From Guillardia theta CCMP2712 (taxonomy: Eukaryota; Protista; Cryptophyta), in the NCBI RefSeq assembly GCF_000315625.1, contig NW_005434638.1, positions 567,659 through 631,658 of the forward strand: DNA of 64,000 nucleotides, in the 5' to 3' direction. This document shows, piece after piece, positions 1 through 64,000 of this stretch. The notes below the pieces were generated by a model. It was not told the DNA's origin. It was given only the letters and a program-made list of their open reading frames with translations, and did no database searches. Made by a program: the position numbers and the translations under genes. Position 1 is the stretch's first letter. Every line of letters starts with the position of its first letter.

Positions 1-1517
1 GCAAAGGGATTGGATCCTCTCAGAGTGTTGGTGTCAAGCGAGAGCAGCGATTGTATGTAAAACTCACAGGTTCCAGAGTTCCACTCCCCTGGAATGAGCT
101 CGTGCTGGTCGATGACAAGGTAACAGTCGGAAGTGTCAATGATGAGCTCCTGCAGCGCCACCACTCTGAAGCTCTCACCCGGGCCCACCTTTAGATCGGA
201 GCACTGGCAGACTACCTGGCCTACCGCGGAGGTGAAGGTGTTGGTGGGACAAGGGGTGCAGGCCCCGTCTCCCTCCAATGATTTGTAGAAGGAGAGAGGG
301 CATGGCTTGCAGACCCCGGAGTCTCGGTAGTTGCCCGGGGAGCAGACGCAAGAGGACGGGTCCGTGGCTCCTGCGAAAGAAGTTGTAGAGTTTATCCCGC
401 AGGCCTTACACTCTAGCCCGTCCTTGTAGTATCCCTTGTCGCAAAGACAGTCGTCGATGCTGTAGGGCTTGATGTCGAAGTGGCTGTTCGCCGGGCAAGG
501 GTATGCGCAGGGGACACACTGCCCTCCCTCCTCGCACTGCTGGCAGGAGCAGTCGTTGACGCTGGTGGACTTGGCGGGTGAAGCCTTGTTTGACGGGCAC
601 ATCTGGCACTCGCCGTTGGGATCCATGTACCAGTTCGCTACACAGTAGCATGTTCTTGAATTGATATCAGAAGTCATGTGCCTACCACAGGGCCTACAGT
701 CTAGGAACCCATTGAAATCGACGGTTCCTGCCATGCAGACACAGCCAAAGGTAGATCCTTGCAAAGGAACCAAATTGCCTGCGCAGGCTCTTGGGAAGGT
801 GTCAAAGAACTCAGGGTATGGGTTGTAACAGACACCCTCGAATTCGAACTTATTGTCCTCACACCTGCACTTGATCGAGCCATAGTCGTTGGTGAATAGA
901 CCGGTGCCACATTGGGTGCAAGAGCCGAAGCCGTCATAGTCCTTGTAGTAACCCGGCTTGCAAGGGTTGCAGTCGGATGTTGTAAACCCCTCGTATCCCA
1001 TTGGACAGCCACAGTCGTCGTAGCCCATGGTCTGTGGGTTGTAGGCCATGCCGTACCTTGACGGGCATATGCATTGATCTGAGGATACGCTACCCCTGGA
1101 TGATACCATGTTTGCTGGGCAAGGGGTGCAAGGCCGGTTTCCTCTCTCGGACTTGTAGTGGTTCTCGGGGCATATGAGGCATATGTTGCCATCCTTGCCG
1201 TAGAACCCTGGCTTACACTTGCAATCGAGGAAGTGGCCGCCTCGATCAGGGTTGTGGAGTTTTGAGAGCATGATATGCATTGTGTGGATCCAATGATATC
1301 CTTGTAAGTCCCAAAGCCGCAGGCACTACATGACAGGCCATCTCCAGTATATCCCTTGTTGCACTTGCAGTTGGATGCCCCTATGCTAAGGGCGGAGGAT
1401 TGGGCGTTGACGTCGCAGCTCTTGCACTTTAGATCGGTGTCTTGGTACTGCCCGGCGTTGCAGGGGAGGCAGAGGTCTGTGTAGGTCTCATAGCCCGCAA
1501 GACACTGGCAGTGTCAC
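1..1517 (-). pseudogene. Cys-rich repeat surface protein (ephrin-receptor-like/GCC2-GCC3/TNFR-type repeats), 5'-truncated and frameshifted; runs off the window edge
   Basis: Manual minus-strand translation: HCQCLAGYETYTDLCLPCNAGQYQD...CKCNKGYTGDGLSCSACGFGTYKD..., one frameshift near 1240, then an open frame to position 1 (DCKCKPGFYGKDGNICLICPENHYKS...CVCSPGNYRDSGVCKPCPLSFYKS...CTPCPTNTFT). An in-frame TGA sits immediately upstream (~1520), with no ATG or signal peptide. No introns. Confidence 0.75.
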
Positions 1518-2405
1518 TCAGTTCAAAGTGATCGTCCCCCATCTTCAACAGCACGTACATGATCGCATTGTTGACAATCGACATCCTCTCCTTGTTCCTG
1601 CAAGCGTGACTGAAGACGCTCAATTCCTTGCTCGAGGGATGAAGTGGGTTGTCGAAAGGGAACTGCACACGGTGGGTTCCTGGGTTCCTTTCCAAGAAAG
1701 CCTTCTTCTCCTTGCGAAACTTGATCTCCTCCTCGGAAAGATGGCTGTTCTTGCCCTTGGACTGCTTCTTGGTGGATTTCACCTCTTCATCATCAGACTT
1801 TTCATCATCAGACTTTTCATCATCAGACTTTTCATCATCAGACTTTTCATCATCAGACTAGCCTCTTCACCATCAGCCTCTTCACCATCAGCCTCTTCAC
1901 CATCAGCCTCTCACCATCAGGCTTTTCACACCAGGCCGCAAATATCTGCACCCATCTTTGACGGGTGACCAGAGTCTGCTCCTCCTTCTTAGCCTCAAGG
2001 AAGCTGACCTTGGGCATCCCAGGCTTGCAGAAGACCTCGATGTCGGTTCCAGGGAAGTCGGCATAGATCTCGGCCACCATCTTGTCGACATTGGCAGCCT
2101 TGAACTTGTTGCAGTTCAGGATGTCCTTGAGCTTGCCAAGGTAAGACTGACCGGTAGGGGTCAGCTTCAGGGCGTCCAGGAAAGGGTCCAAGACGGGAGT
2201 CGCCTTGATAGCGACAACGCGGGTAGCACCGGTGGGAACACTGCTGTCAAAATTTTGCACACTGACATCATTGTTTTCACCAATGGTATTGATGCCATTC
2301 AGATCCTGGTCCGTATGCTTCGTTCCCAAAACATCAGAAGAGTTGTGCAAAACCGTCCTACCATGTTCAGGAGTGTCAACCCTTTTTCTTGATCTCGTCT
2401 CCATG
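1429..2405 (-). pseudogene. Intronless hypothetical gene (METRSRKRVD...), frameshifted within 15-bp acidic repeats
   Basis: ORFs 1853..2539 and 1429..1782 join if frames shift inside the repeats, giving ADGEE/SDDEK acidic units followed by KSTKKQSKGK.... No family recognised. Confidence 0.45.
1786..1921. repeat. Two abutting 15-bp tandem arrays: (gacttttcatcatca)x4-5 and (gcctcttcaccatca)x4
   Basis: Directly visible; the last unit has a 1-nt deletion (gcctctcaccatca). Confidence 0.9.
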
Positions 2406-2431
2406 ATTCCAAAAAAAGTTCCAAGGAGTAC

Positions 2432-3289
2432 GATGGAGGCTGCCTTGCAGGAAGCTGCCTTGCAGGAGGCTGCCTTGCAGGAGGCTGCCTTGCAGGAGGC
2501 TGCCTTGCAGGAGGCTGAGACAGTGACGTTTCTGGACACCAGGCTGTTTCCCAGCTTCTTAAGGGCTTATGACATCTGTGTGATCTGTGGTATGCTGCTA
2601 GAGCCCAGTGACGATAGCAGGAGCCACCGCGTGCAGACCTTCTTTCACAACCTCGAGCTTAGCTGACTGAAGACCACCTTCACCTGGGAGTGCATAAGTT
2701 CGCTGTGCAAGACCTGCCACGAGGACGAGCGGCTCAGCTCCTGCTGCAGGTGCACCAACTGGTTGAGGAGGTGCAACCGCTTCCAGACCACGGAGGAGAA
2801 GCATGTGGGTAAGAAGTCTTACCTGCCTTTGGACGAGCTCATCGCCTTCTCCTTGGCACCCGGAGAGATTTCCATCCCCGACAGCAGGAATCTGAAGAGG
2901 CTGTTCAATGTACTCATGGAAAGCAGGAAGGTAAGACTGGGATCCAACTTGCTTGTGTTCAGCAACTATACCTGAGGATGAAGATGATGATCACGAGATG
3001 GTTGAGGTCGAGGGACTTTATCATTGAGGACGGTTTCGACTTGCCCAACGGCTTGAGCATCAGGTATCACACTGTCTACAACGAGGGGAGCGGTGTCATG
3101 CTATTGGAGATTCAAGCCAGGGACCTGGTCTTCGAGCAGCGACAAGAGCTTGGCAGGCCCTGCAAGAGGAAGAGTGGCCAGCAGGATGAGTTGGAAGGAG
3201 GAGGAACTCCGTCGAATGTAGAGAGTTGGGGTGCAGGAAAGGATGCTACAATGTTGAACACTTGTTCTATGATGGAGGTTGACGAGTAG
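2432..3289 (+). pseudogene. Intronless hypothetical gene (MEAALQEAALQ...), broken by stops and frameshifts
   Basis: Successive + strand ORF pieces 2205..2666, 2763..2975 and 2978..3289 with coding-like composition; its ATG is under 30 bp from the ATG of the divergent gene. Confidence 0.35.
2435..2516 (+). repeat. 15-bp tandem repeat (gaggctgccttgcag)x5 encoding EAALQ
   Basis: Directly visible. Confidence 0.9.
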
Positions 3290-3580
3290 CAGCAGAAGAG
3301 GGACAAGGATAGCTGAGGAGATGTCGCCAAACTGAAGTCCTCCTCTTTCATGGTGGGACGCGATCGCTTTTCGTGCGGTGAAACATGCTGTAGCCCCATG
3401 ATCTCAGGACTGCCTGTTCCCCACGGGTGAGCTGAGGGTAGCTCCTACATAGCTACCTCTCCTCGAGGAAGATGTAAAGTTGTCGAGTAAAGGCGCGATC
3501 ATGTTCCAGTGGTTCTCATAATTCCATGACATACAAAACCGCCTCTTGCATGGCAGAGGACAGGACCTGTTGGGAAACAT

Positions 3581-4620
3581 CTACTTGAGGGTCCCGACGA
3601 GCTCATATTTGCCAGAGAAGAAGCTCTCCCAGTCGTTCAAGCTGCTTCCTCTTCAGCACCACCGCCAGTGAACTCAACCGCCCTCACCTTGAGATCTCGC
3701 TCGGGGTGAAGTCATCAATGGAAGGATCCTTTTCATCTGCAGCATTCCCATGAGCTTTCCGATGTGGAGATTCCTCCTTGCTTCTGCCCCCTCGTGCCTG
3801 CACTCCTTCTCCTCCTCCTCCTCCCTCCTCCTTCATCCTCCCCCTACCTCTTTCTCCTTCCTTCTTCCCTGCCCTGTCTGCGTGCTGCCGTCCCCTCGTG
3901 CCTCACGATTGTTCCCTCTTCCTTTCTCTCCTTGTACCTTCCCCCTGCCGTTCCTCCCTGCTCACCTGGCTTCACTTGTGCCTTCCCGAGCATGCGCGAT
4001 GCATCTCTACCAGCAAACGCAGCGTACGGTCCCCCAGGGCCTGTGAGATCTTTTCACGACAAGCGAGAAGGGAGCATGCGACCGACCGTAGAATCCTCCT
4101 CCCTTAGTCACGTCGTACACATTTCCCTGCAGCTGCGCTCACCGTCTGCAAGATCCATCTAGAACATGACCTTGATGCCGATGAGGATGGGCTTCAATGG
4201 GTTCTGAACCAGGGAACCGCGGAGGAGAACGTTGGCGAGTCAGAATATGTGCGAAAACGATGAGAGCATGCTGTTCTCACCGAGCCATTGTACTTGAAGA
4301 GCTCGTCCTTGGTGTACGCCTTGCCCTTCACCAAGGGCTCCAGCTGCTTCTTCTTCCTCTTGTCTCTATCGTCCTCTACCTCTTTGGGTGCTAGCCACCT
4401 ACGCACGAGCAAACCAACGGGATGAGATACGAAGGAGCGACTGATAAGGCAGGGTCACCTCGCAAGCAAGTAGATAGTGCATAGAGATATTGTCACAGTG
4501 ATCTGCCAGGAAGGTTTCATCGTGCTTGTCAAGATAAGTTCAATTGTTGAGCCTCACCTCAGAGCCCTTGATGCTTTCCCTGAAGTGATGAAAGAGGCTG
4601 ATGAAAGGCCCGAATACCAT
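3581..4620 (-). CDS. Membrane-associated progesterone receptor family (MAPR; PGRMC1/Dap1-like) cytochrome b5-like heme/steroid-binding protein, multi-exon
   Basis: Spliced by eye: N-terminal TM segment (WQITVTISLCTIYLLA), YTKDELFKYNG, NPLKPILIGIK|GNVYDVTKGGGFY|GPGGPYAAFAGRDASRMLG, DDFTPSEIS|SLNDWESFFSGKYELVGTLK*. The FYGPxGPYxxFAGRDASR and KY motifs are diagnostic of MAPR. Confidence 0.9.
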
Positions 4621-5464
4621 CTCCCTGCTCGTACAAGACTCAGCACATAGATCATGGCTCATGGAAAACTCTCTGGTGTCTCGATTGCTCTCCTTAGAAA
4701 CGATCTAGTGCGCTTTGTTTGTTAGTTTGTACCCCTCGATGGACGTGTTTTCAATGCTTGCCCTGTCCTACGTCAACAAACCTCAAAGATGACAGCAATG
4801 AGTGTACAAACATCATCTCATGCATACATACAAAAGAAAGGACTCTCCTCCAACCTCCTCAACTCTGCCTCGTTCACCCTGGCCATTCCCATCTTGCGTC
4901 CTCCTCTCGCCTTCCGACATACACTCTGAAGCTCTGAAGCAGGTATGCTTTGGACCACCCTGTGATGGACTTTGGGTATCCACCCCTCCAGTTCCAAGTC
5001 CAAATTAAAATAGGGAAAATGGGTACCCCTACCCCAATACAATATCCACCCCACCCATTCTACCCCCCCCACTCCTGATTGTCCTCGTAAATTCTACCCG
5101 ACTCTGGAATAGGTCTTGTGTCCCTTATGAAGTTATCTACCACGTAAACTTTGTCACGATGAACGGTCCGTGAAGATGTTTGCCTTGAGAAGTACAATGA
5201 GGGATTGAACGTAAGGTGGGCTTTCGGAGTTGTTGAATAGATAAGATTCCTCTTGTGAGTTATGCGGTGCCAGGAGCTTTGTTGATGAGGAAGGGATATC
5301 TGAATGGGGAAACGACATCAGTCAGATGGGATGTTGAAGTAGAAGAGCAAGGTCAAGCTTGGATGAGACGCGAAAAGATGAGGCGAACCGTGGGAAACCG
5401 TGCTACTCAAATCGTTGTATCTTGCTCTGGTTCCCCGCAACAAAATGTTAACTTGCTTGTATAT

Positions 5465-7015
5465 TCACACCAGCATCTCACGGAGAATTGGGCTGCTTAC
5501 TCTCTTGACAATCATGTTGAGGTGTGAAGGATACATCGTTATCTTCCACTCCGGCGTGACTTCGGGGGATTGAGGGTCGAGATCCAGATCGAAGTTCTGC
5601 ACAATCGTGGCCAAGGTTGCCATCATCTCCTTCTCCGCAAAGCCCCTGCCGATGCATTGCCTGGAGCCAGAGAGGAATGGAATCCAGTGAAAGGGATGTG
5701 CTTCAGGTTTGGCAGAGCTAGCTCCAAGCCATCGCTCGGGCCAGAAGTCATCCGGTCTCTCCCAGAGATCAGGATGCCTTCCGAGGACGAAGGGAGAGAG
5801 CACGATCGTAGTGCCTTCTGGGATCTTGTAACCGGACAACACTTCCTCTCGTGTTGTTATTCTGACTGTGAGAGGAGCTGTCGGGTACATCCTGAGAGTT
5901 TCTTTCATGGTGGCGAACAGGAGTGGAAACTCCTTGTCCTGAAGCTGCCTCATCGTCGGCGACTTTCCTTTGAGCTTCCGGAACAGTTCACCTCGGAGTT
6001 TCTCGCGGAATCCTGGATTCTTGGCCAGGAGGAAGAGAGCCCAGCTCAAAGCATTGCTAGTCGTTTCATGTCCTGCAAGCATGAAGGTCTGCACATTGTT
6101 TGCAAGCTCTGCATCGGTCAAGCCCTGACCCGATTTTGCTCGAGCCTTGATCATAAGGCTCAGTAGGTCGTCGTCGACAGCAACGCCAGCCTTGATCTGG
6201 GAGTGACGCTCCTGAACCACTCTCCTCACAGTACCGCGAAGAGTCTCAGTGGCTTTGTTTGCCTGAATGATGATGGGGAGTGGGAGATACTCGAGAATTG
6301 GAAACATCCGCAGAATGATTGTTCGAAGGCTCAGGCCCCCCATTGGCATGATATCCTGGAAGGCATCTCGGACCACAGATTTCCCTCCCTCAACCGACTG
6401 AAAGTCAAACCCGAAAGCCGAAAGTCCAATCACGTCCAAGGTAAGATGAGAGACCTCCTTCTTGATGTCCAGCACGAGGGGTTGCCCCTGGGGTTGAGAT
6501 GCACAGAGGTTTTCCCACTTTTTCACAAGTTTCTCAGTGACAGAAACAAAGACGGGGTAGATCTTGGTGATGGCTTCGAAGTGAAAGGCTTCGCTGATGA
6601 TTCTCCTCTGTCGAGCATGGTCATCGCCTTCAATCACCAGCAATCCTTCTCCTGCGACCCTACGGACCAGGGTGATCTCTCGAGTCGGTTTTGGGAATTG
6701 CCTGGGGTTGGTGACAAGGACATACTTCATATCCTCAGGATCGGTGATTAGCACCCTGAAATTCATTCCAAAGCTTCTGTAGCAGACAATCTTGCCGTAT
6801 TGTCGAGTCCAATTTAGCTCGCAGGAGCATGGGGAGCTGCCTCTCAAGGTACTGTACATTCCAAGGAAGAAGGAGGAGGCCTTGGGTCCCGGGATGGGAT
6901 TGAGGATGATCGCTCTTCTTATGCACTTGTAGGCAAAGACTGAGAAGCGGAGGAGGCGGTAGCTGCCATACGCTATGGCAAGCGCGCGCACCCCTCCCCA
7001 CACAGAAACCTGCAT
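5465..7015 (-). CDS. Cytochrome P450 (CYP4/CYP72-clan-like), single exon
   Basis: 516-aa ORF with N-terminal anchor, PIPGP hinge, I-helix AGHETT, K-helix ETLR, PERW and heme-ligand motif FLSGSRQCIG. Confidence 0.95.
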   Translation of the reverse strand: MQVSVWGGVRALAIAYGSYRLLRFSVFAYKCIRRAIILNPIPGPKASSFFLGMYSTLRGSSPCSCELNWTRQYGKIVCYRSFGMNFRVLITDPEDMKYVLVTNPRQFPKPTREITLVRRVAGEGLLVIEGDDHARQRRIISEAFHFEAITKIYPVFVSVTEKLVKKWENLCASQPQGQPLVLDIKKEVSHLTLDVIGLSAFGFDFQSVEGGKSVVRDAFQDIMPMGGLSLRTIILRMFPILEYLPLPIIIQANKATETLRGTVRRVVQERHSQIKAGVAVDDDLLSLMIKARAKSGQGLTDAELANNVQTFMLAGHETTSNALSWALFLLAKNPGFREKLRGELFRKLKGKSPTMRQLQDKEFPLLFATMKETLRMYPTAPLTVRITTREEVLSGYKIPEGTTIVLSPFVLGRHPDLWERPDDFWPERWLGASSAKPEAHPFHWIPFLSGSRQCIGRGFAEKEMMATLATIVQNFDLDLDPQSPEVTPEWKITMYPSHLNMIVKRVSSPILREMLV

Positions 7016-7763
7016 TTGCGAGCACCAAGAACAGAGACCCTACCCCTACGTTGAAGAGACCAGAATGCTTGTATTGATTGATCACCCATCCTTTTCCCTA
7101 CAATGACCCCACCTTATTCCAATCAAAACATCAACGTGTACCCCTACAAATCCTAGTGACAACCCACGGCCCTGCCCAAGGCGGAAGGATGAACCTTCAC
7201 TTTTAAAAAAGCTATTTTAACTGCCCACAGTCGCAATAGTGAGTAAATGTTTAGTCAACAGCTGAGCGCTGGGCCGGTACTACGGTACTATAGTACTATG
7301 ATCGGCGCCGACAGAGTCGATGAGGGCCGAGAAGCCTTGAAGCCTTCACTGAAGCCGGCGGCCCGCCCGCGCCGCTGCCCGGCCCAGTCCGATCGGAACC
7401 GTCGTAACTTAGTACGGTAACGAGTACGGCACGGTCCGATCCGGCCCGGCCGTCACTGGCCCAGGCCCTCAGGCTGCCGCCAGTCACTCAGGGCCCCGCG
7501 GCTCACCGGGCCTTGAAGCCGCGATGATGATCTACAAGTTATCAACGAATACGTAGTTTGCCCTCAGAAGCCTGAGTTCAACTTTAGATCTTTCTTCGAT
7601 CTTCAATAAACTTGAACTTTTACACAACTGAAAGAACCTCCCCATAAGGCCGGACGTTAGCGCAAGGGGTGCAGAATAAAATGTATTTGTTTTCCCTCAC
7701 AATTTCTCAAAAACGTGGCATTAGCGGTTAGGAAAATTTGAATAATATTCCGTAACGGCTATT

Positions 7764-7797
7764 TCTGGGGGAAAACAATACCTTGTTTTCCCCCAGA
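7764..7797. repeat. Perfect 15-bp-stem hairpin inside the TIR element
   Basis: tctgggggaaaacaa-tacc-ttgttttcccccaga. Confidence 0.9.
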
Positions 7798-8086
7798 TGA
7801 AGATGTTTTCCCGAGCACTGTTGTGAGCGTTACCGCCTGTTCAAATTGGACTTGAATGGAGACCGTGAAAAAAAACTTGCCACCGGGCCTCGATACGCCG
7901 CTAATGCCACGTTCTTTTACTCAAAGTTAAGTTAAAAATCAGTACGAGGACAATCAGGAGAGTCGAGGAGGCTTGACCGGGCCGCTGACACTGTCGCACA
8001 GGCCAAACGGCGAGAAGAGAAAAGACAGCGAGAACCAAACCCAATCCTGCCGACTGCTGTCCCCCAAACTTAACTGATACCTTCAC

Positions 8087-8510
8087 TTAACGGCGCGCAG
8101 GACAAGTCCCCCGCGCGGCCATGCCAGCGATGTCGCGGTGGCCGCCGCCGAAGGAATGAGACGCATACCGGGATGCACCCGCGATGATGGCAGCGTAGGA
8201 CAGGGAGGCCTTGAGCTGACGGAAGATCCTGGACCGAATGCGTTTGCAAGTCGGATCACTCGGCTCACCTGAGACGTCTTGCGAGGCCGAGAGACCATCC
8301 AGCGCTGCCGTTTCCTTGTTCCGAAGTTCGCCGAGCGATCCGCCAGCCACCACAGAAAGCGCAACGCATCGTCCTGCAAGAGGCCATCAGTGCTGGCGAT
8401 GATGGGAAGAAAGGCCTTTGGCGGGACGTGCTGAGCATATGCATTACGATGCCCTCGGATCTTCCGCTGTGCTGCCGCTTGAAGTTTGCTCTCGGAGCGA
8501 GGTCCGGTAT
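8087..8510 (-). pseudogene. Fragment resembling the C-terminal restriction-like endonuclease (RLE) region of a CRE/R2-type non-LTR retrotransposon
   Basis: ESKLQAAAQRKIRGHRNAYAQHVPPKAFLPIIASTDGLLQDDALRFLWWLA, then a frameshift, then KRIRSRIFRQLKASLSYAAIIAGASR. Recognised from memory of the A..K...Y....F.P...ST.G.....A.RFL..LA tail pattern. Confidence 0.55.
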
Positions 8511-8792
8511 TCCATCATTGTCAGCCACGTTCTATTGTACACAGCGATTTTGAATGCCCGTGCAAAACAACCTAAATTTACCCCTTGCGCTAACGTCCGG
8601 CCTTAGTGAACCCGGCCCGGGCCTAAACTATCCAACTCCCGAAACTTTGCGCCGAACTTAAACTTCTTACTTCAAATCTAAAGCGATCTAAAGTCGCTTT
8701 CATTACTCTGAGGCGCGCCCACAACCTACCCCCTAAATGGAACAAGGTTGAAGATTTTTCAAATTTCATCAGGATTTTTGCAAAAATATTAA

Positions 8793-10942
8793 GTGTTCCA
8801 GAACACGTTTCGTCGAACAAGGCGAGAGACGGGGGAGGAGCGAGCCAAGGTTGAGGTTGAGGAGGAGGCCCCACAAGCAAGTGGTCAACGGGAGGCCCAC
8901 CAAGACCATTTTGTAGAGTTGGATCAGCTACACAATCATGGGAGGAGAAACCAGCTTCGCGAGAAGCAGAAGCAGCTTCCCAAGAGGAACAAGGATCCGC
9001 ATCGCAAGGAGGAGGGGGAGGAGGGGGAGGAGGGGGAGGAGGGGGAGGAGGAGCTTCGCAAGAAGAGGGAGCAGCTTCACAAGGAGAAGGAGGAGGAGCT
9101 TCGCAAGAAGGAGGAGGAGCTTCGCAAGAAGGAGGAGGAGCTTCGCAAAAAGGAGAAGCTTCGCAAGAAGAGGGAGCAGCTTCGCAAGAAGAGGGAGCAG
9201 CTTCACAAGGAGAAGGAGGAGGAGCTTCGCAAAAAGGAGGAGGAGCTTCGCAAGAAGGAGAAGCTTCGCAAGAAGAGGGAGCAGCTTCGCAAGGAGAGAG
9301 AGGAGCAGCTTCGCAAAAAGGAGGAGGAGCTTCGCAAGAAGGAGGAGGCCCAGCTCCGCAAGGAGAACCTGGTTTTGAGGCAGATTCCGTCATCTGTAGA
9401 GCGAGGGATAGCTTGGGAGGAGTCAGAGGCGGGGCTTGATCGCATGGGCTTTTGCGAGCAGAGAAAGTGCTTCCGCCTCGATAGCTCGTACTTATCGATG
9501 GATGCAAGCCATGTCAGCAACCAGGAGCTTTTTCTCTACTGCCGAGAAGCCTTCACGAAGCAGCAGAGCTTCCTGAGAGAGCGAGTGCTGGAGCAAGGCG
9601 CTCTGGGCTGGATCCAAGGGCCGCCAGGTACAGGGAAGACGACTACGACGCTAGCGTTCTGCCTGTCGCTGGACATGAAAGAGTGGATGGTGACTTTTCT
9701 CAGGCTGAAGCCTGTACACATCTACTGCATGCAAGTGGTGGACGGGAGGCGAAGATTTTGCAAGATCTTGTATAGCTCTGCAGCTGAGGGGTGACGGGAG
9801 GCTTTTGCAGGGCGCGAGGGCAAGAAGCATGTGGTAGTACTAGATGGTTTCCTGAGACAGCAAGAAACTCATCAAGGCGTGTATCGGAGTGTCTGGTATG
9901 GCGTGATGCAGACCAGCAACATCGACGGCTGGCTGTCGTAACATCGATGTCATCTCGGGGGAAGGTGTACATAGAGTGGGATCAAGAAATGAAGCTTGAG
10001 ACGCATAAGGTTGTTTCCTGGACGCTCGATGAGTACCTGCAGGCGGTGCAGCACGACGAGCTGTATGAGCAAGTGAAGCCCTTCTTGGAGATGGATGTGG
10101 AGGTAGGATGGATGCTAATCACGACATGGGATGGGCAAGAGACGAGAGAGGAGCGGGTCGCAAGGAAGTACTATCTCGCCGGGGGCTCATGTCGGTTCAT
10201 GTTCCAGACAACCGTGGCCAATGTGAAAAAGGCATTGGACGACGCCATTGAGAGTGGTACGAACCTGGAGACCGTCCTCCAGGGCAACGTAGGAGAGTTT
10301 TCGCCGCAAGCTATCAACCGGTTGATAGCATACGTCGAGTTTGGAAGTAAGAGAAGCTGGTTGCCAGTGAGCAAGTATGTTGCAAGTACGCTTGCGGCGC
10401 GTACTGCAGAATCGACTTTGAGGCAGTTGGCTCTTAGTTATGGCATTGGAAATCCGGGCGTGAAGGAAAGTCTTTTCGAGATGCTTTTCTTCAAGAAGAT
10501 GGAAGAAACAGGGTTGAGTGTGACTTACCGTGGCCCGAGACAGACCGAGAGCTGGGATCGATGTCTTGTGGTGAATTTCTCATCATTGCAAGGCATCAAG
10601 ACGCTTCCTGCGCAAAATACGTGCTTGAGGCCCATTAGCGCGTTTCAGGGAGGATATGACGCAGTGATGGTCGACCAAGAGAAGCGGAAGGTGATGTTTG
10701 TACAAGCAACGATCGCACAGAAACACTCTTTCAAACTCTCTTTCTTCTTGAAGGCTCTGAAAGCGCTTAACATCCCGGAAGGTGGGGGGTGGAAGGTGGA
10801 GGTTGTTTTCCTGATTCCGGTTGAGGAGCTTGCAAGGTTTGAGATCAAACCCATCGAAGACAGCGGGGCGCTAAAGGATTACGAATGGAAGAGAGGAGAG
10901 GAGGAAATGCAAGCAGAAGTAGCAGGGATTTCTATCTTGTAG
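8793..10942 (+). pseudogene. Crinkler/RHS-type (CR) effector-like gene: coiled-coil repeats, P-loop NTPase and PD-(D/E)xK REase; two frameshifts
   Basis: Walker A WIQGPPGTGKT. Walker B (KKHVVVLDGF) lies in a third frame at ~9799-9885, between ORFs 8793..9794 and 9791..10942. Also YYLAGGSCRFMF, and C-terminal FQGGYDAVMVD...FVQATIAQKHSFKLSFF, typical of CRN REase domains. Confidence 0.75.
9009..9365 (+). repeat. Degenerate ~21-bp coding tandem repeats (gaggaggagcttcgcaagaag; EEELRKK)
   Basis: Directly visible; produces shadow ORFs in other frames. Confidence 0.9.
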
Positions 10943-11126
10943 TCAGGGAGATCCTTAGAGAGGAGAGGTCACATGCCGAAGAACATCGTTTCTTGAGGCA
11001 CGCATGGAGGTAGCCAAACCCCTTCACAGTTATGCGGCTGATGTTTGTGAAGAGTAAAGTCTCGGACATGTGAAGAACAGGCTTTCACTGGTCATGTTGT
11101 TCCAATCGAGACGCAGCAGTTCTTCG

Positions 11127-11602
11127 TCATCCGTCTCCTTTCATGCCGAGGCTGAGAGCCAAGTGCCTACTTGTCATTGAAGCTGGTGCCCAGATGACTT
11201 TATTCGTGCTCGCGCCGGCGCAAGGCACACTCAAACATCTACTCGAGCGTTTGTCCGTTGAGGGTACTCCATGGAAGGCTGCAGCAGGATTCGATGGAAA
11301 GGTCGCCACTTTCCGCTCTTCTTTCCTTGCATCATCATTGACACGACGGTGAAGGTTGTACACTGCGACTGCAACAAGTTCAAGCAGCTCTGTTCCTATG
11401 TGACAGCGTGCTTGCTCTGGTGCTTGCTATCTTTATTTATGACTAGCTGTTTGTCCCGGCGATGCCCGGGAAAGAATTGACAAAGTCCGAGGGTTGTTGA
11501 AATGCTGGATGTAAATATACACCACGGTTCCATTTTCTCATCAGCACAAACGCATGAGATGATCGTGACCGCTTTTAGAGGTGATGCTTGGAAAAGTCTC
11601 AC
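11127..11602 (-). mobile_element. Possible highly decayed pogo/Tigger (DDE_1) transposase remnant
   Basis: VTIISCVCADEKMEPWCIF resembles TV..C..A.G...PP..IF; NKVIWAPASMTSRHLALSLGM resembles P...TS.LQPLD.G. The pieces are in the expected order, but catalytic Asp residues are not retained. Confidence 0.3.
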
Positions 11603-12384
11603 ACTTCCTCACACCCAACTCGATGTTTAGACACCTGTCTAAACTGAGAATGCACTGTGTTGCGTGACCCTTCAAAAACTGATCTCTGTTCTGAGTCTCC
11701 TCTGCCCAGGAGCATCTGTGTCCTTCCTACACAATTGATCATTCTTCCTTCCTCTTGGATCCTTCATCATCTGCTCCTCAAAAATTTTATTGTCTTGCTG
11801 TCCCTTTCCTCGACTCTTGTCAATACTGATCAATCTGAAAACTGAAATTTTTCTCTTGACCTGTAAGGATTTTTGCAGTCGTGCATACGAAGGAAATCAA
11901 TCTTGGAACAATTTAAGCATATTACTCTGTTTTTATGTTGGGTTGCAAATATTCTGAGATTTGAAGATGAAGCCTCTTGAGGAAAACAAATTCTGCATCC
12001 TGCAACTCTGTTCAAAAGGATGATAGAAAAAACATTAAGTTGAGATGTTACCTGACGGAATAATATACACAGAACTTGAAGTTCAACATGTTAGCACCAC
12101 TGCTTAAAAACTGCTGCAAATTCAGTGAGTAAGGTAACGTAGTTCAGTGAATATTAAGTCCCTACAGAGGAGTGTTCACAATTCGGGAAGAACCTGAACC
12201 TAAGTAACTTTCCCAGCCACCGTCACATCTGGAGGAATGGCTGGTTGCTGAGAAGAGTGTCATGCAATATAGCCTAACATAACTTCATGCACATCACCTC
12301 AGGTCAAAGAAGACCGATATGTCATTTTAATTTCGCTCCTCTTCTGTTTCCGTGCAGATTGGGGGGGCTGTTTTCCTTCCACTT

Positions 12385-12443
12385 CTGTCGCCCTGGCGAT
12401 GCATGCTGTCGCCCTGGCGATGCATGCGATGCGATGCATGCTG
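12385..12443. repeat. 21-bp tandem duplication (ctgtcgccctggcgatgcatg)x2 with gcgat/gcat decay
   Basis: Directly visible. Confidence 0.8.
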
Positions 12444-15033
12444 TTATGAACATTCAAAACTGATGGTTACGTGAAAAGTCCGGCTAGATGCAAGTGGGAA
12501 CATACCTTGAGAGGGCGGAGCATGAAGGAAAGATGCTGGTGCGCGGACTGCTCGAATTGTTCAACGAAGTTGGAGTTGACTGAGAACCTTGTAACAAATT
12601 CCTGTTCAAATGGAAGAGGTTTTCAGATTTCTTTTTAGAGAGTTTTGTTTTTTTAGCGCCGAGACCTTCGGTTACAAATTTTGTAGGTGCAAAGGCTCGC
12701 AGCCTTGTAGGATATGCACGAAGTAGAGAAGAGAACAAGAGAAGAGAAGAGTAGGTCAGTATATCTGTATCATTCTAATGGTGAGCTCAGGTGCCTCCTT
12801 TTGAATAGTGATTCTCCCGATCAGATCCTCAAGAATGTCTGATCAAGGTTCTACCGTCGTTTCTTGATTGAGATATAACAAATCCTTCAGGTACCGTTGG
12901 AGTGTCAAAGAAAGAAAGCTCTAATGAATTCCCACATCATTAGTTCCACCTAACTGAAAACCTGCACCGCCGGGCACTAGCCCCACAGCCGCCGCGTGAC
13001 CGGCACGTCACTTAAACTCAAGTCAGAATCTTCAAATTCTGAGTGGCGTCGGTGTCGACCGTAAACCCTTGCAGACTCGTCAGGGACGCGAATACGAACG
13101 GTTGAGGAAAGGATATTGGCAAGAAAAGATATTGGCAACACTTCACAGAATTCCCAGCTACCAGCAAAGTATCTTTGTCAGCGTTGAGGAATTCATCAGT
13201 TGATAGAAGCCTTGGAACATGCTGCGCTCGACGCCGGGATGATTGCGACTGACCTCATCGCCCTTCAGGAAATTTATACGACAGATGGAACAGTCTTGCC
13301 ATTACACAGTCGGAGCAATGTGGTACACCGGACCATGGCTCATACCGCACACACAGTGCACGTGACAGAGAAAAGGTCACCATGTCCAATGTACCACTCC
13401 AGTTCAGCATGGGCAGTGTTCCAAGAAATATATCGCTTCACAATCAATAAATCCTTAGATAAACAACAAGCAGACTGCTAGCGAGTAACTTCTCTCTGCA
13501 GTGACTAATTTTCCGAAACGAAGTGACAGAGATGTAAAGTATCACTTTCGTTCGAACAAGAAATGAGTGCAGACACAGCAGCAACTTCGTTGTCCACGTT
13601 TCATATCTTGTTATTCCAACTAGCGTGAGAAATAACCTCGATTTTTTTTTCTTTTTGATGGCGATTTTCAATTGTTGTACGATGCAGGTTATGTCTTGCG
13701 CGAGCCATAAAGATATTTGAGAAGTAGTAGCCTGCAAAACCTAGCACACAGAGACAACAAATCTTGCAGTTTCCCCATCGTCTTCGGGCAATCAACCGAA
13801 ATACAAAACTCTGCAGAAAACTATGGTGAAAGACTCAACGACAAGATAGACAACAATGGACCAACCTGACCCAGAACCTGACCTTTCCTGTACAAGACAT
13901 TATGGCGTGTACTACCTCTCTTCTCTTTCTTCTCTCAATGCTGTCTGTATCGCTTTCTTGCTGCATAACCTTCTTGCCCATCTGCTACATCGCACCAATC
14001 AGCGTGACCATCTCTGATCCGGGCCTTGTAACTCATGTCCCCAGGTTTTTTTCCATTTTTTTCCGGAGTAACGTGACTTTTCAATGGTCATGGTTTTCAT
14101 AACATGATCACCAAGCAGTAACGTGATATTTCTCTTTAAAACACATTTAGTATGTCATCACTCACGAGATCATAGACGTGCACCTGGACGAAAGCCTTCA
14201 GTCACGTTACCTCAAAGCAAATACAACAAAACAGTCACGGCATGGTATCTGCTCGGCGATCTCCCGCCACAAGGGGCGAGGGACGCGGGGGTGGTGAAAA
14301 AGCTAGAGAGCTCTAGGTGGAAGGGGGTCATGCGACCCGAGGGTCCTCGAGGGGCGTCACCTCAACGAGGTTGTCATGATCTATTCGACGGGGTGGAGGT
14401 GAGAGAGGGTGTAAATTCATATCCCCTAGTTCTGGGGTAGGGTGGCTCGTAGCGGGAACGGTCAGTACCGGTGGTGGGGAAAAGTCATAGGTCGGCGGAC
14501 ACTCCTTGGTTCATGCGGATGAAGTTTTTGTATAAAGTTTGAAACACTAATAGAGATTTTTCAATTTGAAGTGAAAATTACAGGCGTTCGTAACAAAGTG
14601 TTCGATCCGACACCTGGTAGGAAGGGCACAGTAGTGGCGACGAATGTGGCGGGGGCGGAAGGGATTTTCTCAGGGTGGGGTCAGAGTGCGATATTCTTGG
14701 GGGTGGGGGTAGTTTTTTAATTGAAGGAACACCCGGAAGTGGGGTGGGGTCCAGGCACTTTCGGTCCGACTATCGTCGGTGGCTGAGGATGCGAGAGACC
14801 TTACGAATGGCGAAACGGCGAGAGCGAGCAGACATGGCGTTTTAGTGTTGCGGCGCACAGACCGTTCTCTTTGGTGTTGAGGTAACTCGAAAGATCTGTT
14901 GGAACTCAAGGCGCTCAAAGCCTTACACTCAAAGTGGTTCAGTTTCGTGGTGGCGTATGATGGTTTGACGGTGTGCGTGCGTTTTGATACCATACACATC
15001 TAACTCTTTCCCGCTCTCTCGTTGAACTCTTCA

Positions 15034-15804
15034 ATGCCAAATCGCCACTTTGCGATTTCGTATGATACTCCTCATGCGAACAGAGAAACAGTTGATGAAG
15101 TAGATAGGATCCTTGGGCTGCAAACCAATGGAATCTGCAGAGCGAGAGTGATGGCAAGGACGCCCGATCAACGGGTACAGCTGACGGCATTTAACGAGTT
15201 TCCGGATCCAGAAACAGAGTCAAGATATCGCAAGTACTTCATGGAGTCTGGGCTCCTCGATTCCGATTTTGTTTTCTTCAAAGTACTGGTTTTCTTGGGA
15301 ACGTTCTACAACATCTCGATGGCTTTGTTCCGATGGGGAAGGGGTCCTTCGAATCGCATGACAGATATCTTTGTCTACGTCAGAGTGGTGCTTATCCTCC
15401 TTGGCTGGTGGATCATCATCAGGTGGCAGTATCTGCCTTTGAGATGCCGAAGGCTTATCAGCCAGTTCCTGAGAACTTTGATGGTTGCCCGCGTCTTCAT
15501 GCACTTCTGCGAGAACTACTACGCGAATTTCACAGTGGATGCAAACATTGTCTTTACGACTCTGTACTGCCTTGGATCGATCGTCTTCTCCACGACATGG
15601 CTGGGCCATCTCGCCTACACGATTCCGGTCTGCATGTCCAGGCACGGTATGCTGCTTTTGAAGCGTGGGGGATCTCTTTCAATCCAAGAGCTCCCAAATT
15701 TCGCTGTCCTGTTTGTCCTGATGGTTGGATTTGCGTTTGCCGCTTACTTTCTGCATGGTCGGAAGAGGCGAAAGTTCGCTTTGATATGGTGCAAAGGTCA
15801 GTGA
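15034..15804 (+). CDS. Single-exon multi-pass membrane protein resembling an adenylyl-cyclase membrane anchor, with no catalytic domain
   Basis: ~256 aa from the first ATG; NEFPDPETESRYRKY precedes 5-6 hydrophobic segments; ends HGRKRRKFAL. Confidence 0.6.
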   Translation: MPNRHFAISYDTPHANRETVDEVDRILGLQTNGICRARVMARTPDQRVQLTAFNEFPDPETESRYRKYFMESGLLDSDFVFFKVLVFLGTFYNISMALFRWGRGPSNRMTDIFVYVRVVLILLGWWIIIRWQYLPLRCRRLISQFLRTLMVARVFMHFCENYYANFTVDANIVFTTLYCLGSIVFSTTWLGHLAYTIPVCMSRHGMLLLKRGGSLSIQELPNFAVLFVLMVGFAFAAYFLHGRKRRKFALIWCKGQ

Positions 15805-15921
15805 CGAGGGGAGAAGGGAAGAAATTCGGGGCAGGATCGATGTGTTATAAAGTGGGGAATAGTACAGAGAAGAATGTTGTAACAAATGCATGATGTAAAT
15901 AAACCTTGTATCAGAGATGAA

Positions 15922-18194
15922 TTACATCATGGCAGGATGAGAGGGCCGAAACTTTGTATTCCTGTTGAACTCGGCATCACGAAGAGGTGAAAACAAGCAG
16001 ATTTGCGCCACGAACCTCCTGGTTTCCAGGATGAGGTGACAGCAGGGGTAGCTCAGTCATGAGATTCATGGTCACGGATTCTACAAGTCTGTCATTTGCT
16101 CCATGTATGTGCTGGAAGAAAAAAGAGATGGTTTTGACAAGTTGACGATTCTCATGCCGTTTATGAAGAGTGCATCAGTGTGTTTGTAGAGGTTCATTTC
16201 TCGTGCTGCTATATCTCGATCGGTCGATCTACAGAATCAATACGGAACCCAGTCTCGTTCAACTCCCAGCGCAGAAACTCCTCCTCCCTTGCCGTCTCCT
16301 CCCGTGCACTTGCAATCTGCCAAGAACACCAGAGTTACCTCAAGATCCCTTCCTCCTCTCCATCCTTCATTTCACCCTCTTGGTCCACAGATTCCGTGCA
16401 TTTTCCGTTGTAGCCACGAGCTCCCAATCACCTCCATGAACCGTCCGCAGCTAAATAGGAAAGTGTTGGTTTCGCGCCGGAGGGCGGATGAGGTGGAGAA
16501 GTTGGACAGCATGTGGGAAGGAGGAGATTCAGAGCCGTGGAGGGAAGGAGGGTGCGAGGCGAGGAGTAAGAGGAAAGAAGAGCAGGGAGTCTTGATCCTG
16601 CACCTTGAAAGCGCAAGGGTTGATGGTCCTCTCGTAGTCTCTGAATCGCTCTCCACGAGACAAAAACTCCTCCCTCAGGTCATAGCGACGCTGGCAGATA
16701 GCATTCCTGTCCTCCCTGGATGCAGAGGAGGCTCAGAATGGCTGACTGGACCCTGTCTCCTCCCTCCCTTACTCTCTCAGAGTCGAGACCTGACAGAAAA
16801 CAATCTCTTCCATCTGTAGAGTCTCTTCACATCGCAGCAGCCGCGCGCCTTCGCGACTTCGGTGAGCTGGTCCCTGTCGTTTTGGAACATGTGAGATGCA
16901 AGAAGGGGCAGAAGAGCAAGGACTCGACCTTGACCAGCACCAGCTTCCAGCGAGATCCCTCCAAGTTTTCTGGAAGGAACGGGGCAAAATCGTCACTTCA
17001 ATTTGTGCGTGCAGAGGTTCATACACACCAGCAATCTCTCTGGGAATCAATTTGCTCTCCAGCGTGAGAGGCATCTGCACTGGCCTGGAACAGACACAAA
17101 GGAAGAGAGAGCGTTTGAGCTGAGTAGCAAAGAGTGGTTTTGGCATGCAAGACCTGAGCGCCATGAAGATTTCATCCCAACTTGTAGGATCGCCTTGCAC
17201 TCTCTCGAACAGTACTCCCTGCATCTGTAGACCTTGCAGGCCTGAAGACCCGAGCATGTCAGAGCTGCTGCGGAGAGATGAATTCTTACTTGTGGGAAGG
17301 GGCAGCGTTGGATCGAAGGCAACGCCGAACTGATAGGATCCAGGTGAAAGAGCCAAGGCGCGATCCGTCATGGGACTTGATTCCGGGGTTGCAGAAAACC
17401 CCTCCTGACTAGTGTTGATCTCCAACCTGGCTTTCTCCTTGTGAAGAGGTGAATCGTTTCGCTGGCTATCAAGATTGTCCTTGGACGTTCTGGTCTGCAA
17501 ATCTGTGAGAGGACGGCATGTCAATGAACCAAGAATTACTGAGGCTTCCTTCAGGTACAATTCCACATCCTTCGCTCCGCAGTCTATTGCCACATCCAAA
17601 GGGGAGAGACCATGGTGATCTTCGATGTAAGTTCGAGCCCCCAGTGAAACCAAAAGCTTTGCTATCCTGATAGAGCAGTCAGACAAGAGAGTTGTTCGGA
17701 ATCATTCGAAAACTTACGTGACTTTATCAAAGTCCGCACAGGACAATACGCAGAGATGCAGTGGGGTTTGGCCATGGATATTTTCTGATACAGCATGGCC
17801 TTAGGGAGGTTAAGTCCGCACATAGCTTCAGACTTACGGCAATTCACGTCAGCCTTTCTTTCAAGTACCAAGGCTTTAATCTCATTCGCACTTCCTCTCA
17901 CAGCAGCTGAATGAAGCGCCGTGTTACCGTGTCTCATCTGTTTACGAGATCCAATCAGACACATGGGCGTCAGCTAAGATACGCACTTTGATGGCTTCAA
18001 CGTTGCCGTTTATGCTCTCCGCCGGCTTATCCCTGGAAGATTCCTCACCTGAAGCAGAAGTGTTAGAACCATAAAATGTTCTTGTCTTGTTCTGAGTTCT
18101 TCTAAACGATTTCCCCTCTTCCCATCTAAACCTTCTCTCAAAGGCTCAAATTTTCACGGCTGGATACAACCTTGTTCTCTAATCGGCTCGCCAT
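15922..18194 (-). CDS. Ankyrin-repeat protein with coiled-coil C-terminal region, multi-exon
   Basis: HGNTALHSAAVRGSANEIKALVLERKADVN, GQTPLHLCV, IAKLLVSLGARTYIEDHHGLSPLDVAID; probable start MASRLENK. Ends approximate. Confidence 0.7.
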
Positions 18195-19032
18195 GCTACT
18201 ACCCTCTTCTATCTCCACCTCCGTCTCCCTCATCTACCCCTCCCCTTTGTTCCGCTCTCCTCCCTCTGCCCCCTCTCCCCCCTTCTCCTCTCCATGCTCG
18301 CAACCTCATCTCCTCCCCTGTTCCTCTCAAAACCTGTATGCTCTTACTGTTCCCCTCCTCCTCTCCCTCTCTCGCTTGCAACTTACATCCGCAGCCTCCC
18401 GACGCTACTGCGCCCATAGCGCGAAATTTGACTCGGGGAGGGGTAGTATGAGTAGTCGCACATCAAATGTACCGGTAGTGGATCGTTTTTCTCCGACGAT
18501 ACCTCATCCGATGTATACTTCGGATGGGAATAGGAGGGGTCACAAAGGGTCTCCTTCGGAGTTCCGTAGGGTGGGGTGTAGATTCAACTGGTGCCCCAGG
18601 GGGTAGCCAACAGATATCTCCGACAAATGACAGCTCTGTTTGAAGTGAGGAAGAGAGAGGAGGGAGGGAGAGAGGGAGGGAGGGAGGGAGGGAGGGAGGG
18701 AGGGAGGGAGGGAGGGAGGGAGTGGAGAAGAGTGAGGGAAGAAATAAGAATGAGGGCAGTTTTCTTTCCGGTCTTTTCGTCCTTCTATATTTTGCCTGTG
18801 GTGAACCTCGAGCAACAGAAATGTCACGAAAACTCACCCTTCTCCTATCTCTCCACACTTTTCTCTTCTCTTCATACTCCTCCCCCATACAGGAAAGTAA
18901 CAGTTCACAACCACAAACAGCATCAGAAGTGAAAGCATTGTATCTGAATACAAGGATCGCACCAGCCCCCCGCCCTCGCTGCGTCTTCCCTTCCTGCTCC
19001 TCTTCCTCGTACAGTCCATATCCCCCGACAAG

Positions 19033-20500
19033 TCATGCCGCTGGAGCGGAGGGGAATAGCGGCTCGACGCTGTGCCAGATGATGCCAAAGAAGGGACTCT
19101 TGGAGCTGGAGACGGAGATCAGAAGGGCTGAAGAGAGAGAGGGAGAAAGAGGAAGGGACCCTGCAGCATCATCTTCGTCTCTGCCGTCCTCAAAGGTTGT
19201 TGCATGATGTGAGGTTGAACTATCGTCTTGTCCGACTATCTCCGTCTCCTCCACGCGGAACAATCGCATAAACTTTCGAAGGGCTGGCAGCCTGCAGCAA
19301 GTGAGGAGGAGCTGAGGGAACAGGTGGAGCAAAGGCAGGTGGAGCAAGAGGAGCAAGAGGAGCAAGAGGAGCAAGAGGAGCAGGTGGCGGAGGGTGAGAA
19401 GGAAAACGCACGATGCATTCTTGCTTTCCCATACGATCAGCACGCCTGTCGGAGACAACCTCCGTATACAGCTTTCGGCCTCAAAATCAGCGATTCGAGC
19501 AGCTGGGAATCGACAACAACCCGACAAGGCTGGCTCTGACGTCGTTTGCTCCGCTGCTCTGCGATATGGCAAAATCAAACTTCCCACCCTCAGGTATGGT
19601 GAGCAAGAAAGTTACGACAAGTCGAAGGGTCCCATCGGCAGGATGCATGGTCCAGACCCTTCTGCCTGTAATTATCTTCTTCTCTGACGCTACACAAGGA
19701 TCAGCTCCTGCTCTTTTCTCTCATCCTCGCTCACCCCTGATGGTGCTGGCGACAAACTCTCCTCCTTGTCGATCCACGCGGAGAAAGAAGCTCTCGCTTC
19801 CTGCTCATCTCGTCACTTCCCGCTTTTTCTCATGAGGCCGCATGCTCGCACCCATCTCTGCTACCCACAGCCCCGGCAGCTGCGACATGTCGGCGACGTC
19901 GAGGTCTTCCTTCCCTGCTACGTGACGCGGAGCATGCGAGTTGGTTTCATTCGGAAGGATGGTGCCATCGTCACTCCCGCTCCCTCTTGCGTCCTCCTCC
20001 TGCCTTGTCTTCGCCTCTACCTCCTCCCTTCCTCCCCCCGCCTCTTCCTCCTCTTCCTCCTCCCCCTCCTGTTCCACCATCTCATCCTCGAACCAGGGGT
20101 CTCCTTCCCCTTCCTTATCTTGAGGGGTGAAGAACCAGCCGAGGTGGGCAAGGCAGCCCTTGCAGGCGACGCACTGCCATGCGAACCCCGGGTACCACGA
20201 GTGTCGAAGCACTCTCCTGCCGTAGATGAGGGAGTTGACAACCCTCCTCGTCCTCAAGACCTCGAACGACGAGCCGTGGGGGTTGACCAGCACCTGCGTC
20301 TGAACATGCTGATCGTTGCCGACCGGGCGGTTACGTCGCTCATGGGCGAAGGGAGAAGTCATGGCACGCATGCTGGTCGATGTTGTGACCTTCTTGCCGC
20401 ATTCGGCGCATGTGAGCCAGGCTCCAGGAGCAGCGAGCGGTCTGTGGGCAGAGCAGAGGAGGAGGAGGACAGAGAGTTGGCGCGACAGCCTTGCATGCAT
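19033..20500 (-). CDS. Signal-peptide-bearing cereblon-like CULT (thalidomide-binding) domain protein with a large insertion, multi-exon
   Basis: MHARLSRQLSVLLLLCSAHRPLAAPGAWLTCAECG...LVNPHGSSFEV...HSWYPGFAWQCVACKGCLAHLGWFF: both CxxC Zn pairs, NPHG and the three cage Trp residues are present. A closing strand-like FFGIIW lies near 19075-19095. Confidence 0.85.
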
Positions 20501-20829
20501 TAGAAGCGGAGAGCAGGTAGAGGGAAGGGGGAGGAGGACGGGAGCGAGCCCAGCAGGAGGCGGCGAAAGACAGTGGGAGGTGGGATGGGAGGCAGTCGGG
20601 GAGCTCTGCTGGAAGCGGACCAGGACAGGAAGCCGGTCAGCGGTAAGGCATGCTTCAGGTGCAGGGAGGGGAGAGGGGGAATTACAAGAGTTTGTCGGAA
20701 TTTTGTTGACGGAAGGGGTCGAGTCCATGGTCAGGGGGAGTTGACGGGGAGGGGACGGAGTTGACGGGGAGGGGAGGAGCTGGAGAAAGTAGGGGGGAGG
20801 AGAAGATCACAAGGTGTCTAGATATGTCT

Positions 20830-22637
20830 TCATTCATCCCATGCATCAGCTGAGACAAAGTTCTCCTCCTCCTCACTCTCCTCCTCCTCTCCATCCTCGT
20901 TGGAGCTGCTGCATGATTCCCCAGAAGAGCTCTTCCCGTCTTTTCCCTCTCCCCCGTCATCAAGCTCCCACTCACCCAGTGCCGTCCGAGCCTCTTCCGC
21001 TTCCCTGCTCTCCTTCCATGCCTGCCCCCAACCCGGCACGACGGCTGACCTGTACTCATCCAGAAAATGGCGGTAGGAAGGGAAGAAGCGGTAATAGGAC
21101 AGCACGGACTTCCATAGCTTGTTCTGCCTGTGAGTAGGAGTAAGAAGACAGAGGACGAGCAAGAAGCATCATAGTCACATCAACGCCTGCTCATCTCCTA
21201 TGACGACCAGGCTCTGCCTGGCCCTTGAGATGGCCACGTTGACCCTCCTCCTGTCTGCGAGGAAGCCGACGCTGCCACCAGCAAGTGTGCGAACGCAGCT
21301 CAGGACGACGACCTCAGCCTGGGGAAGACAGGGAGCGTCATGTGCAAGGAGAGGCAGGAGTTTGGAACACTAGCATGCGAGGGAGTAGAATCACGGTGGA
21401 AGCAACATGTTTGAAACAAAAACATGCTCGTTGAAGTGAACAGACACGTTTGGAGAACAACAGAGTGCGAGAAGAGAATCATGACATCGAATCGCATCTC
21501 ATCATTGTCAATCTCCACGTGGAGGGATGCATGAAAGCACTCGTCTCACCTCCCTTCCTTGCATGGAGTCCACTGACATCACCTCCACATCCCCCAAGTT
21601 CTTCTTGAGAAGCTTCTTGCTGATGATCGATTTCTGCCCGTTGTAGAACGACAGAACAACTACCTGAGCACTTGCTCAGCTCTTCTCACCACTGCACGTG
21701 CCTTTTCTCGTCTCGTCTTCTCTTCTTACTTCTCTTCTTATATTCTCTTCGCACTTTTTTCCTCTCCTCCCCTCCTTCCCCCCTCCTCTCCTCACCTCTC
21801 TCTGTGTGTGAACCCCAGAATTGATCATCGCCTGCACAATCTCCAAGACTGTGTCGCACGCACAGGACAGCGGGTCAGCTACTGCAGGATCATGGCAAGA
21901 GGAAGAAACTTCACCTGCATCGGCCTCCATATCATTCATGAGTGAGGAGGAGTTCGACGGTTTGCTCTCTATCCCTGAGACGTGCACGAAGCTGGCAGGA
22001 AGAGGGTGGGAACGAGCTTGCTGCAACCCTCCTGTCATTGCTTCCCCAACCCCCTGCTTGCCTTTCTCTCTCCTCCCCTTGCCTCAACATCTTCTCTCCT
22101 CCTCTCCCTCTCCTTTCCCCATCCCCTCCCTCTCCTCTCTTCCTCCCCTCTCATTGCTCTCTGTCTCTCTATCCTCCCTCCCTATTCTCCCCCGCCCCCC
22201 CTCCCCACCACATCCTTTCTCCTCTTCTCTCTCTCTCTCCCTCTTCCCTCTCCTCATGTCCCTCTCCCCTCTCCCCTCTTCCCTCTTCCCTCTTCCCTCC
22301 TCTCCTCTCCTTCCTCTCTTCCCATCACTTCGTCCTCCCATCGTCTCACCGCAGTCTCCGAGTCAGTCTTGAGCTTGCCCCTGTAGAACTCTCGGCTCAC
22401 GGCCTCCGCGATAGAGGGATGCATGCGGTACTGGACATCGAGCATGAAGCAGGGAGTACCCCCCCCACCCTCCGTCAGTCGCTCCATGAGAGAGGTCCTG
22501 TATCCTCGCTGCTGCCCTTCCTTCCACCTCGAGAAGGGCTGCAGCTGGAGATGGTCGCCCACCAGGAGCAGATTCGAGCACTGGGTGCAAGTCAGGTCGG
22601 GAAAGGAAGGGAAGGGATGGTGAAAGAGGGCAAGACG

Positions 22638-22729
<92 letters not shown>

Positions 22730-25700
22730 CAGACTTTCCCATGCAGAAGACATCCGAGGGAGTCAGGCTCGAGCATGGCTGCAGCTTCATCGAGAATAAC
22801 GAAGTCGAGAGGATGAAATTCCTCCTCGTCCTCGTCCTCCTCCATTACGCCCTCAAGTTCCTGTGCAGGTCAAGATCAATTCCTCCTCCTATACCGAGTC
22901 ACTAATAAAACCCCTTGCCAGCTGTCCACCGCCTCCTCGTCTCTCACATAACCTTCCTTTCACTGCTTCTGCCCTCCTCAGCTCTTCGTCCTCTGCCTCC
23001 TCCCTAACCTTCTCTCTTCTTCCCTTGCCTTCTCTTTCTCCCACTTTCCTCCGTCCTTGCCCCCTCCTCTTCCTTCTCCCTCTCGTTATCTCACCCTCAT
23101 CAACCGGCTGCCCACATTCACTGCACTTGCAGCAGTACAGACGACGACGTTGGACCTTTTCCACAAGTCGATCTGAAGAGAAGGAGGGAACAGCATCACC
23201 ACAAACGTAGCGATCGGAGTGAGTACCTTTGCTCTTCTGACGCAGGAAGACAGATTGTTTTCACTCTTCTCTTCATTTTGCTTTGACTGGATGAGATGTG
23301 AGGAGAGGAGAGGAGAGGAGAGGAGAGGAGCAGCAAACGACCTTCATTGCCTTCAGTTTGGTTGACTTGATACTGTTCTGAATGATTTCCTTTCCCTGTG
23401 CAAAGTCAGCAAAACAAGAATGAGAAAGTGAAATTCTCGACCTCATTCTCGTTCGTCAAAAGATTTCTTGCAGCCAGCACCATCTCTTCTTTGACAAAAG
23501 TCATCTTGCAGTGAATCATCCATCATTTCACTCATTTCAACGAAGCCACGAAGCACCTTCTGAGAGTTTGCAGAACAGATTGCGTGAAGCAAAGAAAGGT
23601 CCTTTTCACTGATTCTTGCGCCATCCTTCGCATTCTTGTAAACGAATCAAAGCTGTTCTGCCCTCATAAACTCACAAGCACTGCTTGTAATCTCCTGCAA
23701 CACTTCAAACTTCAGTTCAGAAGCTTGACATATCTTGCCCATACTCTTGCTGTCGTCTCTTTGAACTGTTGGAGAATTTTTCGATCTTTTCGTTTTCACA
23801 CTCATCAATTCATCACAATCAACATGAAACATACCTCGTGCAACGCTTTCATCCAGCATCTCCTCTCCTTCCTCCTCTCTCTTCTCTCTCTCCTTGCAAT
23901 CTTCACCTCTTGTACTTTCTCCACCCTTCGTTCCTGCCAACAGCCATCACCACAAAGGATGAAACTTAGCAATTCACCATCAAGAATCGGAGAGTAGCTT
24001 CTCCCATCCTTTGCTAACATAACATATTAACTCGATTCAGTCTCAGAAGAAGAAATCACCTTCGATCCAACAGCAAGTATGTCCTCAACACCGACTGATT
24101 CCAACTTTGACACAAGCGAGTCGATAGCCTGTTGTGTGAACTCACATCTTGACCGCCCATCTTTGCAACCGCATTGCTCTCTTTCGCCCCAGAGATTTGC
24201 TGAAGCAAAATTTACCTTATTCGTCACGGTGCATATGAGGACTCTGGAGGTCTTAGGAATTCTTTGCAAGAAAACTTCGGTTATAAACGAAGACTTGCCT
24301 TGTAAAACGAGCAGGTCAGTTCAAGGTAGAGAAGCTGCAGCAAGTAGCAACCGAGCACACGAAGGGAGCGAGTGGGGAGTGGAGAAGAATGGAGGAAGGA
24401 GCAAAGAGGAGGGGGGTGGGGGTCAAAGGGCAAGAAAGAGGGATAGGTAGGGTAGAGGTTGGGGGGCGGGGAGGGGAGGGAAAGGAGAAGACCAGAGAGG
24501 TCTATGAAGACAGTGGTGATTCCAAACGATTTTCATCCTCTGCCTCCCACCTGTTCCAGGAGGACCTTGAACCATAGCAACGGAACCTCTCACTCCCTTC
24601 ATTGCCCTCTCTTGGCTTGCATTCAGCAAGATTCTCTTCCTCCTCCCCCCAGTCTCTCCTCCCTCCTCCCTCCTCCTCCCCTCCCCACCCAAAGACAGCC
24701 ATCGTTCTTCTTCCTCCCATCCCTGGCTCCCTTTTCCCTCTCTGCTGGAAAAGACGACTGATCGCATCTCCGGTAGAAGCTTGTCAACTGATGACATAAG
24801 TCAGATGNNNNNNNNNNNNNNNNNNNNNNNNNNNNNNNNNNNNNNNNNNNNNNNNNNNNNNNNNNNNNNNNNNNNNNNNNNNNNNNNNNNNNNNNNNNNN
24901 NNNNNNNAGGGAGGGAAGGGAAGGGGAAGGGGAAGGGGAATTGGGGAAGGGGAGGGAAGGAGGGAGAGAGAGCAAGGCTATGCGGGATTACTTGAATGAA
25001 GGGAATGGAGTCGGTACAGGAACGGCAGGGCAGTAGTCACTCGCTTGCACTTCATCTTGTCCCCTGCTGCCCATCTTCTTGGACAGAGCTTCTCATCCTC
25101 CAAGTCGAAAGTCCTGAGTGACAAGAGGAAATGAACCTCACGGGATGAAACAAGAACGCGTTCCATGGCCTCGTAATGCTCACCGGAACACGTTGTGGGA
25201 GGACGCGGCTGGAAAACTGACGAAGAGGGTGTGATTGAGCTCTGAACAGTACAAGATGTTGTAAACTATGGGATCGTCGACATCAGCTGATCGCTGTTGC
25301 ACTTTGCGTCACTTGGATGTGCAGGCTTGCGGCGATGGCGGTGGTGGCGGTGGAGGAGGAAGAGATTGGAAGAGAACGAGGAAGAAGACGAAGACGACGA
25401 GGACAAGAACGAGGAGGACGAGGATGAGGACGAGGACGAGGACGATGCCGGTGCAGGTTGTTGTACAACCTCGGTTGGGCTCTTCTTCTCTCTATGTATT
25501 CTACACATGGTCTCGTGTCCCTGCCCGTAACTCTTCTGCACGACCTGCGATCGTGTCACAAGACGCTGGTAGCAAGGCAGACTCGCTCCTGACCTCTACA
25601 TCATAGTTGTCCGCCGTAATGCTCCCATTACTCGCCAACATGCTCGCAATCTGATCGCACAAGAGCGGGGCTCAACATCGCGAAGGACATTCCATGCAGG

Positions 25701-26031
25701 CTTTTCCACCTCTTCTTTCACTTCGGACCTGAACTCCTCGACCACCATCGGCAGCCACGACTTGACGTAGCTCTCAGCCGCTGGGTCCGACGACTGGCCC
25801 GAGGGCAAAGCAAGCTCGTTAGAACAGGAGGCAGGGCACACGCGAAAACAGGGAGCAGGGAGCAGGGAGCAGGGAGCAGGGAGCAGGGAGCAGGGAGCAG
25901 GGAGGCACCTTGCCATGACGGAGGAAGATATCGTATCTCTCCCCAGTCGCTTCTCGGAAGAGGTCCTCCATCGACAGCCTTGACTTGTTCATCCTACCGG
26001 CACATGTCACCGCAGAAACAACCTCGAGCAT
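20830..26031 (-). CDS. Upf1-like superfamily 1 helicase (Sen1/MAA3-like; AAA_11 and AAA_12), many introns, spans a gap
   Basis: YVKSWLPMVVEEFRSEV; LNASQERAM...MVQGPPGTG; RVLICTVTNK|AIDSL; VILDEAA; LVGDHLQLQP; SLMERL; LDVQYRMHPSI; LSFYNGQ; SVDSMQGRE; GFLADRRRVNVAISRARQSLVVIGD; NKLWKSVLSYY. Confidence 0.88.
22638..22730. repeat. (GGAGCA)n intronic hexamer microsatellite
   Basis: About 15 units, between helicase exons. Confidence 0.95.
25849..25903. repeat. (AGGGAGC)n intronic heptamer repeat
   Basis: About 7 units. Confidence 0.9.
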
Positions 26032-26108
26032 CCTGCCCTTCCCTGCCCCTCTCTTCTCCCCTCCCCTCTCCTCCTGGCTCCCCTCCTCTCCCCTCCCTCC
26101 CTCCCTAG

Positions 26109-28826
<2,718 letters not shown>

Positions 28827-28994
28827 TGAAGTGACGATAACGAGGAAGAGGTGTTGGTAGTGCTGGTGCTGGCGGCGGCGGCGGCAGTGGCAGAGGAGGA
28901 GGAGGAGGAGGAGGAGGAGGAGGAGGACGGTTGTTGAAGGCTGTGCCAGTAGAGATTTCTTCCTCTTCCTCTTCTCCGCTCGTGTTTGTCTCCT

Positions 28995-31740
<2,746 letters not shown>

Positions 31741-31769
31741 GGAGATCTGTCGGGGGTGGAGGCCGAGAG

Positions 31770-32035
31770 CTGTCGGGGGTAGGGGTAGGAGCATGGAAGA
31801 TTTTCAATACGGAAAGGTGGGGTAATATATGGAAAACGTAGGGGTAATTGAGGACTGAAGGGGGTGGGGGTAAATAGTGCATGTGAAGATGGGGGCGGAC
31901 AAAGGGGATGAAGGTGTAACACGAGCGAGGAGGAGAAGAACAGAGGAGGAGAGATGATAAGGGCGAGGAGAAGAGAAGAATGTTGATGAAGACTGAGAGC
32001 ACAAGGATGCATACCTCTGAAGGGGTAGAGGGGAG
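31770..32035. promoter_or_regulatory. GGGGTA-rich divergent promoter region between the METTL25-like gene and EFL1
   Basis: gggggtaggggtagg, ggtggggtaat, gtaggggtaat, gggggtaaat and aggggtagag within a 380-bp head-to-head gap. Confidence 0.5.
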
Positions 32036-32118
32036 CAACAGTACAAGAGTGTAGGACGACATCTACCATCAGTTGCTTCCTGCTTGCTAAGGTGCTCTGA
32101 TCATAATATCTCCGCAGC

Positions 32119-33417
32119 ATGTCTTCACAACCGCCGTCGTCAGCTGAGCTTGCTCAGTTGATGAATGATCCTGAAAGGTGCCCAACGTGACTGTCCCTCG
32201 CCTCAACCATGCCTCAATCATGGCGCAGGATCAGGAACGTGACGGTGATGGCGCATGTGGACCATGGCAAGACGTCTCTGACTGACAGGTCTGCTTGCTC
32301 TCGCTGCTATCTACTTCAGCTCCTCATCTTCTTGCTCTTCCTTGCAGTCTCATTGCATCCAACGGCATCATATCAGAGCGGCTCGCCGGCAAGCTTCGCT
32401 TCATGGACAGGTGCTCTGGGCAAGCAGCCTTCAAGTCGGGGCTAAAGCTTGGCAGCCGCGAGGACGAGCAGGAGAGGGGGATCACCATGAAGATGAGCTC
32501 GATCTCCTTGAAGTTTGTCCTCGTCTCTTCCTGCCCCTCTCATGACGCGCTCCTGCCTTGTAGGTACGAGCCTGCGGAAGAGGCAGAGGCTGGGGCCTCT
32601 CCCTACCTGATCAACGTGATCGACTCGCCCGGGCACGTTGACTTCTGCAGTGAGGTCTCCTCGGCTGTGGTGAGATGCCTCGAGCAGAACGCCACCCTCC
32701 TGTCCTGATCCTCCCGCAGCGACTGAGCGACGGGGCGCTGGTAGTAATCGATGTGGTAGAGGGGGTAAGGACACAGACCATTGCGGTCCTCCGACAGGTT
32801 GGGGAGTCGAGCCCTGGGTCCTGAGACAACTTTCTGATCCTCTCGTGTTGTAGGCGTGGGTAGAGCGGCTGGTCCCTTGTCTTGTCCTCAACAAGATCGA
32901 CCGACTGATTCTCGAGCTGCAAATGTAGAGGAGGTGGTGGAAGGGGGAGAAGAGTATGATCGTCATGCAGGTCAACAGACGACGCGTACCAGCACATGCT
33001 GAGGATCATCGAACAGGTTCTTCTCGCTTCGTCTATCCTATGGCATCGCCTGTCTTCTCCTCCTCCCCGATACTACTTGTTCTGCCTGATTGCCCATTTC
33101 TTTTTGTTCCTCCCCTTCCTCCACTTCCTCCTCCAATCGATGCCTGACCGTCTCCTTCCCGTGTCCTCTCCGTCGGACACAGTGTTTGTCACTTGCTGCA
33201 TGAGATGATGCCTGTGCAGGTAAACGCGATCGCGGCGATGTTTCACAACGAGATGGTGATGGAAGAGGTAACGACAAGATTGCTAGAAGCCCTCTGACGT
33301 GCGCAGGGGGACGAAGACGGTCATTCATTGTGGGATGCGCAAGACAAGATGAGATCTCCTTTCGTCTTCTCGCCGGCTCTTGGGAATGTTGCTGTGAGTT
33401 TTGCTCGATCAAAGGCG

Positions 33418-33487
<70 letters not shown>

Positions 33488-36400
33488 CAGGAGGGGGAGC
33501 CAATGAGAGACCCNNNNNNNNNNNNNNNNNNNNNNNNNNNNNNNNNNNNNNNNNNNNNNNNNNNNNNNNNNNNNNNNNNNNNNNNNNNNNNNNNNNNNNN
33601 NNNNNNNNNNNNNTGTTCATGAACCCCGGGGGGGGGGAGTAGGAGCAGGAAGAGGAAGAGGAAGAGATAGACTTGAATAGGAGGTGTTGATCATGAAGAC
33701 CGTAGGCTTGTCAGTGGTGATCATGCAATATGTTTCACTGCATTCCAGTCAACATGTTCTTGATGCAATTGTGCAGTTTGGATGTGCAGCAGCGAATTGG
33801 GCATTCAGGGTGTCAGACTTTGCACTCATCATATCGAAACGGTGAGTTGGAGGAGCAAAAGAAGTGAAGAAAGAAGTAGAAAGATGAAGAATGAAGTAGA
33901 AAAGATGCAGAGAATCTGATAGGACAAGGAGGGTGAAAGTAGATGCACAGGATTTAGAGGAAGACGATGAAAACTCAAGAAAGAGACTCATTGCAACAAC
34001 GAGAATGAAGCGCAGAATAAGTGGCAAGGCCTGTCAAACTCATGTTTTCCACAGTCTGGGAATGAACGCCGGATCTCTTCGAAAGGCTCTCTGGCCGGAG
34101 GACGGGTATGACCTTTTGAGTTTCCAGCAGAATCTCACGATATCTCAGCAACGATTTCTATTTCAACCCCAAGACTAAGGTGTTATCATCAGATGTCATG
34201 TCAGGTCAAGATGTCACTCAATTCCAGTCTGTCTCCCGCAAAGATGAAGGAGGAAAGCTCAAACCCATGTTTGTGCAGTTCGTGCTGGAGCAGATTTGGG
34301 CGGTATGTTCATTGAACTGACCATGATGATCGTGATAATGGCGATGAAGATAGTGCGAGAGTGATGGCGATAAGGAGCAGCAGTGGGGGAGGGGGAGGAG
34401 CAGGAGCAGGAAGAAACGAGGAAGAGGAGCATGAGGAGGATCAGAGGGTTCCAATGGAAAAAGATTAGAGCAAAAATGAGGAGGAGGTTGAATGAAGGAA
34501 AGCTCAGAAGAAACTGAGGCTTCAAGGAGCGAACTGACACTTGAGGAAGGTATATCATGCATTCGTCTCTAGTCCTGACGAGGAGAAAGCTCGGAAGATC
34601 GTGACTGCGCTGTCGCTGAAGGTGCTCCCAGTCTCTCTGGTGGACATGGCTGAGACAGAGGCATGCAAGATGACGGAGAGGGAGATTGCGAACAAGAACA
34701 GGGAGGAAGCGCTGAGAAGTGTTATGTCGAGATGGCTGCCCTGGCCAAGTGTATCCTGTCGATGATTCTTGAAGAGGTAATGAGGACACGGTGCGATCAG
34801 GGGGGGCGGGAGGAGAGGGAAGCGAAGTAAGAGGTGGAGTCAGGTAGTGAAGGGCATGCATAGAACAGGAGATTTTATGAGGAGGGTTTGAGATTATCGG
34901 AGGGCAGGGAGGCTGGAGGATGGTCAGGAAGAAATGTCAGGAGGAAAAGATGTTTCATCCTCTTTTACTTGATCTTCTCACCCTCCTCCCTCCCTCTCCC
35001 TCCCCCTCACTCCTCACTCCTCACTCCTCACTCCTCCCTCCTCCCTCCTCCCTCCTCCCTCCTCCCTCCTCCCTCCTCCCTCCTCCCTCCTCCCTCCTCC
35101 CTCCCTCCTTCCTGCTCCTCACTTCCACATTACAGATGCCTAGTCCCTGCAAGNNNNNNNNNNNNNNNNNNNNNNNNNNNNNNNNNNNNNNNNNNNNNNN
35201 NNNNNNNNNNNNNNNNNNNNNNNNNNNNNNNNNNNNNNNNNNNNNNNNNNNNNNNNNNNNNNNNNNNNNNNNNNNNNNNNNNNNNNNNNNNNNNNNNNNN
35301 NNNNNNNNNNNNNNNNNNNNNNNNNNNNNNNNNNNNNNNNNNNNNNNNNNNNNNNNNNNNNNNNNNNNNNNNNNNNNNNNNNNNNNNNNNNNNNNNNNNN
35401 NNNNNNNNNNNNNNNNNNNNNNNNNNNNNNNNNNNNNNNNNNNNNNNNNNNNNNNNNNNNNNNNNNNNNNNNNNNNNNNNNNNNNNNNNNNNNNNNNNNN
35501 NNNCGGGTGAAAGTTTGAACGAGCAAGGAGAACAAAATTCATCGGGTTCACAAGAATATTCACCGGAACTCTGAGAGTGGAGATGAGATCAAGGTCCTCA
35601 CTCCTCCTTCTCGCCTCGCCACCCCAACCCCCCCCCCCTTTCCCTTCTCCTCCCTCTCCCCCCTCTCCTCATCCCTCTCCCTCTTCTCCTCTTCCTCCTT
35701 CTCCTCCTCCTCCTCCTTCTACCCCTCCCTGTCCCTCCCTTCTTCCTCCTCCGCCGGCGCCTCATCTCTCTCTGTTCGAGCTAATCTGAATTTTTCCCAC
35801 ATGTCCATGTCGAAATTCGTCTCATTTCCGTGCTTGACCTTTAAAAATCCTGACATGCCGATGGTGCAGGTTCTTGGACCACGTCACAATCCTTTACATG
35901 TAAGTTGACAACATTCAAGCGAGATCATCGAGTCCACACCATAACCATCAGTCACAAAACTTTATTCTAGTCCCATCACACACACATATCTATCTGTTTG
36001 TGAACACAGTCATTGATTGGTCATGTCTGACCTTACCCTGCAGGAAGATGACCAACACGTCTCAACGGCACAAGTTCGAGCACTTTACATCCTGATGGGT
36101 CGGGACTTGTTGAATGTTCAGTCTGTTCCTGCAGGGTAAGCCAACTCGCTCCACTTTCTTCTTTCTTCTGTATCCAACTCCTTTACAAGCACCATCTCTT
36201 GATTTTGCTTCTCTTCCTCCTTTCTTCTAGTATTACATCAGTTCGTGCTATGATTTCTGTCAGTCTCGTCTATGCTATTCCCATCTGACCCAGTAGCTCC
36301 TCCTCCTCCTCCCACTCCTCTTCTTTCTCTTTCTCTTCTGCTTCCTCTTTCTCCTTGTCTTCTTCCTCCTCCTCACGACATTGCTCGTAGGTGTATCTGC

Positions 36401-39219
36401 GGTGTATGGGGCCTCGAGGAGCACGTTCTCAAGTACGCAACGCTGTGCTCAACTCGCAGTTGCCGCCCTCTCAGCTTTATGTCGTTCCAGGTCTTCTCCT
36501 TACAATCATTCTCCTCTTCACCTTTCAGCTTTTCCCATTACATTCCTGCTGACATCCGTGCTTCCGCTTTCTTCTATTCCTTGCTTTCCATTCACCTCCT
36601 TCTGCTGCCTTGAAATCACTAGCAGCTACTGTTGGATCTTTCCTCCTTTTCAAATACTTTCCCTCCCACGCTTCTCCTTCCTCCTTTGCCCTCTGATCTC
36701 CCTATCAGGCCATGCCGATCGTAAGGGTGGCGGTGGAGCCGTCGAATCCTCTGCAACATGACTTGTTGGTCCACGGCCTGCAGGTCCAGTGCAGCTTCAA
36801 CTACGTCTTGCCTGACATGCCTTGCAGCTGCTCAACAGAGCTGATCCATCAGTGGAAGTGAAAATACAGGTTGCCTTTCCTCCCCCTCTTCTTCTTCACC
36901 TCCTCCTTCCTCCAACTCTTTCTTTTTCTTTTCCTCTTCTTGTTCGTTCTTTCCACCATTCTCAATACCATCATCGCCATTGTCATTGTCGTCATTGTGA
37001 TCGTCGTCATATGCTGCTGCTGCTGAATCTCCATCATCATATTTGACATCTTCATACCGTCCACGTTTTCATCATCTTAGCCCATGCATACTCCACACTT
37101 TCTCTACACGTGCACGTCCTTCCCTCCTTTCCTCTTCGCCCATCTGCACTCTCCGATGCTCCTTCCTCCACTTCGCATCTGGGTGTGATGTGGAGCTGCA
37201 GGAGACAGGAGAGCACGTGATCTTGGCTTCGGGGGAGATGCATCTAGAGCGATGCCTCAAGGTACTGGACTTGCTACCTCCGCTCCTTCCTACCATGACG
37301 AGCAACAGGATCTCCGGGAGCTGTTCGCCAAGATTGACATCCACGTCTCTGCTCCTCTGGTCCAGTTCAAGGAGACGCTGATAGACAAGAAGTCGTATCC
37401 CGAGATGTACTCAGAGGAAGATGTGAGATCGCGCGCTGCTCTGCCTTGTCGTGATGTCCTTGTAGGCTCCCCGTCCTCATCCTCGCAATCCTGTCACCTC
37501 CTCCACAGCTAACAGGCTCTGCGACTTCTCCGTACGGGCCCTTCCTCTCCCCCGCAGCATTCGCAGGTTCCTTGTGCTGAGAGGGGAGGAGCTCAGGGCC
37601 GCACATGCCGACCTGCTGGCTGGCAAGGCAATGAATGAGGAGACGAGGGAGCTCCTCAAGACGCTCCGAGGTGCTCCAGGGCAGCCGATGCAAACGATGC
37701 TGACGACCAGCAGATGTTTTCATGCAGGCTGAGGATGGCTGGGAGGAGGAGTGGAAGTGCCTGTGGGCGTTGGGACCGAAACATGTCGGGCCGAACATCC
37801 TGCTCTGCCATGTCGAAGGGTTCCATCCATCTGCCGACTGGATACCCCCCGAGTTCTTCGATCCCAAGGAGCATCCGCCAGGGGACGAGGAGCGGCTGAA
37901 ACTTCTGTCGGAGATGGAGAGCAGCGCTGTGACTGGTGTTTGCCTCATCTGCCTCCTCTACCCCTCCTGCTCTCATTCCTGCTCTCACCTCCTACCTGTT
38001 CTTGGCTGTCCTGCTGACCCACACACTCCTATCCCGGCCTTCTCATTTCGCGCACCCTCAGGCTTTCAGATCTGTTCTCTTGCGGGCCCACTGTGCGAGG
38101 AGCCGATGGAGGTTCTTGTAGCCGACAGTCTTGACGACACTGAGGTTCATGCAGGGAGTTGCTTTCGTAGTGGAAGCGATCAACCTCAATGGAGGGGCCC
38201 AAGAGATTGCAGCGAGCACAGACGTTTACGGGCCATGGTCTGGACAGGTACGAATGTTCTAGCCCATTGCATCTTTGGAACCCCCCCGGCCTTCCTTATC
38301 TTGTTGCTCCTCTTCTCTCAACTTTATCCTCGTTTCGTTGAAATGCTGACATGTGGGACAGGTGATCTCTGCAATGAGAGAGGCTTGTAGAAACGCGTTC
38401 CTTATGGGAGAGAGGAGGTGAGGGTGACTTTTATTTCTTCAATCTCAACATATTTTGCAGGTTGGTAGAGGCGTTATTTGATTGTGATGTCCAAACAACG
38501 GCAGACATGTTGGGGAAGGTGTTGATGTTGATTGTTTCAAGCTCTTGAGTTACTTCTTTGCCATTAGGCTTATGCCGTGTTGAACAAGAGAAGGGCAAAA
38601 GTGGTGGAAGAAAGGATGAAGGTTTTGAGCACGCGGTAGCCATTGTTATTCACATCTTCTTAGGATGGAACGGACATCTTTGTGATAGAGGCGAAGCTGC
38701 CAGTGGTAGAGAGGTGAGGCGTGGGATATCTTTAGCCATGGATGATGTGCCAGTAGTTTCGGTCTGGTCGACGAGCTCCGCAAGAACACATCAGGGTCAG
38801 CGCAATGTCAGGTGCAGCATTGATTGTGTTCAGCTTCTCTTCCTCATTGATTGCAGCTCGTCATGGCTGGTTGGGAAGTCATGCCGTTTGATCCTTTCTG
38901 GGAGGTCTGCTTGTGTAGTGCGATGGAGAATTTCGTCTGTGATGAATTCAATCAGCCCAACACAGAGGAAGAGCTAGAAGATTCAGACCTCTCAGACGTT
39001 ATGAATGCTCGTGGGGCGGCAAGAAAGTGAAACATTTGCAGCCTTCATGGTGCTGGGTTGAGATGGTGAACAGGTGTATGGATCTTGTCCGCAAGAGGAA
39101 AGGGCTGCCAGTAGAAGAAAAGCTTGTTCAGCATGCAGAGAAACAGGTGAATATCTATGCTTTTGACAGGAATCTATCCGTTGAAGTAGATGCAGAGAAC
39201 AAGATCTCGTCGAAAGTGA
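32119..39219 (+). CDS. EFL1: Elongation factor-like GTPase 1 (EFL1/Ria1; 60S maturation, eIF6 release), very intron-rich, spans two gaps
   Basis: [19 protein letters not shown]; [20 protein letters not shown]|[13 protein letters not shown]; [21 protein letters not shown]; [11 protein letters not shown]; [22 protein letters not shown]; [14 protein letters not shown]; GPLCEEPM; EFL1-type tail [21 protein letters not shown]. Confidence 0.93.
33418..33487. repeat. (GAT)n trinucleotide repeat in an EFL1 intron
   Basis: About 23 units. Confidence 0.95.
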
Positions 39220-39364
39220 GTGCTACGTATCAGCAATCTCTCATTTGTGATCAAGTCATAAACCGTTGCCTCGTCCTCGTATTCGAATCCATCCAGCATG
39301 TGACTAGAGTCAGAGGCTGACGTCGTTTGACCGTGTCTCACAAGTCAAGCTTGATGTTGTCATC

Positions 39365-41858
39365 ATGTACTCGTACAAGGCGGCCAGGCCGGCAATCTAC
39401 GGCATCCACGAACGCGCCTCAGAAGTACTCATTAGCACATTGAGAAAGACAGCAAAAGTGTAAATAAAATGAGGGCATCTGAGGTTGGCTTGCTGGTTCC
39501 TACTGGCAGTTGTTCTTCCAATGTTGGTAGTGGCCGATCAACGAGGTTGTGCGAAGACAAGGAGATGAAGAAAGAAAGCAGTCAAGACATGAAACTCCCC
39601 AAGATCGCCAAGGTGACATCCATGCTTTCTGCTGCCCTCCTTGCCTTGTAATTGAGACCTCAGGTCGGGTCTAAGAACCCAAAGATAATGTTCTCCCCTT
39701 GCAGTCCGGCTGAGGTGGTTGTACTGCCCTAGAGCCCTTGGTGAGAACTGCTGCAGGTGATCGAGATGGCAGAGTTTCTTGGAGTAGATTGGACCAAAGA
39801 GTTCTACCTGCTCCCTATAGTGCGCAAGGCCATCGTTGCTCCTTTCCCCGTGGATTGGGAGATCTCTAGAGACCAATATGGGAAAGTGTATTACCACAAC
39901 AAACTGACATACAAAGTGATCTCGAAGCATCCCTTCCATGATACGTTCCTAGAGTGAGTAGATCTAAAATCCATGGTGCCTTTGACGATCAATGCAATGA
40001 AGAGCTATAGAGGATGCGCGAAAGAGTCACCAGAACGATCTGAATGCGATTGAGGACGAAGTATGTTGAGCTCTCGTCAGACTCAGGTTGACTTGAAGAA
40101 CAGGAAGTGACGGACTTCACGACGATTGCCATCAATGGCAGTCCCTGGATGAGATTCACGACACTCGATGAAGATTCTTCTTTCTGGTTCAACTTCGAAA
40201 CTAAGACCCTCCACACTGATGCGCAGTAACCACTTGTTGACATGTGGTTTCCTTGCTTCTAAACGTGCGTTGCTCAAGGTACAAGATTCTTTGTGAAATC
40301 GAAACAACAAAGAAGATCGAAAAAGAGAAAGAGAAGCACAATCCTTCAAAACTAGAGAAGATGCAGAAGGAACTGAAGACCAAGAAAGCTCTGCAGATGG
40401 CCCTGTCTTCAGGGCTGAGAGCGTTCTGGCTGAGATGGCAAGTGCATATCATGGAGCTTCGTAACAAACAAGCAACAGCATTGCTGAAAGCTGGTCTGAT
40501 AGAAGGGAGACAGGAGGCCAAGGGTTTCAGACAGTGGAAGGAGAAGAGTGAGCAACTGTCATTTGTGAGAAGAGCGCTTGCTCCACTTGGTGGTAGACGA
40601 GACAAAGCCATCAGAAGAGACGCTTTTCGAGGATGGCATGAAGTCGTTCTTGCAGAGGTGGAGGAGAAGAAAGACAGAGAGTTCTTGCTCTCAATCATAT
40701 CTTCTTGGAAAGAAAAGGTAGGGTCCCAATATCATGGTATTTTTGTGACATTTTTTCAGTCAAAAACTACATCTCATCTCAATAATGTGAAAAAGATTAT
40801 TCAGAATTTGCTTACTTCGAACAGCATTTCTCTAAATTTTGGTGAATGGCGAGAGTTGGCAAGAGAGTCCAAATCACTAAGAATACACATCATGAGTGAA
40901 GCCTGTATCAAGATCCAACGACAGTACCGGGCGAGAAGAGCAACAAAAGATGCGGCAAAAGAGAGTGTAAATCTAAGAAAGCAAATGAAGTGCGTCCTTC
41001 CATTGGTTGCGGAAAAATTCTAATGATTTGCAGGTATCGACTGTTGAGAATCGGAAACACATCAGAAGAAGAAATTCCAGGGAGGTCAGAACAAAGCATG
41101 AAGCAGAGTAGTGACGACGAAGGCGAGGGTGGATCATTGCTTCTGCACTTGCTTGAGGGAGCCATGCACAAGACTGAAGAGGAGCAAGAAAAAGTTCGAC
41201 TTAAAAAGGTTTTGAAAGACATGGATGTATAGTCGTGGCTGAATGTTACTTCAGATTGCAAAGGAGGCAAGAACGAAAGCCTCATTAGAACCTTCAGAAG
41301 ATGGGTTCGGACTTGCAAGTGTTAAGAATGATATCAATCGAATAGCGGAACTTCTGGACCCCACAGGTCGAGACGAGTTTTTGAAGAGCAATCAAGCCAT
41401 TCCAGCAGAAGAAAGCTACAAAACACTGAATGATTCTATCAATACTTTATTCGACAAATTTGTTAACGTACAAAACAACAACAGAGGCATCATGCAAGAG
41501 ATTGCGGCAGACCTTTTAGATAGTCAAGAAGGTGAGAACCTTGCCATGGTTGCGACGCGCGCAAAGCAACATTTAGATAAGGTGGCACTCCCTTGCATTC
41601 CTGTACTTCTACTGATGAAATTACCAGCAATCAAATCCTTCAGATATGCGCTCAAGTATGAATGCAATTAGCCATGCGAATGATCTCCAACAACTCAGCA
41701 ATTCTCTGGAAAAGTTTGTTTCCATGATTGAGAACAGAGACAGCAAGTCTTCTTGGTGAGTTGCTGAAAATAAATGTATAGAACCTTCCAGCTCTTGGAG
41801 ATTGGAGATTCTCGAATCAAGCACAAACCGTAGGAATGATACATACATCGGTGAGTGA
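39365..41858 (+). CDS. CEP164-like WW-domain protein with Sfi1-type repeats and an IQ motif, multi-exon
   Basis: IEMAEFLGVDWTKEFYLLPIVRKAIVAPFPVDW...GKVYYHNKLT...KHP; a second WW-like stretch PWMRFTT...FWFNFETK; F/I-x-x-W repeats at 33-aa spacing; IQ motif ACIKIQRQYRARRA. Ends approximate. Confidence 0.7.
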
Positions 41859-43643
41859 AGAGAAATAATCTCCAACTAGGTCAGGGTTTGCAAATCTGAA
41901 CAGATTAATTGTCATCTGAAATCTCGTGCTTAACATGGTAGCCGAGTAATTTGCATCCATATGATACAGCGGCCCGATATTGAGGATGGTGTAATTTCTC
42001 AATTCGTCAGGAGCTTTCAGATAAGGCATATTTGCAGCCCACATCTGTAGCCAATTGGCTTTCAATTCATACGCGACGTTTTTCAAAGTGTCTCGAGGTA
42101 AAACACAAAATTTGCACTTGACAATGAGAACCCTGGCGCAATAGTTCACATAGTTGACCGATGTAGCTCCAATGTCAGCGATGTCCAGGCAAAGATCGAT
42201 CAACGACCCTGAAATCGACTGAGGAGGTCTCCAGCACAATGTTTGCCAGAGCTCAGACCCTCTAGGTTGTAGATTAGTTCCCAGAGGAATTATCCAATTT
42301 GTTCTCCATTTTGCTACTGGAAAATAAAAATTTCTCTCATATCCTGCAGCGAAATCATCATGATATCTGATGTAAGACAGGTTATTATTGTTTTGATCTT
42401 GCATGTAGATGTGCCAGCAATATTCGCATCGAATGTAAAGATTTGTCAGATTTCCGGTCCCAGAAGCGACAAAGTCCAGATAGTAAGAAGACATCGGAGC
42501 AAGAGGGACGACTGTCTCAATATAGGGAAGAGGATTCAAGACCTGAATTTTGATGGTGTACGAATTTGAAGATAGCATTGAGCCATACAACTGGCCACTG
42601 CTCTCAGCCAGGAAATTGAGTGTGTAGAGAAGTCCAAGACCAGGTATACCGGTTGGACTCACACTGTCAGATTGTTCATTTGGCTGAAATGTGAACTTGC
42701 CAATGTAAACTTGATAACACAACCCCTCGCTCAGACATACATCGAACGAGCCATCCATTGCCAGCTGCGCGCCATTTGGCAATCCAGAGTCACGTAGGGT
42801 TATTGCATAGACCACATCACCTGTTCCGTTTAGATTGTTGTTCATATCATAGAAATAAAGGTATCCGACAAAGTTCTGACCGATGGCAACAGAAGTGCTG
42901 GTTACAGAGCCATTGTATCCAAACAAAGGACTTGTCAAGTTGGAAAAGTTAGCAGTTGTATACATTTTAGGAGCTACATCGATGATTATTGCCCAACAAC
43001 GGAAATTTTGTGGTGATGTGGTGATTGTTTCTCCGAGACTCACGCAGATTGAGTAGAATGGATTCCAGATGTCGAGCTTGCTGGAAAGCTCTTGCTGGTC
43101 CGAAAGCTCAAAAGAAAACGAGATGTTATCGTTTGATGTCCTGACAACAGCGCCAGTTGAGATATTTGGTGTATTGGTGTACTGACTCCATACTGACCAT
43201 CGCGTGCAGGTCGTCAGAGGATCATCGGTGCACTGATTCAGATCTCTCTCGGTGTCGGCTGTCCTGACAGGTGTTGAGGATTCAAACCAACCCAATGGAC
43301 GTTCCGGATGATCGCTCTCCGGCCCAATGTAGCTACCAAGACTCACAAGATAGAGTTGATTCCTCTGTTGTCCTTTTAAGTAAGTGACGGAAGTATACTG
43401 TTGCGAAGAAGGTGAAAATAGTATGTCGATAGAATATCCATTCGGAGGAAATGTATATTTTTGTCCTGGCGTATACTTGAAAATCATACCGTCGGGCGGT
43501 GTTGTACTGCTAAAGCTATTTGTGCATTCAGTCCTTCCGCAACCTGTTCATCGTAAGTCAACAAGACACTTCATTCGCATCGGTGAAATCTTACATGATC
43601 CGAGGATGAGAACTATCACGCTATACCCACCGAGACTTGGCAT
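41817..43643 (-). CDS. Secreted or type-II protein with two C-terminal LysM-like domains; one 5' intron
   Basis: Exon 1 MPSLGGYSVIVLILGS splices in frame (gtaag...aacag) to the 556-aa ORF. C-terminus: CVLPRDTLKNVAYELKANWLQMWAAN..LKAPDEL and LSTRFQMTINLFRFANPDL....VCIIP. An alternative ATG lies at 43721. Confidence 0.75.
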
Positions 43644-43917
43644 GCTCCTCCTCCACGTGCGCCTTGTGCCATATGCTTCCAACCCCTCGTCCTCCCTTGC
43701 CGCTGTTCTATCGGCCCGCATGGTGACCGGTTGCCGTGAGGAGGCGCGGAGATTTCACTTTTTACTTATTTTTTGGGAAACAACTAAGGACTCCAGTCTG
43801 CCTCGGGATAAAATATAAACATGTTCCAAGACATCACTCTTACCCCACGTATGTGGTCTCTCCGCTGTCTTTTTGTAGAGTAAAATTTATGAATCAGAGG
43901 AGCGGCGGCGCGTGGGG

Positions 43918-44963
43918 ATGGCGTTGATGGCTGTGAGGAGAGGGGGCTGGAGGGAGGGTTGGAAGATGATGGTGGAGACGAGGACAAGGCTGATCAGTCA
44001 CACTGTTCCTTCTCCTCTTGCTCTCTCGCTAGCATCCTCATCGAGGGGGATGGTGATGTCTAACGGAGCAGCTGCAAGCTCTTGGATGCACCTTCAAAAG
44101 CAATTCTCAGCGTCTCCTGCCTTTTGTGGGCGATCACCTTTTGGGACTTTTTCTCCGTTTTCTGTCTTTGCAACATCTGCAATGCAGCTTGAGAAGGCTT
44201 CTGTGAGCCAGCCACATGGCGAGCGACGTAGCTTCTCCACGACTTCTGTGAAGCACAAGCTGGATGATTTCTTCACTTCCATGCCTGCTGTAGACGAAGA
44301 TGGAAATCCAATTTACCCGGCAGTTGGTATGGAATATCACTTCAGGGTGCGTGTATGGTTCATAACGTTGTAAAAGGCAGGTCATGGCGGGCTGAAGAAT
44401 TGAGGCAGAAGTCGTTCGAAGATCTCCACAAAATGTGCGTCTTTGATCAAAATTTGAATTCAAGAGCCTGATCAAGTTGTTTGCATTCATTTGCTGGATC
44501 AGATGGTGGCTCTGTCTGAAGGAGAGAAATAGCTTGGCCCTGGAGAGGCACGAGGCAAGGGCAAGAGGGGTAACTCCACTAAACCCATCTAGATTCAGGA
44601 AGGTAAGTTATCTATTTTTGTTTCTGGTTTACAAGAATGAGGCAACACATTCATTGAATCCCTTATAGTTGAGAAAGACCATGGCAAGAATTCGAGTTGT
44701 TCTTGGTGAAAGGAGCAGGATGAAACTGATGTTGAAGAAGTACTGCAAACGTCATGTATATACTTTTGATGAAAATGGGTTACGAGGAAAGGCTCATGCG
44801 CAATGTCCAGGGTATTGAAGCGATGTCAAACGAAGACCTTCGGAAATTCATTGACGATTTGAAGGTCATCTCCAATGTGGTTCCTTCGTGCACGAACTGA
44901 CAGGTTCTTTCTCAGTGATTCCATTTCAACGAAATTACTGGAACGCCATTGAAGGATTCATGA
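43918..44963 (+). CDS. MRPL47: Mitochondrial ribosomal protein uL29m (MRP-L47), multi-exon
   Basis: LDDFF...GRSWRAEELRQKSFEDLHK|WWLCLKERNSL...RFRK|LRKTMARIRVVLGER, preceded by a presequence-like N-terminus. Confidence 0.92.
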
Positions 44964-45094
44964 TTAGTCCAATAGTTTGCAAAGATTATATCATACGAGG
45001 CTGATTGGTCGTTGAGTATATTTCATCTCAGAAGGGTTGTTAGCATATGTGAAGCGACAGACAACTTGCTTGATGCATAATTTGTTACACTGGA

Positions 45095-46962
45095 TTAAGG
45101 CTTTTGATCTACCGTCTTACCGTCGAATGTTAAAACGTCACTTGTTCCAGGCTGTTCCAGTTGTATGACATAGAGCTGGTGCATATTATCGCAAGGGACA
45201 GGAGACTGTCACAATCAAACCTGTATCGCAAAGTAGGCGATGATGCTGAAAACACACTCCACGGCATAGAGAGTGACAGTGTAGAAGAGTGCCTCCGGGT
45301 ACCTTTCACAACATTAGTGTGGCTTACACATCAATATGCGATTACTCATGAAGGTGTACAAACACAATCTCGCAGGCTGTGTAAACAACCCACCATACAC
45401 TTGCAGATGCCAAACATAGGCGGATCTGCGTGAGCATGAGCACCTTGAAAGTTGCACGTGAAAGATTCCACCTCAGCTTCTTCCGATAAGAAGGTAATAT
45501 AGTCTTCTATCAGACGTTGCATTGCAGATGGTCCTGTACTGACTCAGATGGTCAATGAAATCGAAACGATGTATCACCGAGCGAGACAAATGACAGGAAG
45601 CCATAGATGCACAAAAAGAAGAAGCTAGCCTGCAGATGCTCAATTCCCCCGGGAAACCTCCAATTTTTCAATCCACCCAATATTGTTTGAGTCTGTGTTC
45701 TAGTATTATCTGCACAATGTTATCAGATAATTTTTTTCACAGTTTAGTTAATGTCTACTTCCACTGGAGGAGGAATCACAGAAGCCGGGGACATGGGGAG
45801 ACTGTACCACGCATCCTGGTAGGTAGATTTGCACTTTCCTGTATCATCGCTAAATGACTGGACAAGATAAAGTGGGATGTCGCTGAAAGATACCTAATCG
45901 CTTCGCTGCAAGTGAATCTGCTGATCCTAGGATGCCGTGGAGAAAGCCTACGTCCACACATCAAGGATGATTCCTGTCATATCAAAGCACCTGTCTGCTC
46001 AGAAAATTCTCCCATAATTGCAACCAAAAAAGACAACAGCTGTGGAGCGATAAGCTACTCCCTTCTCTGAGATTAGATATAAATTCGAACCGTACAGAGG
46101 ATTGCACAGTCTGAACAGGCAAGGTTGCGAAGATATCTGTAAAAGAAACTAAAAGCAGACGCAGGCAAGTCAGAAGAATTGCATATGGTCAGTTGCATTA
46201 CGTGTCTGGCGGAGCCTTGACTTCGTCACGAATTCTATTCTCACCTTCAACACACAAGCAGTTTCGCTGACATCAACGCACCTGTACTGGAAGTCGCACA
46301 TCGGACAATGAGTGTATCCTCTTTCTCCTATCTTAACAGCTCTCCACTTTCGTAGACATTCTTGATGCTTCAGACGCAAGAATAAATACCCTTGAAGCCC
46401 GATACTCATAGATTTTTCTCACCACAAATCGCATACTGCCATTGCACTTGCAGGGAGCAAAAAGTCCCTCTGGATCTTCCTGACCCTCAGTCAGCAGAAG
46501 GGAGGATCGAACAAATCAATATCACTTCGTAACAGATTCTACACATCGGGCGCCAATTTCCCTCCAACTGCTCTTAAGCCGTCAATTCGTTCACCACTGT
46601 CAACGAGCAAAGTTGCATTGTACCTCGGCTTCGTTCTGAGCCTTAGCCTAGTCAATCAGTCCAATAGGGATGAAAAACAAATGTCAAGGGGCAGTGCATA
46701 AGGGATACAAGAAGGTGACTACATTTTTCAGAAGAGCATCTTCTTGTTCGCTCAACTTTTCAGATTTGGACAGCAAGCCCCCTGACAGGCCTCCTCGCAA
46801 TGCCCAAGAGGTTGACTGCTGTCTTCGCTGAAATCATACGTCCGTATCAGCAACAAGAAAGAGACAATCTCTGCTTGCTGAACATACGTGCGTTTGCAGA
46901 AAGTACTTCACCGCATTGTTCCGCAAACATCGAGGTTTCGAAGGAGACTCGGCGGTTTCCAT
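45095..46962 (-). CDS. RING-CH (RINGv, MARCH-type) E3 ubiquitin ligase with TM segments, multi-exon
   Basis: PMCRICYE...LFAPCKCNGSMRF|HQECLRKWRAV....THCPMCDFQY, followed by hydrophobic exons. Ends approximate. Confidence 0.8.
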
Positions 46963-48302
46963 CTTGGGATTTTGTACAAGAGCAAGTCCACCATGAAGAA
47001 CTACGTTGAAGAACAGTAGAGCTTTGTACATGTTCATGATTGTACAGGATGGCAGTTTCTCGAAGTCAAAAATCTGCTAATAAGTCGATGTGCGACGGAA
47101 ACGAAAGACACGCACTTGAGGAGTATGAGGTACTACAACAACTTTTGAGCTGTAATCGAGTGGAAAGATCGAGGTGTATCATGAGAGATCGCAGCCTATC
47201 AGTCTCCTTGCGGCAATTTCCATTTCCTTGCACTCATTCATCCCTTCCCTACTGTCTCTCCCGCAAGCTGCAGGCGCTCTTCGCTGGACATGACCCCCAG
47301 CCTCCTCTGGCATCGTACCGATGCGTGATGTATGAGCCACACTATTGCCGGCTGGTCGGGGCCGCCGGCCGGGGCCCGGGCCGCCGTCACTGACCGTGAA
47401 CGTTTCATCGATGTAACGCCTCATCCGACAACGGACGCTGAAATGACCCCTGAGAGTTCCAGAAATGGGGTCCAGAAAGAACCCACTACCCATCATTTTG
47501 ATTGATATAGCACCGGTTGCTGTGACACCGGATCAATCCCCACTACCACCCGGTTCACACCCCGAATACAACCGTAGGCCCTATCCGAACATGGCGCGCA
47601 GAGAGTATATCTCGCCGCTCTAACTATAAGCAATGCAGCGGTGTTGTTCATCTTGTATATTTTCTTGCATGGTTTTACCTTGGATATCCTTTCCTCGTAT
47701 TGTGCGACTGTTTGAGCCCTTCTTTACTGAGCGGCGCCCTATGCTCAGTACGTATTATTGAATGAATTGTGCAATATCAATCGTGACTGTGGAACCTCTG
47801 TTATTTGTATCTGTGCTTGCAAGCTTGCAAGACTTGTGTCCTTGGTATCTTGTACCTTGATTATGCCTTTTTTGACAAAAAAAACTTATATTGTCGATTT
47901 CCCAATTGTAAAGATTTGTTTCTTTTCAGATTCTAGGTCATGATGAAATAAGTTTCCGTCGATACAGTTGATCACAGCAGCATTACTAACCAGTTGATGA
48001 GTTCGTTCACCTTTCCTTCAAGTTTTCGTGTTTCTTTATTATTTCTTCTGATTGCATACGGACGAAACACAATACAATGTCCAACAACTATTTCGGTAAG
48101 AAATTTCTTGTTCTTATGGAGTTAGCCCGTTGAACTGCAAGCAGGATGAAGGCCTCGTTGCTTCGGGTTATGCAATCTCGACCTCTGACCTTCTGATATC
48201 CTCCTCCGCACAGAAAACTCAAGGGGTGTTGAGTCTCTCACAATTCAACTTCTCCTCCCCTGAGGTTTGATAACTTGATGCCTCAGATCAATCTTACTGA
48301 GC

Positions 48303-51300
48303 GTGTTGCAGTACGCTGGTGAAGCTTTAGCTTCTGGGAAGATTTCTGTCACTGTGACCTGTGCACACGTTTCAAACTCTGGTTGCACAGGTGCATCAAC
48401 GGTGAATTCGACTTGTCTTGGATGCGCAGGGACAGTTTCTGTAAGTGTTTCTGGTTCTGGAGCATACGTTTCTAGTGGAAATTGTTCTGGCTGCTCCTGT
48501 TCCGATGCCGGAGTGGTTTCGACTCCTGCTACAACATACAACGTGAGCTACAACTCTTCGATGGATAATTGCTCAGCTGCAGATTGCAGCTGTGATGCAA
48601 ACGGTGTTGCATCTGGAAATTGTGGCTGCGCTTGTATACCAACAGTGTGTTCATGTCAGTGTACACAAAATTCCTGTGGACACACTGTATCAAGCGATTC
48701 AAAAACTTTCACTGCAACAGGCGGTGGAACATGTCAAGTTTCCGCAAGTTGTTCTGCTGGCTTTTATGACGGAGCGACATACACCGGTTATAATTCAGTG
48801 AGTCCATCTTTGTTGCGAAGCTCACAAGTACTTCCGGGGACGTATCTTCAAAATACAGTTCCTACCGCGTCATCAGGTCAATTGTATTTCAGTTCGTTGA
48901 CGGTTTACAATACCATAGCTAAATCAAGCATTCTATCTATCGTTTTTGCCGCTGGATCCTCTGGAATCAATGTATCGTCCAGCTCGTTTGAGTGTTGGCC
49001 ATACTACTTTTCAGTCAAGCAGTACTCGGATTCCTCGAAAAACTACCTCACTTCTCAACAATTTACGACGGATCAAAGTGCAAATCTCGGTAATTATATG
49101 GTCATCTTGCTCGATAAGCAAAGTAATACCATTGATACTGTCTATGAAAGCGATGCGTTTACTGCTCAATTTTCGCTTGTGACTGGGGATGGATTTGATT
49201 CCTCAACGCAACCGACACCAACCAAGTATTCTGTACTTAGTAGTTCTGATCTTCTTTTGACAGATGCTTCAAATGCAGCAATTTCCAATAACTTAGTCAC
49301 GTTGAGTAATAGTTCCACGGCAGTCAATATCTTTGTAGCAAATCAGGTTGGATTGTACTTTCTTGTCTTGGTAGAGGTTTCGAGCGCTTTCACAAAATCT
49401 ATCTTTCTTGGAGCTACCGCATTGCAAACTCCTTTTTCGATCAATGCTGGCAACGTGAACATTTCTTATGGGTCAAGCAAGCTAGTTTTGCCACCGACCG
49501 ATCCTCAGGTTCTTTTGCTTGATGCAGTAGGATCGAATGATACCAAGAGTTCATCTGGCCTCCCCTTGCCTTTGTACGTCCAATTTCAGACTTCAGACTA
49601 TCAAATTCTTGATAATGCAAAATGTGTGCAGTGTGTTCAAGCGAGACTTGTAAAATGTTCCAACAGTGTACCAACACAATTCTTTGTTGAACAGGATTGC
49701 ACCGCTGTGAACCAAGCTCAATGTGCTACTTCTAATCAGGATGGCTCCAAGTGTGCCTCCGCTGGATACACGTCAAGTAATTCTTTCCTTGATACTCTTG
49801 GTGGAACCACTATTGCAAACTTAGAGAATGGAACAGCAGTCTTTACAGACTTGGCGGTGCATTTTGTGGCAGGATACGGGTACAAACTGCAGTTCACTCT
49901 GAATGCCGGTGGACGATATACAACGAGCTCTGTTGTAGCAAGCAGCCAATCTCAAAATGGTCAGATATTTGTACCCTCTGTTGGTAGTTTCTTTGTGAGA
50001 CCCTATAACTTAAATATCTTACAAGAAATTGGCGGAGATGGGGTTGACATTAATGGTGACTATGTTCCGGATGGAGTTGGAGTTGGAATTCCTTTCAGAG
50101 TGCAACCAGCTGTTACAATTGCTGGGAACGGGTATTCATTTGATAAGAATTGGGGTCAGCATGGTTGGCTTCCAATTCGTAGCCAAATAGTATCATCATC
50201 ATGCGGTGGAGATTGCTCAAAATATAACATGACTTTGTATGGTTCTTCAACAGGCGCGTCCACTTATGAGTCAGAATTCCTGATGTGGTCGTCATATTCT
50301 GGATTTATTGGCAGTCCAAATCGGAATGTCCGCTTGGCTTACGACTCCAGCATAGGAAATGTTGGCTTGCTTTGGCAGGATCTGACCATAAAGAATGCCC
50401 AACAACAAGCCGTTCTGAATGTTTTGCTTTCGTTTGCGTGTGGACCAAGCACGAACATCAGCTCGATTTCAACTACGTCTACAATGATTACATATTTTGA
50501 TTTATTTTCTGCTCCATCACCACCATCTAACCTCAAGGTATCTGATTATGGATCTCTTGGATTTCGGGTAGAATTTGACCCAGGGTTGATATCGCGCGAA
50601 GCGCCTTTATCAGGATTTCTGTTGGAATTTGATGTTTGTCAACAGGAAAAGGATGTTTCCTGTTCAACAGTTGAAAATCAATTTTATTCTGGTCTCGGAT
50701 TTTCAACTCCAGTGACCTCAGTGCTTGGGTCCGGATTAGATCTTGGTGGAGGTTACACCCAAGAGGCATTTATCATTGTTGACAGCTCAACTTCAACAGA
50801 TAATGTGACAATCTCTGCTGTAAATGTGACCATGGGAATCCAGAGAACCATCTATCCCGGTGACCAGCTGGTTTTTAGTTTTGCTTCACTGCAATCAAAA
50901 CTATTGGCTTCCTTCAATCCCAATTGCACATTGCAAGGAGTTGATTCTCAAAAATTCAAAATTTCGTCTTATAATTCTACTACTTCGGTCATTGTTTTGA
51001 CTATCCAGGACGGATTCTATCTTGTTTGGGGTAGCATGGTTCAATTTCAATTTCCCGATACGTGTATGATATCTGGAATGCCATCTCCTCCTTTTGGGCA
51101 GACACTTTTGCAAATCCCAGTCATTGGTGTAAATTCCCAGGTGCAATTTGACAACTGCAAAGGCAATAGTTCGTGTCTAGCTGCTAAGACTGTAATGTTA
51201 CCTTCGATTCAAGATGCCAATTCGATGGATTTGGACTGGAGTGGGCAACTGCAGTATGGTTCTACTGGTGCTCCTTGTGCAACAACTTTGGCTTCAACCT

Positions 51301-54300
51301 CGAGTTACATGTTTCCATCTAATAGAATTTGCTCCACTGGTGACAGTGGGAGCAATGGGCGTCCGGTAGGATTTTCCTTTGCTTCCTCCGCAAGAACTTC
51401 TGGAAGTCAGTTCATGGATTCGAATGCTGCATGTCGAAGTTCTCAAGCACAATCCAATCCATGCACGTTGTCTATTGGTCAATCATGGACTGTCGGGATT
51501 GAAATTATGTATCACTGGAATGGATACGTTACGAATCAGTCAATATGGGAAGATCCTCAAATTGAGCTGTGGTTTACCACGGAGCAAGGAATCTTTGTTG
51601 GTGACATACTTCGATTTACCATACCAAGCCTCGTCCAGCAACAGCCCTCTGCATCAGGGACTTGCTATACCTTTCACGAGGCAGGGAGTCAACAAATTGG
51701 ATTCAACACTATTTATCAAAATGCAAGCTTTCCTAACTCCTCGTTTCTATCAGAGTGTGAAATTTTCAAAACCGAGGTGACCTTTGACTACGGAAATGTG
51801 CTCCAGCAGAACTGGGAAACTCATTTTGACAACAAAGCAAGTACATTTCAGATCTATGTGGGTTCGCCCGTTCTCCCGGGGGCAATGATGAATGTCAAAA
51901 TCAATGGATTTCGTAACACACAGGCAATGAATTACAGCCAGAATGCGATCGGTGAGGTGATTCGAGGTAAGAGAACAACTTTAGTATTGAGTCAGAATTC
52001 GATAAAAGCTAGTTACAGCTCAATCTCAGGAAATCCAATCAATGGATACACCGAGTCCAGAAGCCAGGATTTGAATCTTGGAGATATTGTTTCATTTCGG
52101 ATTTATGCCTACAACGGCAGATTCAAAAGTGCACCAATATCGTCCTTTGTTCAAAACAGAGCAATACAGCCACCATTGGCCCCTGCATATTTTCCAAACA
52201 TGGAACAGATTATTGCTGCAGTAAATCTAACAGTAACCAACTTGGCTTCAACACAATCCTCAAGTCCATATCCAGGTTATGCTCCACCTGTCATTCCGAT
52301 TGTGGGACAAGCTACAAGAATCGGTCTTCAAATCACACCTGAATTTGACATCTTTGAGAACCATTCCATCTCAATCAATTTGCCCGGTTTTGTGGGACAA
52401 GACTATTACGAAGTTCCTTTGTCGTATGTGATGATGGACAAGTACGCGGCTTCAGGAACGCCAGGTTGCGCCTGTGATTCCAATGGGGGCATCATAACAC
52501 CTCGCAATGTCTACACGTTGGTCGCTGAAGCCTCTGGCCCTGAAGCATGCAACTGGACTGACACCAATTCATCACGTCCAGCTTGTGCATGTGGCGAGTG
52601 CTCCTGTGCTCTGGATGGTTCTGTTTATGTACCACCCGATGTCTACAATGCCACTGGCAATTGCACTGAATGTGCTTGCAATGGTGCTACCCCTGAGATA
52701 GTTACCAGAAATCCTACATATCCGAATGAAAGCTGTACATGCTCTTGCGTTCTACAGAGGAGGTGTTCGTGCTCTTGCTCTGTTTCACAGTCCTTTTCAT
52801 GCACTTGTTTACAAAACTACACTTCATCCTTGTTTCAAAGGGTACTATGGTCACAATATTCTGAAAGTCTTGTGATGACGGTAGCACAAGGAACGATCCT
52901 CAGGAAGGGAGTCAAATACACAGTTTGGATTAGCAAAGATGCAGGAATACTTTTTCCATTAGCAGGTACTTCTTCATACCCACAGAGTACGAAGGGCGAA
53001 ATTTTACTGCAAGGCTACGTCAACTCATATCATCTTCGTTGGGTCACTCCATTTCCTGAGGTGAACAATCCTCGATTGGGGTATGTCATTCAGATGACAA
53101 CAGATAATTATTGGAGAAGTGATATTCAAACTGTTGTCTTCCGAGAAAGCTTGAGCAGAGGGCCTTTGGATAAGTTTCCGGTTGGGTATCTCCTTCAAGA
53201 TATTTCATCTACGGAGACCACGTTTAGGATCTCGACTAGCTATGACTTGTACCCTGGCAGCCAAATTCTAATTGATACTGAATTCATGCAAGTATTAAGT
53301 AGCAACACAACATACGTGGATGTTATTCGAGGAATTCGATCATCCATGCCTATTGCACATCTTTCAGCATCCAGCCCAGGCTGTACTTGTCTGCAAAATG
53401 GAAGTGCAACTGGAGCAGCAAACTGCAAGTGCACAGAAATTTACAAGGTCAGGATCGGAGCGACAGATGTTGCCACAGGTAATGATGGGCTTGATTTCAA
53501 AGCAGGGACGGCAGATTGCCATCTTGCAGATGTGCAATCATCTTGGCCATGCAATCCTCTGAAATATGTCTTCCCATACAACGCTCGAACTCATCAAGTT
53601 GCAATTATCAACCAAGGAGATCGAAATGTTCAATTTGTCGGAGCCTGCGGCGCTTCATCAAGTACTTGCAGCACAAATTGTGTTTGCAATAGACCGTCGC
53701 TTGTCAAGGGTGCAGAATTCATGAACCCTCAAGTTCTTGGCAACATCACCATTGCATCTACTGGCGATCCTTTGTCTTACCCCACGGAGGGAAGGAGTCA
53801 GCTTGTTTTGAGTTTAACAGTAGACAATGATGTATTGGCATTGTCAAGTTTGCAAAAAATCGTTGGAAACTTCATTCGTGTAGACAATGAAATCATGTTT
53901 GTGAAGTACCGACCAAATCAAGGTCGAGGAATAATTGCTGTGAATGTCTTCAAGTCGATCGGAGGTCGTGCTTGTTCTTGCTCTTTCAATGGCACGGTTT
54001 CTGGGCCGTCATACTGTTTGTGTTCTGGAGGCCCTGGAGAAAACTGCACTAATGGTGGAACGCTGGGCGCTGCTGGTTCAGGAAGTGGTTTCTCCGCCAC
54101 CTTCACTGTTTCAGGTGGCAAGATATCTGGGATCACAGTAACAAATCCAGGCGTTGACTATGGCTCCGATCCCTCCATTTACATAGCATCAGGAGGAGAT
54201 GGTTGCGTTAATTATAATCTGTTTCCAGTTACCAGCAACTTTGTCCTCAAAGTGACAAGAGGTTCTCTGTATACAGTCCCTGCTTCTCATGCTGCTGATG

Positions 54301-55586
54301 CTTCTGTGGGACTCGTCCTTTGGCCGTCTCAAGTTGTCAGAAATCAGGCTGGGTTTCGATACAATTTCCGTATTGCTGCCTTCAATGCCGCTGGCTTCAG
54401 TGCTTGGATTTACTTCGATCTGAAGTTGTTCTCGGTGTCTTCCAGGGTTCTTGCTGCTTCTGGAAATCAAAGGATCCAAATCTCTCTGATTGGTGGAGGC
54501 GTTACATTGTACAACCCGGGCTATGAAGTTTGGATAGGCCAAACTTCGCAAGATGGATTGACAGTTGATTTCCAGAATTCGAAACAATGCACATCTGTGC
54601 TGATTTTAGATGATGCAGGAACTAAGCTGAAGTGCACTACACCGAGTGGGGTTGGGAGTGGGCTCGACTTGATTGTACTCTATCGTAGCGGTGCCTTCTC
54701 ACAGATTGCTGTTGGATCCCGATGGATGCGATATCAGCCACCACAGGTTAGCCAAGTCCTGCCTGCTCTGGTTTCTCCAGGAAGCATCACAGTCACCGTG
54801 TACGGGACAAACTTCGGACCTTCTGGCAGTGACGTCTCTGGTGTGTTGAAAGCGTCCACTGAGATTCCATGCAAACCTCTTGTCCTCAAATCTGACAGTC
54901 AAATTCTTTGCACGCTCAATTTACCTAGCGGATTTTCTTCTTCTGGCAATTTGATCGTAACAGCGGGAAAACAATCATCCCAGCCTTCAAAAACATCAAC
55001 CGTCGCTCCACTACCAGGTCCGGTTGCTGTTTCCGCAACTATTCAAGCGGATTTCAACCAAATCACATCAAACCCTGTCGTTGAAACTCAGTTTAAGATC
55101 AATTTTGTCAAGGACGTTTCCAGCGCTCTGAAAATTCCCGCCGCTAGATTGAACATTACACAGCTAAAATCAGGCAGCGTGATTGTTTTCTTCAACATTC
55201 TGCCAGATCTTCAATCAGCACTATCTTCATCTCCTGCAGCCCTAGCACTGGAATTGTCTGCTCAAGCTTCGGATCCAAATTCTCCATTGAGGCAGGGAAA
55301 TTTGACCTCCGGGGCTGTTTTCTCGGTTCCTTCTGGTCTCGAGCAACTTGTCAGTAATACTTCAAACGCTACCAATGCCGTTCCTTCGTACTTCAGCTCT
55401 TGTCTGCTTCGCAGCTATCAGTACTGGGACATGGAGATTTGTTTCGATTGCTGCACTTATGCTTGTGAGGTCGGACCTGAGATACCGGTGGTGAATGGTT
55501 GGCAGGTGTTGCCAGGTTTTCGTGCCGAGGTTTGTCAAAGTTTGTGTCTCGAGCACTGTGGTTATGCCAGGCCAATAACCGTGTGA
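48303..55586 (+). CDS. Giant (>2400 aa) extracellular protein: CxC Cys-rich clusters, interrupted FN3 domains, phage-like beta modules, two IPT/TIG domains, SEA-like domain and Cys-rich tail; small 5' exons probably from ~47590
   Basis: Uninterrupted 7.3-kb ORF rich in S/T/G/N/C. APSPPSNLKV...FRIYAYNG and LRWVTP...YNFRIAAFNAAG (FN3); LKCTTPSGVG and VTVYGTNFG (IPT); ALKIPAARLNITQLKSGSVIVFFNI (SEA-like). The ORF begins at GTG, so the true start is upstream. Confidence 0.85.
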   Translation: MLQYAGEALASGKISVTVTCAHVSNSGCTGASTVNSTCLGCAGTVSVSVSGSGAYVSSGNCSGCSCSDAGVVSTPATTYNVSYNSSMDNCSAADCSCDANGVASGNCGCACIPTVCSCQCTQNSCGHTVSSDSKTFTATGGGTCQVSASCSAGFYDGATYTGYNSVSPSLLRSSQVLPGTYLQNTVPTASSGQLYFSSLTVYNTIAKSSILSIVFAAGSSGINVSSSSFECWPYYFSVKQYSDSSKNYLTSQQFTTDQSANLGNYMVILLDKQSNTIDTVYESDAFTAQFSLVTGDGFDSSTQPTPTKYSVLSSSDLLLTDASNAAISNNLVTLSNSSTAVNIFVANQVGLYFLVLVEVSSAFTKSIFLGATALQTPFSINAGNVNISYGSSKLVLPPTDPQVLLLDAVGSNDTKSSSGLPLPLYVQFQTSDYQILDNAKCVQCVQARLVKCSNSVPTQFFVEQDCTAVNQAQCATSNQDGSKCASAGYTSSNSFLDTLGGTTIANLENGTAVFTDLAVHFVAGYGYKLQFTLNAGGRYTTSSVVASSQSQNGQIFVPSVGSFFVRPYNLNILQEIGGDGVDINGDYVPDGVGVGIPFRVQPAVTIAGNGYSFDKNWGQHGWLPIRSQIVSSSCGGDCSKYNMTLYGSSTGASTYESEFLMWSSYSGFIGSPNRNVRLAYDSSIGNVGLLWQDLTIKNAQQQAVLNVLLSFACGPSTNISSISTTSTMITYFDLFSAPSPPSNLKVSDYGSLGFRVEFDPGLISREAPLSGFLLEFDVCQQEKDVSCSTVENQFYSGLGFSTPVTSVLGSGLDLGGGYTQEAFIIVDSSTSTDNVTISAVNVTMGIQRTIYPGDQLVFSFASLQSKLLASFNPNCTLQGVDSQKFKISSYNSTTSVIVLTIQDGFYLVWGSMVQFQFPDTCMISGMPSPPFGQTLLQIPVIGVNSQVQFDNCKGNSSCLAAKTVMLPSIQDANSMDLDWSGQLQYGSTGAPCATTLASTSSYMFPSNRICSTGDSGSNGRPVGFSFASSARTSGSQFMDSNAACRSSQAQSNPCTLSIGQSWTVGIEIMYHWNGYVTNQSIWEDPQIELWFTTEQGIFVGDILRFTIPSLVQQQPSASGTCYTFHEAGSQQIGFNTIYQNASFPNSSFLSECEIFKTEVTFDYGNVLQQNWETHFDNKASTFQIYVGSPVLPGAMMNVKINGFRNTQAMNYSQNAIGEVIRGKRTTLVLSQNSIKASYSSISGNPINGYTESRSQDLNLGDIVSFRIYAYNGRFKSAPISSFVQNRAIQPPLAPAYFPNMEQIIAAVNLTVTNLASTQSSSPYPGYAPPVIPIVGQATRIGLQITPEFDIFENHSISINLPGFVGQDYYEVPLSYVMMDKYAASGTPGCACDSNGGIITPRNVYTLVAEASGPEACNWTDTNSSRPACACGECSCALDGSVYVPPDVYNATGNCTECACNGATPEIVTRNPTYPNESCTCSCVLQRRCSCSCSVSQSFSCTCLQNYTSSLFQRVLWSQYSESLVMTVAQGTILRKGVKYTVWISKDAGILFPLAGTSSYPQSTKGEILLQGYVNSYHLRWVTPFPEVNNPRLGYVIQMTTDNYWRSDIQTVVFRESLSRGPLDKFPVGYLLQDISSTETTFRISTSYDLYPGSQILIDTEFMQVLSSNTTYVDVIRGIRSSMPIAHLSASSPGCTCLQNGSATGAANCKCTEIYKVRIGATDVATGNDGLDFKAGTADCHLADVQSSWPCNPLKYVFPYNARTHQVAIINQGDRNVQFVGACGASSSTCSTNCVCNRPSLVKGAEFMNPQVLGNITIASTGDPLSYPTEGRSQLVLSLTVDNDVLALSSLQKIVGNFIRVDNEIMFVKYRPNQGRGIIAVNVFKSIGGRACSCSFNGTVSGPSYCLCSGGPGENCTNGGTLGAAGSGSGFSATFTVSGGKISGITVTNPGVDYGSDPSIYIASGGDGCVNYNLFPVTSNFVLKVTRGSLYTVPASHAADASVGLVLWPSQVVRNQAGFRYNFRIAAFNAAGFSAWIYFDLKLFSVSSRVLAASGNQRIQISLIGGGVTLYNPGYEVWIGQTSQDGLTVDFQNSKQCTSVLILDDAGTKLKCTTPSGVGSGLDLIVLYRSGAFSQIAVGSRWMRYQPPQVSQVLPALVSPGSITVTVYGTNFGPSGSDVSGVLKASTEIPCKPLVLKSDSQILCTLNLPSGFSSSGNLIVTAGKQSSQPSKTSTVAPLPGPVAVSATIQADFNQITSNPVVETQFKINFVKDVSSALKIPAARLNITQLKSGSVIVFFNILPDLQSALSSSPAALALELSAQASDPNSPLRQGNLTSGAVFSVPSGLEQLVSNTSNATNAVPSYFSSCLLRSYQYWDMEICFDCCTYACEVGPEIPVVNGWQVLPGFRAEVCQSLCLEHCGYARPITV

Positions 55587-55668
55587 GGATAGCAAGTGGG
55601 TGAAGATCTAGAATCAGGGGAGTGCAATCTTAAGCGTGCGATATATCATCATCAATAAAGTCACATCT

Positions 55669-58600
55669 CTATATGAACTCCTTGCGTGTTTTCATATCCA
55701 GCATGGTGAGCGCTGATGTTGGTCTCCTCCGATCGAGGCCTCTCGTAGTTTTTGCAGACACCAGCGCTGAGTTTGGCCTCTGCACTTGAGTGACCTCAAA
55801 TTTCCTAGTTCCTGTCACCTCCAAGGAATGTCGATTCAATGATGCCTGAGGTGAGCTCCCTTTGATCTCATGCTCCTCAACGTCGATGCTGGATTGAGAC
55901 TGAATGTCTGCTGTGCTCGATCCTTGGCTGCAGACTTGGCGGGTGACGTTGCTAATCTCAAGCTCAATGATGGCTTTGTGAAGTTGTTTCCGATTCTTCT
56001 TGATGTCTTCAACGAATCCTTCCTGCTGTCCTTCAAAGATGTTGATGATGGGAGAGCTGGTTTGATAGCTTGAGTCTGATGGAAGTTCCAGTTCGGTCAG
56101 TCTCCTCATAAGATATTCCCTAATTTCTTTCATCACGTTCAAAGATCTGCTCTCTGAGATTCTTTTTTCGATTTCTAACTCCACTCCTCTTATCGCGTAT
56201 GTCCCAGCCAATGCTTTTTGCCTTGCTTCCTCCAATTCCCGTTTCAAGCTTTCGATTTCTTGAATATTTTCTTTGACGGTTGATTCTAAATTTGATATCT
56301 CCTGGGACAAAGCCAATCGCTTCCTTGTTTCTTTTTCTTTTGCAAATTTTTCATCCTTGTAAGCCCTTGTCATTTTCTCCAGATCTTTTTCTAGCTCTCT
56401 ATACTTTTGCAACTCCATGTTTGCTTGCTTCAATGATTGTTCCATTCGATTGTTCTGATATTGCAAACTTTCAATCTCCTGATTCACGGTCTCCATTCTT
56501 TTGTTGAGTACTTTGTTTTCCTGTTTAGCTGCTTTGAGCTCAGTTTCCGCCTTTTGTCGCTTCCTAAATTCTTTGTCTTTGTCTCGTTCAGATCTTCTGT
56601 AATTCATGTGCGTCTTAGAGTAAAGGGCATCAAGTTCCTGTTTGTCCTGGGCAAGAGCTCGCTTCTCTGTTGTGAGCAGATGTATTTCGCTTTCCTTTTT
56701 TTGGATTTCGTTTTCTAGTTTTTTGTGTGTTCTCGTCAAAGATGAGATATGATCGTTGAGGTACTGTACATGCTTGATCAAGTCATAGTCTCCTTCTGCT
56801 AACTTCTTGTTCGCTTGGTTCAATTTGTCTTCCATCTCGCTGAGAGACTTGGTCCAAGATTTCCTCTCGTGCTCGAACTCTTGCTCCATGATCTCCTTCT
56901 GCTCCCGTCGAGCTTCTCGCACTTCTCCAATGAACTTCTCTTGCAGCTCTTTGGTGTACTTCTCTTGCTCCAGCTGCAAGAGGTACGTCTTTTCGTTGAT
57001 TTGGATTTCTGCTGACTTGTGCGCAAGTTCCACTTCGTTCATGTGCTGCTTCAATATTCTCTCGCGAGCATTAGCCAGCCCTCGAGGGTCGATTCCTACC
57101 TTAGTGATGTACATGACCCTCATGAGGTTGTTTGCAAAGTTTCTGTTCAGACGCGACAAGGCATTCATTTTGTCTGCGAAAAGGAATGAGGCATCTGCAG
57201 ACACAGCAACGAGACTTTCACCTGCGATGTTCTTCAAGGCTGACTCATCTTCCTTCAAGACAGCACGGCAAACTTCCACGACTTCATCTTTGACGATTCC
57301 GATCTCCTTCTCGTGAAACTCGATGTGCTGCCTGATAACCTGAGCGACGTTTCCCTCAACATCATCCCATAGCATGCTCCAGGACGAGGCATACGTGTCG
57401 TCCGTCTCAACGTCTTTGCTTTCTCTGTTCGATAAAGATTGTTTCCACCGCCTCCTCAGTTTTCGATTCTGTTCGACATGTCGAGATGTTCCTACAGGCC
57501 TTCAATGCTCGTCAGAAGCCTCGCTGGCTCGCCTCCTCTTGCTGTGACACTCTCCCATGGCCCTCCCCGTCGATACCTCGGGGGAGGGAGGGTTTGTTGT
57601 TAGGTCCCTCCAAAAAGTCACTTGACTGAAAATCGGAACAAGTTTCGATGCGGAGGAGGAAGGGGAGAGAAGAACTGAGACGAGGAGGAAGGGAAGAGAC
57701 GATGAGACTTTTCACCAGATCATATTCATTAGAAGAAGTTGTTTACAGAAGGTTTCATCATTCTAGGTCATCAACTGATCTATATTTCCAACTCGGATCG
57801 AATTCTGCCAGCATGGAGCGTGAGACAAGCAAGAAATACACTTGTGTCACCTGGGTCGTCTCGAGAGACGCCAGAGAGACCCTTTGGGATCGGGGTGAGA
57901 CCTGGAAACAAGGTTGGAGCAAGAGTTCTTTGCCAAGGGTCCTGCAAAGGAGTGAACAGAATGCAAAGTTTCGACACTCAACTCTCCGACTCTTGTCCTA
58001 CCTGCAGGTGCGTCACTCCTGTAATTCCATATTTGCTCCCCGGCTCCCATCGAAATTCCATCTGCTGCTGTGATCACAAGCTCGAAACAAACCTCACAGG
58101 AAGGACCTCCTTCATCTTGGCTTTCTTGATGCTCAGCTGCGATACGCTTGTGGTCCAGGGGTCATGTAGGACCTGATGACTTGCAATCAACGAAAGAGCT
58201 ATGGAAGACAGTCGTTACCAGAGATGGAGGAGTCACAACCTCAAAGCATAGGCAGTTCAATGTTGGATGTTTCGCTAGTGATCGCGGTAGTGTTGGCCCT
58301 GAGAATGATTCATCAGCTTCATCAAACTTTGAGTATATTGAATCTTCTACCTATTCCATTGCCCGATAGGTTCAGTTTCTTCAAAGTTGTGTTTTCTTTC
58401 AGATATTTTCCCAATGATGATGCTCCCTCATTGCCTATATCGTTTTCATGAAGATCAAGTACCTTGTGAGCAGGTTGTCAGGATACGTAAGAGAACAGTT
58501 GTCATTCTCACTGTCAAGGTAGTGTTGAATTGTAGTGCTTTTGCAAGCTCAGTAGCTCCTTCCTTTCTGATGCCATTATTGTGTAACCACAGAGACAAGC

Positions 58601-58884
58601 AATCCGTGTTCTTCTTCAATTCATTTGCGACTAGCTTGGCACCATCATTCCCTATGTTTTTTCCATGCATGTAGATTTCTTGTCGTCCTCGAGTCATAGG
58701 GATTTTCTGAGGGCCTGTGAAATCATTATCACTTGAAGTCTCAAGATATCTGTGTACCAGGAAGATATTGCAAGTTCCCCTCATCGTCAAATACTTTGGT
58801 TCCTCCGGATCTGAACGGAGCCCTCACAAAGTTCTCGAGCTCGATTACGTCCCATTCCGCTGGAGAATTCTTCTTGCCCGCCAT
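55669..58884 (-). CDS. RNI-type leucine-rich repeat and long coiled-coil protein, multi-exon
   Basis: NIGNDGAKLVANELKKN..LSLWLHNNGIRKEGATELAKALQFNTTL|YLDLHENDIGNEGASSLGKYLKENTTLKKLNLSGNGIG, and a 568-aa heptad-rich final ORF. Joining both parts into one gene is inferred. Confidence 0.7.
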
Positions 58885-60079
58885 TTGATCCTTCTTGTTG
58901 TTACCTCACGAATTTGGTTTGTGAAATCTTCGTTGAGTCTACAGAAGTCACTCTACAACATTCCTGTAGTTTCAGTGTCATTTGCTGTATGCGTGTGTAT
59001 GCTTGGAGACATTGACACGTCGAATCAAATGATTGCAGTTTCGCAGCAATCTTCATTCTCACCTCTCTGACTTCGTGCCCCGTGTGTTTCTCAGTGTTTC
59101 ATCTCAGTCAGTGGCATGCCCCCTCTTCTTTCCTTCTTTCCCTCCCCCGCCCTGCATCTGGTCGCTTTCTCCACCAACGGCCTTCCTTCGTTACTACGGT
59201 TTCTTACGGTTTCAGACGGTTGTATTGGTAGTAACTCAACGGATAAATAACCGTTTTCTTCGCCTCTCTATGACCCTTCACGGTCTCTTGCCCTTTCAGT
59301 ACCCCCATCATCCCCACCCTCCCATCCGACCGTCTGATGACCCGGTACCTTCACACCCTACCCCAGGTTCGGGAGAAGGGCCTACACACTACAAAACCAC
59401 CGGGTGGTATGAGTCTAGGTGATACGGGTGTAATAGAGGCTAACGGAGGGGTACTGTGAAGATACTTGGGGTACTGAGGGAAGGGGTAGGGTAGATATCT
59501 TATGGGGGTCTACTGCCAAGAGCCACGAGGGCGAAAAATGTAAGTGAACAAGAAGACCGTGGGCGAACGAAGACATTGAAGAGAAGGGGTGAAAAGTGAG
59601 GAACATGGATCTGCCCGAACAAAGAGCGGTGTGCTCACTTGGTGTGTTGATCTCAAGTGGAGAAAATATTCAGAGAACACAGAAGAAAAGAGCAGGCAAG
59701 AATGCAAGGCCAATCATTGACGTTCAGAGGAAAAAGATGCGTTAAAGATAAGGGGCAGAGAGGTTCTTCGGACAAGAGTAGACAGGTGTTCAAAGAGATA
59801 TGTGGGGCTCTGGTGGCATCTTAGGTTGACAGGGTAGATACCAAATATCCTGATGCCATGAAAACATTGCTTGTTGCGATCATTTTCTCTTTGTCAAACG
59901 ATTAATTGTTGCACTGTTATCGCAACACGAATCTTTGACATTTGAAGTGGTATACTGACTGAACCATACAGGATTTCCAAGCTCTTTCAAAAGCTTGACA
60001 TTCTGGTATGTTGGAAAGATTCTTAATTTGATGAGCTCTTTCAAAGAACTAGGAATTCATATTCTGATATGTTCGCTTC

Positions 60080-60398
60080 AGAGCGGCACCGGGCTCCAGG
60101 ATACAAGCGGCGTCTACTACAACCCTTTCGACGACGGTGCACCAGGAACCGAGTACATCCAGAATGTGTCTGATCTCCCTCAGTGTAAGTCTTTTCTTCA
60201 TCGCGCGTTCTTAATGCTCATGGGCCTGTGATGAGAATGTGCAAATTTCTATTCCTGATTCTCTCTCAACAGACACCTGGACTGGCGGTCAGCCGGATGA
60301 CTATGGGGCTTCTGACATGGTGACTGAAACCCTTGTGCGCTGCCGTGCCTTTGAATGACCTTGTGCACCAGATCACTCCCGAGACCCTCACAATGTAA
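60080..60398 (+). CDS. Small acidic multi-exon protein of unknown function (5' exons unresolved)
   Basis: SGTGLQDTSGVYYNPFDDGAPGTEYIQNVSDLPQ|YTWTGGQPDDYGASDM across a gtaagt...aacag intron; codons biased to C-ending. Confidence 0.4.
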
Positions 60399-61562
60399 AC
60401 ATGCTTCGCTCGGATGCGATTTGAGCATCGTGCGCGAGTCAAGTGTTGTTCTGCCGACTCGTTGGTGTCATATAAATTCACATGCAAACGAGTGACTTTC
60501 TACCTCTCTTTCTTCTCGTCGACTTCTCGATTCTGCTCGGTCGCACTTCTTTTCTGCCTCTTGTCGATATCCCCTTGGCGCGTCCGGTCTTCCCTCCATC
60601 AGCCTTGAACTGCGGTGAACGCTGAAAGAATCCACAAGGAGTATTGGCACTTTATGTGTCAAACCTTCGAGATCGAAATAACATGTAGCAGCTCTGATAG
60701 GCGTCGTTGAAGAGAGTAGAGTATAAAATTCCGCCATACATACACGCCATTTTGAAAGAGTCTTTTTTTTTCCCCACTGACACACTCCTCCCCTCCCCGC
60801 CTCATCCACTGGCCCACCGGCTCCCCCCACTCCCCTGTGCGCCGTCGTCTCTCTTGCTTGTCTCCTTCATAGGATCTTTGCCTTCACACCTCTCTGGCAC
60901 AACGACGCGAACGTGTCTGTTGTTGTGTATCGTGTTCCTCGGAGTACAAAACGTCTTGCTCCTTCACTTTGATCTCAAGCATGAGAAACCTCATCCCCAA
61001 GAAGCCCTGAAGCATGAACTGAGCAAGGGACATGCACCTACGGGATTGGCGACGAATTTGTCCCGCACCAAACCAACGGGGTTTCCATTCACCAAGTTCA
61101 GTGAGAAACAAAATGTGACATCTGTACACCCGAAAAAACCTTCAAAGCTGCCCATCTCGCCTGAGAACGGACGCGAGATACCGACATGTAATGGGTCTTA
61201 CATGGGAGAGAAGCCTTGCTCCTTGTTGAAGAAGAATGTAACAACACCCTTCCATTGTTTCAAGGTGGATCAGCCTTGCAGTTGTTGTTCGGTTTGATGA
61301 AAGTCATTTTGCAGCTCAAGAAGTTTTTGTTGTATGAAAAGAATTCATCGTCACCTGTTCCATGTGAAATGAGCACTACATTGTATGGAAATCATCTGAT
61401 AGAAATAACTGCAGGGTGTTTGGGAGGCAAAGAAAGTTGGAACACGTGCAGTCATGGCCGCTTCCTCTGCGAAGAGAAACTTACAACCCCAAACGGTGTT
61501 AACTGATTACATCATAACATGCTTAAGGCTGAATGAGTTTCTTGTTTCTTCTTTTTTGCAAG

Positions 61563-62476
61563 GTCTGGTCGGAATAATTTCTACTATCCTGGTCATCAGT
61601 CTGCGTGAGAAATCTCAGAGGTAACTTTCGGCCCCCTAGACCTGTGTTTTCTCTTTTAATTGCGAACCTCATCTTTCAGGATGATGCAGATCAGATCTCA
61701 GATCGAAAGGCTTGGGCTTCCTCCTCCAGTGCGACATCAGGCTTTCGTCTCGTTGCTCAATGCAGGTCAACTCTGCTCCAGGTTACTAGCATTTCTTATC
61801 AGGCTGCAGGGCGAGGAGAGTTAGACTCGTCACCTGCTGATCTCTCAGTGAACGATCTCAACATGGGGATCGGGGAGTTCTTCACGCCCGCGTTTCAGTT
61901 TCGAGGAGGGAAGGGTAAGGTGAAGCGCGGAGACCTCTCTGTCGCCATGTCCCACCTGCTTGCATGGCGGTCAGTGGCGCAGGGGAATCATTGTTTGCAT
62001 CCTCCGTCGAGATCCTCTGACGACTGCTGGGTGTTGATCCTGGAGGATGACGTCAAGCTGAACATTCCTGATACTTGTCTGCTGCGAGGAGGAGGGCAAA
62101 CGAGAATCAAGCTCGACCCTCTCCCTCCGGACGCGGACATGGTCCTCCTCTTCCCATCACGGCTGATCAAACAAGACTGCTCGTCACACCCATCATGCGA
62201 AATGTTCAGCGAGGTGAGCGACGGGTCTGGCCTGATTGGCTACGTGGTTTCACGGCGATCTGCCAAGAAGCTTGTCCGCGTCTTTGAGGTAAAAATGTTG
62301 TGCTTCGTCAGGAGCTTAGTATTTGCCATTGCTAGCAAGTGAAGCTGAGGATGCCGATCGACCTGCAGATCTACAAGCTACCGGGCATCTCTGTCTTCGC
62401 ATCCAAGGCTGACTGGATTCTCCATCAGGACAACATCCCGTCTGATCGGATCGCCCAGAATGGACTTGCTGAGTGA
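61563..62476 (+). CDS. Glycosyltransferase family 25-like protein (catalytic part; further 5' exons likely from ~60500)
   Basis: ILVISL; GDLSVAMSHLLAWRSV; WVLILEDDV; GLIGYVVSRRSAKKLV; MPIDLQI. Confidence 0.75.
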
Positions 62477-62688
62477 GAACCCTGTTGGAAGGGGAGAAGG
62501 GACAAGGGACAAGGGCAAAGCAGAGAGCAGTGAAGAGTGTGACGAGACTGATCAGCGAACATTGGCTTTAATGAGAACCGGTGATGAATGTGACCCCAAC
62601 ACCAAGCTAGATGTTAACAATCATGTACAAAGATCTAAGGATTCTTGTTGACGAAATAAAAACAAGATGATCAAACGACATGCGGCAT

Positions 62689-63279
62689 TCACAACGATTC
62701 GCTCCTACTCTGTCGGTCGGTGCTCTCTTTGGTTGGATGCCTTGCAACTGGGTGCCCGAACTGACTGCCTGACATGTGTACGAGCTGAAGCCATGCTCGA
62801 AAGTCAGGATCCGCAGGATCTCCATTCATGGGATTTTCGCATCTTCCATCGGAGCTTCTGTCTAGCGCGAGAGCTTCAGTCTGATGATTCCCCTCAGAGG
62901 GAGTCGATTCTGAACTGTTGACCACGAATGTCTTGGGAGACACGTAAGGATGCCGGCGACCGATTCTACACCCGGTCAACACGTTCTGTATTGTCGTCAC
63001 CCACTCCGCTGCCTGCGTGTCACATACCGCGCGCACATGCAGATTAATTCTTGACTGATTTCTTGGGAGGTGAACAATAAACGAGGTCTTATCAACGATC
63101 TCCACATCGGCTTTTGAGAAATTGTCGTACAGCCAAAAGCTCCTTCCATCTCTGAGCGATGTGTCCTTATAGTAAGCAATCTTCGAGTTCGTTACCAGGA
63201 ACCAGCGTTTGCGCCAACCCAGGTTGCTAGTTTTGCGTCTGAGCCATCCAGACAAGATGATCTCCTCTTCGTCGGCCAT
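62689..63279 (-). CDS. Pleckstrin-homology (PH) domain protein
   Basis: LSGWLRRKTSNLGWRKRWFLVTNSKIAYYKD...AAEWVTTIQ. Confidence 0.85.
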   Translation of the reverse strand: MADEEEIILSGWLRRKTSNLGWRKRWFLVTNSKIAYYKDTSLRDGRSFWLYDNFSKADVEIVDKTSFIVHLPRNQSRINLHVRAVCDTQAAEWVTTIQNVLTGCRIGRRHPYVSPKTFVVNSSESTPSEGNHQTEALALDRSSDGRCENPMNGDPADPDFRAWLQLVHMSGSQFGHPVARHPTKESTDRQSRSESL

Positions 63280-64000
63280 GCTTGATGATTAGGTGGTAAG
63301 CGAAGTAGAAAAATATGAAATAAAACAGGAAGCTGCTCAGCCAAGGAATTTATCTAGGGAATCCCAGAGTCCCAAAAATCAAAACTTTTCACAGTAAATG
63401 AAGTTCAGAAAAGTGTCTGTCTCGAGCTCAGCGTAAGAACAAAGTGTACTGAGTATCGAGGCAAATGTAAACTCCAAATCTCTCTGAGCAGGTGAAGGTG
63501 CGTGAAAGTTATACAAGAGCTTGCTGCACTGGAAGCCAGAGCGATTGAGAGAGGGTTGATGAAAGAATTAGATTCAAAGAGGAGGAGAAGGAAAGGAAAT
63601 GAATCGACAACGAGCCAGAGGATAGATTTCTTCAGTTCATCTTTTTGCGATCAGCATGAAGCCCAACCTGGGGTAGGGTGAACGGGTTGTTAGGGGTATA
63701 GGGGTTCTCGTGAATCGGGGGTGGGGGTAGAAAATGTGTGTACCAAGTCATTAGTTTGCTGTGCAAAATGGAGGGGTACTTCATAGAACTGCCAAAAAAG
63801 ACACTGGTGGGTAGGGTAGAGAAATCAGGTACAAAAGACTCTAAAAAGAGATGGGTTCTCTTCTCCTGACGGGAAGGGCAGTCTAAACCAGGGTGGGTAG
63901 TAGAATGGAGTGGTCAGTATCGTAAAATCTGGCACTAAAACCTGGAAGAAAGGGGTAGGGGTAGAACAGCGTTTGAATCGTTGCCCGTGGGGTACTAGTG

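What the first reader, a model, noticed from the sequence alone, without database searches (positions are those of the whole stretch)
19033..20500. Secreted cereblon/CULT protein with an intact ligand cage and an extra domain apparently inserted into the fold
Seen: a signal-peptide-like N-terminus directly followed by a CULT domain with CAEC/CKGC, NPHG and HSWYPGFAW...HLGWFF. The usual closing F-x-G-L strand appears only at the C-terminus (SKSPFFGIIW), after an acidic linker and a spliced segment LPGLWVAEM..SESFFLRVDRQGGEFVASTIRG..IITGRRVW. Known: cereblon uses this tri-Trp cage to bind cyclic imides and uridine, and stand-alone and secreted CULT proteins exist. Inference: the insert resembles the FBXO31 cyclin-D1-binding/DUF3506 beta-barrel (GLW...A..I.G...G...W/F). 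That would make a two-module ER-luminal, periplastid or extracellular sensor with no LON/DDB1-binding part. I do not recognise this architecture.
Basis: partly seen in the sequence, partly recalled or inferred. Interest (0 to 1): 0.8.

Follow-up and report, generated by a model that had tools for sequence, protein, structure and literature searches.

The report
Secreted algal cereblon-like protein with insert
A cryptophyte alga encodes an apparently secreted relative of cereblon, the thalidomide target, whose drug-binding pocket is intact but which lacks the ubiquitin-ligase part and probably carries a second small barrel domain inside one of its loops, a layout not found in the databases or papers searched.

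Summary
The window is Guillardia theta. The minus-strand gene (annotated incompletely as GUITHDRAFT_108957) encodes a signal-peptide-like N-terminus, conserved in Hanusia phi, and a real CULT domain: E 1e-13 to cereblon, structural Z 12, all cage and zinc residues present, no LON/DDB1 part. Exon 1 stops before the fold's closing strand beta8. The only good beta8 candidate lies in the last exon (FFGII at 19092; rank 4 of 83,843 sites, chance about 0.04). It is reachable by a phase-consistent six-exon, 381-aa model. Between them sit an acidic linker and a beta-domain that ESM Atlas assigns to PF12014 (FBXO31/DUF3506; 0.90, TM 0.66). It is not a Pfam member, and the FBXO31 amide-pocket residues are replaced. 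No other protein with this layout appeared among 1.84 billion representatives. Best reading: a luminal or extracellular, ligase-free cyclic-imide/uridine binder with an inserted barrel. A plastid or periplastid location is unlikely. The scan had not noted this on other DNA. New variant of a known kind; interest 0.5.

The parts
20447..20500 (-). Signal-peptide-like N-terminus (aa 1 to about 18); start Met matches the Hanusia orthologue within one residue; missing from the public annotation
   Evidence: basic n-region, 8-residue h-region with KD 3.1 (Hanusia 2.7), small residues at -3/-1; helix 2-19 in the model. SignalP was not available.
20117..20416 (-). CULT domain, strands beta1-beta7, with two CxxC, NPxG and equivalents of CRBN H378, W380, W386, H397, W400 and F402 (Y384 is Phe, as in MsCI4-like variants of this aromatic position)
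   Evidence: (pLDDT 89)
19886..20116 (-). Acidic low-complexity linker (77 aa, 28 D/E) at the start of the beta7-beta8 loop; also present in Hanusia; one N-glycosylation sequon
19852..19885 (-). First strand of the second domain (L-x-G-x-W motif), end of exon 1; conserved in Hanusia
   Evidence: PSSM rank 3 of 92,347
19801..19851 (-). Intron 1 (51 nt, GT-AG, contains the 19805 stop)
   Evidence: agrees with the annotated protein P0001
19735..19800 (-). Exon 2: barrel strands 2-3
   Evidence: P0001; PSSM rank 8 of 69,570; 4th of 2,326 fragments against a bacterial PF12014 HMM
19690..19734 (-). Intron 2 (45 nt, GT-AG, CTGAT branch-like site)
   Evidence: P0001
19588..19689 (-). Exon 3: barrel strands 4-6; family motif TGDxxVPxG degenerate
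   Evidence: the annotation ends this exon at 19616
19536..19587 (-). Proposed intron 3 (3n+1). Acceptor uncertain: 19554, 19536, 19530 or 19503 all keep the frame. The annotation uses 19615-19559 instead
   Evidence: inference
19412..19535 (-). Proposed exon 4: strands resembling the C-terminal half of the PF12014 barrel
   Evidence: pattern only: rank 93 of 73,962, 0.8 expected by chance; hhalign not significant
19160..19291 (-). Proposed exon 5: last barrel strand-like segment plus short acidic linker
   Evidence: the only stop-free frame of six and the best codon score
19106..19159 (-). Proposed intron 5 (54 nt, in frame, 85% pyrimidine, CTGAT branch-like site)
19033..19105 (-). Proposed exon 6: closing strand beta8 of the CULT fold (F-x-G-I-I) and stop codon
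   Evidence: rank 4 of 83,843; best local site by 12 bits

Best explanation
A six-exon gene encodes a protein of about 381 aa that enters the secretory pathway (ER lumen, surface or medium). Its CULT domain binds zinc and forms a tri-tryptophan cage for a cyclic-imide or uracil-type ring: uridine, or the C-terminal aspartimide/aminoglutarimide left on damaged or self-cleaved proteins. A divergent PF12014-like beta-barrel hangs on acidic tethers from the beta7-beta8 loop and supplies a second, non-catalytic binding surface; the C-terminal strand returns to complete sheet 1. With no LON/DDB1 part and in the wrong compartment, it cannot be an E3 receptor. It most likely captures or holds a ligand and presents it to a partner through the barrel. 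Shown: the CULT fold, the cage residues, the missing beta8 in exon 1, and the absence of LON. Supported but indirect: secretion, PF12014-like fold, insertion topology (about 0.65). Inferred: ligand identity and adaptor role (about 0.4).
For: Cage intact and 35% identical to CRBN. Uridine binding is called universal for cereblon, and a ligand also present outside cells was argued for (PMC4449219; PMC4287342). Cyclic-imide degrons: PMC11974815. The signal peptide is conserved in Hanusia. beta8 is an edge strand next to beta1, linked by a crossover loop away from the cage (PMC4287342). Other CULTs carry 76-164 aa acidic inserts in exactly this loop and then resume with F-x-G-L. beta8 PSSM hit. 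Phase-consistent GT-AG model. PF12014 assignment. Eleven RNA-like runs hold 58-66% of the region's words, compatible with the long model (57-69%) and a little above the short one (45-60%).
Against: No read or transcript shows introns 3-5. The public gene model ends at 19487 without beta8. The Hanusia record stops at the intron-1 position, so it cannot confirm anything downstream. The barrel's second half has only chance-level sequence support. My single-sequence model of the barrel half was poor (pLDDT 50) and matched nothing. Word shares are a weak test. No ligand data exist for any secreted CULT in the papers read.
Confidence: 0.45

Rival explanations
1. Tandem rather than inserted: the annotated model is right at the 3' end (stop at 19487), giving a secreted CULT without beta8 followed by a half barrel; FFGII is a coincidence in non-coding or antisense DNA.
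For: Public annotation P0001. Open frames also exist on the plus strand at 18893-19204 and 19228-19539. Codon scores for exons 4 and 6 are ambiguous.
Against: It leaves both domains incomplete. The annotated last exon models as a low-confidence helix or coil. The beta8 match has chance about 0.04 and starts right after a canonical acceptor. The plus-strand frames have no family match and look like antisense of pyrimidine-rich introns. The beta8 Phe is at least 90% conserved in homologues.
Confidence: 0.17
2. Dual reader of damaged C-termini: CULT binds the C-terminal cyclic imide and the barrel binds a C-terminal amide as FBXO31 does (an amide is one hydrolysis product of the imide; own knowledge), giving secretory-pathway quality control.
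For: The two folds are those of the known readers of C-terminal imides and amides (PMC11821526). PF12014 assignment.
Against: By manual alignment to FBXO31, Y309 is Met, D334 is Ser and T343 is Val; only I337 is kept. Y309A, T343V and D334N each abolish amide binding. The G. theta F-box paralogue keeps the motifs, this gene does not.
Confidence: 0.08
3. Insertion real, but the barrel is a degenerate passenger (spacer or stabiliser) and the protein works simply as a stand-alone secreted CULT.
For: The loop tolerates long disordered inserts. Five of the family's six invariant loop-motif residues (K, G, D, V, P) are lost. The layout is restricted to two sister genera.
Against: Barrel strand 1 is conserved between Guillardia and Hanusia while the linker drifts. 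The beta pattern is retained over several exons.
Confidence: 0.22
4. Membrane-anchored form: in-frame 'intron 4' is retained as a transmembrane helix, making a type-I receptor with luminal CULT and barrel and a cytosolic tail.
For: The 120-nt segment is stop-free and in frame, with a KD19 maximum of 3.15.
Against: It is an 81% pyrimidine simple repeat bounded by GT-AG. Retention would put beta8 and the last barrel strand across the membrane from their domains.
Confidence: 0.06

Closest known systems
Secreted animal CULT proteins (group II of Lupas et al. 2015, PMC4287342)
   Same: Signal peptide directly followed by CULT, no LON; top-scoring homologues (coral and caddisfly 'cereblon-like'); closing strand of the F-x-G-I/L-I type.
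   Different: They consist of CULT alone. They form a clade (98/89) that excludes the cryptophyte pair in the careful tree, although an AU test does not reject joining them (p 0.38).
Oomycete secreted CULT plus carbohydrate-binding domain (PMC4287342)
   Same: Protist, signal peptide, CULT plus a second binding domain.
   Different: Their second domain is a b.64 carbohydrate-binding module placed after CULT; here it is PF12014-like and apparently inside the fold.
Cereblon (CRBN) and bacterial MsCI4
   Same: Fold (Z 11-12, rmsd 2.1-2.4), zinc site, NPxG, tri-Trp cage.
   Different: No LON or DDB1-binding region; secretory signal; insert in the beta7-beta8 loop. G. theta has a separate locus with the WPxWxxxxYD motif and a CULT exon, probably its canonical cereblon.
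PF12014 Cyclin_D1_bind / DUF3506 barrel (FBXO31, EXECUTER1, stand-alone Verrucomicrobiota proteins)
   Same: L-x-G-x-W start, strand spacing, Atlas features 0.90 and TM 0.66.
   Different: Below every HMM threshold; TGDxxVPxG motif and FBXO31 pocket residues replaced; no F-box; secretory context.

Membership tests
CULT domain family | Significant sequence similarity to cereblon CULT | tested here: met
   E 1e-13
CULT domain family | Two CxxC zinc motifs and NPxG at the hairpin tip | tested here: met
   CAEC, CKGC, NPHG; Hanusia has NPRG
CULT domain family | Three cage tryptophans plus H378/H397/F402 equivalents | tested here: met
   alignment
CULT domain family | beta-tent fold including closing strand beta8 | tested here: inconclusive
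   beta1-7 modelled; beta8 candidate only in proposed exon 6; pairing not modelled
CULT domain family | Binds thalidomide or uridine | not testable with these tools
   needs an assay
Cereblon proper (CRL4 receptor) | LON domain with DDB1-binding connector | tested here: not met
   CULT starts 28 residues after Met; no LON hit
Secreted animal CULT group | N-terminal signal sequence | tested here: met
   heuristic only; conserved in Hanusia
Secreted animal CULT group | Protein consists of CULT alone | tested here: not met
   second domain present
Secreted animal CULT group | Phylogenetic nesting in the group | tested here: inconclusive
   outside in the ML tree; AU p 0.38
PF12014 / DUF3506 | Pfam HMM score above the gathering cut-off | tested here: not met
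   custom HMM E 0.036
PF12014 / DUF3506 | K-x-T/S-G-D-x-x-V-P-x-G motif | tested here: not met
   invariant in 16 members; here only the last Gly is kept
PF12014 / DUF3506 | Same barrel fold | tested here: inconclusive
   Atlas TM 0.66 over 68 residues and feature score 0.90; own model uninformative
FBXO31-type C-terminal amide reader | Pocket residues Y309, D334, I337, T343 | tested here: not met
   Met, Ser, Ile, Val by manual alignment
Plastid/periplastid bipartite-targeted proteins | Transit peptide after the signal peptide; +1 Phe for the stroma (ASAFAP, PMC4329603) | tested here: not met
   no +1 Phe and at most about 10 residues before beta1 in both species

The most novel reading that the evidence does not exclude
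A ligase-independent, secretory-pathway reader of chemically damaged protein C-termini that nests an FBXO31-like barrel inside a cereblon domain. The imide and its partner signal would be read by one polypeptide and coupled through the beta7-beta8 loop, which folds only on ligand binding in MsCI4 (PMC4449219).
Probability: 0.1. Interest if true: 0.85.

Novelty: new variant of a known kind. Interest (0 to 1): 0.5.

Why it matters
The physiological ligand of ligase-free CULT proteins (bacterial and secreted) is an open question. A naturally two-domain secreted CULT gives a handle: the barrel's partner may reveal what the cage is for. If the insertion holds, a whole folded domain is tolerated in the beta7-beta8 loop, which bears on beta-tent evolution and on making cereblon-based binders or biosensors. 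The analysis also corrects a public gene model that lacks the signal peptide, the first zinc motif and probably three exons. Limits: it is seen in only two sister cryptophyte genera, and no function is shown.

Tried and rejected
As the operators required, the joined six-exon protein was neither built for search nor folded; everything was done exon by exon or with the stored protein P0001. My early idea that FFGII is the antisense of a plus-strand gene was dropped. Word search with the barrel found only P0001. Metagenome scans found no relatives. Contig look-ups were blank. No paralogue of the barrel or exon 4 exists in the genome. P0081, which matched the barrel, is an unrelated repeat protein. 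hhalign to FBXO31-like and bacterial alignments was not significant. The Atlas gave nothing for exon 4 alone. Single-sequence folding of the barrel half and three fold searches were uninformative. The upstream in-frame ATG at 20728 was rejected as the start because the Hanusia protein begins at the 20500 equivalent. A bacterial origin by gene transfer is not established: the tree is unresolved.

Full report
Source and gene. The region belongs to Guillardia theta CCMP2712: exon 1 is 99% identical to GUITHDRAFT_108957 (P0001, 243 aa), and the only close relative is a 204-aa Hanusia phi protein, P0002, at 55%. The gene is on the minus strand. The annotation starts at an internal Met, losing the signal peptide and the first CxxC; the Hanusia protein starts at the equivalent of ATG 20500. 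Both N-termini have a basic n-region, a hydrophobic core (KD 3.1 and 2.7) and plausible cleavage sites near residue 16-18 (heuristic; SignalP was not available). The first CULT strand follows within about ten residues and there is no +1 Phe, so bipartite plastid or periplastid targeting (PMC4329603) is unlikely.

CULT domain. It matches human cereblon at E 1e-13, with N-P-H, H378, W380, W386, H397, W400 and F402 equivalents in place. An AlphaFold model of exon 1 with 44 homologues has pLDDT 89. It superposes on MsCI4 (Z 12.0, residues 19-106) and CRBN (Z 11.9, residues 318-408), well above Mis18, Yippee and MsrB. The alignment ends before the F-x-G-L strand, which is at least 90% conserved in homologues. 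There is no LON domain. A separate locus with the DDB1-binding motif and a CULT exon is probably the alga's canonical cereblon.

Closing strand. In the beta-tent fold the last strand is the edge strand of sheet 1, beside beta1, reached by a loop over the top (PMC4287342). Among 150 homologues this loop is usually 5-25 residues, but several carry acidic inserts of 76-164 residues before resuming with F-x-G-L; none of the ten checked has a folded domain there. A profile from 115 homologues ranks the site at 19098 fourth of 83,843 in the window. It is first of 841 downstream minus-strand sites by 12 bits, about 0.04 expected by chance, though its score (8.7) is below typical true sites (median 22, self-included). 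The site begins just after a 54-nt, 85% pyrimidine GT-AG segment. A six-exon model (introns 19851-19801, 19734-19690, 19587-19536, 19411-19292, 19159-19106) is phase-consistent and stop-free and gives 381 aa. Introns 1-2 agree with the annotation; introns 3-5 are my inference, and the intron-3 acceptor is uncertain.

RNA evidence. Eleven RNA-like runs from five studies hold 58-66% of the region's words, so the locus is probably expressed. The long model predicts 57-69% and the annotated one 45-60% for plausible ends, which is a weak preference only.

Second domain. ESM Atlas places P0001 residues 160-243 with PF12014: score 0.90, 177 shared features, all ten best named hits in that family, and TM 0.66 to a 99-aa bacterial member. 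I collected about 50 stand-alone bacterial members, mostly Verrucomicrobiota, and five cryptophyte FBXO31-like proteins. Block profiles rank the end of exon 1 third of 92,347 and exon 2 eighth of 69,570, in the right order. Exon 4 resembles the last strand pair only at chance level. Whole-domain HMM and hhalign scores are marginal (E 0.02-0.04), and Pfam does not hit. The family's invariant K, G, D, V and P of the TGDxxVPxG loop are lost. Numbering FBXO31, Y309, D334, I337 and T343 correspond to Met, Ser, Ile and Val; Y309A, T343V and D334N abolish amide binding (PMC11821526). So it is probably a remote PF12014-fold barrel, not a family member and not an FBXO31-type reader.

Distribution and origin. 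A profile search of 1.84 billion representatives returned only the two cryptophyte proteins above E 1e-30 apart from one repeat protein, and no hit among the best 150 combined CULT with the barrel. Weaker orthologues could lie below that list. In a 53-sequence tree, animal-type secreted CULTs (98/89) and most cereblons (96/94) form clades; the cryptophyte pair sits on a long branch among stand-alone, bacterial-like CULTs, unresolved. An AU test does not reject joining it to the secreted group (p 0.38). Lupas et al. list bacterial, animal secreted, oomycete and kinetoplastid architectures but not this one, and paper searches found no description.

Mechanism. Shown: fold, cage and zinc residues, no ligase-binding part. 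Inferred from family knowledge: the cage binds a uracil or glutarimide-type ring (uridine binding is shared by bacterial and animal CULTs, PMC4449219; C-terminal cyclic imides are the CRBN degron, PMC11974815). Inferred: in the lumen or outside the cell the protein captures such a ligand, and the tethered barrel engages a partner. The beta7-beta8 loop is one of three regions that order only on ligand binding in MsCI4, so coupling is conceivable, but linkers of about 75 and 30 residues make tight allostery doubtful. I put the insertion topology at about 0.65 and the full mechanism at 0.45; rivals are listed separately.

Verdict. Its most striking feature depends on three unverified introns, and the FBXO31 analogy is structural at best. 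Interest 0.5.

Noticed in passing
L003:1492-2829 (G000:C22): F-box plus PF12014 protein, an FBXO31-like receptor with the GxYG and TGDPNVP pocket motifs intact and a Cys-rich insert; orthologues in Hanusia and Baffinella. Suggests C-terminal amide surveillance may exist in cryptophytes.
   Followed up: partly
L002:66-1710 (G000:C43): Probable canonical cereblon of G. theta (WPxW..YD motif and a CULT exon).
   Followed up: partly
L008-L062: Stand-alone PF12014 barrels of about 100 aa are widespread in Verrucomicrobiota, with the FBXO31 pocket Tyr, Asp and Thr positions largely conserved; function apparently unstudied. One ends a 1,113-aa open frame in a Deinococcales genome (L030).
   Followed up: partly
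P0003: 1,737-aa Heliothis virescens protein annotated as cereblon with 22 CULT-like matches; a tandem array or an assembly artefact.
   Followed up: no
P0042: 327-aa protein with two complete tandem CULT domains.
   Followed up: no
window 17665-17964 (-): Neighbouring ankyrin-repeat gene downstream on the same strand.
   Followed up: partly
window 17991-19030: Possible unassigned plus-strand spliced gene between the ankyrin gene and the CULT gene; no Pfam match for its open frames.
   Followed up: partly
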